DNA of 64,000 nt from Longimicrobiales bacterium (GTDB lineage Bacteria > Gemmatimonadota > Gemmatimonadetes > Longimicrobiales > Gaopeijiaceae): the NCBI GenBank assembly GCA_965219445.1, contig CBDCNQ010000005.1, forward strand, positions 1,056,001-1,120,000. The letters are read 5' to 3'. The position numbers and the translations under genes are program-made. The notes under the pieces were generated by a model that was not told the origin of the DNA, made no database searches, and saw only the letters and a program-made list of their open reading frames with translations. Below are positions 1 through 64,000 of the stretch, one piece after another. How positions within the stretch are numbered: position 1 is the first letter of the stretch; every line of letters starts with the position of its first letter.

Positions 1-915
1 GAGTCGGAGCTTAGGGAGGCGCTTCGGCTGGAGGAGCTGGAGCGAAGAACCCGCTCGCTCCGTGCCCTTCCCGTGTCTCAGTCGTACCGGGACCCGAATG
101 CAGCTGCGGAGTCGTCCCAGGGCGATGGCGCAGGCACAGATGGCGCGGCCGACGCGGATGTGGCGCTCCTCGAGAACGCGGTCCAAGCGGCTCTCGCCTC
201 CTTCGAGCAGTCGCTCGGGGCGCTCGAGGGCGAGCTGGCGGCGGAGCAGCTTCTCCTCGGGTCCCCTGGCATCGCCGCTGCGATGGCGCCCGCGTCCGGG
301 CCGCAGGCCTCCCTCCGAGCGCACGGTACGGCTGAGCCGGTCTCTAGCGTCGCGTCCGCCGACCCGCCGGGTTGGGAGCGGATCCATGAGGGCTCGTTCC
401 TCGAAGGGGTGCTTCTCACTCAGCTCACGGGCGATTTCCCCGGACCGGTGCTCGCGACCGTCGCGGTGCCGTTCTATTCGGCCGACCGCCAGCGGGTCCT
501 GATCCCGCGCGGCTCACGCGTCGTCGGAACAGCCCGGGCCGTCCAGGACCCGGACCAGAGCCGGCTCGCCGTCGCGTTCCACCGGTTGCTCCTGCCCGAC
601 GGCAGCTGGATCGACCTCGAGTTCACGGGCCTGAACCAGGCGGGCGAAGGCGCGCTTCGGGACCAGGTCGACCGCCACTACTTCAGCACGTTCGCGGCCG
701 CCGGAGCTGTCGGTGTCGTAAGCGGACTCGCCCTGGCCGGCGGTTCGCCGTTCGGCCTGAGGGCGGGCGTCGGCCAGGGACTCGGCCAGAGCGCGACCTC
801 GGTTCTCGACCGGTTCCTGAACCGGCTACCCACGATCACGATCCGCGCGGGCCATCGCCTGCGCATCTGGTTCACCTCCGATGTCCTGGTCCCCAGGCCC
901 CGGACACGGCAATGA
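1..915 (+). CDS. virB10: TrbI/VirB10-family T4SS protein, 5' partial
   Basis: Frame is open from base 1. Contains VirB10 C-terminal motifs (EGSFLEGVLLTQL, LIPRGSRVVG, RLAVAFHRL, DQVDRHY, PTITIRAG). Confidence 0.85.
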   Translation, partial: ESELREALRLEELERRTRSLRALPVSQSYRDPNAAAESSQGDGAGTDGAADADVALLENAVQAALASFEQSLGALEGELAAEQLLLGSPGIAAAMAPASGPQASLRAHGTAEPVSSVASADPPGWERIHEGSFLEGVLLTQLTGDFPGPVLATVAVPFYSADRQRVLIPRGSRVVGTARAVQDPDQSRLAVAFHRLLLPDGSWIDLEFTGLNQAGEGALRDQVDRHYFSTFAAAGAVGVVSGLALAGGSPFGLRAGVGQGLGQSATSVLDRFLNRLPTITIRAGHRLRIWFTSDVLVPRPRTRQ

Positions 916-932
916 AACGAAAGGAGACTCTC

Positions 933-1841
933 ATGCAGATCCGAACCCTTACCACCGTCCTCCTGGTCTCGGTCCTGATGCTCGCGAGCGCAAGTCCGGC
1001 CAACGCCCTTTTCGACATCGGCGGCGTGATCCAGCGCGCCCAGATGATCGTGAACCAAGCGACCCAGATCGCGAACCAGATCCGCCAGATGCGGACCATG
1101 ACCCGCCAGCTCACCGAGCTCGAGGAGCAGCTCGACTACATGAAGGACGTCGCGCGGGGCGAAGTCGACGCGCTGATCGAACCGTTCGCCGAGCTGGCGG
1201 CCGGGTCCATCGGCCTCGTCGGCGACGGCCTCGGCTGGGGCTCCGAGTTCACCGGAGCAGCCGGAGAGCTGGTCGACGCTGTCCGTGACATGGGGAGCGG
1301 CGACTCGTTCACCGATGTCTGGCGGAGCGCCCAAGGTGTGGCCGACCAGGTGAGCGAGGCGGACATCCTCGAGCTGTTCCGTAACCGCCCGGCCGAGGCG
1401 TCGTCCCGCGCGGTGGAGGACTACCGCCAGGCCAAGGAGGCCGCCGACCGCCAGCGCGTGCTCGACTACGCGATGATGGACGCCGCGGCCTCGCTCGCCT
1501 CGACCGTCGAGAGCGCGCAGGGCTCGTTCGACGAGCTCACCGCGAACGGCAATCTGTCCAACACGGCACTCCAGCAGGCGCAGGTCGCGGCCGCGCTGAC
1601 GCAGGGCCGGATCAACGCCGCCGTGGCGCAGGTGCTCGCCTATCAAGCGGTCGAGCAGGCGAACCGGATGCAGCAGGCCGAGATCGACCGCCTCGAGCGC
1701 CTCGCCGAGTGGAGGGACGCACGCCTCCGTACGAACGCGATGGCCGATGCGATGCGGGCGGCCGCGTTCCAGAACCGCGACCGGCTCCGGGAAGGGCTCC
1801 TCTTCAAGATCCCGTCGTTCTACATGGGCGGCCAGGCATAG
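933..1841 (+). CDS. Secreted TrbJ/VirB5-like coiled-coil protein
   Basis: RBS aaggag at 921; signal peptide ending ANA; Gln-rich helical NQATQIANQIRQM; lies directly upstream of virB6. Confidence 0.6.
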   Translation: MQIRTLTTVLLVSVLMLASASPANALFDIGGVIQRAQMIVNQATQIANQIRQMRTMTRQLTELEEQLDYMKDVARGEVDALIEPFAELAAGSIGLVGDGLGWGSEFTGAAGELVDAVRDMGSGDSFTDVWRSAQGVADQVSEADILELFRNRPAEASSRAVEDYRQAKEAADRQRVLDYAMMDAAASLASTVESAQGSFDELTANGNLSNTALQQAQVAAALTQGRINAAVAQVLAYQAVEQANRMQQAEIDRLERLAEWRDARLRTNAMADAMRAAAFQNRDRLREGLLFKIPSFYMGGQA

Positions 1842-1859
1842 GCCCCGGGAGCGACTGTC

Positions 1860-2870
1860 ATGCAACTTCCTCCCCCCCAGTCGATCGATCCGAACGTCCC
1901 GGCCCAGATCCCGGCGGATCAGCTCCAGGACTTCAAGGGGTTCCTGGACATCGTGCTCGACACCGTGGTCGGCGGCGCCGCGCCCGACGTGCTGACGCTC
2001 GGCCACCAGCTGTGGGGCGGTCTCGCGGCGATCGTCGTCGCATGGAGCGGCCTCAAGATCGCGTTCAGCGGAACCTTCGAGCCCTGGTCCCTCGTGCGGG
2101 TCGTGCTCGCGGTCACGATCCCCCGGACGCTCCTCCATTACTACAGCGTCCCGATCCCGGGCGTGGGCTTCACGTTTCCGGCCATGGTGGCGGCTGGGGG
2201 GATCTGGCTCCAGAACCTGTTCATCTCCGATGTCGTGTCCGTCGGCTACACGGAGATGACCGCGCTGGTGCAGGCGTTCGCCGCACGGCTCGGCGCGGCA
2301 TGGTCGGGCGGGAGCCTGATGACCGTCGTGACCGAGGGCGTGAGCGTGTTCTTCTCGTCCCTCGTCGCGCTGATGATGGGCGTGCCACTCGTGCTCGGCC
2401 TCGTCGCGCTCTTCTGCCTGACCTACGCGCAGGTGATCTGGGCGCAGGTGGCGCTCGCGATCGTGATCCTCTTGGGCCCGGTGTTCATCCCCTGGCTGCT
2501 GTTCGAGCCGCTCGCGTTCCTGTTCTGGGGATGGTTCCGCACGCTCATGGTCTACACGCTCTACGGCGTCGTGGCCGGAGCGATCCTCCGTGTGTTCATG
2601 GGCGTGGGCATGGGCTACGTCACGACCTATACCGGCGCCTTGATGGGCACCGGCTCCTCCGACCCGGCCGAGCTCGGGCTCTGGGTCGTCGTCCTCCTCC
2701 CGCTCGTCGTCTCCGGCCTGATGGCCGGCATGAAGGTGGGCGAGCTCGCCGCGATGCTCGTCTCAGGGTCCGGGTCCGTCGGGTCGGGCATGATGGCGCT
2801 CGTGGTGCGCGGCGGCGGGCGCCTCAGCGCTGCCGCGAACCCGGCCCGCCCCCCAGTCCCCGGAGGCTGA
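1860..2870 (+). CDS. virB6: TrbL/VirB6-family polytopic membrane protein
   Basis: Multiple TM segments; LLGPVFIPWLLF..LAFLFWGW motif; Gly/Ser-rich tail. Confidence 0.8.
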   Translation: MQLPPPQSIDPNVPAQIPADQLQDFKGFLDIVLDTVVGGAAPDVLTLGHQLWGGLAAIVVAWSGLKIAFSGTFEPWSLVRVVLAVTIPRTLLHYYSVPIPGVGFTFPAMVAAGGIWLQNLFISDVVSVGYTEMTALVQAFAARLGAAWSGGSLMTVVTEGVSVFFSSLVALMMGVPLVLGLVALFCLTYAQVIWAQVALAIVILLGPVFIPWLLFEPLAFLFWGWFRTLMVYTLYGVVAGAILRVFMGVGMGYVTTYTGALMGTGSSDPAELGLWVVVLLPLVVSGLMAGMKVGELAAMLVSGSGSVGSGMMALVVRGGGRLSAAANPARPPVPGG

Positions 2871-2881
2871 AGGAGACGTCC

Positions 2882-3550
2882 ATGAACCGAGAACACGATG
2901 CCGGCCGCGAATACGCGGAAATCTGGGGCGAGACCGTCGAGGCGAACCGAAAGCTCCGGACGCTGGCGATGATCCTCGCCGCCGCGTGCCTCGCGCTCGC
3001 CGTGCTGCTCCTCCGCATCGCGACCGTCGAGCCGCCCCGCCCGATCGTGGTGCGGGTCGACGAGGTCGGCCGCGCCGAGGCCGTGGCCTACGAGGCCGCA
3101 ACGGCGCAGGCGGATCCGCTCGATCCCACGACCAAGTACTTTCTGAACCGGTTCATCTCCGACTTTTATTCGCGGCGACGGGCGACGGTCGAGGAGCACT
3201 GGACCCGGAGCCTCCGCTTCCTCTCGACCGAGCTGGCGAACGCCGCGTTCACGAGGGACGGCGCCGAGGTCGCCGCCATGGCGGCCGGCACCTCCGACAC
3301 CGAGCGCCAGGTCGAGCAAGTCGTGCTCCGCATCCACCCCGCACCGGAGGCTCCGCACGGCGCGACCGCCGACTTCGATCTCGTGCACCTGAGGCAGGGG
3401 CAGGAGACCCTGAGGGAGCGGTGGTCGCTCACGCTCCGGTTCACGTTTCTCACCGTCATCCCCTCCGAGCTCGTCGTCTACAACCCGATGGGCATCCTGA
3501 TCACCTACCTTCAGGCCGACCGGGCCCTGGTCACGGAGCCGCCCAGGTGA
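2882..3550 (+). CDS. virB8: VirB8/TrbF-family protein
   Basis: RBS aaggag at 2870; single N-terminal TM; PIVVRVDEVG; C-terminal NPMGILIT (NPxG motif). Confidence 0.85.
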   Translation: MNREHDAGREYAEIWGETVEANRKLRTLAMILAAACLALAVLLLRIATVEPPRPIVVRVDEVGRAEAVAYEAATAQADPLDPTTKYFLNRFISDFYSRRRATVEEHWTRSLRFLSTELANAAFTRDGAEVAAMAAGTSDTERQVEQVVLRIHPAPEAPHGATADFDLVHLRQGQETLRERWSLTLRFTFLTVIPSELVVYNPMGILITYLQADRALVTEPPR

Positions 3551-4482
3551 TCGCGCATCTGCGGGGACGGGAAGCGGCGCTCGAGCCGTTCGGTTGGACG
3601 GGACGCCAGGCCGAGTGGATCGCGCTGGCCTGTCTCCACAGCGGCGTGTTCACCCGCGCCCAGCTCTCCGCCTATCTACGGATCGATCGCTGGCAGGCTC
3701 TTCGGTTCGTCCGGGCCATGTCGGAGCGAAGGCTGGCAGCCGACGAGACACTGGAAGGCCGGAAAGTCTGCCGGATCTGCGGGCGCGGGATCTACCGCGC
3801 GCTCGGCGCCGAGGACATCCGCCACCGCCGGGCTGCTTCCGATGAAGTGCTCCTGCGGCGCCTGCTCTCGCTCGACTACGTGCTCGAGCACACCGGCTTG
3901 TCGTGGCTGCCCACCGAGATGGAGAAGGTCGGCGCGTTCGAGGCGCTCGGCATCGAGCGCCGGCTCCTGCCCTCGCGGCTCTACCGCGGAGCCGCCGGCA
4001 ACACGCGGCGTTACTTCCCAGTCAAGCTGCCGGTCGCGCTCGAAGCCGAGCGCGCCGTGTTCGTCTACGTCGATCCCGGACACGATACCACGACGGCGCT
4101 CCGCTCGTGGGGCGAAGCGCACCTGGGCCTCTGGCAAGCGCTGCGGGAGCGCGGCCGATCCATCGAGGTCGTCGCCGTCGTCCGCACCCGGAAGGAAATG
4201 GACCGAGCCGGGACGATCCTCGAGAACTGGACCAACACATCTACAGCATCCGGCCCCTCCGCCGCTCCGGAACCCGACAGTGCGGCTCGCCGCGAGATCG
4301 CCCGAATCGAGCAGGCCATCCGCGCCAAGGATGAGCGGGTGCTCAAAGAGTATGGCGACCTGCAGGCCTGCCTCAAGCGGATCGTTGAGCTGAACGACGT
4401 CCACCGATCCTCGACTCCCGGAACGTTGATCCACGGCTTCGCGACATGGCGCTCGAGACGGCTCCCTGGAGGTGGATTTTGA
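3547..4482 (+). CDS. Hypothetical ICE protein, possible N-terminal winged helix
   Basis: GTG start overlaps the virB8 stop (GTGA); globular, protein-like composition; SGVFTRAQL segment. Confidence 0.7.
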   Translation: MIAHLRGREAALEPFGWTGRQAEWIALACLHSGVFTRAQLSAYLRIDRWQALRFVRAMSERRLAADETLEGRKVCRICGRGIYRALGAEDIRHRRAASDEVLLRRLLSLDYVLEHTGLSWLPTEMEKVGAFEALGIERRLLPSRLYRGAAGNTRRYFPVKLPVALEAERAVFVYVDPGHDTTTALRSWGEAHLGLWQALRERGRSIEVVAVVRTRKEMDRAGTILENWTNTSTASGPSAAPEPDSAARREIARIEQAIRAKDERVLKEYGDLQACLKRIVELNDVHRSSTPGTLIHGFATWRSRRLPGGGF

Positions 4483-4756
4483 ACGCGGATCGGCGAGGGT
4501 CGGTGCTGATCGGCGAGTGCACAACAGACAACGGGGTGCATGTGCACCGAAACGCCATTTTCATGTGCGCGCCAGCGCTTCCTTATGTGGCTGCCTGTCT
4601 TACAGTTGCGGCACGGCCGCCGGAGCTGCGACGCCGCTCCGGAGCTTTCGGCCGAAGAAGGGAGCGACCCCCCCTTTCGGGATGCCTCGATCGGCATCGG
4701 GGAGGGTGCGCATGTGCACGCCCATGCCACCCTCCCACGGGGGGTCGCTCCCAGCC

Positions 4757-6832
4757 ATGGATCCCTACGGGAAGGTTGTCAGAGCGATGCTGAGGCCGGC
4801 GACGCTCGTCCTCATGGGCCTCGCCGCGGCGGCCGCGATCGCCCACGCCTTGTGGGCGCCGTTTCCCGCCAGCGGCGGCAACCCCGTGCTGGACTTGATC
4901 GCCTACCACGATCCGGGCTTCCACACGGTGATCCGCGTCTGGTACTACGCGGCGCCCGCCGTCGCCGTGGTGCTCTTCGGCAGCCTCGGCCTCTCGGTCT
5001 GGAGAGTCTGGCTGCAGCCCAGGGCGGGAGGCGGCAGCAAGGGCAAGCTGCCTCCGTGGCCCGTGTCGCCGAACGACGCGGCACCCTCGCTCGTGATCGG
5101 CGAGCTGCACCACCCGACCGTTCCGTGCGAGAGCGAGCGGCCCTCCTGGCTCGTGATCCCAGAGACGGGCCTCTACACCGGCGTCCTCATCGTCGGCGCC
5201 GTGGGCTCCGGCAAGACCTCGGCCTGCATGCACCCGTTCGCCGAGCAGCTCCTCTCCTGGCAGGCCGACCGGCCCGCACGCCGGGCCAGCGCCTTGGTGC
5301 TAGAGGTCAAGGGCGACTTCTGCCACGACGTGCGGAGGATCCTCGAGAACGCCGGCCGCGCGGACGACTACCTGGAGATCGGCCTCGACGGCGCCTGGCA
5401 GTGGAACCCGCTCGACGATCCGCTGCTCGACACTTACTCGCTCGCCTACAGCGTCTCATCCCTGATCAACCAGCTCTTCGGCAAGAGCCGCGAACCGTTC
5501 TGGCAGCAAGCCTACACGAACCTCGTGCGCTGGATCATCGAACTGTACCGGCTCCTGCCGGGGGGCTGGGTCACGCTGCAGGACGTCTACCGCTGCACGA
5601 TCGACGCGGAGCTGTTCGCCGAGAGAATCCGCGCGGCCCAGGACCTGGTGGCTGAGGCGTGCCCGGCGCGCGTCGTCATCTCCCACGACGACATGATCGG
5701 CCATCCGGAAGCGCTGAATGACTGGGTCTGGATATATACCTCCGGTGAGGACACGGTGACGTGCCGGCTCGACCCGGTCCTCCGGGATCGGCTCGCCGAG
5801 CTCAAGATCCCGTTCGAGACCGAGGAAGGCGAGAGCGGCGCAGGCAGCGAACTCAGGGACCAGGTGGAGGCGATCGAGCGCTGGTACCTGAACGATTGGA
5901 TGGCACTCGATGCCAAGCTCCGCACTTCGATCGTGGAAGGCATCTCGGTCTTCCTGTCGCTGTTCGATCAGCCGCGAGTCGCGAGCATGTTCTGTCCGCC
6001 GCCTCCGGAGCCGGATGAATCTACATCTATACATATAGGTGACGGTGCGCCCGGCGAGGACGACGCGGCCGTCCGGCCCGTGCCGGGCCTACGCCGCCGG
6101 CTGCCGCCGCTCACGGAGCTGATCGAAGGGGGCCGGGTCCTGGCCCTCAACATGCCCGCGGGCGCGAACCCGGCGCTCGGCCGCGCTATCGGCGTGCTCC
6201 TGAAGAACGCCTGGATGCAGGCGCTGCTCCGGCGGCCCGCCGAGCTCGCGCGCCGGCCCGGACGCTACCTCCGGCCCGCCGTGTTCATCTGCGACGAGTA
6301 CCAGGCGTTCGCCACCGTGGGACAGGACGACCCCGCTGGCGACGAGAAGGCGTTCGCGCTGACGCGGCAATGCCGCTGCATCCCGATCGTCGCGACGCAG
6401 TCGATCTCCTCGCTCCGCTCCGTGCTGTCGGGCACGGAGGCGTGGCGCACCCTGGTCCAGACGCTCCGCACCCGGATCTTCCTGTCCTTGAGCGACGAGT
6501 CCTCGGCCAGGATCGCCTCGGAGATGTGCGGCAGCGTCATGAAGACGCAGCCCTCCTACACGTTCACCGAGACCACGGGACGCCCCGAGTTCTCGCTCTT
6601 GTCCGGGCGAGCCGGAGGCGGACGGGGCACGATCGGCGCGAGCAAGTCGTTCCGGCAGGCACGGGAGCCGGTGTTCACGCCTCGGGACTTCAGCCTCCTC
6701 GCCAACTATCAGGCGATCTGCTTGCCCTACGATGGTACGAAGTCCCTGCCGGCCCGGCGCGTCTATCTGAAGCCCCACTACCTGCCGCGCGAGAGGGGCT
6801 ACTGGCGCCTTCGCGAGGAGGGCCGCCTATGA
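4757..6832 (+). CDS. virD4: Type IV coupling protein (VirD4/TraD-like)
   Basis: Two N-terminal TM segments; Walker A GAVGSGKT; LVLEVKGD; Walker B FICDEYQ; IVATQS. Start is 4757 or 4787. Confidence 0.85.
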   Translation: MDPYGKVVRAMLRPATLVLMGLAAAAAIAHALWAPFPASGGNPVLDLIAYHDPGFHTVIRVWYYAAPAVAVVLFGSLGLSVWRVWLQPRAGGGSKGKLPPWPVSPNDAAPSLVIGELHHPTVPCESERPSWLVIPETGLYTGVLIVGAVGSGKTSACMHPFAEQLLSWQADRPARRASALVLEVKGDFCHDVRRILENAGRADDYLEIGLDGAWQWNPLDDPLLDTYSLAYSVSSLINQLFGKSREPFWQQAYTNLVRWIIELYRLLPGGWVTLQDVYRCTIDAELFAERIRAAQDLVAEACPARVVISHDDMIGHPEALNDWVWIYTSGEDTVTCRLDPVLRDRLAELKIPFETEEGESGAGSELRDQVEAIERWYLNDWMALDAKLRTSIVEGISVFLSLFDQPRVASMFCPPPPEPDESTSIHIGDGAPGEDDAAVRPVPGLRRRLPPLTELIEGGRVLALNMPAGANPALGRAIGVLLKNAWMQALLRRPAELARRPGRYLRPAVFICDEYQAFATVGQDDPAGDEKAFALTRQCRCIPIVATQSISSLRSVLSGTEAWRTLVQTLRTRIFLSLSDESSARIASEMCGSVMKTQPSYTFTETTGRPEFSLLSGRAGGGRGTIGASKSFRQAREPVFTPRDFSLLANYQAICLPYDGTKSLPARRVYLKPHYLPRERGYWRLREEGRL

Positions 6833-7812
6833 AGCGCGCGAGCGGGATCGGGCATCTGAAGCCGTTCCTGCCCGGACTCGAGGCCGTGCTCGAAGATCCG
6901 GAGGTCTCCGAGCTGATGATCAACGGCCCCGGCAACGTCTGGGTCGAACGCAGCGGGGAGCTCGAGCCCATCGAGACACCGGCGCTCACCGCCGCCGCGC
7001 TCCACCGGGCGGCCATCCACATCGCGCGCCCGCTCGGGCTCGATCCGGCCACACGGCCCATCCTCGACGCGCGGCTCGACGACGGCTCCCGCGTGGCCAT
7101 CTGCACTCCGCCCGCCAGCCCCCACGTGGCTATGACGATCCGCCGGTTCGGGGGCCGTGCGTTCTCTGCCGCCGACCTCGTCAGCCTGGGCTCCCTTCCC
7201 GAGGAGGTGTTCCGCGCTGCCCGGAGCGCGCTGCGGGCTCGGCGCAACATCCTGGTCTCCGGAGGCACCGGCTCGGGGAAGACCACGCTGCTGAACGCGC
7301 TGATCGAGCTGCTCCCCGAGGAGGAGCGGATCGTGGCCATCGAGGACACGCTCGAGCTCCGGATCGACCGGACCAACTGCCTGCGCTTCGAGGCCGGGGC
7401 GGTGGGCTCCGAGGCGCCCGTGTCGATCCGCGACCTGGTCCGCCACGCGCTCCGCCACCGGCCCGACCACATCGTCGTCGGCGAGGTCAGGGGCGGCGAG
7501 GCCGCCGATCTGCTGCAGGCGCTGAACACGGGCCACGGCGGATCGCTCACCACCGTGCACGCCAACAACGCCCGCTCGGCGCTCTCGCGCCTGGCCAGCT
7601 GCGCCATGCAGGCCGGAGGGGCGCTCCCCTGGGAGGTGACCTGCCGGGGCGTGGTCGACGGCATCCATCTCGTCGTCCACATGACCCGGCGAGGGGGCCG
7701 ACGGTTCGTCGAGGAGGCGATCGGGGTCCGGAGCTACGACTCGGCTGCCAATCGCTGGCTCACGGAGACGATATGGAGGAAGGACGATGAAGAACAAACA
7801 GAAAAGGAGTGA
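6829..7812 (+). CDS. virB11: VirB11/TrbB/CpaF-family secretion ATPase
   Basis: ATGA overlap with virD4; GGTGSGKTT, IEDTLEL, RPDHIVVGEVRG, NTGHGGSLTTVHAN. Confidence 0.9.
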   Translation: MKRASGIGHLKPFLPGLEAVLEDPEVSELMINGPGNVWVERSGELEPIETPALTAAALHRAAIHIARPLGLDPATRPILDARLDDGSRVAICTPPASPHVAMTIRRFGGRAFSAADLVSLGSLPEEVFRAARSALRARRNILVSGGTGSGKTTLLNALIELLPEEERIVAIEDTLELRIDRTNCLRFEAGAVGSEAPVSIRDLVRHALRHRPDHIVVGEVRGGEAADLLQALNTGHGGSLTTVHANNARSALSRLASCAMQAGGALPWEVTCRGVVDGIHLVVHMTRRGGRRFVEEAIGVRSYDSAANRWLTETIWRKDDEEQTEKE

Positions 7813-7816
7813 GGCC

Positions 7817-8017
7817 ATGGAAAGCGACGAAAAGATCGTCCGCGTCGAGTCGCTCGACGACTTCGACCGCGAGCTCGCGCGGGACGGCGGTGAGGCCCTT
7901 GAGGTGCCAGCATCGCTGGCCGAGCAGTACGGCCTCTTCTCCGAGGACGTGGGCACCGAGGACGAGATCCGAGACGCCTCGGAGGATCCGCACGGCCCCG
8001 AGGAGGAAGAGCTATGA
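7817..8017 (+). CDS. Small, highly acidic hypothetical protein (66 aa)
   Basis: RBS aaggag at 7804; stop overlaps the ardC start (ATGA); 24 D/E versus 5 K/R. Confidence 0.65.
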   Translation: MESDEKIVRVESLDDFDRELARDGGEALEVPASLAEQYGLFSEDVGTEDEIRDASEDPHGPEEEEL

Positions 8018-9048
8018 AACACGACGAATATCACCGCCAGTTCGCCGATGCGATCATCGAGCAGATCCGCCAGGGCACGGCACCGTGGCAGAAGCCCTGG
8101 GGACCGGGCGAGCGCGTGCTCCCCGCGAACGTCGATACGGGACGCTCCTACTCGGGCGGCAACAGCCTGCACCTGGCCGCCGTGGCCCAGTCACGCGGCT
8201 ACGCCGACGTCCGCTGGGGAACCTACCTCCAGATCCAGGCCCGGGACGGCCAGGTGCGGAAAGGCGAGCAGGGCACCCGCATCCTCTCATTCCAGGACCA
8301 CCGGAAGATCGCCGTCACCGACGAGCGCGGCCGGCCCGTCAGGGACAACGAAGGCAAGCGCGTCTACCGCCACGAGCGGCTCCCCACGCCCGTCGTCCGG
8401 CAGTACACCGTCTTCAACGCCGGGCAGGCCGACGGACTGCCGGCTCGGCCCACGCCCACTGCCGAGCCGCTCTGGAAGGTGCACCAGCAGGCCGAGAGGG
8501 TGCTGGAAGACAGCGGAGTCCCCGTCCGCCACGTGGCGGGAGACCGGGCGTTCTACAACCTGAACCGCGACGAGATCGTGCTCCCCGAGCGCGTGCAGTT
8601 CCCCTCGGCCAACCACTACTACCAGACCGCCCTGCACGAGCTGGGGCACAGCACCGGCCATCCGGAACGGATGAACCGCCCAACGCTGATCGAAGGGATC
8701 GGCGAAGGGTTCGGCTCACCGGCCTATGCGAAGGAGGAGCTACGGGCGGAGATCAGCGCAATGATGACGGGCGAGCGCGTGGGCGTCGGCCACGACCCGA
8801 GCCGGGGGGCCGCCTACGTCGAGGGCTGGATCCAGGCGCTCGAAGAAGATCCCCGGGAGATCCGCCGCGCCGCGGCCGACGCGCAGAAGATCTCCGACTT
8901 CGTGCTCACCCGAAGCCGCGAGCGCGCGGCCGAGCGCGAGCCCACTCCGGTGGCCGTGGCCGCGTCCCGCGCGCCCGCGCCCGGCCGCGCCGTTCACCCC
9001 GCGCCGCCGCTTCCGACGCCTGAGCGTAGCTTCGGGCCGCGCCGCTGA
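8014..9048 (+). CDS. ardC: ArdC-like ssDNA-binding antirestriction protein (DUF1738 plus zincin-like domain)
   Basis: APWQKPW, YSGGNSLHL, WGTYLQ..VRKGE, YTVFN, HELGHSTGHPER, YAKEELRAE. Confidence 0.9.
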   Translation: MKHDEYHRQFADAIIEQIRQGTAPWQKPWGPGERVLPANVDTGRSYSGGNSLHLAAVAQSRGYADVRWGTYLQIQARDGQVRKGEQGTRILSFQDHRKIAVTDERGRPVRDNEGKRVYRHERLPTPVVRQYTVFNAGQADGLPARPTPTAEPLWKVHQQAERVLEDSGVPVRHVAGDRAFYNLNRDEIVLPERVQFPSANHYYQTALHELGHSTGHPERMNRPTLIEGIGEGFGSPAYAKEELRAEISAMMTGERVGVGHDPSRGAAYVEGWIQALEEDPREIRRAAADAQKISDFVLTRSRERAAEREPTPVAVAASRAPAPGRAVHPAPPLPTPERSFGPRR

Positions 9049-9071
9049 CGAGAGGGGGAGGAGCCGAGGAG

Positions 9072-9959
9072 ATGCTCGACCGCACGATCGAACCGGACCC
9101 GCGTCCCGCCGCGCCACCCAGCCGCGCGAACCAACGCATGCGGAACGGCCATCGCCGAGAATACGACGCGAGCCGGGACCGCGGGTCCACCTCCTTCAGA
9201 GAACGGTGCCGTGGGGCGCTCGCCGACATCGGCATCTACGGCGCCGTCTCGTACCGCGATCTCGCCGAGGCTCGCTTCGGCGGCCATCCCTACACCACGC
9301 GGCGGGCGGTGAACGCCTGGACCCGCGAAGGGCTCGCCAAGGAGTCCACGGCCAAGGGGCCAAAGGGAAGGCCGTTCAAGGTCCTGACGCTCACGCGCAA
9401 GGGAGCGGCCGCCATCCGCGACCTGGACGCCGGGCACGGCCTGGACCCCGGACAGCACATAAGGTCCGCCGCTCGCCTCCTCCAACACGCCCAGCTCGCA
9501 CACGACACGGCCATCTACCGGGCCTGCGGCCGCGAACGCCAACGCCTGATCGAGCGGGGCGCCGCCATCCGGCGCGTACGGCTCGACGGCGAGCTCAAGA
9601 GCGCTGTCGCGCGCGGGAGCGAGTCCGCGCGGGCGAGAAACGGTCGCCGGGCCGCGGACGCCGAGCGGCACCGTGTCGCCGGAGAGCTCGGCCTCCCCAT
9701 CGACGCCCAAGGTCGGGTGCTCTACCCCGATGCGCAGATCCAGTACGTCGATGCCGAGGGGCACACCGGCCGTGTCAACATCGAGGTCGCATCGGGGCAC
9801 TACCGCCAGGGATCTGTCCGGGCCAAGGCAGCGGCCGGGTTCCGGATGCACGCCAACGGGCCGGCCGGAGCGCGGGTGCTTAGGGCGCTCGGCTGCGAGG
9901 ATCATGGCTCCTCCCTACGGGGTCCGGCCGAGCGGGACCCGGCCGCGATCGAGCTCTAG
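9072..9959 (+). CDS. Replication-relaxation-like protein (winged helix plus PD-(D/E)XK-type domain); candidate relaxase
   Basis: wHTH-like N-terminal half; QLAHD; YPDAQIQY...RVNIEV; RBS ggag upstream. Confidence 0.6.
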   Translation: MLDRTIEPDPRPAAPPSRANQRMRNGHRREYDASRDRGSTSFRERCRGALADIGIYGAVSYRDLAEARFGGHPYTTRRAVNAWTREGLAKESTAKGPKGRPFKVLTLTRKGAAAIRDLDAGHGLDPGQHIRSAARLLQHAQLAHDTAIYRACGRERQRLIERGAAIRRVRLDGELKSAVARGSESARARNGRRAADAERHRVAGELGLPIDAQGRVLYPDAQIQYVDAEGHTGRVNIEVASGHYRQGSVRAKAAAGFRMHANGPAGARVLRALGCEDHGSSLRGPAERDPAAIEL

Positions 9960-9968
9960 CACACCCCC

Positions 9969-10283
9969 ATGCAACCCTGGCGTATCAGCGCCGGCCTCAG
10001 CGCCGCACTTGTCGGCTCGGGCGTCCTCCTCGCCGGGTCGCGCCTCGAGTATCTCGCGCCGTTCTGGCCACTGATCCTGGCGGACCACGGCGTTCCAATT
10101 GCCTTCCACCTGGCATTGGCGCTGGCCGCCGTCTTGGCCGCCCTCTACGCCGTCGCGCGCGCCGCAGGGCTCGCCGATCTGGGACGCCGCGTCGATCTCG
10201 CCGAGCGCTCCGTCCGGCGCGGCGAGGGCGATCCGGAACTCGCCCGCGCCCTCAAGAGGGACGCCGAGGGCGACTGGGACTGA
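9969..10283 (+). CDS. Small membrane protein
   Basis: Hydrophobic segments and a charged tail; starts 9 nt after the previous gene. Confidence 0.6.
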   Translation: MQPWRISAGLSAALVGSGVLLAGSRLEYLAPFWPLILADHGVPIAFHLALALAAVLAALYAVARAAGLADLGRRVDLAERSVRRGEGDPELARALKRDAEGDWD

Positions 10284-10566
10284 AGCCAAGCCGATCGCGC
10301 GAAACGGTTGCCTGATTCTCCGGCTGTCAGCCTCCTCATCCCACTCGACACTCGCTTGACCCGAGCGGTCCCGGATTTGCCCGGCCTGTCGTAGCTTCAC
10401 AGCAAAGCAACTCACCTCTTCTGTACCATCACTAGAAGAGCACGTAACATGGGATGGACGTAATGAATCATTCTCGAAGGGTTCGCGAGTGAACTCGGTG
10501 GACCGGCGAGCGACTGTCATGGTGAAGGAAACCGCATCCATGCCCGACTCTCTCAATAGAAGGCCC

Positions 10567-10599
10567 TTGACAACGGCCGGCTCGGTACTATTCCACATT
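10567..10599 (+). promoter_or_regulatory. Possible sigma70 promoter for the giant surface protein
   Basis: Perfect TTGACA at 10567-10572; only weak or poorly spaced -10 candidates (TACTAT, TATTCC). Confidence 0.3.
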
Positions 10600-10600
10600 A

Positions 10601-10746
10601 GGAGCCGGGAGCCGGGAGCCGGGAGCCGGGAGCCGGGAGCCGGGAGCCGGGAGCCGGGAGCCGGGAGCCGGGAGCCGGGAGCCGGGAGCCGGGAGCCGGG
10701 AGCCGGGAGCCGGGAGCCGGGAGCCGGGAGCCGGGAGCCGGGAGCC
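10601..10746 (+). repeat. Perfect heptamer tandem repeat, (GGAGCCG)x20 plus GGAGCC
   Basis: Counted directly from the sequence. Confidence 0.98.
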
Positions 10747-10852
10747 AGGTCGCAGGGGCGCCTCCTCCCGGTCTGACTCACAGTCCTTTCTCGCCGCCCC
10801 CGCCGGGCGGCCGCACGCCGACACTCCCCACCCGCAAGAACGCTCCCGCGAC

Positions 10853-13800
10853 ATGGACCGTCGGCCCGACAGGGGCCGGGGCCGCGACTCCTCCCGAAGA
10901 CGCTTTGCTCGTTCCTTAGCTGCCCTTGCCCGTCGCTCGGCGGCGGGGTTGCTGCTGCTGCTCGTCACACTGCTGACCGTCCCGGCTCAGGCGCAGCAGG
11001 CCGCCGTACCCGGTGCGCCGACTGACCTAACCGCAACTGCGGTAGGCGAGACGACGATCGATCTGGCATGGACTGCGCCCGCGGATAACGGCGGCGATGC
11101 GATCATCGGCTACCAGATCGAGGTGTGGGTCGCTGGCGGCATGCACTGGGCGGTTCTAAAAGACGACACTGAATCCGCCGGCACGGACTACGCGCACACC
11201 GGACTGATGGACGGCCGAACACGGTACTACCGGGTCTCGGCGATCACCTCCGTGGGTGCTGGCGCGACGTCGAACGTCGCGAGCGCAACCACCACGGACA
11301 TGATGGCGCCGCAGTTCTCGGGGAACGCTGGGGATACCAGTGTACCGGTCAACGGCACGGACGTGCTTCTCCAATTCGACGAGAGCCTGGACAGGGGAGC
11401 GGGCCGCGTGCCCCTTGCAAGCGCCTTCACCGTCACTGCCGACGGTGTGGCCATTGCGGTGGACGGCGTGCACGTGGAGGGGAGTGTCGTCCGGCTGGCC
11501 CTGGACGGGGTGATAACAAGGGATCAATCCGTCACGGTGAGCTATCGCGACCCCACGCCCGGCGACGACCCGGCGGCCATTCAGGATTACGCCGGCAACG
11601 ACGCGGAGTCCTTTTCCGATCACACGATCTCGAACGGCAGGAATAAGTCCGTTGTATTGGGGGCGCCGACGAACCTGACAGCGACGGGGGTCAGCGCGAC
11701 GCAGATCGACCTGTCGTGGGAGACGCCGGCCGGGTTCACGCCCACGGGCTACCGGATCGAGGTGTCCACCGACGGCGGCACGACCTGGACCGACCGGGTG
11801 GCCAACACCGGGTCCACCGCCACCGCCTACGCGCACACCGGCCTGACGCTCGGCGACACGCGCCACTACCGGGTCTCGGCCATCCACTTCAGCAACCCGG
11901 CGCTGGCGTCGAACGTCGCCAGCGCCGCCGCCTTCGACACCGCGGATACCACCGCGCCGGCGTTCTTGCGTAACAATGGACTAACCAGAGTGGGCAGCGC
12001 AGGCGGCGCCCTCTTTCTCATTTACAACGAGGATCTCGACGACAGCGCTGGCCGCACGCCCCCCGCCAGCGCCTTTACCGTCACCGCCGACGGCAGCACG
12101 GTCACGGTGACCGAGGCGCAGATACTCGGACAGCTCGTCCGTCTGCTCCTGGATCCGGTGATCACCATTTATCAGACCGTCACGGTGAGCTACCGCGATC
12201 CCACGGTGGGCGACGATGCAGCCGCCATTCAGGACTTCGCCGGCAACGACGCGGCGTCCTTTGCCGATCACACCATCACGAACAACTCCCTCCTACTGGG
12301 CGCGCCGACGAACCTGACGGCGACGGGGGTCAGCGCGACGCAGATCGACCTGTCGTGGGAGGCGCCGGCCGGGTTCACGCCCACGGGCTACCGGATCGAG
12401 GTGTCCGCCAACGGCGGCACGACCTGGACCGATCGGGTGGCCGACACCGAGTCGACCGCCACCGCCTACTCCCACACCGGGCTGACGCTCGGCGACACGC
12501 GCCACTACCGGGTCTCGGCGGTCCTCGGCGACCGGACGGCGCTGGCCTCCAACGTCGCCAGCGCCGCCGCCTTCGACACCGCGGATACCACCGCGCCGGC
12601 GTTCTTGCGTAACAATGGACTAACCAGAGTGGGCAGCGCAGGCGGCGCCCTCTTTCTCATTTACAACGAGGATCTCGACGACAGCGCTGGCCGCACGCCC
12701 CCCGCCAGCGCCTTTACCGTCACCGCCGACGGCAGCACGGTCACGGTGACCGAGGCGCAGATACTCGGACAGCTCGTCCGTCTGCTCCTGGATCCGGTGA
12801 TCACCATTTATCAGACCGTCACGGTGAGCTACCGCGATCCCACGGTGGGCGACGATGCAGCCGCCATTCAGGACTTCGCCGGCAACGACGCGGCGTCCTT
12901 TGCCGATCACACCATCACGAACAACTCCCTCCTACTGGGCGCGCCGACGAACCTGACGGCGACGGCCATCAGCGCGACGCAGATCGACCTGTCGTGGGAG
13001 GCGCCGGCCGGGTTCACGCCCACGGGCTACCGGATCGAGGTGTCCGCCGACGGCGGCACGACCTGGACCGATCGGGTGGCCGACACCGAGTCGACCGCCA
13101 CCGCCTACTCCCACACCGGGCTGACGCTCGGCGACACGCGCCACTACCGGGTCTCGGCGGTCCTCGGCGACCGGACGGCGCTGGCCTCCAACGTCGCCAG
13201 CGCCGCCGCCTTCGACACCGCGGATACCACCGCGCCGGCGTTCTTGCGTAACAATGGACTAACCAGAGTGGGCAGCGCAGGCGGCGCCCTCTTTCTCATT
13301 TACAACGAGGATCTCGACGACAGCGCTGGCCGCACGCCCCCCGCCAGCGCCTTTACCGTCACCGCCGACGGCAGCACGGTCACGGTGACCGAGGCGCAGA
13401 TACTCGGACAGCTCGTCCGTCTGCTCCTGGATCCGGTGATCACCATTTATCAGACCGTCACGGTGAGCTACCGCGATCCCACGGTGGGCGACGATGCAGC
13501 CGCCATTCAGGACTTCGCCGGCAACGACGCGGCGTCCTTTGCCGATCACACCATCACGAACAACTCCCTCCTACTGGGCCCACCGACGAACCTGACGGCG
13601 ACGGCCATCAGCGCGACGCAGATCGACCTGTCGTGGGAGGCGCCGGCCGGGTTCACGCCCACGGGCTACCGGATCGAGGTGTCCGCCGACGGCGGCACGA
13701 CCTGGACCGATCGGGTGGCCGACACCGAGTCGACCGCCACCGCCTACTCCCACACCGGGCTGACGCTCGGCGATACGCGCCACTACCGGGTCTCGGCGGT

Positions 13801-16800
13801 CCTCGGCGACCGGACGGCGCTGGCCTCCAACGTCGCCAGCGCCGCCGCCTTCGACACCGCGGATACCACCCCGCCAACGTTTGTGTATGACGACCCGACT
13901 ACCGAAGTAGTGCTCAGCGGCTATCAGGTCGCCTTAGCATTCAACGAGGTGCTCGACGGCCGTGCCGGCCGCCTGCCTCTCGCCAGCGCCTTCACCGTGA
14001 CCGCCGACGGCAGCACGGTCACGGTGACCGAGGCGCTGGTAGTCGCACAGTCCGTCCGCCTGGTCCTGGACGGGGTGATCACGTACCGGCAAACCGTCAC
14101 GGTGAGCTACGGGGATCCCACGCCCGGCGACGATGAGGCGGCCATCCAGGATTATGCCGGCAACGACGCGGCATCCTTCACGGATCAAGCCATAACCAAT
14201 ATCTCCGACCTCTGGCAGGGGCCGACGAACCTGCGGGCGACTAGGAGAAACCTGAACGAGACCGACCTGTCGTGGCAGGCGCCGGCGGACTTCGAGCCCG
14301 AGAGTTACCGGGTCGAGGGCAACAACAACGCCCCCAATACCTGGACCACCCTGGTCGCCGGGGTGGATGATCCCACCGACACCGTCTTTTCCCATTACGA
14401 CCAGTTCCCCGACCCGACCCTTCCGTACCGCTACCGGGTCTGGGCGGTTTCGAGCACCGTCGAGTCCGTCGTGTCGAACACGGCGGCCGCAGGCCCGGAC
14501 CGAGTGCCCCCGGTCCTTGTCCCGGAGCACCGGGATACCTCGGTGCTCAGCGACGGCACAGCCATCACGCTCAAGTTCGACGAAATCCTGGTGGACGGCC
14601 CCCCGTGGAGCGCCTTTACGGTGACGGTGGACGGCATCCCGGTTCAGCAGGGCCGCGTCACAACCGGGCAAGAGCAGATCCGGCTGACGGGCTTCGAATC
14701 GCCGATCGGGGGCGGTCGGGTCGTGAGGGTCAGCTACCGCGATCCCACACCCGGCGACGACCCGGCGGCCATCCAGGACGCCGCCGGCAACGACGCCGCG
14801 TCCTTCACCGACGTGGTGGTCAAGAACAGTTCCCGGGTGCTGCCGGCGCCGACGAACCTGAGGGCGACGGGGATCGACGATACGCGGATCGGGCTCGCCT
14901 GGAACGCGCCGGACCTGTCCGGGCTCGTCTGGCCGGAGCATCTCCCCGGGGCCGGTATCCACGGCTACAAGATCGAAGCGTCCACCGATGGCGGCACGAC
15001 CTGGACCACCCTGGTGCTCACCGACAACCGGGCTACCAGCTACGTCCACACCGGCCTGGCGCACGGCGCTGTCCGGCACTACCGGGTCTCGGCGATCAAC
15101 GCGTTCGTTTTTGCGGGCCTGCCGTCAAACGTCGCCGGCGCCATCTCCTCGGATACCCAGCCGCCGTCCCTCAAGAGCGCCGCCACGAACCAGGACGGCA
15201 CCGAGGTCAACCTCACATTCACCGAAGCCGTCAGAACCGGATCCGGTTTCGGCCCCCCCGCGAGCGCCTTCACTGTCACGGCGGACGGCACGCCCACGAC
15301 CGTGGGCACCGTCACCAGCGGGTCTACGAGCGTCCTTCTGAGGGGCTTGGGTTTGGTGATCAGGCAAGGCCAGACGGTCACGGCGAGCTACCGCGATCCC
15401 ACGCCGGGCGACGACCAGGCCGCACTCCAGGATGACGCCCTCAACGACGTGGCGTCCTTTACCGACCGGCCGGTCACGAATCAGTCCACGGTGGCGCCCA
15501 CGGCGCCGGGCGCGCCGGCCAACCTCAAGGCGCGGGCCAGGGGCGACACGCGGATCGACCTGTCCTGGGACGCGCCGGGGGACACCGGAGGCCGCGCGAT
15601 CGACGGCTACAAGATCGAAGTGTCGTCCGACAACGGCAACACGTGGACGGACCGGACCGCGAACACCGGATCGGCCGACACCGCCTACTCCCACACCAGC
15701 CTTACGTCAGGCTCGACGCGGCACTACCGGGTCTCGGCGATCAACGCGGTGGGCACGGGCGCGGTCTCGAACGTCGCCAACGCCACCGCGGGGTCGGGTC
15801 CGGCGACGCCGGAGAGCGTGTCGGCGACGGGGGCGTACGCGCGCGTCGGTGTGACCTGGGACGCGGTCACCGGGGCGACCGGCTACACGGTGCAGTGGAA
15901 ATCCGGAGAGGAGTCGTTCTCGAGTGCCCGCGAGACTGCGGTGACGACCAACAGTGCGACGGTGTCCCCGCTCGCCAACGGGGCGGCCTTCATGGTGCGG
16001 GTGAGTGCCAGCAACACCGCGGGTGATAGCGAGTGGTCGGGGGCGGTCACGGCCGCGACCCCGGTCCTGGCGGCGCCGGCGAATGTCGTGGCGACCCGCG
16101 GCGACGGGCGCCTGGACGTGAGCTGGGACGCGGTCGAGGGAGCGGAGCGGTACAAGGTGCAGTGGACGTCGGGCGGGCGGGCGTTTGCGGACTCCCGCGA
16201 GATCACGGCGGAGACGAACGCGGCGACGGTGCCCGATCTCGCGAACGGCACGACGTATACGCTGCGGGTGCGGGCGGCCAACGCCGGTGGCGAGAGCGAC
16301 TGGTCGGCCACGGAAACGGGCACGCCGCAGGTGCCGGCGCCCGAGACCCCGGAGAAGCTGAAGGTGACGGCGGGCGACACCAACCTGGCGGTGACCTGGG
16401 ACGCGGTGCCGGTCGCGGCGGAGTACACCGTGCAGTGGAAATCCGGGACTGAAGAGTTCGATTCCGAGCGGCAACTGACGGTGACGGTGAACACCGCGAC
16501 GGTGCCCGGGCTGGTCAACGGAACCACCTACACGCTGCGGGTGCAGGCGGCCAACGCGGGCGGTGAGAGCGGCTGGTCGGAGACGGCCACCGGCACGCCG
16601 ACGCCGCTCGGGGTGCCGGGGAACATGGAGGTGACGGCCTGGGACGGGCGCGTGGCGGTGTGCTTCGACGAGGTCGTGGGTGCGACCGAGTACACGGTCC
16701 AGTGGCGGACGGACGCGGAGGCGTACAGCGAGGACCGGCAGAAGACCGTGTTCGAGACCTCCGAGACGATGGACTGCGGCGAGGGGCGGCTGAGCACGAC

Positions 16801-19800
16801 CGTCCACCGGCTGGCCAACGAGACGCCGCACTGGTTCCGGGTGCGGGCGAGCAACTCCTGGTGGGACGAGGGAATCAAGCGCAAGGACAGCCTCTGGTCG
16901 GTCGAGGTGACGGCCACGCCGACGGCGACGCCGGCGGCGCCAGCCAATCTGGTGGTCACGCCGGGCGACGGGCGCCTGGACGTGAGCTGGGACGCGGTCG
17001 AGGGCGCGGACAGCTACACGGTCGAGTGGCGGCAGTCGGGGACGGTGCGGGAGCAGGAGGAGACGACCCACGCCGCAGCCCTCACCGGCCTGGTCAACGG
17101 AACGACGTACTCGCTGCGGGTGAAGGCGGCCAACGAGGTGGGCGAGGGTCCCTGGTCGGTGTCGGCGAGGGGCAGGCCGGACCCGCTGGGGCACCCGCCG
17201 GAGGTGTCGATCACGCTCGGTGCGGGGCCGCCGGTGGACGGCGCGTTTGCTGTGAAGGTGACGTTCTCGGAGGCGGTGCGCGGCTTCGAGGACGGCGATC
17301 TGACGGCGGGCTATGTCGGCGGTCCCGGCGTGTTGGTGCGCGGCTTCGACGAGGAGCAGACGGGGCTGGTCTATAGCGCGATGGTGCCGGCGCCGCAGCC
17401 GGGAAAGCTGGTCATCTCGGTGGGTCCGGGAAAGGCCGCCGCGGTCTCCGACTCGCAGGGGAACGCGCTCGGCGCCCTCGTGGTCGAGGTCGGCGACTCG
17501 GGCAATCCGGTGGCGGTGTCCGGGCCAGTGGTGACGGGGGTGTTGATGTCGACGCAATCCGGGAGCGGGAGGCAGGACGGATTCGGCACGCGATCGGTGG
17601 CGGCAAGGGGCAGCTCGGGGTCGGGTAGCTCGGTGCGGGTGACGGTGACGTTCAGCGAGCCGGTGACGGTGGACCTCTCGGGCGGAACGCCGACGATCGG
17701 CCTGATGCTGGGCGGGGGGACAAGAAAGACACCCTACGCGGGCGGCACGGAGACGGAGACGTTGCTTTTCGTCTACACGCTGACCGGGGAAGACGGGAGC
17801 GTGACCGGTGGGTCGGTGACACAGAACAGTCTCACGCTAAACGGAGGGACCATCCGGAGCTGGTCGGGAGAGGACGCGGACCTGGGGCACCCGAGTGCAG
17901 CGCTGGGTGATGCGGGTAGTGGAGAGCTCCCGGCTCTGACGGCCCGCTTCGAGGCGGCACCGGAGGCGCATGACGGCGCGGGCACGTTCACGGTCCGGCT
18001 CGTGTTCAGCGAGCCGGTCGCGATCAGCTACCAGACGCTGCGCGACGAGTCCTTGTCGGCGGCGGGAGGCTCGGTCGAGGGCGCCCGGCGCGTGGATGGG
18101 CGCAGCGATCTGTGGGAGATCACCCTCAAACCGGCCTCGGACGAGCCGGTGACGCTCACGCTCGCGGCGGGGCGTGCCTGCGATACAGCGGGTGCGGTCT
18201 GCACGGCGGACGGACGGCGGCTGTCGAATGAGGCGGTGCTGACTGTGCCCGGCCCGGCAGGAGACGGTCCGGAACTGACGGCGCAGTTCGAGAACGTGCC
18301 GGAGGCCCATGACGGCCAGAGCGCCTTCAGCTTCCAAGTGGCCTTCAGCGAGGACATCGGAATCAGCTACCAGGCGTTGCGCGACGAATCGTTCACGGTG
18401 ACCGGAGGCACCATCACGCGGGCGCGGCGGATCGATGGCCGCCACGACCTGTGGGAGATCGGGGTTGAGCCGGCCGGGCGCGAGGCCGTGACGATCACGC
18501 TCCCTGGCGGGCGTGCGTGCGGGACGGCCGGGGCCGTCTGTACCCGCGGGGACAGCCCGCGGCCGCTCGGCAACAGCCCCTCGTCCACCGTGGAGGGCCC
18601 GGCGAGGGAACTGCTGACGGCCGAGTTTGAGAATGTGCCGGACGAGCACACCGGCGACGACTTCGCGTTCGGGCTGACATTCAGCGAGGAACTCGACAAG
18701 GACTTCAGCTACCAAACGTTGCGCGACGAGGCGTTCGCGGTGACGGGCGGCACGGTGCGCGGGGCCAAACGCCGGGAGCAGGGGAGCAACCTGGGCTGGA
18801 CGATCACGGTCGAGCCGGACTCCGACGGCGTGGTGACACTCCGGCTGCCGGAGACGACCGACTGTGGTGCAAGCGGCGCGGTCTGCACCGGCGACGGCCG
18901 GCCGTTATCCACTTCGCTCTCGGCGACGGTCGCCGGGCTGGTGGGGATCTCGGTGGCCGATGCCCGCGTGGAGGAAGGCGCGGGCGCGGTGCTGGCCTTC
19001 GCGGTGACGCTCGAGCGGGCGGCGGGCGGGGCGGTGACGGTCGACTACGCCACGTCGGACGGCACGGCTCAGGCGGGCGTGGACTACACGGCCACGAGCG
19101 GCACGCTCACGTTCGATGCGGGCGACACGGAGAAGACAGTCGAGGTCCCGGTGCTCGACGACTCGCACGACGAGGGCGACGAAGCGCTGACGCTCCGGCT
19201 GTCGAACGCGTCGGGCGGCCGGCTGGCCGACGCGGAGGCGACCGGGACGATCGAGAACACCGATCCGCTGCCACGCGCGCTCTTGGCTCGGTTCGGCCGG
19301 GCGACGGCGCTCCACGTGATGGAACAGGTCGAGGAGCGGCTGGAGGCGCCCAGGGCTCCGGGCCTGCGGGGCCGGTTCGCGGGCCGTGAGCTCCGGCGCG
19401 GGATGGAGCGGGAGATGGGACGCAACTTCCTGAGCCGGCTCGAGTCCACGGCGGTTCAGGGCGCCCGGGACACGACGGGCGTCCAGCCCGATCTGGGCGG
19501 CGCCGAACTTCTGCGGATGGGTCTCGGCGGCGGGGACCTGCTGATGGGCTCGGGGTTCGTGTTGAACCGCGAGACGGGCCAGGGCGCGAGCGTGTCGCTC
19601 TGGAGCCGTGGGATGGAGTCGCGGTTCAGCGGCCGGGACGGCGAGCTGTCGCTCGACGGCGGGGTCCGGACGACGATGTTCGGCGCGGACTACGCAAAGG
19701 GACCGCTGATGGCGGGGCTGATGCTCTCGCACCGCCGAGGCCTGGGCGGCTACCAGGGGGCCGATGTCGGCCAGGTGGCCTCGTCGGTCACGGGGCTGCA

Positions 19801-20743
19801 TCCGTGGGTGGGCTACAAGCTGACGGAGCGGGTCACGCTCTGGGGCGTGACCGGATACGGGAAGGGCTCGCTGAGCTTGACGCCGGGCGAGGCACTGTCT
19901 GTCCCAACGTCTTCTCTCACGTCCCCTGTCTCTCTCAACGGCGGCCTCTCGATGTCGATGCTGGCCGGCGGCGTGAGAGGCGACTTGGTGGATGCGGGTG
20001 TGGGCGGCTTCGGGCTGGCGTTCAAGGCGGATGCGCTGTGGGTGGGTACGGGCAGCGAGGCCGTGGACGGCCCGGCAGGCCGGTTGGCGGCGACCGAGGC
20101 CGTGGTGACGCGCGTGCGGACGGCGCTCGAGGCCTCGAGGGGCTACGTCGTCGGACACGGGATCGCGCTGCAGCCGAGCCTCGAGGTCGGGCTCAGGAAG
20201 GACGGCGGGGACGCGGAGACGGGCGCGGGCGCGGATGTCGCCGCAAGCCTGATCGCATCGGACCCGTGGACCGGACTGTCGGTCGACGTGCGCGTGCGGA
20301 CGCTGCTGGTGCATCAGGACGAAGGGTTCCGGGAACGGGGTGTGTCGGTGTCGTTCAGCTACGATCCGACGCCCTCGACGCCGCTGGGGTTTACGGCGCG
20401 GGTGGCGCCCTCATGGGGCGGGCAGGCGATGAGCGGTGCCGACGCGCTCTGGGGCCGCGATACGATGGCGGGGCTCGGGGCAGCAGGCCCGGGATCGGGC
20501 AACCGCCTCGATGGCGAGCTCGGCTACGCGCTGCCGGTCGGGAGCCGGCTCGTGGGGACGCCGAGGGTCGGCGTCACAACCTCCGAGTACGGGCGCGACT
20601 ACCGGCTGGGCTACAAACTGACCCTGTTGCAGGCCGGCGCCATGAACTTCGAGTTCGGCCTCGACGCCCAACGCCGCCAGAGCTTGCTGGGCCAGGGAGA
20701 CCCGGAGCACAGCCTGCACGGCCGCGTCACCGCGCGCTGGTAG
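10853..20743 (+). CDS. Giant 3,296-aa surface protein/adhesin: FN3 and SwmB-like repeats, Ig-like and Cys-pair repeats, Calx-beta, C-terminal beta-barrel
   Basis: Signal-peptide-like [17 protein letters not shown]3 motifs ([18 protein letters not shown]); SwmB-like [18 protein letters not shown]; Calx-beta [16 protein letters not shown]; amphipathic strands ending in W. Confidence 0.9.
11660..13870 (+). repeat. Intragenic 639-bp (213-aa) near-identical tandem repeat, about 3.5 units
   Basis: Identical segments recur at 11981, 12620 and 13259 (period 639). Confidence 0.95.
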
Positions 20744-21046
20744 ACGCCGACGGACCGGCAATCTGAAATGCGGCGCGGCCGGACCTCAGTCGCCAGCACG
20801 GCCGGGTACCGGTGCTTCATGATGTCGGATGCGTTGCAAGCCTGTGTCGAGGCCGAAGAGACGCGCCAAAATCGCTTACAAAAACCGCGGCGCGAGGCTC
20901 GCCGTACCCACACCACAACCCGTCTGCTGGCCGCGCTCGCGGGTCGGCTTGAGCAGCACCCTCCGAGGCGAGATCGGGTCGTGCTCGGCCGGACGCAGCC
21001 GTCGGGGTGCGGGTCTTCGCAGGCCGCGTCCCGACCGGCAGGCGCC

Positions 21047-21313
21047 ATGGAGACGCTGACGAAGCCGTTCCGATCGCGAGTGGCTGCGTCCCTCGAGCGC
21101 ACGGGCATGAGAACATCCACGCTCGGTCGGCAAGCGGTGGGCGATCCGATCCCGGTGCGTCAGCTCCGTCCTGGCCGATCCCCGAGGCTGGCGATGGCCT
21201 GCCAGGTCCCCGTGTTCATCGAAGCCTCCAGCCGGGCTCATGTGGCCCCTGTTCCCTCCCGGGGCAACGCGCCCCGCAATTCTTCACCGAACAGAACGGA
21301 GGCAGACCGATGA
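21047..21313 (+). CDS. Small Cro-like/HTH DNA-binding protein, possibly degenerate
   Basis: LERTGMRTSTLGRQAVGDP..VRQLRPGRSP resembles phage/island HTH proteins; ATGA overlap with alpA. Confidence 0.5.
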   Translation: METLTKPFRSRVAASLERTGMRTSTLGRQAVGDPIPVRQLRPGRSPRLAMACQVPVFIEASSRAHVAPVPSRGNAPRNSSPNRTEADR

Positions 21314-21537
21314 CGAGAGCAATGGAACAGGGCATGGACGCGCCCGTGCGCGTCCTGCGGTTACCTCGAGTGCAGGCCCGCACCGGGCTGGCGCGGAGCA
21401 CGATCTATGTGCGGGTGGCCGACGGGAGCTTTCCCCAACCGATCCGGCTAGGCGCGCGCGCCGTCGGCTGGATCGAGTCCGAAGTGGATGCGTGGATCCG
21501 AGACCAGATCGCCGCGAGCCGTGGCAGTGCCGAGTGA
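21310..21537 (+). CDS. alpA: AlpA-family regulator / recombination directionality factor
   Basis: LRLPRVQARTGLARSTIY..GSFPQPIRLGARAVGWIESEVDAWI. Confidence 0.92.
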   Translation: MTRAMEQGMDAPVRVLRLPRVQARTGLARSTIYVRVADGSFPQPIRLGARAVGWIESEVDAWIRDQIAASRGSAE

Positions 21538-22181
21538 TCTGAGACGGAAATCATCTGACAGTTCGCCATGAGAGAGGACAGGGGCCATCGACAAACTGCC
21601 CTCCCGCAAGGTTCGCTCCTTCGCCGCCTCCGGGAACCTCCGCTACGGTCCACTGGATTCCCGTTCAGAAAGAGGGGTGTAATGAGGGGATAGTAGCCAG
21701 GCTATAAGCTCTATCTCTATTATTAACAATGCTTTATAATTATATCGGCACGGCTGATGGACGATTGGGCGGCCTATCTCGCGGGCGAAAGATAGACCTT
21801 GGCCCGCTGCTCCGGGCGGTGCCCGGAGAGGCGTTTCGGAGGCGTCCGCAGAGCTGGCTGAGAACACCTTACGGTGCCTAAGCCAGCCTACCCTTTGTGG
21901 GAACAAAGGGGCTGACGAGGGGCTCCGCCCCCTCGACCCCGAAGAGGTCCCGCGCCGATGCGCGCAAGATCGCGGGCGACGGGTTCGCCGCGATGGCTAA
22001 TCGCCGCTTCGCCGACCGCCGCCGGACAGCCATGGGCGCGAACGGGGACGAGGTTCCGGAGGCGGCCCCCGCCCTCCGCCGCGCCGACACCGGCGCGGAA
22101 ACCAGGGGGTCCAAGGGGGGCGGAGCCTCCCCTTGCCAGACCGCGACGTTAAACGTTGCGTGGGCTGGCTTACGCACCCTA

Positions 22182-23405
22182 CTAAGGGCGTGAGACAGCC
22201 CCCGGCGCGGAGGATCCCGGGTCGTCGGAATCGCTGGCCAATCGCTGCGTGACGTAGTCGCACCACGCCTGAAGGACTTCGGCGCGGCGCTCCAGCAGGT
22301 CGGATCGCTGATACGCCTGAACGACCTTGCTGCGCGGGACGTGGGCGAGGCAGGCTTCCGCGACCTCCGCCGGAACCCCGGACTCGGCCATCCACGACCG
22401 CGCGCTCGACCGGAACCCGTGCGGCGTCGAGGCCACACGGGCGCGGTGAAGCACCCGCCCCGGAGCGTTCACGACCAACGGCCCGCCCGACCTCGACGGG
22501 AACACCAGCGGCGACTCACCGGACAGCGCCCGCGCCCGTTCGAGCACATCGAGCGCGCCCGTGCTGAGCGGCACGGCGAACTCGCGGCCCGCCTTCATCC
22601 TCGAAGCGGGGATCGTCCACTTCGCCGCCTCCAGGTCGATCTCGTCCCAGCGCGCCCCGCGCGCCTCTCCACCCCGAACGGCGGTCAGCACGATCAGTTC
22701 CACACACAACGCAGCCGCCGAGGGCGCATCCCCCAACCGCCGGATCGCCCGGAGCGCCGCCCGGACCTCCTTGTCCGGAAGCGCGCGATAGTGCTCCGGC
22801 CCGGTGCCGTTCACCCTCGGCAGCGCCGCCACCGCCCGGTCCACCGGATTGTCCGGGCGGTAGTTCCGGCCGATGCACCAGCGAAAGACGGCGGAGATCC
22901 GGTGCCGGGCCTTCCGCCCGGCGGCGGGCTTCGAGTTCCAGATTGGTGTGAGGCAGCGGAGTACGTCCGCGCTCGTGATCCGGTCCGCAGGCTTGTCCAG
23001 CAGCGGGGCGGCATGCAGACGAAACGTCGACTCCCACTGCTCGGGAAGCGGGCTCCCAGCCTTCCACGCGTCGCGGTGAAGCTCGATGGTCCTTTCGGCG
23101 GCATCGGCGAACGTCGGGACGCCGCGTCCTCCGCGCGGGTCTTGGCCCAAGCGGACGCCCCGGCTGTTGTCCAGCACCTTCTGCCGGGCCTCGGCGAGCG
23201 TCACCTCGGGATACGGCCCGAGCCCGATCGAGGTGAGCCGTCCGTCGATCCTGACGCGTTGCCGCCACGTTTTCGTGATCCGGCCGCTAGCCGTCCGGTG
23301 GACCCGGAGACTCAGCCCCCGCCCGCCGCGTCCGTCGCCGTAGACTCCGGGTCGGCCGACCGTCCGAACGAACGCGGCGGTGAGTGTCCTCGGTCGCTTG
23401 GTCAT
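22182..23405 (-). CDS. P4-like tyrosine integrase with N-terminal arm-DNA-binding domain
   Basis: YGDGRGGRGLSLRV, LGPYPEVTLAEAR; catalytic R (TAVRGGE), HGFR, LAH, AYQR. Confidence 0.95.
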   Translation of the reverse strand: MTKRPRTLTAAFVRTVGRPGVYGDGRGGRGLSLRVHRTASGRITKTWRQRVRIDGRLTSIGLGPYPEVTLAEARQKVLDNSRGVRLGQDPRGGRGVPTFADAAERTIELHRDAWKAGSPLPEQWESTFRLHAAPLLDKPADRITSADVLRCLTPIWNSKPAAGRKARHRISAVFRWCIGRNYRPDNPVDRAVAALPRVNGTGPEHYRALPDKEVRAALRAIRRLGDAPSAAALCVELIVLTAVRGGEARGARWDEIDLEAAKWTIPASRMKAGREFAVPLSTGALDVLERARALSGESPLVFPSRSGGPLVVNAPGRVLHRARVASTPHGFRSSARSWMAESGVPAEVAEACLAHVPRSKVVQAYQRSDLLERRAEVLQAWCDYVTQRLASDSDDPGSSAPGAVSRP

Positions 23406-23583
23406 GGGCTTCCTTCTTTGGTGGTGTATCACTTTGTGCCGCACTACAGAAGGAAGAATACACCGGATGCCAATGGAACGCAAGAGACAGTTCTACCGGG
23501 TGCGTCACGCAAAAACCATTGCAATACAGGATGTTACGGGACTGCTAGTGGACTGTTGTGGACGGCCTCGGATGATGATGTCA

Positions 23584-23599
23584 GAGTTCAACTGAACTC
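23584..23599. other. Candidate att core, palindrome GAGTTCA-AC-TGAACTC
   Basis: Perfect 7-2-7 inverted repeat at the element/host junction; contains the pilN stop codon. Confidence 0.55.
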
Positions 23600-24196
23600 A
23601 TACACCAACTGGCCCGTTGTCTCGAGGACCTGCTCCGTCTGAACAAGCTGCACGCTCCGGATGAAAGGGGACTCCTGCAGCTGCCTCCAGAACGTCGTGA
23701 GAGCGAGGTTATTCCCCGCTCTCCCTCGAACCTGGAATTCGACCTCCTGCCCCACCGAGACCTGTATGACCTGAGTCAACCACGTGTAATCGGGGAGGGC
23801 CCTCGACAACTCATCTAGGAGATGAGGCCAAACGTACCGAAGGGCGTCGATCTCCTGGATGATCGCCACCTTCTGCGCAATCGAGTCTCGCCGAGCTTCC
23901 AAGGTCGCATTGCGCTGGATGAGATCTGCGTAGTTGGCCGAGTCCTGGAGCGCGTCGGCCAGCGCCACCTGGGCGTCGCCCTGCCTGGACGAGAGTCCCA
24001 TATACCACCACCCAAGCGTGAGAAGGACCCCGAGCCCCACGACGGCCGCCGCGATGGTGTAGGAATCCGCGAGAAGGCTCCCCAGATCTGGCATCGACAG
24101 TTTTCCTAAGGCGGCACCGATGCCACCGCCACCACCGCCGCCACCCTTCGAGGGCCGCCTTTTCTTCCCGCCAGGCAGAAGATTGACTTCAATCAC
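23588..24196 (-). CDS. pilN: Type IV pilus assembly protein PilN, probably 3'-truncated by the element
   Basis: MIEVNLLP start, one TM, coiled coil, WPHLLDELSRALPDYTWL; ends abruptly at VYEFS; pilO/P/Q do not follow. Confidence 0.85.
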   Translation of the reverse strand: MIEVNLLPGGKKRRPSKGGGGGGGGIGAALGKLSMPDLGSLLADSYTIAAAVVGLGVLLTLGWWYMGLSSRQGDAQVALADALQDSANYADLIQRNATLEARRDSIAQKVAIIQEIDALRYVWPHLLDELSRALPDYTWLTQVIQVSVGQEVEFQVRGRAGNNLALTTFWRQLQESPFIRSVQLVQTEQVLETTGQLVYEFS

Positions 24197-24217
24197 AGTA
24201 CCGTTCCTCGTCGTCGG

Positions 24218-25256
24218 CTAGACAGTCCGAAGGGCCAAACCGAGCGGAAGAAGGAGCATGGGCGCCGCTTCCTCCAGCACGACCGTCCCGGTGGCCCCAG
24301 GCTGGACCGGGACCTGTTCGAACGGGTTGACCATGTCCGTTTACAAGTTCGTACGATTCCCTAGAGCATCAGCCATGCCAGGAATGCGGGCGCCACCGCC
24401 ACTGAGGTAGATGCCCCCCAATCCTCCACCATCCTGACGGGTCATGAGGAAAGCCGACGCACGTTCGATGCCAACACCCACCTCATCGGCAGCGGAATCT
24501 ATGAGCGACGAGAGGTCGTCGAGCGTCTCCCGGCCCTGGACGACATCCTCAGCCTGCTCCGCCGTGAGCCCCCTCTCCCGCTGTAGGTCCTGACGCACCC
24601 TTCTCGACCCGAAGGGTATGTCACGCGTGAGAAGAGGGCTTCCGTCCTCGAGAATATTCACGTTTGTGGTCTCGTGCCCGATGTTGACCAGAGCCACGAT
24701 TCCCCTCATCGCCTCCGGATGGTTGTGGGCGAAAGCGTTGTGGAGTGCGAAGGCATCTACATCGATCGCAGCGGGAGAAAGCCCTGCGTCGAGTAGCAAG
24801 CTCACCTTGTGGTCCACAAGCTCCCGCTTGGCGGCCACAAGAAGAACCTGCATCTGCATGCCCTCCTCGAGGGGATCGAGAATTTGAAAATCCAACTCAA
24901 CGCTCTTGATGTCGAACGGAACGTGTTGCTCCGCTTCCCAGCGGATGACCTCGCGAGCGTCGGATTCCTTCATCCGGTCCATCTCGATCTTCTTGATGAT
25001 CACGTCGTGCCCTCCCACGGCCGTGACCACCGACTTTCCCTTCATCCCGATCTCTTGGAACACATCGCGAATGGTGTCGGAAACGAGGCCTGGGGTCCAT
25101 CACCTCGCCCTCCACGATTGCGTCGGCAACCAAAGGACGCATGGCGACCCCGCTGACCTCGGGCTGATCACCGGAATGATCGACGGCAACGACCTTCACA
25201 AAGCCGCTGCCGACGTCCAACCCTACCGACTCCTTACTGCGTCCGAAGAGGCCCAT
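24218..25256 (-). pseudogene. pilM: PilM with a +1 frameshift and an internal stop
   Basis: VGLDVGSG N-terminus. An extra base in the 4-nt run at 25092-25095 breaks DPGLVSDTIRDVFQE. An in-frame TAA at 24341-24343 is followed by the normal tail MVNPFEQV...LGLALRTV. Confidence 0.88.
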
Positions 25257-25498
25257 TCAACGCTCGTCTTATCGGGACAGGAACATATTTTTATTGGAAT
25301 CTTAAATCACGTTACCACTTAAATGTGAGCAGTGTCAAGACATTTTTGGGCACTACAAAAACGGATTATTGGTAAACATTTGAGTAGTGCCGCCCCTCGG
25401 CTTGCGGTGGTGATTTGCCGGAGATCAACGGGACTCGACGAGGATCCAGTCGGAAAAACAGTTCCGAACAGGAGTGCCTATGACCCGAGACGCAGACC

Positions 25499-26650
25499 TC
25501 AGTGTGAGTCCGGCCAGACCCCGTCTGGAATGGGGGCGAGCTCCCGGAGTTGCTCGGCAGCATCCAACGCGGACAGTGCCGCGCACGCCGAGCCGACGAT
25601 GCGTGAGCCGCCCCCGAGGAAGACCGCTCCTCGGACGCGGACGAGTCCGTGGATTTCCGACTCCGCGGTGATCTCGAGATCGCCGGCGACGACCACGACC
25701 CCGTAATAACGAGTGGCAGCCCGGAAGCTCGCATCCCCCGCGATCAGCAGGACGCCCTGACCCTGCCCTCCGTTCACAATCAACGAACCCTCGGATTTCA
25801 CCACTGGTCTATACGCAGCGCAGGGGTCCGAGGCATCCAGCGGAGCTCCCCAATTGGTCCGGGAAGGCACGGCACACCGGCCCAGCCGACGGATCGGCGC
25901 CGGCGTGACGGTTCCAGACACTTGGAGATCGGCACCGTCCATGAGTGCATCATGCCCCAGAAGACCCAAGGAGGGTAGACGTAGCTCCACCGCACCTGAT
26001 CCCGGCTTCCGTCCGAGGTCGGCCCGTGGGTCCTCGTGTAGTTCTCCCTGAGGGTAAAGCCCGTAGGTGAACGGGGTATCCGCGTCTGGACTGAAGGGAA
26101 TACAGGACGCTTCCAGCCACGGAACCGGGGTATCATGAATCAGGCTGGGATCCACCATACTGCCGGCCTCGACCCGTGCAGGCTCGCCACTTTCGAGGAT
26201 CCCACGGGCAGCCGAGTACCGCGCCAGGGGGTCCATCGCCCAGTAGAGGCCCACCTGCCGATCCCGGCCGGGGTCAGTGTCCAACCACCCCTCAGCAAGA
26301 ATCAAGAGCACCTCGCGCGACAACCGCACCACCCTTGCAGCATATCGCGCCCGAGGCGGAACAGCCGCCGACCCCATCGGTATCCACTCCCCCCACGGGA
26401 GGGAGTCCATGCCCGTCATCGCCCGCGATGTCAGCTTCCGGCCCGATTCAGCGGCGAGCCTCCTGGTGAGCAAATCCCATCTCGCCCGCGATACGAAGAA
26501 CTCGGATCGAGTCATCACGAGAAGCGTGTGCCCCAACCCCGTGCCCGCAAGCAGCAAGAGCAGAACCCCGATCAACACGTACCCTCTTCGCGTTGCCTCT
26601 CGAAGGCCGTTGAGGAGGTGCAGTGGGTCGTGTTCAGCAGCCTTCTGCAT
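25499..26650 (-). CDS. PilX-like minor pilin
   Basis: Prepilin-like RRG|YVLIGVLL lacking Glu5; C-terminal GQGVLLIAGD..YGVVVVAG repeats; last gene of the minor-pilin cluster. Confidence 0.65.
   Translation of the reverse strand: MQKAAEHDPLHLLNGLREATRRGYVLIGVLLLLLAGTGLGHTLLVMTRSEFFVSRARWDLLTRRLAAESGRKLTSRAMTGMDSLPWGEWIPMGSAAVPPRARYAARVVRLSREVLLILAEGWLDTDPGRDRQVGLYWAMDPLARYSAARGILESGEPARVEAGSMVDPSLIHDTPVPWLEASCIPFSPDADTPFTYGLYPQGELHEDPRADLGRKPGSGAVELRLPSLGLLGHDALMDGADLQVSGTVTPAPIRRLGRCAVPSRTNWGAPLDASDPCAAYRPVVKSEGSLIVNGGQGQGVLLIAGDASFRAATRYYGVVVVAGDLEITAESEIHGLVRVRGAVFLGGGSRIVGSACAALSALDAAEQLRELAPIPDGVWPDSH
26602..26645. mobile_element. 44-bp collapsed MITE remnant
   Basis: GAAGGCCGTTGAGGAGGTGCAGTGGG...TCAGCAGCCTTC; both termini match the MITE at 27372. 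Confidence 0.7.
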
Positions 26651-26665
26651 GGATCCGCCCTCGAA

Positions 26666-27454
26666 TCAACGGTGCTCAGGGGTCCAAAACTGGAGGGACG
26701 TCGAGCTGGTATCGGCTCCCTCACGTAATCCGTCGGCAACGAGCCGGAAGACGACCCGATCCACCCGGGCCTCCATGGTCGATCGATCGTCGTCGAACAC
26801 GTTCGGGGTCAGGGGCTGTCGGCCACCCAGTCCTCGGCGATAGCGCAGGGCTCCGCCGCCAATATGATAGCTCCCTCGTTCGAAGACCCTGACAACCAAC
26901 GCACCCGTAACAGGCGGTTCTACGGTCCACACCTCGGAGTCCCCTACCAGATCCATCGTACAGGACTGTGCCCCCGAGGCCCGACCTGTCAGATCCGCAC
27001 CGTGCCATCCATCGGATGGCAGGATCAGAACAGAGTCCTTTACCGGATTCGCCATCCGCTCGCCGTGGTAGGCCACGACGATCCTTCCGGGCTCGTTACC
27101 GAACCCGCACACCGGCCCCCATCCACGAAACGCCCGGAGTGAAAGACTGTCAGACGTCGGACCGATCCAGTCTCTCCCTCTCACTCCCGCCCGCAGTTCC
27201 TTCCCGATCACGATCGCCGCGAGTCGTCGAGCCGAAAGTAGATCCATTTCGGACCTCAGTCGGGACGCGATGCTTCGTTGACGGGCGAGAGAGTTCCAGC
27301 TCAACGAGATCACCGCGAGCCCCATCAGCAGGGACACGAGCACCTCCACGACCGTGACACCGCAGCGGTTAGAAGGCCGTTGAAGGAGTACAGTGGGCCG
27401 CGTTGCGGATGCCACGGCCTCAGCTCCTAGGCGGAGCGACGACGCCATAGCCAT
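26666..27454 (-). CDS. PilW-like minor pilin; native start (27602) separated by a MITE
   Basis: RCG|VTVVEVLVSLL class III signal; the remaining in-frame ATGs (27454, 27448) lie inside the MITE. Confidence 0.65.
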   Translation of the reverse strand: MAMASSLRLGAEAVASATRPTVLLQRPSNRCGVTVVEVLVSLLMGLAVISLSWNSLARQRSIASRLRSEMDLLSARRLAAIVIGKELRAGVRGRDWIGPTSDSLSLRAFRGWGPVCGFGNEPGRIVVAYHGERMANPVKDSVLILPSDGWHGADLTGRASGAQSCTMDLVGDSEVWTVEPPVTGALVVRVFERGSYHIGGGALRYRRGLGGRQPLTPNVFDDDRSTMEARVDRVVFRLVADGLREGADTSSTSLQFWTPEHR

Positions 27455-27594
27455 AGCTACGGTTAGGAGCTCCAACAACGGAGATGAGGCCGTGCCACCG
27501 CAACCCTTCAACGTGTGAGATCATGTCTTTCATGGTCGTGGGCACAGGGCGGTTGTGCGGTTGATCCTGCGTCTGTACTCCTTCAACGGCCTTC
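27372..27594. mobile_element. 223-bp MITE with perfect 22-bp terminal inverted repeats
   Basis: GAAGGCCGTTGAAGGAGTACAG at 27372-27393 and its reverse complement at 27573-27594. Confidence 0.88.
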
Positions 27595-27921
27595 CTGAAC
27601 ATTCGCCTGAGCTGTGCTCAGACCCACGGACCCACTGGCACCGGGGCCACCCTGAAAGGTGACCGTGACGAGCCCGTCCGCCTCACGCGTCCAACGGATC
27701 AACCCGTGTTGTGTATCGATCGAGCCGGGCCCACTCCAACCCGCAAATGACAGCGAGTCGGCCAGCCACTCTACAGCTCGAGACGCGGACTCCAGGGCGG
27801 CCGCGGCGAGGAGCGTTTTTTGGGCCTGGAGGGTCATCGCCAAAACGCCTAGAACGCCCACCTCGAAGACGACAAGGGCGACCAAGACCTCCACGAGACT
27901 GAACCCGCCTCGACTCCTCAC
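27583..27921 (-). CDS. PilV-like minor pilin
   Basis: RGG|FSLVEVLVALVV N-methylation signal; stop codon is now supplied by the MITE terminus. Confidence 0.75.
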   Translation of the reverse strand: MRSRGGFSLVEVLVALVVFEVGVLGVLAMTLQAQKTLLAAAALESASRAVEWLADSLSFAGWSGPGSIDTQHGLIRWTREADGLVTVTFQGGPGASGSVGLSTAQANVQEGR

Positions 27922-28346
27922 TCCCGCCGAATCCGTCCGTAGGCCGAGATGATCAACCGGGCAACCGCCGATCCGCGGGTGAACGTGACCGAGTGCGCGG
28001 CCATACTACCCAAACCCGACGCGTCGAAGCGGAGCTCGACCGACGGATGTCCACCGGAAAGCATCAGCTCTGTTCTCCAGGTCGCTCCTATGTACGCGTG
28101 GTGCAGCAGCTCTCCCCCCGTCTCGATTCTAATTTCGGCGGGATTGCTGACGACAATCAGATTCGAGCCCCCTCGCCGCAGCGCTTCGGCCCTAGCCCGC
28201 ATGATCAACCCGACGAGATCCTCCCGAGCGCCGATCACCGAAAGCCGCTCCTGGACGCGATGGCCTACCGGAAGGGACAACGTCGTTGCCAGAGCCAGGA
28301 GTGTCAGGACACCCGTAAGCTCGAGGAGAGTGAAGCCACGTCGCAT
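27918..28346 (-). CDS. FimT/GspH-like minor pilin
   Basis: RRG|FTLLEL; ARAEALRR; LRFDASG; ISAYGRIR. Confidence 0.75.
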   Translation of the reverse strand: MRRGFTLLELTGVLTLLALATTLSLPVGHRVQERLSVIGAREDLVGLIMRARAEALRRGGSNLIVVSNPAEIRIETGGELLHHAYIGATWRTELMLSGGHPSVELRFDASGLGSMAAHSVTFTRGSAVARLIISAYGRIRRE

Positions 28347-28425
28347 GGTCCGACGATACCCTCGCTCAAGGGGCGCGGGAATGCTGGGTCAGGCCAACAT
28401 TGCTGGAGCCCGACCTTCCGCCAAC

Positions 28426-29781
28426 TCAGTCCAGTCCGTAGTCCTGTATCTTGTAACGGAGAGCCCGCGGGGAGAGTTCGAGCAACGCCCCCGCCTTCGA
28501 CCGGTTCCCGCCCGTGCGCTCCAAGGCCCGTTGAATGAGCTGCCGTTCCAGCTGTGCGGACCGGCGTTTCACCGAAAGGTCGTCCGACTCGTAGATCGCC
28601 TCGACCGTCACACCCATGTGACCGAGTCGATCGGAAAGCGCCTCCTCAGCCAACTCCGTTCCTTCGGAGAGAACCGCGGCCTGTTCGAGCACATTCTCCA
28701 GCTCACGGATATTGCCCGGCCATGGATAGGCGAGCAAGAGCTTCATCGCAGCCGGCGAGACCGCGGCCACCTTCACGTTGAGCCGCTCCCTCAAGCGCTC
28801 CAATAAATGGTGTGTAAGGTCCGGGATCGCCTCTGTCCTCTCCCTCAGAGGCGGCAGATGAATGGGGATCACCGCCAACCTGTAGTAGAAGTCTTGGCGG
28901 AACTCACCAGACTGCACCGCCGCCCGCAAGTCGATGTTCGTAGCTGAAACGATCCGAACGTCTACCTGGGACGTGTCGGTACCTCCCAGACGCCTGATCT
29001 CACCCTCCTGCAACGCACATAGCAGCTTCACCTGAAGGGCGGTCGGCAACTCCCCGACCTCATCGAGGAACAGTGTCCCACCCTCCGCCGCTTCGAACAA
29101 CCCAGCGCGATCATTATCGGCACCCGTGAACGCTCCGCGCACGTATCCGAAGAACTCGGACTCAAGAAGCGTCTCCGGTATCGCACCACAGTTGACCGGA
29201 ACGAAAGATTCGTCGGCTCGATCGCTTTCGCGATGGATCAGCCGGGCCATTGACTCCTTGCCGGTACCGGACTCCCCGGTCAGCAAAACGGGGGACCGAT
29301 GGCGAGCGACCTTCGCCGCCGTCTCGAGAGCCCGAATCATGGTCGGCGAGCGGGCCACGATGTCCCCGAGTCGTCGTTCCGCGCTCACCTCGGCGCGAAG
29401 GGGCCCGACTTCAGTCCGAAGCTGCTCCCTCTCCTCGGCCTTTCGGATCGTAAGGAGAACCTCGTCCGCTCCGAACGGCTTGGGTAGGTAGTCGTAAGCT
29501 CCCGACTTCATCGCCTCGACCGCAAGCTCCATGTTTCCATAAGCGGTCATCACGATGACCAGCGCCTGACCCTCCGCCTCGCGAAACCGCTTGAGGAACT
29601 CCAAACCGTCCATCTGGGGCATGCGAACATCACAGAGGATGATCTGGGGGTTCTCATTCTCGGCTATGGCCAATCCTTCCTTGCCGTGAGCCGCGAGGAG
29701 TACGTCGTGTCCGCCCTCCTCCAGAATGAGTGTCAGAGATTTGCGAAGCCCCTGATCGTCGTCGATCACGAGGACCTTCAT
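28426..29781 (-). CDS. Sigma54-dependent response regulator (PilR-like, copy 1)
   Basis: Receiver domain, GESGTGKE, GAFTGA, FLDEVGE, WPGNIRELEN, Fis-type HTH. Confidence 0.92.
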   Translation of the reverse strand: MKVLVIDDDQGLRKSLTLILEEGGHDVLLAAHGKEGLAIAENENPQIILCDVRMPQMDGLEFLKRFREAEGQALVIVMTAYGNMELAVEAMKSGAYDYLPKPFGADEVLLTIRKAEEREQLRTEVGPLRAEVSAERRLGDIVARSPTMIRALETAAKVARHRSPVLLTGESGTGKESMARLIHRESDRADESFVPVNCGAIPETLLESEFFGYVRGAFTGADNDRAGLFEAAEGGTLFLDEVGELPTALQVKLLCALQEGEIRRLGGTDTSQVDVRIVSATNIDLRAAVQSGEFRQDFYYRLAVIPIHLPPLRERTEAIPDLTHHLLERLRERLNVKVAAVSPAAMKLLLAYPWPGNIRELENVLEQAAVLSEGTELAEEALSDRLGHMGVTVEAIYESDDLSVKRRSAQLERQLIQRALERTGGNRSKAGALLELSPRALRYKIQDYGLD

Positions 29782-31088
29782 TCGACCTCCTGTCTCTCTA
29801 TCGCATCAGAGTACCTGGCTCCAACAGCCCCGTACTCCTCTGAAGTGGATGCCACCGTGATCGCCTCCGGCAGCCGAACCTCGAAGCGCGCCCCACCCTC
29901 GGATGGGCTCTCCACATCGATACGCCCGCCCATCCCCGTCACGAGACGGGCAGAAATGAAAAGGCCCAAGCCGGTACCTTTCCCCGGTTCCTTCGTGGTG
30001 AAGAAGGGATCGAATACGTGGGTCTGGTCGGCAGAAGGTAGGCCCGGTCCGTTATCGGACACCGCGACCACGACGACCCTCTGTGCGGTCTCGATGGTGC
30101 CGAGTGCTTCCACGTCGAAGGCGCGTGCAACCCGGCGCCTGTGCATATAATTGACCCCGGGCGGATCATCCCCGCGTCTCCGGAGAGGGTTGGCGGCCGG
30201 GCCGGCTTCCGACCACAGAGCGACATCGACCTTGGAGACGTGCACATTTTCCACCGCATCCAACGCATTCAAGAGTAAGTTTACGAGCACCTGTTCCAGG
30301 TGCCGCGGGTCTACCAAAACAGGCGGGCACCCGTCTTCGAGCGTCCACGTGTGCTCTATCTGTCCGAGTCGACCCTGGTTTTCCAGAAGCTCGCGCACGC
30401 CCTCGACGACTTCATCGACCCGAACCGGAGCCACCTCGTCGGGCTGGGGCCGGGCGAAATCAAGAAGTCCTCGAACGATTCCATCGATGCGCTGTGCCTC
30501 GGAACGGATCGACTCCAGGAGCTCCGGATCTCCTTGATCCACCTCGACGCGTCGGAGGGCGACATCGGCATATCCGATGATTGCAGTCAGTGGGTTACCG
30601 ACCTCATGCGCGATGCCAGCCGCCAGAGTTCCCACCGACGCCAGCCTGGCAGCTTGGATGACCTCATTTCGAGCTTCGACGAGCGCCACGTTGGTTTCAT
30701 CGAGCGAGCGAACATTCTCGGCCAGGACCTGTTGGCCCGCGATGAGCCGGTCGGCCATCGCGTTCACGCTCTCCGTGATACTTCTGAGCTCGAGACCCTT
30801 GGGGATTTCGAGCCGGTGCCGATAGTCACCGTCGGCGATCTGCTTTACTCCGAGGACCAACTCGTCCACCGGCTCCAGCAAATTTTTCTTGAGGGCCCAG
30901 CCACCGAAGGTAAGAACGATAACGAGGTCCACTGCCACGATGATGAGAATGAAGACCGTCGCCTCGCCTGTGGAACGAAAAAAGGGAAGCACCAAGCTGA
31001 TGGCGATTCCCAGAAGGAGGGTGACCCCCCCGAACAAAATCCCCAGGGAGACAAGCAGCTCGCGACGAAGGGGTGTCGGGGAACTCAT
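29778..31088 (-). CDS. Sensor histidine kinase (HAMP-HisKA-HATPase)
   Basis: Two TM segments, AHEVGNPL, NLLLNA, DNGPG, FFTTK..GTGLGL. Confidence 0.92.
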   Translation of the reverse strand: MSSPTPLRRELLVSLGILFGGVTLLLGIAISLVLPFFRSTGEATVFILIIVAVDLVIVLTFGGWALKKNLLEPVDELVLGVKQIADGDYRHRLEIPKGLELRSITESVNAMADRLIAGQQVLAENVRSLDETNVALVEARNEVIQAARLASVGTLAAGIAHEVGNPLTAIIGYADVALRRVEVDQGDPELLESIRSEAQRIDGIVRGLLDFARPQPDEVAPVRVDEVVEGVRELLENQGRLGQIEHTWTLEDGCPPVLVDPRHLEQVLVNLLLNALDAVENVHVSKVDVALWSEAGPAANPLRRRGDDPPGVNYMHRRRVARAFDVEALGTIETAQRVVVVAVSDNGPGLPSADQTHVFDPFFTTKEPGKGTGLGLFISARLVTGMGGRIDVESPSEGGARFEVRLPEAITVASTSEEYGAVGARYSDAIERQEVE

Positions 31089-31211
31089 GGTCGCATGGCA
31101 CCGGAGGCAAAAAGTGCAAGACGCCGGAGGTTCTCTACTCCGGCGTCTTCGAGGAAGACTACTTCTAACTTGTACTCGGGATGGATCTGCTGCAACGATA
31201 GGGTCTCAGCC

Positions 31212-31588
31212 CTAACGTGTGCAGGCAATGACCCCCTCCGCCGTACCCGGGTCCCCGCCCGCGGCCGCCGCATTCCCTTGATACAGGCCACAGTGTTCGG
31301 CGCTGAGGCCCGCGTGGGACGCAGTCGCAGCCCAGCCAGCGCCAGTCGCCTCGTTGATCGTGATGGTCACTCCGTCACTCACGGTCGCGCCGACGATGGC
31401 AAGCGAATTGCCGAAAGAGAAGGCAGAGTTGTGATAGATCTCCTGCTGAGTCGCCAAGTTCTTTAGATCGGTCTTCATCGTGGAGAGGAACGCCTTCTCT
31501 ACTTCGGAATGGCGACGGAAGCCAGGATGCCGATGATCACGACGACGATGAGGAGTTCGATCAGTGTGAAGCCTCTTCGCTTGTCCAT
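31212..31588 (-). pseudogene. pilA: Second type IV pilin, frameshifted by a deletion of about 13 nt
   Basis: RRG|FTLIELLIVVVIIGILASVAIPK then TAG. Homology resumes in another frame (EKAFLSTMKTDLKNLATQQEIY). The FSATR codons of pilA1 are replaced by 2 nt. Confidence 0.88.
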
Positions 31589-31713
31589 GCTCATCTCCTC
31601 CTTCTTTCGTCGTCTCGTGTTTTGAGGGGGGAGGCAAGAGAGCGTGGCCCGGGAGAGCCCGAGCCACGCTCGCCAAATCGAAAGCACACAGTGCCTCCGA
31701 AGACTAGAGGCCG

Positions 31714-32109
31714 CTATTGAGTGCAGGCCATCTCACCCGGAGCTGTCGGAGTTGCGGCACCCACCGACACCGCACTCGCGCCACCATAGTAGATCGCGCA
31801 GCCCTCCGTGGCGGCCAACGCGGCATGCGTCGCCGTCGCGTTCCAACCGGTGGAGGTACCCGTGGGAGTGACCGTCACGCCCGTGGAACTCACGAAGCCG
31901 AGCGACGTGGTGTTGGCGGTGTAGGAATACTCGTCCGCGTAGTAGATCTCCTGCTGGCTAGCAAGATTCTTCAGGTCGGACTTCATGGCCGCAAAATAGG
32001 CCTTCTCACGCGTCGCAGAGAACTTCGGAATGGCGATGGCCGCCAAGATTCCGATGATCACGACCACGATGAGGAGCTCGATGAGGGTGAAACCCTTGTT
32101 GTCCCGCAT
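31714..32109 (-). CDS. pilA: Type IVa major pilin (131 aa)
   Basis: KG|FTLIELLIVVVIIGILAAIAIPKF; C-terminal Cys pair; RBS aggag. Confidence 0.95.
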   Translation of the reverse strand: MRDNKGFTLIELLIVVVIIGILAAIAIPKFSATREKAYFAAMKSDLKNLASQQEIYYADEYSYTANTTSLGFVSSTGVTVTPTGTSTGWNATATHAALAATEGCAIYYGGASAVSVGAATPTAPGEMACTQ

Positions 32110-32163
32110 GGTGATATCTCCTGATAGTAAGACACTGGTGAACATTCGATATGCCCTCTTGAG

Positions 32164-32179
32164 TGCAAAGGCTGGTCCA
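32164..32179 (-). promoter_or_regulatory. Sigma54 (-24/-12) promoter of pilA
   Basis: Minus strand TGGACCAGCCTTTGCA fits GG-N10-GC, about 55 nt upstream of pilA, with PilR-like activators nearby. Confidence 0.7.
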
Positions 32180-32253
32180 CAAGTTGGCATGTCTTGTTAA
32201 ATCATTGTTTATCATAGTTTTACGTAATTGTGGACAGGCATCTACTGTTCCTT

Positions 32254-34158
32254 TTATCGGCCGTCCAATGCCGGATTTTGCAAAGCATTGGCATTTTCAG
32301 AGCCTTGTAGAACCGCCTGAATACTGTCAATTTGGCCGATTTTGTCCGGAGGCCTCACCTTGGTACGAGCGCTGTCGAGGGATTCAAGCGCCCGAGCCGT
32401 GTCCCCCGAATGGGCGTATGCCTCCGCGAGCCAGAACCACTGCTGCCAACGGTGTCCTTCACCCGCTTCTATGGTTTGGCGGCGGGCCTGGACCGACTCC
32501 TCCCAGCGGCCCTCCACCGCCAAGGAGTGGGCCAGGAGATGGTTCGAAAGCAGATCTTGTGACCCGTAGGAGGCGATGGCAGCCTCCGCTGCTTCGATCG
32601 CGGCCCGATAATTCCGTTCGCTGTAATAGACGCCGGCGAGGAGGCGAGGCGCGATCCCTTCATCCGGGTATTCTTCCCAGGCCCGCCGGAAAAGGGCCTT
32701 GGCGGCCTCCGTTTCTCTGTAGGCGAGGAGTCGGCGCCCCACGTCCACAAGGACAGGGTAGCTTCCATTCAAGAGACCGATCGTAACTCGGTAGGCTGCG
32801 TTACCCGCCTTCCTGTTGCCGACCATGTGGTACGTGTCTCCCAGGAGCCACTGCGCACGTCCCGACTCCGGGTGCTCACGGATCAGGGTGTCGAAAACGG
32901 TGAAGTTGTTTCGCCAAGTGGCGTTCCGGGTGACGGTTCGAAATGACATGAGCGTCAATACGAGGATGAGTGCGCCCTGGGCCACGCGGCGCCGCTCCTT
33001 GTAGAGCTCCGCGCCTATCCATGCGAGCAGCAGCACGAATCCGACCGATGGCAGATAGAGCGTGCGCTCCGCGAGGAGAACCCCCGAAAGGAAAAGCACA
33101 TTGGACACCGGTGACAGCGTGATCACGAGCCATAGGACACCGAACGAGAAGAGACGGGGCGGGGCACGGTCCACCCCGAGTGTCTGCGTTCCCCACAAAC
33201 GTAAGGTCAGTCCGAGCGTCCCCAGGAGGAGAAGAGCACCCAGGACGCCACTTCCGGTCCAGTCGAAGGCGAGAGGAATTACGGCCGGAGCATAATCGGC
33301 GCTCAAGTCGAGAGGGAAAAACAGCAGCCGGAAGTAGTGGGGCCAGGTCGACGCGACTGTCCAGATCCGGGATACGTCTTCCTGCAAGAGGGCAGCACCC
33401 AACGGGGCCAACGGGCTGGCTACGCTTCCAAGCACGGCGTATCGAGCGATCAGGATGAGTCCCGTTGCCACCGCCAGGCTTACGTAGATCGCCCACCGGC
33501 GGCGAACGTATGAAGGCGCCTCTTCGATCGCGACGTTGTCACGTGCCCCGTCCAGAAGGAAGAGCACCGCGGGGAGTGTGATGGCACTCTCCTTCGCAAG
33601 GAAGGCGAGCACGAACAGAAGCGTAACGGCTGCGCCGGGTAGAAGCGCAATCCGCTCTCCCGCCCGCAGAAAGACGAGGCAAGCGCCCAGATACAGAGCC
33701 GACGAGAAGACCTCGGCAAACCCCACAACGTTTGCCACCGCCTCGACATGGACGGGATGAACCGCGAAGAGCAGCCCCCCGGTGAACGCGAGGGCGAGGG
33801 GCACGAGTTCGGCCAGCACCAGCACGACGAGCGCGGTAACAACTCCGTGGAGCAGCACGTTCATCATATGGAACATTGCAGGATTCTCGCCCCAGACCGC
33901 CCACTGAATACCGTAGAGCGCCGTCGTCACCGGCCTCCACAATCCCAGCGCCCGGCCGAACTCATTCGGCCAGTAGGGAGAGACCATAGCCTCCGGTAGA
34001 GTGTCGAGATCCTGGATCGCCGTATTCTGGCCAACGAGAGGAACGTCGTCGAAGGCGAAGTCATTGAGGACGCTGTTCGCCGACAGAAGAACCGCGGCGG
34101 CACCCGCGAGGAGGGCGGCCGAACGGACCGACCGGAGGGGAGAATCCCATGTCCTCAT
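32254..34158 (-). CDS. TMTC-like GT-C membrane glycosyltransferase with C-terminal TPRs
   Basis: FAFDD, WRPVT, HPVHVEAV, AKE, LSADY, LAERTLYLPS; TPR-like helices. Confidence 0.85.
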   Translation of the reverse strand: MRTWDSPLRSVRSAALLAGAAAVLLSANSVLNDFAFDDVPLVGQNTAIQDLDTLPEAMVSPYWPNEFGRALGLWRPVTTALYGIQWAVWGENPAMFHMMNVLLHGVVTALVVLVLAELVPLALAFTGGLLFAVHPVHVEAVANVVGFAEVFSSALYLGACLVFLRAGERIALLPGAAVTLLFVLAFLAKESAITLPAVLFLLDGARDNVAIEEAPSYVRRRWAIYVSLAVATGLILIARYAVLGSVASPLAPLGAALLQEDVSRIWTVASTWPHYFRLLFFPLDLSADYAPAVIPLAFDWTGSGVLGALLLLGTLGLTLRLWGTQTLGVDRAPPRLFSFGVLWLVITLSPVSNVLFLSGVLLAERTLYLPSVGFVLLLAWIGAELYKERRRVAQGALILVLTLMSFRTVTRNATWRNNFTVFDTLIREHPESGRAQWLLGDTYHMVGNRKAGNAAYRVTIGLLNGSYPVLVDVGRRLLAYRETEAAKALFRRAWEEYPDEGIAPRLLAGVYYSERNYRAAIEAAEAAIASYGSQDLLSNHLLAHSLAVEGRWEESVQARRQTIEAGEGHRWQQWFWLAEAYAHSGDTARALESLDSARTKVRPPDKIGQIDSIQAVLQGSENANALQNPALDGR

Positions 34159-35972
34159 GGTTGGCGGCCGGAAGTCTGTGCGTCGCCCCCGGAGGCCATG
34201 CCCTCTTTGCGTGCAAGGACATCGGCACGCCGAGACGCGGCCCCGGCGTCCTCGGAGCGGCCAGCCAACTCCATGATCTCGCTCATGCGACGCCACTCCT
34301 CCGAATTCTCGTGGGCCACGCCAAAGGATGCCCACCGCGCCCGAATGGCCGCGTCGTAGTCGCCCTTCGCCACGTAGCTTTCGGACACGAGTTTCCACAG
34401 GTCTCCGTCGGATCCAACCAGAGACAGGCCCTGGAGTGCGACCGCGTGTCCTTCCCGGCCTCGGCCTTGATTTAGACGCTGTTCGGAGAGGACCTGCCAG
34501 GCGACGGGGTGCGTGGGAAACAACTGGATGGCGTGGAAGAGCAGCGGCTCCGCGTCGGCCCACCGCTCGCCCCGCCCATAGAAACGCGCGACCTCCACGA
34601 GCAGGCTGTACCCTTCCGGAGCCAGCTCCAACGCCGTCTGGTAATAGCGCTCGGCCTCATCGAATTCCCCTACGTTGTCGAGACCCCGGGCACGTGCCCT
34701 GATGGCCATGAACGACTCGGGGTGCTCTTCCCCGAGGGTCGTCAACATCGTGAACGTGCTCATCCATGACGGATTTCTGAGCACGGTCCGCACCATGAAG
34801 CCACCGCACAGGACTCCCGCGGCCACCAAGAGCATACTCAGGGATGTCCTACGCTCACGAGCCACCCAGGACACGACTCCCGCCACAACGAATGCGAGCC
34901 CAACCGACGGCAGGTATAGCGTTCGTTCCGCCAGCAACACGCCCGTCGGGATGAGCAGGTTCGTAACCGGAAGGATCGCGATGCCGAACCAGGCGATGCC
35001 GAACGCCACCAGACGCTCCCTGGGCCAGAGGAAGATGGTGGCCGTTGCGGCACTGAGAATCATGAATAGGCCCAGGACCACGTCGGGCCCCCAGGTCAAC
35101 GCTGGAAAGAGTACCGCCGGAGCGTAGTCCACGACGAGGTCTAGCGGAAACACGAGGAGCCGGAAATACTGTGGCCAGACCGCCAGAGATGTCAGGACTC
35201 TCTGGCCCGCTGAGAGACCCATGAGGGCCGGCGCGGGCTCTTCGCCCGAAAACGAGCCCAACATCAGGAATCTGGCGCCCATGAAGGCAGCCAGAAGGGC
35301 GCCGGTCAGGAGGAAGATTGGTAGATCGGTCCGAACACGGTCCGTGATGCGTCCTTTTTCGCTCCGAAACAAGGCCATGAGCACGAGCAACGCCGGGAGC
35401 GTCGCGGCCATTTCCTTCGAGCCGAGACCGACCATATATAGTGCCCCGATCCCGAGGAGACGGGCGACCCTCCGTGGGCATGAAAGCCCCCTTCCCTTCC
35501 AGAAGATCAGACACGCCCCGAGCACAAAGAGCGCAGAGTACAACTCGGCCCGCCCCACTACGTTGGCGACCGCCTCACTATGGACGGGATGGGCCGCGAA
35601 CAGCGCCGCGCCAACGAGAGCTGGAAGCGTTGCCGACACCTCCAAGATCAACAGGAACACCAGCAGAGATACGGCCGTGTGAACAGCTAAGTTCACGAGG
35701 TGAAAACCAGCGGGATGGCCGTTCCACAACCTCCACTCCAGTGCGAAGCTCGAGAGAGTGACGGGCCGATAGAGGCCCGCTCCGTTCACCACCTGCGGCC
35801 AATAGGGAGACGTCAACGCATCAAAAACCCGTCCCTCGGTCACCACGGGGTTCCCCTCGAGGATCGTGTTGTCGTCGTAGGCGAAACCGTTGAGCACGGA
35901 GTTGGCGAAGGTTCCTACCGCCACGAGTACCACAAGGAGCGCGGCGCGCCACGGCGGGATCGCTCTGGTCAC
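34155..35972 (-). CDS. Second TMTC-like GT-C glycosyltransferase with TPRs
   Basis: FAYDD, YRPVT, HPVHSEAV, SKE, LVVDY, LAERTLYLPS; ATGA overlap with its paralog; start approximate. Confidence 0.85.
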   Translation of the reverse strand: MTRAIPPWRAALLVVLVAVGTFANSVLNGFAYDDNTILEGNPVVTEGRVFDALTSPYWPQVVNGAGLYRPVTLSSFALEWRLWNGHPAGFHLVNLAVHTAVSLLVFLLILEVSATLPALVGAALFAAHPVHSEAVANVVGRAELYSALFVLGACLIFWKGRGLSCPRRVARLLGIGALYMVGLGSKEMAATLPALLVLMALFRSEKGRITDRVRTDLPIFLLTGALLAAFMGARFLMLGSFSGEEPAPALMGLSAGQRVLTSLAVWPQYFRLLVFPLDLVVDYAPAVLFPALTWGPDVVLGLFMILSAATATIFLWPRERLVAFGIAWFGIAILPVTNLLIPTGVLLAERTLYLPSVGLAFVVAGVVSWVARERRTSLSMLLVAAGVLCGGFMVRTVLRNPSWMSTFTMLTTLGEEHPESFMAIRARARGLDNVGEFDEAERYYQTALELAPEGYSLLVEVARFYGRGERWADAEPLLFHAIQLFPTHPVAWQVLSEQRLNQGRGREGHAVALQGLSLVGSDGDLWKLVSESYVAKGDYDAAIRARWASFGVAHENSEEWRRMSEIMELAGRSEDAGAASRRADVLARKEGMASGGDAQTSGRQP

Positions 35973-35989
35973 CTGGATCGGACTCCCGA

Positions 35990-36883
35990 TCAGTCCGAAC
36001 CGGCCACAGGAGGCACGCTGGTCTCCGACCCTCCCCCACCATCCGGAGCGGCGGGGAGCGCCGTGCCCGGTCCATCCGCCGGCGCCCGCCCCTCCCACGG
36101 CTGTACCTTGGGCACTTGCCAGGGATCGAGCTTTGGGCGGAAGAGATTGGAGCGAAGGATGTAATAGAGGGCGGACACACCGTCCTTCCAGTTGATTTTC
36201 TTCCCCTCCGCGTACGAGCGTCCGTCATAACTGATCGGAAGCTCGTAGATGCGAGCCCCCGCCTGAGCAAGGCGGGCAGTCACCTCCGGCTCGAAACCGA
36301 AACGGTTGGCCGACAGAGGTAGACACTTCAGAAGATCCGCCTGAACGACCTTATAGCAGGTCTCCATGTCGGTGAGGTTGAGGTCCGTCAACATGTTACT
36401 CAGCAGCGTCAAGAAGCGATTTCCCACCATGTGCCAAAAGAACAGGACGCGGTGAGGGCCGCCGAGAAAGCGTGACCCGTAAACGGCATCTGCCTTTCCG
36501 GCCAAGATCGGCTGAATGAGGGTTGGCAGTTCGTGCGGGTCATACTCAAGGTCAGCATCCTGGATCGCGATGATATCGCCGGTAGCCCGCTCGAACCCCG
36601 CCCGGAGAGCTGCACCCTTGCCCTTGTTCACCTCCTGGAACACCAGGACATCGATCACTCCCTCGTCCCGTAGGCTCACGAGCAGATCGCGCGTGCCGTC
36701 GGTGGATCCATCATCTACCACGATCACTTCGACGTCGAGGCGGACCTCACGAACCCGCCGGAGGAGGGCCTCGGCGCTCCGGATCTCGTTGTAGGCAGGA
36801 ATAACCACCGAGAGCCTCACCTTATCCCAGGCGAGATCACCGTGCCTTCTCTTATCCATTCCCCGGAAACTCGGCCTGGTCAT
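35990..36883 (-). CDS. GT2 polyprenol-phosphate sugar synthase-like glycosyltransferase
   Basis: SVVIPAYNE, VDDGSTDGT, NKGKGAA, QDADLEYDP, TDMETCYK, FGFEPE, EGKKINWKDG. Confidence 0.9.
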   Translation of the reverse strand: MTRPSFRGMDKRRHGDLAWDKVRLSVVIPAYNEIRSAEALLRRVREVRLDVEVIVVDDGSTDGTRDLLVSLRDEGVIDVLVFQEVNKGKGAALRAGFERATGDIIAIQDADLEYDPHELPTLIQPILAGKADAVYGSRFLGGPHRVLFFWHMVGNRFLTLLSNMLTDLNLTDMETCYKVVQADLLKCLPLSANRFGFEPEVTARLAQAGARIYELPISYDGRSYAEGKKINWKDGVSALYYILRSNLFRPKLDPWQVPKVQPWEGRAPADGPGTALPAAPDGGGGSETSVPPVAGSD

Positions 36884-36887
36884 GTGG

Positions 36888-38249
36888 TCAGACCTCGATG
36901 CCGTACCGATTGAGCTTCCTGTACAGGGTGGAGGGATCGATGCCGAGAACCTCCGCCGCCTTCGACTTGTTGCCCCCCTCAGCCGCAAGAACCCACTGGA
37001 TATATGCCCTTTCGATCACCTCCATCGAAGGATTCGGGGGGAGGTGATCCGTGACGAGCGGTTTCGCATCCGTCGCTCGTACCCCCTCGGGCAGGTGGTC
37101 CACTGAGATCTCCGAATCGGGCGTCACGACGGCGGCGCGTTCCAAGGCGTTTTCGAGCTCCCGAACGTTTCCGGGCCAGTCATAAGCACACAACGCCTCC
37201 AACGTATCCTCCCCGAGTTTCTTTTCTCCTTCTCGCTCCGCCAACGACCCGAGGAAACGGTGGGCCAGCACGGGTATGTCGTCCTTCCTCTCGCGGAGCG
37301 GGGGGAGATGCAGCGCGATCACGTTGAGCCGATAGTAGACGTCACTCCGGAACGCTCCTCGACGAATTTCCTCATTCAAATCACTGTTCGTGGCGGCCAT
37401 GATCCGAACGTCGATTTGCCGTACCTCCGTCGAACCCACGGGTATGACCTCGCGCTCCTGAAGAGCCCGGAGGAGCCTAACCTGGGTCGCGGGGGACATT
37501 TCTCCGATTTCGTCCAGAAAGAGGGTCCCCCCGCCGGCCGCCTCGAAGAGTCCCACTTTGTCCTTGACGGCACCTGTAAACGCTCCCTTCACATGCCCGA
37601 AGAGCTCGCTCTCGAGAAGCCCTTCTGGAAGCGCCCCACAGTTCACGGACAAGAAGTCCGCCTCGGCCCGCCCACTGAGCCCGTGGATATAGCGGGCCAG
37701 TACCTCTTTCCCTGAGCCGCTCTCCCCGGTGATCAGTACGGTGGACTCCGTCGGGGCCACCGTCTCGGCCAACTTGAGCACATCGAGGAAGGCCCGGTTC
37801 TTACCCGTCGGCCGGTCGGACGGCCGCATCGACTGTCGGCGAATCTCCTTCTTGAGGGCCTTGTTCTCCACGCGCAGCTGCCTCGTCTCCGCAGCCCTAC
37901 GGCAGATGGCCAGGAGTTCGTCGTTGGCGAATGGCTTCTGGAGGTAGTAGTAGGCTCCCTCGTTGACCGCCCGTACCGCCGTCTGTAGCGATGCTTGCGC
38001 AGTCATCAAGATCACGGCCGTCTCGGGATCGACCTCATGCGCCTTCGCCATGACCTCGAGGCCTGTCATCCCCGGCATCCGAATGTCTGTCAAGACGATG
38101 TCCGGAGAGGCGCTGGGAAGCATCTCGACCGCCTCGCGCCCACTGAGCGCCGACACCACCTCGTAGCCGTTGCCCCGAAGCAGGATGCGAAGCGTGTCGA
38201 GGATGCCCGTCTCGTCATCCACCAGGAGAATCTTCCTCTCCTCACTCAT
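36888..38249 (-). CDS. pilR: Sigma54-dependent response regulator (PilR-like, copy 2)
   Basis: Receiver domain, GESGSGKE, GAFTGA, WPGNVRELEN, HTH; coupled to a PilS-like kinase. Confidence 0.9.
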   Translation of the reverse strand: MSEERKILLVDDETGILDTLRILLRGNGYEVVSALSGREAVEMLPSASPDIVLTDIRMPGMTGLEVMAKAHEVDPETAVILMTAQASLQTAVRAVNEGAYYYLQKPFANDELLAICRRAAETRQLRVENKALKKEIRRQSMRPSDRPTGKNRAFLDVLKLAETVAPTESTVLITGESGSGKEVLARYIHGLSGRAEADFLSVNCGALPEGLLESELFGHVKGAFTGAVKDKVGLFEAAGGGTLFLDEIGEMSPATQVRLLRALQEREVIPVGSTEVRQIDVRIMAATNSDLNEEIRRGAFRSDVYYRLNVIALHLPPLRERKDDIPVLAHRFLGSLAEREGEKKLGEDTLEALCAYDWPGNVRELENALERAAVVTPDSEISVDHLPEGVRATDAKPLVTDHLPPNPSMEVIERAYIQWVLAAEGGNKSKAAEVLGIDPSTLYRKLNRYGIEV

Positions 38250-39925
38250 ACGGCCGCCTCCTGCTTTGTCACGGAAGCCACTTCCGTGCCCGGTAGCAGG
38301 ACGACGAATCGAGTCCCTCCTGTCGGCACCTCCTCAGCGTACACGGCCCCACCGTGTGCCTGGACGGCGCGATGCACCATCGCCAGGCCGAGACCGCTCC
38401 CACCCTTACGCGTCGTATAGAAGGGCGCGAAGATACGCCCGACGTCCTCAGGCGGAATCCCCGGCCCGGAATCGCGAACGCTCAAACACACGGGATGGGA
38501 CACGGTGGTTCCAGGAAGGGGGCCCTGTCCGGAGCGATCCTCGAGGGAGATCTGGACCGTTCCCCGAGATCCGCTGAACTGAACCGCATTGAGGATCAAG
38601 TTGAAGACCATGCGGTGAAGGAGATCGGCGTCCCCCGGTAGGATCAGACGGCCTTCGAGGCCCTCCTCATCAATGCGAATCCCCGCTTCACAGTCCGGAT
38701 GCTGCTTTACCAATGCGACGGCCTGCCGGACCACCCGCGTAAAGTCCACCCTGGCCTTTGCCCCGAGGCGGATCACAGAGAAATCGAGAAATTCATTAAG
38801 CAACCGGCTCAGACGATCCGACTCCGACAGAACGAGCCGCTGAAGGAGTGCACGATCCTCTATGGGAAGGCTGGGGCTGTCGAACTGCTCCACTGCGCTC
38901 CTGATGGAAGCCAACGGGTTCTTGATTTCGTGGGCCAGCGAAGCACTCAGTTCAGCCACGGCCTCGAGCCGTTCGTTTCTGCGATTCAGCGCCTGAATCC
39001 GCTCCAGATCCGTGATGTCTTGGAAGATCGCCGTAACAGATGGGCCCTCTCCCTCGCGACTCTCGAGCACGGTCGTGCTGATGCCCAGCACCAAGTCACC
39101 CGTCGGCCTCTTGACGGACGCCGTCTGGCGGCTGACCGGGCGGAGTCCGTTCATGCTCCTCCGGAGCGCCTCGGCAAGCCCCGGAGCCATCTCCGCAACA
39201 ACATCCAAAATAGGGGCGCCGTGCCACTGTTCGAGGGTCAGATCCAAGAATCGTTCGCCGGCTCTGTTGAGGTACCCCAGTCTCCCACCATCGACGACCG
39301 TGAGCACGCCCGTCGAGATGTTCGTGAGGATGTCCCCCGTGTCGAGCCGTAGTCGAACGAGCTCAGACTGGACTTCTCCGAGCGCGAGCCAAGCCCTCTG
39401 GACGCGGTCTCCCAGCCAACCTGTGATGAGAGCGACGACAGCGAAGAGCCCGATCTGGAGGCCAGCGGTGTTCAGGTCCAGGCTGTCGGCACGTCCCCAT
39501 ACGAGATCCGCAAAGTAGAGGATAGACGAGAGTGCCCCGATGAGGACGCCGCCCGGTAAGGGCAGCAGAAGAGCCCCCTCGGTGATCACCAGAATATAGA
39601 GGGGAGCGAAGGCGACATCGCCGCCGCCCGATGTGATGTGGATGACCGCCGTGACAAGCAACGCGTCGAAAACGACCTGGCCGTACATGAAGTTTCGGCC
39701 GGCTGGGTTGCGGCGCAGGTCGGTGTACCATATGGAAGCGAGCGTGACAGCCGTCGTGATTATGAACAGGAGGGTCGCGATGCGCGTGGCTTCCGGGGGA
39801 GCGGAGAACCAGGCTACCATCATGCCGACGAGAATCCCGGTCGCCAGGGTCACCCGGCCGACGTAGACCCAGCGGAGAAGTCGGGTTCTGCCGAACTCGT
39901 ACCTCTTTGACGTCTCCGGCCTCAC
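38246..39925 (-). CDS. pilS: PilS-like sensor kinase (multi-TM, PAS, HisKA, HATPase)
   Basis: About six N-terminal TM segments, PAS-like region, AHEIKNPL, GGSGLGL. Confidence 0.85.
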   Translation of the reverse strand: MRPETSKRYEFGRTRLLRWVYVGRVTLATGILVGMMVAWFSAPPEATRIATLLFIITTAVTLASIWYTDLRRNPAGRNFMYGQVVFDALLVTAVIHITSGGGDVAFAPLYILVITEGALLLPLPGGVLIGALSSILYFADLVWGRADSLDLNTAGLQIGLFAVVALITGWLGDRVQRAWLALGEVQSELVRLRLDTGDILTNISTGVLTVVDGGRLGYLNRAGERFLDLTLEQWHGAPILDVVAEMAPGLAEALRRSMNGLRPVSRQTASVKRPTGDLVLGISTTVLESREGEGPSVTAIFQDITDLERIQALNRRNERLEAVAELSASLAHEIKNPLASIRSAVEQFDSPSLPIEDRALLQRLVLSESDRLSRLLNEFLDFSVIRLGAKARVDFTRVVRQAVALVKQHPDCEAGIRIDEEGLEGRLILPGDADLLHRMVFNLILNAVQFSGSRGTVQISLEDRSGQGPLPGTTVSHPVCLSVRDSGPGIPPEDVGRIFAPFYTTRKGGSGLGLAMVHRAVQAHGGAVYAEEVPTGGTRFVVLLPGTEVASVTKQEAAV

Positions 39926-40045
39926 AACCCAGCTCCAATCAGGATGAGTCAGTGTACAACTTGGGATGCTATCTCACGCTATTACTCGGCATGGCACAGT
40001 GCAACACTTCTATGTGGCGTTTTGCAAAAGGGCGGCGATCCTGCC

Positions 40046-40684
40046 TCAGAGCTCCGGCCGCCGGATGACCCTGATCTCTCCGAGGAGCGCATAAGCGAAC
40101 CCCCAAAGCCGCCCTACCGGCCGCAGCCCTTCAGTGTCCACGAACGCCGATCCCTCAACTATGGGAAGCTCGGGATCCAGACGCACACCCGTCACTTCGC
40201 CGAGCACCAACCCCCCGGCTTCGCCCAGTTCCACATGCCTGTAGAGTTTACATTCAAGAACCGCCGGGCAGTCCGCCACATACGGCGCGTCTACGGTCTC
40301 GGCCTCCGCCACAGACAGTCCAGCGAAAGCGAATTCATCATCCTCCGGGGGCAAGCTCGCTCCCGTCCGGTTCATCGCCTCAAGCTGGGCTTCAGTGACG
40401 ACATTCACGCAGAAGGCGCCTTGGTCCAGGATGTTGCGGAGTGAATCCTTAGCCACTCCTCCCCTCGTGCCGATGGACAAGCTCACAAGCATGGGCGATG
40501 ACGCCACTGCAGAGAAGAAGCTGAAGGGTGCCACGTTGAGAACGCCGCCCGTATCCCGGGTCGAGACCCAGCCGATCGGGCGGGGTACGACGAGTGACGT
40601 GAGAAGCTGGTACCGTTCACGGGCGTCGACCGTGTCGGTACGGATTACTCTATGCCGAAGGGGCCCTTCCGGCTCGCCGGCCAC
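40046..40684 (-). CDS. Flavin reductase family protein (DIM6/NTAB)
   Basis: VVPRPIGWVST, NVAPFSFF, KDSLRNI, PVGRLWG. Confidence 0.88.
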   Translation of the reverse strand: MAGEPEGPLRHRVIRTDTVDARERYQLLTSLVVPRPIGWVSTRDTGGVLNVAPFSFFSAVASSPMLVSLSIGTRGGVAKDSLRNILDQGAFCVNVVTEAQLEAMNRTGASLPPEDDEFAFAGLSVAEAETVDAPYVADCPAVLECKLYRHVELGEAGGLVLGEVTGVRLDPELPIVEGSAFVDTEGLRPVGRLWGFAYALLGEIRVIRRPEL

Positions 40685-41437
40685 CTACCCGTCCGTCGGT
40701 ACCGTCAGGAGCTGACCGGCGTAGATGCGGCTGCCTCGGATGTCGTTGGCCGCCCTTAGCTTCGGTACGGTCGTCCCGTGGCGGCGGGCGATGGTCCAGA
40801 GTGAATCACCGTCACGAACCATATAGCGTGTTACAGCCGCGACTCGGCTCCCGGAACCGGTGGAGGCAGACAGCTCACTCACGTAATTAAGGTAGGGCTC
40901 CCGGAAAACGGCCACATGATAGTGCGACGGCTGCCGCTCCCTCGTTGCTTCCAAGACACCGGTCGCCTCCAGATAGAGGAGTGTACTCTCCAACCAGTAC
41001 CTGCATACGGAGTTCAAACTCGTGCGGAAATCAACCGCCATGCCCGTGGGATGAACGGAGAGAGACGAGGCGTTGCGGGGCTGTTCACTCAAAGGACGGG
41101 TGAGGCTCGTGACGACCAACTGCTCTCCACAAGCCTCGCGGTGCTGTCTTCCCAGACGTTCGACGAAGAGCTTCACCTCGGACCGACCGTACGGGAAAGA
41201 CACGTCGTGAAGTACGAAGTCCCGACTACTCGTCAAACGGACCAAGTAGCCCGCATCCACAAACCGCTGAATTTGTGCGTCTGTCCGAAGGAAGGTGAAG
41301 TCATAGGCCTGGGCACGCGCATATGCTCGGTTGATGGAAGCCTCAGAGCCCCGAAGCGCCTGCCCTTCGACCGGGACTATGCCGGGCGCTAAGAGCACCG
41401 AAAGCCCAACCAGCAGGCTCATAGGTCGCACCATCAC
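40685..41437 (-). CDS. Secreted peptidase M15-like (DUF5715-like) protein with C-terminal LysM
   Basis: Signal peptide; SVHPTGMAVD and HYHV; LysM YMVRDGDSLWTIARRHG. Confidence 0.8.
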   Translation of the reverse strand: MMVRPMSLLVGLSVLLAPGIVPVEGQALRGSEASINRAYARAQAYDFTFLRTDAQIQRFVDAGYLVRLTSSRDFVLHDVSFPYGRSEVKLFVERLGRQHREACGEQLVVTSLTRPLSEQPRNASSLSVHPTGMAVDFRTSLNSVCRYWLESTLLYLEATGVLEATRERQPSHYHVAVFREPYLNYVSELSASTGSGSRVAAVTRYMVRDGDSLWTIARRHGTTVPKLRAANDIRGSRIYAGQLLTVPTDG

Positions 41438-41572
41438 TATCCTCTCGACGTTGGGGGTCCCATCGGATCAGAGCATGCGCTTCAAGGTCCTGAATCAGGA
41501 CACTCGCCTATGTCTAAACATACGAATCGTGAAACACAAGGATTTCGTCATGCACGTCACCCATCGATCAGC

Positions 41573-42193
41573 TCACCCCCCGGCATCGGAGTAGTTGGCC
41601 GCCACCACATCCCAATTGACTACGTTCCACCACGCCGAGATGTAGTCGGGCCTCCGGTTCTGATAGTTCAGGTAGTAAGCATGCTCCCACACATCCACGC
41701 CGAGGATGGGTGTCGACCTCTCGGAAATTGGGTTGTCCTGGTTCGCGGTCGAAGACACGGCGAGGGCTCCGGAGGGTCCGACCGTGAGCCAGCCCCAGCC
41801 CGAGCCGAACTGCTTCCCGGCCGTGGCGCCGAGGGAGATCTTGAGGTCATCGAACGATCCAAAGGCGCTGTCGATGGCCTCCGCCAACTCCCCGGATGGC
41901 TCGCTCGCACCGCCCGGAGCCATGATCGCCCAGAACAACCCATGGTTTACGTAGCCACCGCCGTTGTTCCGCACGGCAGTACGAATCGCCTCGGGAAGCT
42001 CCGCCAGACCCACGAGGAGTTGTTCTCCCGAATGACCATGTAAATCCGGATACCCTTCGAGAGCGGCGTTCAAATTGTTGGTATAGCCCTGGTGGTGCTT
42101 CCCATGGTGGATCTCCATCGTGCGCGCGTCGATGTGCGGCTCCAGCGCATCGTAGTCATATCCCAATGCAGGCAGTTCGAACGGATATCCCAT
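41573..42193 (-). CDS. sodA: Superoxide dismutase, Mn-type signature
   Basis: [27 protein letters not shown]. Confidence 0.95.
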
Positions 42194-42368
42194 CGTTGTC
42201 TCTCCTATGATCGGCGGGTTCCTCGATACGCCGACCGGTCGCCGCGGTGGCGCCGTGGTCGGGCAGCGAACGGGATTGTACCGTACATCGATCGCCCTTC
42301 GCAAATAGGTCGCATGCGCCTTAAACTTGTCGGGATCGCTCGAACGTCACTCTTCCAACATGACACCC

Positions 42369-43580
42369 ATGGCACCGGACGAGTCTAGCGCATCCCGACG
42401 GATCCTCCTGGTCGATTGCGACGCGTTCTATGTTCAGGTGGCGCGGCTCGAGGATCCGGAGGGTGCCGGCAAGGCGGACTTACTTCTGGTCGGTGGCTCC
42501 CGAACGGGGCGTGGCGTCGTCACGTCCGCATCCTACGGTGCACGCCGGTTCGGCGTTCGGTCCGCGATGCCCACGGCACAGGCCCTCCGCTTGTGCCCAG
42601 ACGCGACCGTCGTCGGCGTCCCGCGTCGGGCGTGCAGCCTCAAGAGCCGAGAGATCAGATCTTGCCTCGAAAAACTGGCACCGGTCGTGCAGGCCGCATC
42701 GATCGACGAGTTTTACTTGGATCTCGCCGGTACCGAACGTCTCTTCGGCGAATCTTTGGAAGTGACGGCCCGTCATATTCGCGAAACCGTCCTCGAGGCA
42801 ACCCGTATCTCGGTGTCCATCGGAGGTGGAACGCGCCGAATGATCGCCAAGCTCGCCTCCGGTGTCGCCAAGCCCGGGGGCGTGCACATAGTCCCGGTGG
42901 GCCAGGAGGCGGAGTTCATGAAGGGACTGGACCTCGCCGACATCCCGGGAGTGGGCCCCGCCCTCGTCGAGGTGCTGCGAAAACGGGGGCTGGTTCGGAT
43001 CGAAGAGGCATTGGAGGTCCAGCAACCGTGGCTCGAGCGGTGGGTCGGAGGCCACCGAGGGCGCTGGCTCTACCGCCGCATGCGAGGACTGGATTCGTCG
43101 AGGGTCGATCCACGGGAACCCCGCAAGTCCATCAGCTCCGAGCGCACGTTCTTCCAGGACCTGAAGTCGGATGAAGACCTGGAGCGTATGCTCTTGCGCC
43201 TCTGCGGATCGGTCACCCACACGCTCCGCAAGGCAGGCCTTCGAGCCCGAACCATCACCGTTAAACTCAGGGATGGCGACTTCAAGACCCGTTCGCGATC
43301 ACGGACCGTGGTTGAGCCGCTTGAAACCAACGGGGCCACGTACCGGATAGCCCGGGAACTCTTGGCGGAACTGAGAACCCAGCGTAGGACTCCGGCGCGG
43401 CTCCTCGGAGTGGGTCTGACCAACCTGGGCTCGGACCACGATGCCGCCCAATTTGGACTGTTCGAGGAGAAGGATCGCTTGGAAGGCCAACGAGAACGGA
43501 CCCTCGACCACGTCGTCGACGGTCTACGCGAGCGCTTCGGAGACGGCGCGGTCCTGCCCGGCCGCATCATCGGGGACTGA
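42369..43580 (+). CDS. dinB: DNA polymerase IV
   Basis: VDCDAFYVQV, SYGARRFGVRSAMP, SIDEFYLD, AKLAS..AKP, KSISSERTF. Confidence 0.93.
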   Translation: MAPDESSASRRILLVDCDAFYVQVARLEDPEGAGKADLLLVGGSRTGRGVVTSASYGARRFGVRSAMPTAQALRLCPDATVVGVPRRACSLKSREIRSCLEKLAPVVQAASIDEFYLDLAGTERLFGESLEVTARHIRETVLEATRISVSIGGGTRRMIAKLASGVAKPGGVHIVPVGQEAEFMKGLDLADIPGVGPALVEVLRKRGLVRIEEALEVQQPWLERWVGGHRGRWLYRRMRGLDSSRVDPREPRKSISSERTFFQDLKSDEDLERMLLRLCGSVTHTLRKAGLRARTITVKLRDGDFKTRSRSRTVVEPLETNGATYRIARELLAELRTQRRTPARLLGVGLTNLGSDHDAAQFGLFEEKDRLEGQRERTLDHVVDGLRERFGDGAVLPGRIIGD

Positions 43581-44273
43581 CAGGAGGGCCAAGTACCGTC
43601 CGCCGGAGCCCCTCCAGATTACCTCCATGTCCCACCCGGCAAGCCGGGCCCTACTATCCAGCGTGTCCGGATCGACGAACAACTGCGGAAAGATTTCTCC
43701 CACGTGTTCTCCGACCGAAAGCTGGTAGTGTAGCTCACCGATATAACGGCCGTCTCCGCCGGCACCCTCCGAGCACGGGTCATCGCGCAAATCGGTGGAG
43801 TCGAGGATGAGCGCCCCCCCCGGCCCGAGCACTGTGGCCGCAGCCCCGAGCAGGCGATCGAGACCCGAGAGGGTTTCCGCGATCATCGAGCCGTTCATGA
43901 GGAGGGTCACCGTGTCGTATGCGCTCGACGACGGCACGTCGAAGAGGGACCCTTCCCTGGCGTCCTCCAAACCGCGCGCTCGCATGATCCGGACGGCCTC
44001 CGGGATCTGGTCCAGAGCGGTGACCGCGTGGCCCCGCGCCTGAAGCACCAGTGCATGGGCACCCACGCCCGCTCCGACGTCGAGGACTCGTGAGCCGCAC
44101 TGGCGGAGCGCGATCGACTCCCACTCCTCGAACGCCTCTTCAGTGCGAAAGAAAAACGACGCGTGGATTTCTTCCGTCTGCCCGAAGTCATTTCGGACCG
44201 TCACCGCGACGTCCTCTCCGCGATCATGGAACGCCGCCAAAGCCGACCCGAGAGGAGACCATGGCGTGCTCAA
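43524..44273 (-). CDS. Class I SAM-dependent methyltransferase
   Basis: VLDVGAGVGAH motif; 3' end overlaps the dinB 3' end by 57 nt. Confidence 0.8.
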   Translation of the reverse strand: MSTPWSPLGSALAAFHDRGEDVAVTVRNDFGQTEEIHASFFFRTEEAFEEWESIALRQCGSRVLDVGAGVGAHALVLQARGHAVTALDQIPEAVRIMRARGLEDAREGSLFDVPSSSAYDTVTLLMNGSMIAETLSGLDRLLGAAATVLGPGGALILDSTDLRDDPCSEGAGGDGRYIGELHYQLSVGEHVGEIFPQLFVDPDTLDSRARLAGWDMEVIWRGSGGRYLALLSVPDDAAGQDRAVSEALA

Positions 44274-44288
44274 AAGGATTCTACCGCC

Positions 44289-45989
44289 CTAGACCTTGCC
44301 AGTCGTCTTCCAGGGCTTCCTCTCGAAGTAGTCGTCCGTGAGCTCTTTGATCGTTCCCGAAAGCAGAACCAGGGCGATCAGGTTGGGAAGGATCACGATC
44401 CCGAGCGCGATGTCTCCCAATTCCCATACGAGATTCAGCGCGACCATCGCCCCCATGAAGTGCATGAGCAGGTACACGACCTTGTAGGGTAGAACGGCTC
44501 TCTCACCGAATAGGTAGATCGCGCAGCGGTCCCCGTAATAACTCCAGGATATGGCGGTCGAGATGCCGAACAGGAAGACCGAGAAGATCACGACGTAATG
44601 ACCCCAGTCGCCGAGAGGCGAGAGTCCCCTTCGGAAGGCATACATCGTGAGCGGTGCCCCGCTTTCCACCGCCATTCCCCAGAGCGAGGTATAAACGTTT
44701 CCCGCGCCGTCGACGGCTTCGCCTCGGCCGGGAAACACCGAACCGGTGAACACCTGAGTCATGCCCTCGTCCGTGTAGAGCTGTTCCACTGCGACCTCAT
44801 GCCACGCGATGAAAGCGGCACTCCCTGCAGCCTGCGTTCCGTTTTGAACCTGGACTTCAGCCGGTGGCGCGACGTCTTCATATCCCGCTTCGGCGTCGCC
44901 CGACACCCAGCTGAGATCCCCACCAGCGAGCGTGATTTCGGTGGGGACACGCTCATCGTACACGCCCATCATGACGATCACGAGCGCCGTCATGGTGACG
45001 ATCACGAGGGTATCGATGAAGGGCCCGAGCAGGGCGACGACCGCCTCGGAGACGGGCTCCTCTGTCTTCGCGGCCGCATGGGCGATGGGCGCGGAGCCCT
45101 GACCCGCCTCATTGGAGAAGAGTCCTCGATTGACCCCCCAAATCATGGTTACCATGATGGCGCCCACCCCGGTTCCGGCCACACCAGCCGTGGGATTGAA
45201 CGCCTCGCTGAAGATGGTCACGAACGCGGGGATCACGTCGCCGACGTTCATGAGAACGATGAGTAGGGCGGACAGTACATAGACCCCGGCCATCAACGGG
45301 GCCAGGATACTCGTAATGCGCCCAATGCGCGTGATGCCTCCCACAATCACTGAGGCCACGATGGAAACCAAGACCACACCGGTGATGAAGGGGGCAACGC
45401 CGAACGCGGTCTCGGCGGTGTCGGCCACAGTGTTCGCCTGAATGGCGTTCCCCGTGAAGAAGGCCGTGAATCCGAGCATCGCTGCGAAGAATACGGCCAT
45501 CCATTTCCAGTTCGACCCGAGTCCGTGCTCGATATAGTACATGGGTCCACCCGAGACGGTGCCCACTACCTTCTCGGCGCCTGCATGGACCGAGCGGTAA
45601 TGCATGGAAAGGGCGACTTCGGCATACTTGGTGGCCATTCCCAGGACCGCGGTCAGCCACATCCAGACCAAGGCGCCGGGGCCTCCCCAATGTACGGCCA
45701 GCGCGACGCCGGCAATGTTGCCGATACCGACCGTGGCGGAAAGCGCCGTCGTGAGCGCTTGAAAGTGCGAGACATCCCCCGTGCTTGCAGGATCATCGTA
45801 ACGGCCCGTGGCAACCGCGACACCATGGCCGAAATGCCGCAGCTGGATAAAGCCGAGGCGGAGCGTAAGGAAGGTGCCCGCCCCGATGAGGACGATAACC
45901 ACGAGGGGAATGGTCGAATCCCCTACAGGAATTCCCCACTCCCATACGGAAATCCGGACGGCAGTGACGACGTTCTCGAGAGTTTCCAT
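44289..45989 (-). CDS. Alanine/glycine:cation symporter (AgcS family)
   Basis: ATVGIGNIAGVA, GGPGALVWMW, GGPMYY, RGLFSNEAGQGS. Confidence 0.93.
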   Translation of the reverse strand: METLENVVTAVRISVWEWGIPVGDSTIPLVVIVLIGAGTFLTLRLGFIQLRHFGHGVAVATGRYDDPASTGDVSHFQALTTALSATVGIGNIAGVALAVHWGGPGALVWMWLTAVLGMATKYAEVALSMHYRSVHAGAEKVVGTVSGGPMYYIEHGLGSNWKWMAVFFAAMLGFTAFFTGNAIQANTVADTAETAFGVAPFITGVVLVSIVASVIVGGITRIGRITSILAPLMAGVYVLSALLIVLMNVGDVIPAFVTIFSEAFNPTAGVAGTGVGAIMVTMIWGVNRGLFSNEAGQGSAPIAHAAAKTEEPVSEAVVALLGPFIDTLVIVTMTALVIVMMGVYDERVPTEITLAGGDLSWVSGDAEAGYEDVAPPAEVQVQNGTQAAGSAAFIAWHEVAVEQLYTDEGMTQVFTGSVFPGRGEAVDGAGNVYTSLWGMAVESGAPLTMYAFRRGLSPLGDWGHYVVIFSVFLFGISTAISWSYYGDRCAIYLFGERAVLPYKVVYLLMHFMGAMVALNLVWELGDIALGIVILPNLIALVLLSGTIKELTDDYFERKPWKTTGKV

Positions 45990-46000
45990 TACGCATCCCT

Positions 46001-46047
46001 AGAAGGCTGTTGAGGAAGTACACTGGGCCGCGTTGCGGATGCCACGG
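46001..46047 (+). repeat. Solo left end of the MITE family
   Basis: 43/47 identical to 27371-27417. Confidence 0.85.
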
Positions 46048-46122
46048 GCCGTCTGCAAGACGAAGGGGAGGAAGATTGTGTCGTGGGGTCACGCGGGCAA
46101 GGCGATCCGACGAGACCTCGGG

Positions 46123-46476
46123 TTACTCGGGATCCGACAACATTCTCCCAAGAGGGCGGCCGCCGAGCAGGTGCAGATGGACGTGATACACTTCCTGGCC
46201 GGCATGGGCCCGGCAGTTCAGGATGAGCCTGTATCCCTCCTCGTCGATCCCCTCTTCCTCAGCGATCTTGGCGGCTACCCGGATCATACGGCCCAGCGCC
46301 GCCTCGTCCTCTTCGGTCACGTCGGCGACGGTGGGAACCGGTTTGTTGGGGACGACGAGAATGTGGGTGGGAGCTTGGGCTTGGACATCCCGAAACGCCG
46401 TTACGAGCTCGTCCTGATAGACGAGGTCGGCGGGGATTTCCCTTCGGACGATCTGTGCGAAAACCGTGTCCGTCAT
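46123..46476 (-). CDS. HIT-family nucleotide-binding protein
   Basis: [14 protein letters not shown] histidine triad. Confidence 0.93.
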
Positions 46477-46531
46477 TCTGAACACCGTCCCGTGTTGGGG
46501 CGGCGCGGCGTGGCCATGGAGTGGCTGTCGC

Positions 46532-47734
46532 CTACCCCACCGCGTTGATCATGTCGAAGATGGGCAAGTATATGGCAACGATCATACCACCCACTACGAC
46601 ACCAAGCACGACGATCATGATCGGCTCCATAGCCGCCAGGAGCACCTCCACTGCCGCATCGACCTCATCGTCATAGAAGTCAGCGATCTTCGTCAGCATG
46701 TTATCCAAGCCGCCCGTCTGCTCACCCACATTGATCATCTGCACCACCATCGGCGGGAACACGCCCGACTCCTTGAGAGGCCCCGCAATCGTCTCACCAC
46801 CGGCGATGGAGGTGCGCGAGCTCATGACGGCGTCGTGGATCACTCGGTTGCCCGCCGTCTTGGCCGTGATCTCGAGTCCTTCCAGAATCGAGACGCCCGA
46901 AGACACCAGGGTCCCCAGCGTGCGCGTAAACCGCGCGACCGCGGCTTTGCGCTGAAGGTCTCCCAGGATCGGCATTGCCAGCAAGAGCCTGTCGATAGCA
47001 AGGTTCCCCCCGGGCGTAGCGTAGATGGCCCGAATCGCGAAAACGGTGATCACGATGCCAACTGCGAGCGCCCACCAGAAGGACTGCAGGAAGGCCGACA
47101 TGGCGATCACGATCCGCGTCGGAAGCGGAAGCGGGATACCCGCCGATTCAAACATTGTCTGGAAGGTCGGAATCACGAAGATCAAGAGAATGACGATGGC
47201 GATCCCCGCCACGGAGAAGATCACGGACGGATAGACCATGGCACCCTTGATCTTCCGTATGAGCGCGTCGTTCTTTTCCAGGAATGTCGCCAGACGCAGC
47301 AGAATGGTATCGAGGATACCACCGGCCTCACCCGCCGCCACCATGTTGACGAAGAGTTCACTGAAGACCTTCGGGTGCTTCCCCATCGCGGCGGCGAGCG
47401 TGTGGCCGGACTCGACGTCGTACAGCACCTCCCGTTGGACCTTGGAGAAGGCGGCGTTCTCTGTCTGTTCGGCCAGAATGTCCAAGCTCTGCACGAGAGG
47501 AAGACCCGAGTTGATCATCGTCGCGAACTGTCGTGTGAAGATCACGATGTCGCGAGTTGTGACCCCCGAACCGAACTGAAGAGAGAACTGTTTCGGCTGC
47601 TCCCGTACGGCAACCGGGATCAGTCTCTGCTTATGAAGAAAGGCAATGACGTCTTCCTTCTTTGGAAGCTCGATCTTCCCCTCTTTGATGTCACCACCCG
47701 CCGCCGGGCGGGCACTCCAGTCGAAGGTCGGCAT
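46532..47734 (-). CDS. pilC: Type IV pilus platform protein PilC
   Basis: [38 protein letters not shown]. Confidence 0.95.
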
Positions 47735-47740
47735 ATTCGT

Positions 47741-48928
47741 TTACTTACCTGTTCTTTGAGTTGGGGATGCTGATTCCACTGCGGGTTCACCCACAGCGCG
47801 CAGAAATTCATTTGGGTTAGAGGAGCGTTTGAGGGCCTCCTCCTTGGTGATCAGGCCCTGCATATAGAGCTGATGGAAGGCATCGTTCATCGTCTGCATG
47901 CCATGCTTCTTCCCAGCCTGCATCAGCGAATAGATCTGATGGATTTTCTCGTCACGGATGACGGCACGGATCGCGGGAGTGCAGATCATGACCTCGGCCG
48001 CGCAGACTCGGCCGCGTCCTTTCGTCTTCGGGAGCAGCATCTGTGTCACCACTCCTTCGAGAACGAAGGCGAGCTGCGCGCGCACCTGTGACTGCTGGTG
48101 GGACGGGAAGGCGTCGATCATCCGGTTGATGGACTCGGCGGCCGAGTTGGTATGAAGCGTCGCGAGCACGAGGTGACCCGTCTCGGCGATCGTAAGGGCG
48201 GCGCCGATCGTTTCCAGATCTCGCATCTCCCCGATCAAGATAATGTCCGGGTCCTGCCGAAGCGTGTATTTGAGCGCGGCCGTGAAGCTGTGTGTATCCG
48301 CACCTACTTCACGCTGGTTCACCATGCACCGTTGGTGCCTGTGGATGAACTCGATGGGGTCCTCGATAGTGATGATGTGCCCGCGACGTTCCTTGTTGAT
48401 CAAGTCCACCAAAGCGGCCAGCGTGGTCGACTTCCCAGCCCCGGTGGGGCCTGTGACGAGGACGAGCCCGCGCGGGCGTTCCGCCAATGCCGTGAGGATC
48501 GGAGGCAGGCCGAGTTGTTCGATCGAGGTGATCTCGTACGGGATCTGCCGGATCGCCAGGGCAACACAGCCCCTCTGCTTGAACACGTTCCCACGGAATC
48601 GGGAGAGGTTCTGGACACCGAATGAGAAGTCCAGCTCGGCCTCGGTCTCGAAGCGCTTCTTTTGGTTTTCCGTAAGGATGGAGTAGGCGATCTGGAGCGT
48701 ATCCTTCGGCTTCAAGACGTAATCGATCTGGGAATCGCAGAGTTCTCCATCGATCCGGATCTTCGCCCTCACGCCCGCCGTGACATGGAGGTCAGAGGCA
48801 CCCTTCTGGATCATCTCCTGGAGGAGGACCCGGAGATTGACCTCCTGGGCCGAAGCCCCGTGCTGCGGTGGTGCGGCCTCCGCCGTGGGGGTCTCCGCGG
48901 GGGTCGCCGTGGGGGTCGGTTGGTTCAT
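47741..48928 (-). CDS. pilT: Pilus retraction ATPase PilT
   Basis: GASDLH, GPTGAGKST, EDPIEF, AETGHLV..TLHT, AIRAVIR, GMQTM. Confidence 0.95.
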   Translation of the reverse strand: MNQPTPTATPAETPTAEAAPPQHGASAQEVNLRVLLQEMIQKGASDLHVTAGVRAKIRIDGELCDSQIDYVLKPKDTLQIAYSILTENQKKRFETEAELDFSFGVQNLSRFRGNVFKQRGCVALAIRQIPYEITSIEQLGLPPILTALAERPRGLVLVTGPTGAGKSTTLAALVDLINKERRGHIITIEDPIEFIHRHQRCMVNQREVGADTHSFTAALKYTLRQDPDIILIGEMRDLETIGAALTIAETGHLVLATLHTNSAAESINRMIDAFPSHQQSQVRAQLAFVLEGVVTQMLLPKTKGRGRVCAAEVMICTPAIRAVIRDEKIHQIYSLMQAGKKHGMQTMNDAFHQLYMQGLITKEEALKRSSNPNEFLRAVGEPAVESASPTQRTGK

Positions 48929-48960
48929 TCGGTTCGCTTTACGAGTAAATTTTCCATGGA

Positions 48961-50676
48961 TCAGTCAGCGGCGGAGGTCTCTTTAACGACCTCTTCCAAC
49001 GTCGTGGCACCTTTTTCAACCTTCTTGAGGCCGTCCATACGAAGGGTGAGCATGCCATTGTCCAACGCCACTTGTCGAAGTTCGTCCGTGCTGGCCTCCA
49101 TCATGATGGCCTTCCGGATCTCCGAGTTGACGGCCAGGACTTCGTACAGGCCCTGTCGACCCTTATATCCGGAGCCACCACAGTTGTCGCAGCCCTGTCC
49201 TTTATAAAAGGTTTGGGTGCCGGCCCAGTCGAGCGAGATCTTTGCGGAATTCAGGAATTCTTCATCGTATGTGGTCTCCACCCTGCAGTCCGAGCAGATC
49301 CGTCGCAGAAGCCTCTGGGCCGTGATGAGATTGAGGGCCGCGGCTAGATTGAACGGCTCCAACCCCATGTCGATCATTCTGGTGATCGTCGATGGCGTAT
49401 CGTTCGTGTGCAGTGTGGAGAGCACTAGGTGACCGGTGAGCGCGGCCTTGATGGCGATGCCGCCTGTCTCGATGTCCCGGATCTCACCGACCATGATGAT
49501 GTTCGGGTCCTGCCTCAGGAACGCCTTGAGCGCAGTAGCAAAGCCCATCCCGATCTCGTTGCGGACGAGAACCTGGTTGATCCCGTAGAGGTTATACTCA
49601 ACCGGATCCTCGGCGGTCATTATGTTGACGCCCTCATCGTTGATCTGGGAGAGCGCGGAATAAAGCGTCGTGGTCTTACCGGAACCGGTCGGGCCGGTCA
49701 CCAGGACCATGCCGTAGGGGTTCGCGATCGCGTCCATGAACTCCTTTTCGGCCTGGGGCTCGAACCCGAACGAGCCGAGATCGAACGTGAGGTTCCCCGC
49801 ATCCAGGATACGCAGCACGATCTTCTCGCCGAAAATCACCGGAAGCGTCGAGACACGGAAGTCGACCACCTTCCTTTTCATCCGGAGCTTGATACGCCCG
49901 TCCTGAGGGACCCTGCGCTCCGCGATGTTCAGGTCCGACAGAATCTTGATCCGCGACACGAGGGCAGCCTTCATCTTCATCGGCGGCTTCATGACCTCGT
50001 ACAGCGCTCCGTCTAGCCGGTAGCGCACTCGGACTTCCTTCTCATAGGGCTCGATGTGTATGTCGGAAACGCCCTTGCGGACGGCGTCGGTGAGCAGGCC
50101 GTTGATGAACTTGACGACCGGCGCATCCTCGACCTGGACCTGAAGAGCAGCGAGATTCTCCTCCTCTTCCTCCTCTTCGACAAACTCGAGATCCTCTTCC
50201 AGAAAGTCGCCGAGAAGATCGTCGACCTGGTCCTCCGAGACGCCGTAGTACTTCTCCAGATGCTTGCGTAAGGTGTACTCTCCGACGATTACCGGTTCGA
50301 TATCGTATCGGGTCTTGAACCGGAGGACATCGATGGCTTCCATCTCGGACGGGTTGGCCATCGCCACCGTCAACGTCCGGCCCACCCTGCGCAGCGGAAG
50401 CACGAGGTGCTTGTATGCCATCTCCCCATCGATGAGCTTGAAGATCTTGGCATCGACGTCGACCTTCTCAAGGTCGACCGCCGGAAGGCGGTACTGCTTG
50501 GAAAGCATCCGAGTCAATTCGTTTTCGCCCACGAACCCGAGCTTGACCAGAGAGAACCCTACACGCGTGCCGCTTTCCTTGGCGTCTGCCAACGCGTCTT
50601 GGAGTTGTTTGGCATCGATGAGGCCTTCCCGAACGAAAAGGTCACCGAGGCGAAGTTCTGCGACGTTTGTTGCCAT
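48961..50676 (-). CDS. pilB: Pilus assembly ATPase PilB
   Basis: N-terminal RLGDL, SDIHIEP, PQDGR, GPTGSGKTT, tetracysteine motif. Confidence 0.95.
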   Translation of the reverse strand: MATNVAELRLGDLFVREGLIDAKQLQDALADAKESGTRVGFSLVKLGFVGENELTRMLSKQYRLPAVDLEKVDVDAKIFKLIDGEMAYKHLVLPLRRVGRTLTVAMANPSEMEAIDVLRFKTRYDIEPVIVGEYTLRKHLEKYYGVSEDQVDDLLGDFLEEDLEFVEEEEEEENLAALQVQVEDAPVVKFINGLLTDAVRKGVSDIHIEPYEKEVRVRYRLDGALYEVMKPPMKMKAALVSRIKILSDLNIAERRVPQDGRIKLRMKRKVVDFRVSTLPVIFGEKIVLRILDAGNLTFDLGSFGFEPQAEKEFMDAIANPYGMVLVTGPTGSGKTTTLYSALSQINDEGVNIMTAEDPVEYNLYGINQVLVRNEIGMGFATALKAFLRQDPNIIMVGEIRDIETGGIAIKAALTGHLVLSTLHTNDTPSTITRMIDMGLEPFNLAAALNLITAQRLLRRICSDCRVETTYDEEFLNSAKISLDWAGTQTFYKGQGCDNCGGSGYKGRQGLYEVLAVNSEIRKAIMMEASTDELRQVALDNGMLTLRMDGLKKVEKGATTLEEVVKETSAAD

Positions 50677-50775
50677 CGCTTGGAGCCCCTCCGCGGGGCA
50701 AGAACTGCGTGGAAACGTTTGTGTCCCAAACCCAAAGTTAGACGCGGGAGCCCCCGAGGTGCAAGAATAAAAAAC

Positions 50776-51444
50776 TCAACGTCCGACAATTACGAGGGAC
50801 CTAATTCGTTCTATCGTAGCGGGGCCGATTCCACGGACAGACTCAAGCTCCTGCAACCCTCGGAATCTCCCTAGGTCTTGTCGTAACGTCAGGATGCGCT
50901 CAGCCATCACTGGGCCGATCCCCGGTAGCCTCTGCAACTCTTCACCGCTCGCTCGATTGAGGTCGAGGCGGGCCGGTTTGCGAGCCTCGGGATCTGGATC
51001 CGGGCGAGAGGGGCGGGCCGCGCGCTCGATCCGGGGCCGAGTCGACCACTCGAGGTAGGGTGTAATTCTGGCAAGAGTGGCCGGTCCCACGCCCCTCACG
51101 GAAAGAAGATCGCGCGGCTCGGCGAACGGCCCACGGTCCTGCCGCATCTGAACGATTCTCCCAGCCACTTCGGCACCCACGCCGGGCAGGCGATCCAGAT
51201 CCTCCTCTCCGGCGGTATTGGGGTCGATCCGCTCGTCCTCCGTCAGCGGAAGCGCTCGCCTCCGGGCGTCGTCTCGGCTTCTCCGGCTCTCATCAAGCAA
51301 TACAGCCAAGCCCGACGAATCCTGGACCACGGCTCCTCGGGTCGTCACCGGGCTCTGGACACTTTCTACCGTGCTTCGAAGGAGACCCAGGCCTAGCACC
51401 AACAGAGCGGCGCGCCTGAGGGCACGGGTCTCAGAGGAAGTCAT
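50776..51444 (-). CDS. comEA: ComEA-family DNA-binding protein (two HhH domains)
   Basis: N-terminal TM; IDPNTA..LPGVG and LDLNRA..LPGIG..VRGIG repeats. Confidence 0.88.
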   Translation of the reverse strand: MTSSETRALRRAALLVLGLGLLRSTVESVQSPVTTRGAVVQDSSGLAVLLDESRRSRDDARRRALPLTEDERIDPNTAGEEDLDRLPGVGAEVAGRIVQMRQDRGPFAEPRDLLSVRGVGPATLARITPYLEWSTRPRIERAARPSRPDPDPEARKPARLDLNRASGEELQRLPGIGPVMAERILTLRQDLGRFRGLQELESVRGIGPATIERIRSLVIVGR

Positions 51445-51481
51445 TCGCCACGGTGCCCTCAACAGCCGGGCGTCGCCATGG

Positions 51482-54400
51482 CTATCCGAGCAGGGCGTCG
51501 TCCGCGATGACGAAGCGGCCGAAAAGGCCGAACTGAAATTGGGAGGAGCCTGATTGGAGCCCAACGAAGGACCGCCGATCCGTGTACGAAAGCTGGAGCC
51601 GAACGTCCAAGCGCGACACCGCGGTCTCCACCCTGAAGACCAGGCTTCGAATGAGCTCGTCCAAGAACGGCACGCACGCCCTTCGGGTCGTGGTGCTCCG
51701 ACAGTTTCGATCCGACGCGTACTGTAGGAGAGCCGTGATCGTGATCGGGCGGCTCAAGCGGGCGGCCAAAGCGGAGGGCGGCCGCATCGAGGCCGCGAGC
51801 GAAACCGTATGATTGTCCCTGTCTCTTTCAGTTTCTCCGGTAGGGTCACTTCCCTCACCGCTCGTGAATGAGCCCCGATAACTCGTTGACACGCCGCCAC
51901 CCCATACGAGGGCGATTTCCACCGGAATCCGTTCGTCCCGCTGAAGCCTCTTTTGCAGGCCAAACCCGCCGAAGGCAGTCCTTTGCCTGATGCGTTGGAA
52001 GCCTGCGGATAAGATCACACGTCTGACCAACGCTTGGTCCGGAAGCGGCAAATTTGTGAGCGAAAGGTTCAAGTCGGGCCAGGTCTCCCGCCGGAGCGTT
52101 CGGTCGCTCCGAGTGTCCAACGTGTTCGCCGTCGCCAGACGGTAGTTCACGCCGACTTGAAACTCCGCTGGCAGACGCACGCCGGATTGGACGGTCCAGC
52201 CGACTCGGTCCGTGAACGTCGTCGCTGTGTCAGCCCCCAATGCCGCATATCCATCTTCGCCAGCGAATCCGAAGCGGTAGGAGAAGTTCGGATCCACCGG
52301 ATCGCGATCGAACCTCGAGGTCAACCCGGCTTGGTAGGTGACCGTAACCGGGTCGAGCGAACCCATGATCGCACCTACCCCTCCGCTGAGCGCCGATCCT
52401 CCCGAAGGCTCCCCACCGGGCGTTCCAAGGACCGAAGCCGGAATCAACGTGAACTGCCCGGTGAAGTCACGGCCGCCGTTGACGTCGCGTACCAGTGTAA
52501 CCGCCGAGTCACCGACGGGGTCTAAGGAGCGGTCCACGAAGGTCGCCGTACGATGGCTGGTGTAAAACGTCTGCCAGCCAAGCGCCGTCCGAACCCAATC
52601 TCCGAAACGTGGCTCGAAGCTCATGCGCGTTCGCAGGACCCTGTCGGTCTCCCACCCGAGATCGGCCCCCAGGAGCTCAAGCCTCTCGTCGTTCAATAAG
52701 TCCTGAACACCGGGATCTACGACGGCCTTCTCCGCATCGAGAAGGTCACGGATCGAGACTATGTCCCCCTCAACAGAAAACGTCTCTAAAGGCCGAAAGA
52801 CGATCTCGAAAGCGCTCTCCAGGGATTCTCGGGGAGACCGCGTGGGCCTCACCTGGGAATCACTGCCCTCCTCGAGGATATGGTCGAACCGTAAGGCCCG
52901 TTGACCGCTGCGTGCGTACGACGCACCGAAAGAGAGTCGCTCCGGACTCCACCGAAAGCGGCTCTCGACGACCCCATTCTCCCACGCGCGCGGGAGTAAC
53001 CACCGTAGCACCGGCTTGAGGAATCCGGGGATGAGCCCGAAGTCACGCCTTCCCACGGCCCGACCATATCCCAGGTGCCCATCGATGCCCGACGCCGACC
53101 CCTCGGAGGTAATCGTGGTCGAACTGGCCGTGAAGTAACCGGCCCGCGCCTCCAAGCCGTCGAGCAGAAGACCGAGGACAGGATTAGCGGCCGGCGTACG
53201 TTTTCGAAAAGCCACGTCGACACGTGTTCTCCGCGACCCCGGCGCTCTCAGATTCCGAACGTTGTCCGCCCGGATGTCGCTCCCGATGAGGAAGCGAGGG
53301 TCCTGGTCGTTTCTCACGTGTGTCACCGTGATGGGGATCTCGACCCCCCAATCCGCGGGAGCAATTCGGTCGAGATTGAAGGTCGATCCCAAGCTGATGA
53401 TTCGATCGTCTTGAAACGTCGGGTTCTCCGACAGCTGTCTGAAGAGTGCGCCGCGGCTACTGACCGCCAGACGAGTCGTCCAGACGTCGGAGGCCTCTAC
53501 ATCCAGCGCGAGATGGGACGCCATCCCCGCGTCCCTGAGTGGGGCAGAGAGCCTCATCTCGTTGATCCACACCTCTCCAGCCGTCGGGAACCCCGCCTCG
53601 TTCCAAACGCCTATCGATAATTCACGGACAGCAGCGAGGTTCGGGGCTCGCGCCCGATCCTTGAGTACGATCGCGTACGTGGAGTCCCGTGCCCAAAGCT
53701 CGAGCGGCGGGTCTCCGGGGCCACGCGGGTTGAAAATGAGGTCCTCCTCCGCTTCGCGCCGGAGGTCGATCCACTCCTCAAAATCGATGACGATCTCGGG
53801 GAGCCAATCCTCAGGCGAGATGCTTCCCGGATTCGGCACCGGTTGAAGCGGGGTGCGATACAGATAGAAGTTCTCGGCGTCCTCTCCGACCTTAATGAAG
53901 AATGACACGGGCACGGTGGCTCCCCAATCGCCCGCGCGGGCGAGCGCCCACAGCTTGAGCTCTCGATACGGCAGAAAATCCCTCGGGCGTTGTGGGAACC
54001 GATTGAAGACCTCGGCGCGGGATCCGGACTGTACACCCTCATACTCCAACTTGAGACCCTTCTCGTTGAACTCCCTGCCCACACCACCGAATGCAGCCGA
54101 AGGATCATCTAGCTCCTCGGTCACTCCTGGGGGCGCCTGGTACGCTGCTCCTTCGGTGACGAGACTTACAGGGCCCACCTCGGCTCGCCCGAGCACGCTC
54201 GCCGTATCACCCACGATGCCGTCCAGGACCCCCAACTCGGTTCGCTTTACCCAACTAGCTCCGACCAAGCGCATCCGAAACAGCGTGACGCTGTCGTTGC
54301 GCCGGCCCGCGATCGTCAGACGCATGTGTTTCACCGCTCGAAAGTCGGCCTCTGAAAAGGGTCCGGGCACTTCGGTGACCGCGCCCCCCCGAAGCGGAAT

Positions 54401-57400
54401 CCGATAGAGCTGAAACTCGGTCCCGGTCTCAGCCCGGTTACGTACGAGGAAGGGGGATGAGCCATCGAGCCGAACGACGAACCGCAGGTATCGTTCGAGG
54501 TTGTCCAGGTTACCGTCCCCGTCCAGATCCTCAGTGTCCTCAATACCATTGTTCCGCGTGCAGTTCGCCCTCTGGTCACCGAGATCGTAGACGGCGCCGG
54601 GCTTGGCCTGGCACGTCTCACCCCACAGGCCTCTCTGGTCGGTGGCGTCGCTCCAGACCTCGCCGAGCCGTGGATTCGCCTCGTGATCGAGACGCCCGAG
54701 TCCCCATGGGGCACCGTCTTCCTTCACCCCCGTGGTTCGGCCCTGGCCATCGATGAACATCCCGTCCTCACCGACCGCGCCCAGGTCGATCACAAGGCTC
54801 AGGGAATCGCCGTCCGCCGCGTAGAACTCGAGCGACTCCGTCTTGCTGAGGTCCATTCCGGTGGTACTCAAGCTGCTAGTCATCGACCGCCAGGATGGCT
54901 CGGTCGCACTGCCGGCACTCGGAGTGAACGTCAACACCATACCGGACTCGCGGGCCTGACTACCGGTAACATGGATCTGGCGATCGACATCGACCTCCGG
55001 GAGAAAGCCGGCGAACACACCCACGCCATCCTGACCGGGTCCGCGGACCACCCAGGTATGCTGCCAAACGAGACGGCCCGCTCTGGATTCATTCAACGGA
55101 AGGGGAAAGATGGTTTCTGCCCCGTCGCGGAAAGCCGGGGCGCTACCCAGGACCCAATCGGGTGCGTCGAGAGAGAGAGCCCGTTCGTTGGACGCATCAA
55201 AGTCGTCAAGAAACGCATCGGATCGAATGTTCGGATTGGGGAGAGAGAGTGCGAGCTCCCCCTCCAGGCCGACCCTAGAACTCCTCCCCAAACGGAGCCC
55301 TGGAATTCTCTCCAGAAACCGGTCGATCCCACCCGCCGGAAAGTCGAAATCCATACTGAGTCCGCTGAGCGTGATCGCCGCTGCTTCGGTTCCCAACTGT
55401 GGCCGATTGACCAACGCCTGCTCACTCTGGCGAAGAGCCAAAATGTTGAACCCCCCGTATGAACCGGCCTGGATGCCACCGTTGAAGCCGAAGACGGAAG
55501 TGGGCGTGACCTGGAAGATTGCCTTCTGCTCCCATGTGGCGCGTACGACTGGCTCCGAGGCCGTGGCGAAAAGTATCTCCGGCTCGGTCAACGTCACCTG
55601 CCCGATTGTATAGTCGATGGTATAGTCGAGGTCCCGGACCAGGAGACGGTCTCCAAGGAAGACCCGTTCTGAGTCGTCACGGATCCCCAGCGCACCCAGC
55701 GAAAAGGAGGAAATGACGCCTCGGCTTCGAAGCTCGAAGGGGATGGTCAGGCGGTAGAGCCCGCCGCTCTCCCGCAGGAAAGGATCTTCTGCTTCATAGA
55801 TCGTGGGATTCCCGTCAGACCCGAGAATCTGCGCTGTTTCCCCGGCCGTGAGACTGAGCACCGGGACGGGCGGGGGGGATTGGAACGGGCGGAGCGTGGG
55901 GAAGAAGATGAAGACGCCCGGAACCACCGGTTGCTCTTGAAGAAATTCATCGGTCCACCGGTGCAGTCCCGCCGGGTCGAGGACATCGACGGGGGCCTCC
56001 TCGTCCAACCCGAAGAGTCTCAGGAACGTCAAATCCCTCCCGGCGGGATCCCGGGTGAAGGTACGACCCGCGCTGAGCTCCCCCAAAGAGATGGACAGCC
56101 CGACCGAGGACGGTTCGACGTCGGGCGACGAGGAGACACGGTACACTTGATGCATCTCCTGATCCCAGGTGGGCAGGCCCGGTCTGTGGTTGGCGCTCGA
56201 CGCCCTGAGTAGCTTGAGCGAGGGGCGCCCCCCGGCATTGTAAACTTGCTCGGGATTGTACGTGCCGATCGTGTCGCCCGCCGCAGAAACGTAGGTCACC
56301 GCGAGCATCTCGTCCCGCCCGAGAGGCCGCCTCAGGGCCACCCACAATCCGCTGGAATGAATCGAGTAGTCGACGCCTGCTTGAAGGAATCGGAACCACC
56401 CGGATTCCTGAACAGTATTGCCGTCCCGGCTGGCGAACCCGTCCGCCTGGATGAGCCCATCCACCTGCTGCCGTGTCACGGGGTCCGTCTCGAATCGATA
56501 GATCTGAACCGGATCCACCCCCGGAACGACGTCTAGGGGCGCCATGAACGGATCCAGCGCGAGAACATCGATGTGCGGGCTGCCATCGATCTCAGCCGGG
56601 TCGACGAGAAAGAAGAATTGGCCTCGTACGTAGTCCGCATCGTCGATGACGAGCGTGTCGACCTGTACGAAACCCTCTTGGCCGGGGCCCCCGCTCAAGC
56701 GGAATTCTCGACTCGACACGTCGCCCGTTTGCTGAGCCCAGACACTCCTGAAATCCAGCGGACCTGCCTGCCCTGTCATAAGGAAGCCGAAGTTCCCGGC
56801 AGGAACGCCTTGGGTCAGAAAGCGCGATTGGGGAAGAGCAAAGGTGACGTCCCCCAACTCGACGGTCTTCAGCACCGCGTCCTCGCCACCCTCATAGAAA
56901 ATGTTGAGGTTGTTGGCGGCTGAAAATTCACGCGCTTGGTCGAAATCTACATCCAGTGTGATACGATCGCTGATCGCTCCCGCCGCACGAACGGCAAACT
57001 GAATGTCGGGACTGAGCCGTGGGAGCACACCGGGGTCGCAAGAAAACTGCACGCTTGAATCGCAAGGACGGAACCGGGTCCAATCACCTCCCAATTCGCC
57101 CTGACCGACGATCTCAAAATCCAGGTCGGCGAGTCCTCTCGCCAGCCCGTTCCCCACCGGCGCACTACTGGGAGGGGCCCGGGCCGGAGCGGCGGGCTCG
57201 AGAAGGATCTCCCGCCTCAGGGCCAACCGTCGCCGGATCAGCATCGGCCCCCGGGCCACCACCCACCGAGAAACGTTGGGCCCGGGAGCATCGGTGACGA
57301 TCGTGGGAGCGTCCAAATCGATGGGCACAAGGAGGGGTACGGTCTTCAGGCCTATTTGACCGACGGTATAGCCTCCCGGCGCTGCCCGGCCTGGAAAGGG

Positions 57401-57532
57401 CGAAAGAAATGCGGGAAGTTCGAGCGCGGGTGGCTGAAGACGGGCCGTGTCCGGAAGGGCCGTTGATCCTTGCCCAAGTGCTGCCCGGGGTATGATCATG
57501 GTGAGGGCCAGAATGATTAGCGTCAGAGCCAT
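51482..57532 (-). CDS. sprA: SprA-like giant outer-membrane beta-barrel protein (2,016 aa)
   Basis: Signal peptide; VELGDVTFALPQSRF, DYTIDYTIGQVT, DDFD, DTEDLDGDG, YRIPL, GEVWINEMRL motifs; amphipathic C-terminal strands. Confidence 0.75.
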   Translation of the reverse strand: MALTLIILALTMIIPRAALGQGSTALPDTARLQPPALELPAFLSPFPGRAAPGGYTVGQIGLKTVPLLVPIDLDAPTIVTDAPGPNVSRWVVARGPMLIRRRLALRREILLEPAAPARAPPSSAPVGNGLARGLADLDFEIVGQGELGGDWTRFRPCDSSVQFSCDPGVLPRLSPDIQFAVRAAGAISDRITLDVDFDQAREFSAANNLNIFYEGGEDAVLKTVELGDVTFALPQSRFLTQGVPAGNFGFLMTGQAGPLDFRSVWAQQTGDVSSREFRLSGGPGQEGFVQVDTLVIDDADYVRGQFFFLVDPAEIDGSPHIDVLALDPFMAPLDVVPGVDPVQIYRFETDPVTRQQVDGLIQADGFASRDGNTVQESGWFRFLQAGVDYSIHSSGLWVALRRPLGRDEMLAVTYVSAAGDTIGTYNPEQVYNAGGRPSLKLLRASSANHRPGLPTWDQEMHQVYRVSSSPDVEPSSVGLSISLGELSAGRTFTRDPAGRDLTFLRLFGLDEEAPVDVLDPAGLHRWTDEFLQEQPVVPGVFIFFPTLRPFQSPPPVPVLSLTAGETAQILGSDGNPTIYEAEDPFLRESGGLYRLTIPFELRSRGVISSFSLGALGIRDDSERVFLGDRLLVRDLDYTIDYTIGQVTLTEPEILFATASEPVVRATWEQKAIFQVTPTSVFGFNGGIQAGSYGGFNILALRQSEQALVNRPQLGTEAAAITLSGLSMDFDFPAGGIDRFLERIPGLRLGRSSRVGLEGELALSLPNPNIRSDAFLDDFDASNERALSLDAPDWVLGSAPAFRDGAETIFPLPLNESRAGRLVWQHTWVVRGPGQDGVGVFAGFLPEVDVDRQIHVTGSQARESGMVLTFTPSAGSATEPSWRSMTSSLSTTGMDLSKTESLEFYAADGDSLSLVIDLGAVGEDGMFIDGQGRTTGVKEDGAPWGLGRLDHEANPRLGEVWSDATDQRGLWGETCQAKPGAVYDLGDQRANCTRNNGIEDTEDLDGDGNLDNLERYLRFVVRLDGSSPFLVRNRAETGTEFQLYRIPLRGGAVTEVPGPFSEADFRAVKHMRLTIAGRRNDSVTLFRMRLVGASWVKRTELGVLDGIVGDTASVLGRAEVGPVSLVTEGAAYQAPPGVTEELDDPSAAFGGVGREFNEKGLKLEYEGVQSGSRAEVFNRFPQRPRDFLPYRELKLWALARAGDWGATVPVSFFIKVGEDAENFYLYRTPLQPVPNPGSISPEDWLPEIVIDFEEWIDLRREAEEDLIFNPRGPGDPPLELWARDSTYAIVLKDRARAPNLAAVRELSIGVWNEAGFPTAGEVWINEMRLSAPLRDAGMASHLALDVEASDVWTTRLAVSSRGALFRQLSENPTFQDDRIISLGSTFNLDRIAPADWGVEIPITVTHVRNDQDPRFLIGSDIRADNVRNLRAPGSRRTRVDVAFRKRTPAANPVLGLLLDGLEARAGYFTASSTTITSEGSASGIDGHLGYGRAVGRRDFGLIPGFLKPVLRWLLPRAWENGVVESRFRWSPERLSFGASYARSGQRALRFDHILEEGSDSQVRPTRSPRESLESAFEIVFRPLETFSVEGDIVSIRDLLDAEKAVVDPGVQDLLNDERLELLGADLGWETDRVLRTRMSFEPRFGDWVRTALGWQTFYTSHRTATFVDRSLDPVGDSAVTLVRDVNGGRDFTGQFTLIPASVLGTPGGEPSGGSALSGGVGAIMGSLDPVTVTYQAGLTSRFDRDPVDPNFSYRFGFAGEDGYAALGADTATTFTDRVGWTVQSGVRLPAEFQVGVNYRLATANTLDTRSDRTLRRETWPDLNLSLTNLPLPDQALVRRVILSAGFQRIRQRTAFGGFGLQKRLQRDERIPVEIALVWGGGVSTSYRGSFTSGEGSDPTGETERDRDNHTVSLAASMRPPSALAARLSRPITITALLQYASDRNCRSTTTRRACVPFLDELIRSLVFRVETAVSRLDVRLQLSYTDRRSFVGLQSGSSQFQFGLFGRFVIADDALLG

Positions 57533-57586
57533 GAATCGGCTGATTCGCTCGGATCGGATCTTGCAGTATGGTGTAGGGAGGTCGAC

Positions 57587-59035
57587 ATGAGGATAATCAC
57601 CAAATATCTAATCCGTGCACACACGGGACCGTTCCTCTTCGCATTCTCGGCTCTCACCGGGCTCCTTTTTCTGAACGCGGTCGCTCAACGGATGGACAAC
57701 CTCGTCGGAAAGGGGCTCGCCTGGAGTGTGATCGGGGAGTTCATGCTCCTGTCTCTGCCTCACACGGTCGCGCTCACGCTCCCCATGGCCATCCTCGTAT
57801 CTGTACTCTACACGTTCAGCGAGCTTACCGCCGCAAACGAGATTACCGCCATGGCGGCGGGTGGCATCAGGCCGCTCCGGATTCTACTCCCACTCCTTGG
57901 GGTCGGCACCATCCTCGCAGGCGTGATGTTCTTTTTCAACGATCAAGTGCTGCCCGAGGCCAACCACAGGCTCAAGAACCTGATCATCGACGTCGCGCAG
58001 AAGAGTCCCACATTCGAACTGCGCGAACGGGTCATCAATGAAATCGAGACCGAGGACCGAGGAGGAGCGGTGTACTTGCAAGCCGCCACCATCGACCGGG
58101 TTACGAACGAGCTGACGGAGGTCGTCATCTACGATCTGAGCGACCCGAATGCTCACCGAACGACCTATGCGTCGAGTGGAACGATGGCGTTCAGCGACAG
58201 CCGCACCGACCTGTACCTGACCCTCTACGACGGCGACGTCCTGGAAGCCGACCAAACCCGCTCCGGTGAATTCAACCAGTCGGAGTTCGAGGTCCAGATC
58301 GTTCCGCTGCGAGGGGTCGGAGACGAACTCGAACGGCGAGAGGGGGGTGGCGTCCGCAGCGACCGTGAGATGTCCATCGCCCTGTTGAAGGCTGAAATCG
58401 ACAGCCGGACAGAGGACCTCGGCCGGGTTCGCCAACGGAGTCTCGAACAGGCCCACAAGGCGATCACGGACGCCCTGGGGTATCCGGCATCGGGGCCGCC
58501 TGAGGTAGATCAAGCGGAGTCGACTTCCCGAGGCGAAGAGGGCTCCGTAATTACGCAGGGCCGCGGCCCACGGCTCGTCAACACTACTGATGATCTCACT
58601 CGTGAAACGGCATTGATAGGTCGCCAGAACCTCGGTCGGCTTACGGCGCTTCAGTCGGCATCGGACCAATTCCGTGTCGAAATTCACAAGAAATACGCGA
58701 TCGCATTCGCGTGCATCGTGTTCGTCTTGATGGGCGCCCCCTTGGGCATCCGATTTCCGCGGGGAGGGGTCGGCATGGTCATCGTCACTTCGGTGGCGAT
58801 CTTCGCCGTCTATTGGGCCGGCCTGATCGGTGGAGAAAACCTGGCAAATGAAGGTGTGGTGACACCGTTTTGGGCCATGTGGACGGCCGACCTGGTATTC
58901 CTAGGTCTAGGCCTCGCTTTGGCTGCACGGATGAGCCGAACCGCAGGCTCCAATCGTCGAAGCGGCCTCGGCCACGTGCTGTTCAACCTCTCGAGTTTGG
59001 GGCGCGGGATGGCGACCCATTATCGTAAAGCGTGA
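57587..59035 (+). CDS. lptF: LptF/LptG-family permease
   Basis: LPMAILVSVL, NEITAMAAGG, EIHKKYA, GAPLG. Confidence 0.85.
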   Translation: MRIITKYLIRAHTGPFLFAFSALTGLLFLNAVAQRMDNLVGKGLAWSVIGEFMLLSLPHTVALTLPMAILVSVLYTFSELTAANEITAMAAGGIRPLRILLPLLGVGTILAGVMFFFNDQVLPEANHRLKNLIIDVAQKSPTFELRERVINEIETEDRGGAVYLQAATIDRVTNELTEVVIYDLSDPNAHRTTYASSGTMAFSDSRTDLYLTLYDGDVLEADQTRSGEFNQSEFEVQIVPLRGVGDELERREGGGVRSDREMSIALLKAEIDSRTEDLGRVRQRSLEQAHKAITDALGYPASGPPEVDQAESTSRGEEGSVITQGRGPRLVNTTDDLTRETALIGRQNLGRLTALQSASDQFRVEIHKKYAIAFACIVFVLMGAPLGIRFPRGGVGMVIVTSVAIFAVYWAGLIGGENLANEGVVTPFWAMWTADLVFLGLGLALAARMSRTAGSNRRSGLGHVLFNLSSLGRGMATHYRKA

Positions 59036-60105
59036 TCAGGATTCTGGACGTGCTGATGGCGAGGACGTTCCTGCGCATCTTCGCTCTGTTCATCCTCGGT
59101 GCTCCACTCCTGTTCATTGTCGGTGACCTCGTTGAGCAGGTGGACCGGTATTTCGATAGGGGTCTCACGGTGGGCGAGGTCGCCCTCGCCTACGCGTACA
59201 TGCTTCCCGAGTTCATCTCCTGGTCCTTCCCGATCGCCGCGCTGATCGCTGCGGTGTTCACCATCCACTCCATGACCCAGCACCGAGAGATCCTTGCCGC
59301 GAAGGCTGGCGGAATCTCGTTTCACCGCCTGATGGCACCGCTCGTCGTGTTGGGACTGCTTCTGACCGGGGCCGGACTTCTCCTCAGTGACGTGGTGCCC
59401 GTGGCCAAGAGACGCTCCGGGCAGATTCTTCGCAGTGAAGAGGTCGGCCGACAGTGGCGCACCGACTTCGTGTTCAAGACCGACGACGACCAGACGTTGA
59501 CGGTGAGGCGACTCAATGTCTATCCGCCGTCGATGACCCAAGTAGTCCTTGAGGTTCCTGCCGGATCGGACGGGGAGGTGGCACAGCATATTCAGGCGAT
59601 CCGAGCGCCCTTCGACAGTGTGCGCGGATGGACGTTCGAGACCGGGTATCTGCGTATCCTCCCCGACCGGGCCGAACCCCTGACCCTTTACTTCGACTCG
59701 CTCAGGTCGAGTGGCTTCGGCGAGCCGCCAAGGGGTCTGCTTGCGCGGCCCGACGACGAAGACGAAATGACCGACTCCGAAATCGACCGGATGGTAGCCA
59801 ACATCACCCGCTCGGGTGGCGACCCGAGTACGTTGCTGGTCAAGAAGGGCCAGCGGAAGGCCATCGCGGTGGCGACTTTGGTGATCATTCTGTTCGGTGG
59901 GCCCCTCGCGACCAGCTCTCGACGGGGAGGGGCGGCCTACGGAATCGGCATCGCGCTGGCGTCGACGATCCTCTACCTACTCCTGTTCCGCTTGGCGGGA
60001 GCTGCGGGCCAGTCCGGAGCGCTCTCACCGACGCTGTCTGCGTGGCTTCCCAACATCTTGTTCCTGGCTTGCGGACTCATCCTTCTCAAGCGCGTGAGGA
60101 CTTGA
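59032..60105 (+). CDS. lptG: LptF/LptG-family permease
   Basis: GTGA overlap with lptF; EILAAKAGGIS, AWLPNILF. Confidence 0.85.
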   Translation: MIRILDVLMARTFLRIFALFILGAPLLFIVGDLVEQVDRYFDRGLTVGEVALAYAYMLPEFISWSFPIAALIAAVFTIHSMTQHREILAAKAGGISFHRLMAPLVVLGLLLTGAGLLLSDVVPVAKRRSGQILRSEEVGRQWRTDFVFKTDDDQTLTVRRLNVYPPSMTQVVLEVPAGSDGEVAQHIQAIRAPFDSVRGWTFETGYLRILPDRAEPLTLYFDSLRSSGFGEPPRGLLARPDDEDEMTDSEIDRMVANITRSGGDPSTLLVKKGQRKAIAVATLVIILFGGPLATSSRRGGAAYGIGIALASTILYLLLFRLAGAAGQSGALSPTLSAWLPNILFLACGLILLKRVRT

Positions 60106-60156
60106 GCCTGGCCCCACTCAGCCTTCTGGTGTGTGTCCCAGAAGTGTCTCGGCCAC

Positions 60157-61056
60157 TCACACCAGCTCCGCCAGAAACTCGAGAAACCCTCCAGCCAGTC
60201 TGCCTACGCATACTTCCTGCACGGGTCCGGTGAGGGTGATCTCCATCTCTTCGGTGACGGTGACCTCCATGCTGCCACCCTCCATGCGGACCTCGAACTG
60301 GCCGGATGTGGCACGTCCCGAATTCACCGCTGCGGCGGCGACCGCACACGCCGACGTTCCCGACGTGGAGGTCGGTCCCACACCTCTTTCCCAAATTCGC
60401 GCCTCCAGGGTTCGGCCATCAAGCAGGCGGGCAACCTGGACGTTGGTACCATTAGAGAAGGCAGGGTGAACACAAATCCTAGGCCCGATCTCGTCGATAA
60501 GCTCGGGTTTCCATTCCTCGGCAAAGACTACCACGTGGGGATTTCCAATCGACACGGGATGGACGATCGGGCTTCCGGCCCCGCCGAGATCGAGTCTGTA
60601 GTCCTCATCCAAGGCTCGCGCGTCAAGCCCAACGGCTTCTGGTCCGTAGCCGGCCCGGCCCATCTCCGCTGAAACATCGTACAGGCCGTGTTCGGGAGGG
60701 CCCAACACGTGGAGCCGAACGGTATCCCCTCCTACCGACACGTTGAAAGGCTCGTCGTCCACGAGTCCCTCGCGGGCCAAGTACGCGGCCAGGATCCGGA
60801 GGCCGTTGCCGCTTCGCTCGAACTCGGAGCCATCCGGATTGAACATGCGGAGGGGGAACGGCCGGCTGGTCCGATCGAGAAGAAGCACGATTCCGTCACT
60901 ACCGGGGCCCCGCCAGCGGTCGCATACCGCAACGATCCTCTCGGCGTCGAGCGCCCAATCGTCGCCGGCTTCGAAGACGAGATAGTCGTTTCCAAGGCCA
61001 TGCGCCTTGTAGAACGCCGAGCTAGCGGAGCCCGTGTCCTGCCCCGAGAGAGTCAA
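60157..61056 (-). CDS. dapF: Diaminopimelate epimerase-like protein with Ser at both catalytic Cys positions
   Basis: KAHGLGNDY, FNPDGS, SGNG, GNPH, NVQ, WERGVG, TSTSGTSAC. Confidence 0.85.
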   Translation of the reverse strand: MTLSGQDTGSASSAFYKAHGLGNDYLVFEAGDDWALDAERIVAVCDRWRGPGSDGIVLLLDRTSRPFPLRMFNPDGSEFERSGNGLRILAAYLAREGLVDDEPFNVSVGGDTVRLHVLGPPEHGLYDVSAEMGRAGYGPEAVGLDARALDEDYRLDLGGAGSPIVHPVSIGNPHVVVFAEEWKPELIDEIGPRICVHPAFSNGTNVQVARLLDGRTLEARIWERGVGPTSTSGTSACAVAAAAVNSGRATSGQFEVRMEGGSMEVTVTEEMEITLTGPVQEVCVGRLAGGFLEFLAELV

Positions 61057-61215
61057 TTCGTACTCACTCCAACGTGTACGGTCATGTCGCTCGTGATCGT
61101 GGGAGACCCGCGGTACTTCTTCGACAGTCTAGGCCTACCGTGTGGAGGAACGGTGCGCAACCATGAACCCATCCAACTCAATGTCCCCGGGCCGATACGG
61201 CCGGGGCGAGGCCCT

Positions 61216-61486
61216 GAGGCCTGCTGGAGAAGTACAGCGGGTCGCGTTAGGAGCGCCGAGGGTCCAGCGCGTAGGCGGCGCGACGACGCGATGCTGAAGT
61301 ATCGGGGAGGAGCGCCAACACCCGCGATGGGCCCTCGCCGCCCTAACCCGAAGGGCACAGGGGGGTTGCGGTCTCATAGGTCGTCTCTCCTCGTCACCGA
61401 TGCTACAGCATCGCCTCCTCGTCGTTCCTACTCTGAGCTCCGCAAGACCCCTGTGCGCGACCCACTGTACTTCTCCAGCAGGCCTC
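61216..61486. mobile_element. 271-bp MITE with 31-bp terminal inverted repeats (one mismatch)
   Basis: 61216-61246 pairs with 61456-61486; interior is homologous to the 27372 element. Confidence 0.85.
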
Positions 61487-61667
61487 TAGGAATCGCTTCG
61501 CCCAGGCACTAAGTTTAGGGGAAACGTTGGAAGGGGTGATTTGAGGCGTATTGCGGCCCGACACAAACCGCTAAAAAGCCAGACCTCGACGCTGAAGGAG
61601 TGCGGCGAGGTTTTAAATTTCGGATCTCCCCTCCCCATCTGCCTCCGAGAGGCGAGATACGAGATCA

Positions 61668-64000
61668 ATGGGCAAGTCCACTCCCAATGGCGGCCGCACC
61701 GAAGCTCTCCAGGCGGCTCTAGCGAGGCGTGTCCTCGTTCTGGACGGTGCGATGGGCACGATGATCCAGAGCTATGGGCTGGCCGAGGACGATTTCCGCG
61801 GTGAGGACTACCGCGATCAACCGGACGCTCTCTTTGGCGCCAACGATCTGTTGTCCGTCACGCAGCCGGACATCATTTACGAGATCCACCGGGCTTATCT
61901 CGAGGCCGGCTCGGACATCATCGAGACGAACACGTTCAACGCACAGGCGATCTCACTCTCCGACTATGGACTCGAGGCGGAAGCGTATCGGCTGAACGTG
62001 GCTGCGGCCGCGTTGGCCCGACGGGCGGCGGATGAGATGACCGCTCGAACCGCCGACAAGCCTCGTTTCGTGTGCGGCAGCATCGGCCCAACCAACCGTA
62101 CCGCATCCATCTCTCCGAACGTGGAGGACCCCGCGTTCCGGAACGTCAACTTCGACGCGCTGGTGCAGGCATACACGGATCAGGCCCGTGGGCTCATGGA
62201 CGGAGGGGCCGACATCCTGATGGTCGAGACGATCTTCGACACCCTCAACGCAAAGGCCGCTACCTTCGCGATCCTCGGGCTTTTCGAGGCGACGGGTGCA
62301 TCCCTTCCAGTGATGATCTCGGGAACGATCACGGATGCCAGCGGACGCACACTGAGCGGGCAGACGACCGAGGCTTTCTACAACTCCATCCGGCACGCCC
62401 AACCATTCTCGGTGGGGCTGAACTGTGCCCTGGGGGCGGAGCAACTTCGACCCTACCTGGAGGAGCTGTCCCAGATCGCTGACGTGCCGGTGAGTTGTCA
62501 CCCGAACGCCGGACTTCCGAACGCCTTCGGGGAGTATGACGAAACGCCGAACATCACGTCGGGCATCATCCGGGAGTTCGCCGACGCTGGATTCGTCAAC
62601 ATCGCGGGCGGCTGTTGCGGCACCAAACCTGCCCACGTCGAGGCGATCGCTGACGCGGTCGCGGACATTCGACCCCGAACCATTCCCAAGCACGAGCCCC
62701 GGTGCCGACTGAGCGGACTCGAAGCCCTCACGATCGGTCCGGAATCGCTGTTCGCGGATATCGGAGAGCGCACGAACGTCACAGGCTCGAAGCGTTTCCG
62801 AGACCTCATCACCGACGGCGACTATGAGGCCGCTGTCGAGGTGGCCCGACAGCAAGTGGCGAGCGGTGCGCAGATGCTCGACATCAACATGGACGAGGGT
62901 CTGCTCGATTCGGTCGAGGCCATGACCACGTTCCTGAATCTGCTCGGCTCGGAACCGTCCGTGAGCCGAATCCCTTTCGTGGTGGATTCGTCGCGCTGGG
63001 ACGTTATCGAAGCCGGGCTCAAGTGCGTGCAGGGCAAGAGCATCGTGAACTCGATCAGCCTCAAGGACGGAGAGGCGGCATTCGTCGAAAAGGCTCGCCT
63101 CGCAAGGCGGTACGGAGCCGCTGTGATCGTCATGGCGTTCGACGAGGAAGGCCAAGCGGACACGGTTGAACGCAAGGTCGCTATATGTGAACGCGCGGGC
63201 CAGGCGCTTGACGAACAGGTGGGCTTCCCGCCAGAGGACGTGATCTTCGACCCCAATATTTTCGCGGTGGGCACCGGGATCGAAGAACACAATGAGTACG
63301 CCATCGCCTTCATCGAAGCCACTCGGCAAATCAAGGAGCGTATTCCGCACGTCCACGTGAGCGGAGGGCTGAGCAACGTTTCATTCGCGTTCCGTGGGAG
63401 CCCACGGGTGCGCGAGGCAATGCACACGGCGTTCCTCTACCACGCCATCCAGGCGGGCTTGGACATGGCGATCGTCAACGCTGGAGCGCTCCCGGTATAC
63501 GACGACGTGCCCACGGAGCTCCTTGATGCGGTCGAGGACGTGCTCTTCAACCGGCGCCCCGACGCCACCGAGCGCGTAACGGCACTCGCCGAGCGGTACG
63601 CCGGAGCGACGCAAGAGCAGGTCGTGATCGACCAGAAGTGGCGATCCGATCCGGTGGAAGATCGTCTTCGATACGCGCTCGTGCACGGGATCACAGAGCA
63701 CATCCAGGACGATACGGAAGAGGCGAGGGGCCAAAGGGCTCGGGCTCTTGACGTGATCGAGGGCCCCCTCATGGACGGCATGAATGAGGTCGGAGATCTG
63801 TTCGGTTCCGGAAAGATGTTCTTACCACAGGTGGTGAAAAGCGCCCGGGTCATGAAGGAGGCCGTGGCCTATCTGGAGCCGTTCCTGGAGGCGGAGAAGG
63901 CCGAAGACGGGCAGCGCGAGACGTCCGGTAGACGCGTACTCATGGCCACCGTGAAGGGCGACGTGCATGACATCGGCAAGAACATCGTGTCCGTGGTGCT
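61668..64000 (+). CDS. metH: Cobalamin-dependent methionine synthase, 3' partial
   Basis: Read manually: [42 protein letters not shown]; runs off the end of the window. Confidence 0.97.

Follow-up and report, generated by a model that had tools for sequence, protein, structure and literature searches.

IMEs with tyrosine integrases are described to use secondary sites, as NBU1 and SGI1 do, or to target other mobile elements, as IME_oriT does (PMC5704250). Off-target insertions have also been described for HE-PICI, along with regulated gene integrity (PMC10111431), and the P4 cluster of integrases (P4/IntS-type, IntSXT subgroup) is reported to insert downstream of tRNA genes (PMC8138268). Several competence and pilus genes are interrupted by mobile elements, namely comM, comK, comYC, comGA, comEC, pilB and pilQ (PMC11472951; PMC12955456); the word pilN occurs in the main text of neither article. 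Here, we describe an element with a P4-like integrase that lies inside pilN. The window, by which we mean the whole stretch of 64 kb that was analysed, corresponds to positions 1056001-1120000 of contig C5 of a 4.56-Mb genome (G000; five contigs, 92% complete). We consider it probable that the element entered pilN at about codon 199 by an off-target insertion, at a sequence that resembles its usual site by chance and within a decaying pilus operon, and that its excision would probably not restore the pilus.

An earlier note on this DNA had placed the meeting point of pilN and the integrase upstream region at a palindrome that supplies a stop after VYEFS, and this is what we find. The palindrome, GAGTTCA-AC-TGAACTC at 23584-23599, lies 178 nt upstream of the integrase start codon (ATG at 23403-23405, minus strand). 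It is the sole such site in the 64-kb window with up to two mismatches on both strands (shuffles give 0.02), and the PilN ORF (PF05137, E 7e-13) terminates there with VYEFS*. What remains of pilN on C5 is its 5' part (23588-24196, minus strand; PF05137), codons 1 to about 199 of 227 with a stop made by the junction, which is matched by residues 1-199 of PilN from the congener G006. Residues 200-227 of the same protein match another contig, at C1:185445-185362; there the missing 28 codons, followed by pilO, pilP and pilQ, are found behind a matching attR. The two element ends carry the two pilN halves, attL on C5 and attR on C1, and pilO/P/Q are indeed separated from the cut pilN by the element. 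In all five congeners with a match, PilN runs on uninterrupted with F-Q-L-D-C-V-Y for about 28 residues past the break (11 genomes were searched; of the six without a match, five are fragmented bins that are 73-88% complete and one, G007, carries a deletion), and G006 is colinear across the break. This disposes of two objections that the earlier note had raised against itself, that orthologous PilN might naturally end at YEFS and that the left flank might be unrelated to pilN and pilO. Its expectation of a core repeat followed by the pilN remainder and pilOPQ is correct as to their existence, on C1, and incorrect as to their place. Left of the element on C5 we found no copy of the 16-nt palindrome or its flank except one chance match with two mismatches, and the C1 partner of attL was located solely via PilO and secretin searches.

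The target is pilN and not the 3' end of a tRNA or tmRNA gene, as had been claimed; the 64-kb window contains neither kind of gene, and Rfam gives no match within 20000-27000. Elsewhere in the genome, 17 co-oriented tRNA genes lie within 2.4 kb (C3:31920-34298). Judged from the sequence, this is a real attP x attB event inside pilN, made by a site-specific tyrosine-integrase element. A chimeric assembly might produce a similar picture, since the elements are multi-copy and the assembly is of the metagenome type. We consulted four (X19-X22) of 24 matching read runs as assembled Logan contigs, of which X19 may be the source sample. Record 7 of X19 spans 23525-25007 with no difference and no gap and contains the junction with its 6-nt spacer, though only 60 letters of it lie on the element side and the contigs of the pil locus have a word depth of 3.3-3.5. 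Further, the other half of pilN abuts the cognate element end, with the same core, on another contig, and the break falls exactly 178-180 nt from the integrase start, as across the rest of the family. We hence regard a chimeric junction as highly improbable. Three contigs of X21 and X22, which stem from two other studies, match up to exactly 23594 and then continue in other letters: X22 record 30 shows 10 differences in the 1501 nt before 23594 and has 8090 further letters, X21 record 20 has one difference in 270 nt up to 23594, and X21 record 19, from a more distant organism, has 39 differences in 354 nt. A break at exactly this position is expected of an empty site with one more base. We infer an empty pilN site in these strains, and the insertion is thus likely strain-specific.

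The palindrome, real as a sequence, is not the working core for which it had been taken. In this integrase family the core consists of 4-nt arms around a 7-nt spacer. The attL core (23585-23598, minus strand) reads AGTT-CAGTTG-AACT, with the same letters in X19 record 7, and the matching attR (C1:185436-185450), which precedes pilN residues 200-227, reads AGTC-CCAGTTG-GACT. Both have CAGTTG in common, and the attL spacer, one base shorter than the 7-nt spacer of the right end, accounts for the longer palindrome as well as for the stop that follows at once. For the pilN site we reconstruct AGTT-CCAGTTG-GACT. Among 87 distinct left ends of the family, the spacer begins with C in 84 and finishes with G in 85. 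A right-end motif was located in 17 loci, and the spacers, compared by eye, are identical at both ends in nine and differ by one base in three; two further loci (L134, L148) have flanks that do not belong together and three are not att-like. A one-base difference is also seen in two further siblings, and the right end of the element on contig C3 of genome G087 is short of one base at the edge of the core. Thus, the integrases seem able to act on overlaps that are not fully matched. A donor spacer derived from the repeat would disagree with the pilN spacer at the position of the base absent from the attL of the window; this base may have been lost at or after integration, perhaps at this very mismatch. 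A homopolymer error behind the 6-nt spacer and the frameshift in pilM (see below) was considered and rejected, as both places are gap-free in X19 contigs, unless X19 shares the error as source data. A 5.3-kb element at C5:1190218-1195515, whose integrase is 80% identical, occupies a secondary site in a gene of another element and has the same 7-nt spacer at both ends.

The integrase gene (22182-23405, minus strand; 407 aa) is an intact ORF that adjoins one element end, 178 nt from the core. It encodes a P4/IntS-like tyrosine integrase with arm-binding and catalytic domains (PF13356, PF22022, PF00589), 95-96% identical to those of L128 and L129; a match to PRK09692 stays below the cut-off and a search of solved structures gave a single weak domain match. 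The left arm with the integrase leader (23406-23584, minus strand) is conserved too: three sibling elements share it, with 95-96% identity along 1343 nt when the integrase gene is included. Siblings with integrases of 95-96% identity are 11.7-15.9 kb long, and the two annotated ones (L260, L262) have their own relaxase and restriction cargo and no T4SS, as is typical of an IME. A Ku gene lies at L260:18991-19866, about 330 nt beyond the left end of the element of genome G071. In the window, the similarity to the siblings ends within the last codons of the integrase, and from there onward an ICE-like block stands in for their module of AlpA, relaxase and cargo. This block (1-22250, plus strand) has profile matches to VirB8, VirD4/TraG, VirB11 and a 3296-aa Fn3 adhesin, with a GC content of about 0.70 versus 0.62, and VirB2, VirB4 and VirB9 lie just left of the window. 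Its AlpA-type regulator (21007-21537, plus strand; PF05930) is on the strand opposite to the integrase, unlike AlpA of the siblings, and the relaxase is found on C1 in opposite orientation. The 3296-aa protein (10853-20743) consists of Fn3, SWM and Calx-beta repeats, and contig C1 terminates in a similar repeat region. At element boundaries in C5:1047800-1047960, C5:1040950-1041060 and window 22230-22300 there are remnants of the 3' ends of integrase genes, as if another integrase family targeted the 3' ends of integrase genes.

In the assembly as given, the two ends do not lie on one colinear element. The next co-oriented right end, C5:1041110, is 38.5 kb away, interrupted by an IS, about 98% similar to the G071 element (which C5:1042621-1047923 matches at 98%) and flanked by a non-coding repeat instead of pilN. 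The end on C1, with hsdM/S/R, resembles the element at G087:C3 (94.6% in the hsdR region, 84% at attR). The left end of one element is thus joined to the right half of another, for which recombination between repeated elements and a mis-join of contigs are both explanations. On the second account, the same stray insertion took place, the element runs colinearly from attL to the attR of C1 in the cell, and only the separation of the pilN halves is an assembly error. Contig C5 starts with 8 kb that recur at 99.85% identity inside the interval, so that a mis-join is possible; both regions contain many near-identical IS copies, and the low word depth of the X19 contigs points the same way. The colinear order would, however, require a second mis-join inside C1, where repeats reach about 3 kb at most, and the contig ends offer no path that leads from the window to the C1 end. 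Moreover, mismatched flanks occur at L134 and L148 too, and G000 differs from G006 by many block rearrangements, in so many places that a single inversion or translocation was dropped as a candidate. We consider the assembly-error account unlikely. The contig ends C5:1695575-1702419 and C3:1-6845 overlap by 6.8 kb at 99.97%, and these two contigs are probably contiguous. On the stray insertion with later rearrangement, which we prefer, the original element would have been mobilizable, about 12 kb long and equipped with a relaxase and type I restriction cargo, much as the sibling at G087:C3 is. Nested insertions would have followed, together with recombination among repeated elements, and these events would have joined attL to the right half of another sibling and moved the 3' part of pilN and pilOPQ away.

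Where the relatives of this integrase insert bears directly on the proposal of the earlier note that pilN is a new dedicated target. Of 179 loci screened, 99 have an integrase that is at least 60% identical and includes its N-terminus (flank lengths varied, some being short), and none of the 98 others has pilN or pilM near the integrase. Cores were called in 95 of the 99 loci and reduce to the 87 distinct left ends, which were classed by a motif rule. Sixty-six of these lie in coding DNA of LRR genes (loci L048-L205), 33 in forward and 33 in reverse orientation, about 180 nt upstream of each integrase and at codons for I-P-P-E-L; they come from bins labelled with several phyla. Eight ends abut a repeated sequence ending GCAGATCGTGC-AGTC, and 13 lie elsewhere, among them the end in the window and those of two G000 paralogues, which abut the other half of the repeat. 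By this motif rule, none fell into a tRNA-site class. Pfam confirmed LRR families in nine of nine flanks tested in frames set by hand (a tenth, which met a stop within 130 codons, was left out). At L141, the LRR frame continues beyond the right end. The targeting of LRR genes by this family is thus well supported at the level of sequence. In a quick tree of 74 proteins, the integrase of the window groups with L128 and L129 (support 99), as sister (88) to a repeat-targeting clade (99). This nearest clade mostly uses AGTC-CT(A/G)GTTG-AACT in repeated non-coding sequence, which the pilN site resembles. The pattern AGTY-CNNGTTG-RACT, defined after the site had been seen, has eight matches in G000, namely the attR on C1 and seven at the repeat, while a looser core pattern gives 46 strand matches; apart from the repeat family, the stricter pattern matches nothing in G000 but the core at pilN. 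In four of five congeners the pilN site has a weaker left arm and in the fifth a different spacer, so the good match appears to be lineage-specific.

The non-coding repeat is about 100 nt long with inverted GGCAAG...CTTGCC arms, folds modestly and has 16 matches in G000 (including C1:216568, C2:191418, C4:223317, C4:247616, C5:953056, C5:1175453 and C5:1206849). At least two integrase clades land in it. Part of the repeat is seen again directly upstream of another tyrosine integrase gene, and two copies have another integrase gene within about 1 kb. At C5:55250, 1327277, 1041110 and 1681680, two left and two right ends have one and the same half of the repeat as their flank, and no element end adjoins the other half, which suggests that flanks may have been exchanged between elements inserted in opposite orientations.

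If pilN were a dedicated target, the element might act as a reversible switch of pilus assembly or DNA uptake, a case of regulated gene integrity. The near-perfect core at pilN, unique in G000 outside the repeat family, and the intact integrase ORF would suit such a role. Yet the clade does not reuse the gene (0 of 98), the end spacers measure 6 and 7 nt, the ends do not lie on one element and pilM is broken twice. Also, the X19 contig is unbranched across the junction, a weak point because contigs drop rare variants. A dedicated target and switch seem to us very improbable.

The state of the operon further weakens the suggestion of a reversible shut-off. In comparison with G006, pilM (24218-25256, minus strand) has gained one base in the G run at 25092-25095 and has a premature TAA at 24341-24343; both lesions are in X19 contigs with 0 differences, and the stop also occurs in X20 record 13. 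Since pilM has been broken twice independently, excision alone would not restore the pilus. Spacer lengths, frameshift and stop together argue, by sequence, against a precise excision that restores function, and reversibility is unlikely. The strain in X21 and X22 is in frame at the G run of pilM and has lost about 280 nt covering the pilM start. A second pilin gene (31212-31588, minus strand) shows a frameshifting 13-nt deletion near 31500 in the alignment of the assembly to G006, and dprA, whole in four of four congeners, is split in the assembly of G000. The genes comEC, comM, pilD, pilB/T/C and pilO/P/Q look intact, which fits a recent loss and does not give the order of the lesions. Six congeners were examined: G001, G006 and G008 keep the pil operon in order; in G004, pilO has moved upstream of pilM and its first codons remain behind pilN (L297); in G005, pilO is missing, with its first codons left behind pilN (L296), and pilM is cut; in G007, most of pilM through pilQ is deleted, pilO has moved upstream of pilM (L295) and comEC contains a stop. 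As a background of decay, five of 140 orthologous ORFs have matches in two frames (among them the pilin and one paralogue artefact), and a further 12 of the 140 show an apparent, uninspected stop.

This accumulation of separate lesions, in pilM, pilN, the pilin gene and dprA here, in pilM in X21/X22 and in pil genes or comEC in G005 and G007, could also be taken as a sign that an accidental landing was later selected, because loss of DNA uptake by the pilus protects resident mobile elements or because pilus phages are blocked. The genome is crowded with mobile DNA (more than 40 integrase-like tblastn matches), and a conflict model of this type is described in PMC11472951. Relaxed selection would yield the same pattern, however; with pilM already dead the insertion adds nothing unless it came first, and three congeners have kept the order of the operon. 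We consider such selection improbable. It seems plausible that the stray insertion, our favoured reading, has been retained because this lineage can do without its type IV pilus, which is in decay.

In comparison with the described systems, the insertion works like an IME-type site-specific insertion at a secondary site. As in the IMEs covered in PMC5704250, the integrase sits at one end, the siblings carry an AlpA-type gene, relaxase and cargo, the core is short, secondary sites are used at low frequency and the sequence of another element can be a target. Unlike in the IMEs treated there, most relatives here lie inside LRR coding repeats, in either orientation and without replacement sequence, so that the target gene is split. 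HE-PICI, as presented in PMC10111431, likewise combine a clade-defined target with scattered off-target chromosomal insertions recognised from the integrase tree, and have a 7-bp exchange segment; the present elements differ from that account in that there is no helper prophage and no sign of regulated excision, and in that the end spacers differ by one base in five elements examined. The arm-binding, core-binding and catalytic domains are those of P4/IntS-type integrases, whereas, in contrast to the P4 cluster as outlined in PMC8138268, the motif rule assigned none of the 87 ends to a tRNA site. A type IV pilus gene split by a mobile element has parallels among the cases compiled in PMC11472951 and PMC12955456, of which the A. 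baumannii pilQ phage is a comparable single case; unlike the comM-type cases collected there, which are recurrent at one site, the pilN insertion was seen once. Taken alone, it is one isolated off-target event, and pilN should not be listed beside comM or comK among dedicated competence targets. The case shows how an apparent switch can dissolve when one looks at the integrase clade and at the genes nearby.

The LRR-targeting family is the more novel and weightier result. In the main texts of mostly open-access literature, we found no publication that describes integrases targeting LRR genes or names pilN as a target, and the passages of PMC13626063 mention neither pil nor LRR; an earlier listing, for instance in the 2020 TIGER catalogue of integrase targets by Mageeney et al., is possible. 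Many of the homologous loci come from bins of Ca. Palauibacter and similar organisms. We take these to be sponge symbionts. A tentative reading is that the I-P-P-E-L codons of LRR genes are the main landing site of the family, that the elements reshuffle the eukaryote-like LRR proteins of marine symbionts in a site-specific manner, and that pilN is a stray of the sister clade. The near-palindromic I-P-P-E-L codons would admit elements into any LRR repeat unit and in either orientation, and putative reshuffling would truncate LRR arrays and exchange flanks between occupied sites. The short-arm core with its tolerant spacer may possibly be of use as an integration tool. For the family itself, landing in a protein repeat motif in both orientations means many sites per genome and a route between unrelated LRR-rich hosts, and the targeting of LRR genes could be a source of variation in symbiont surface proteins.
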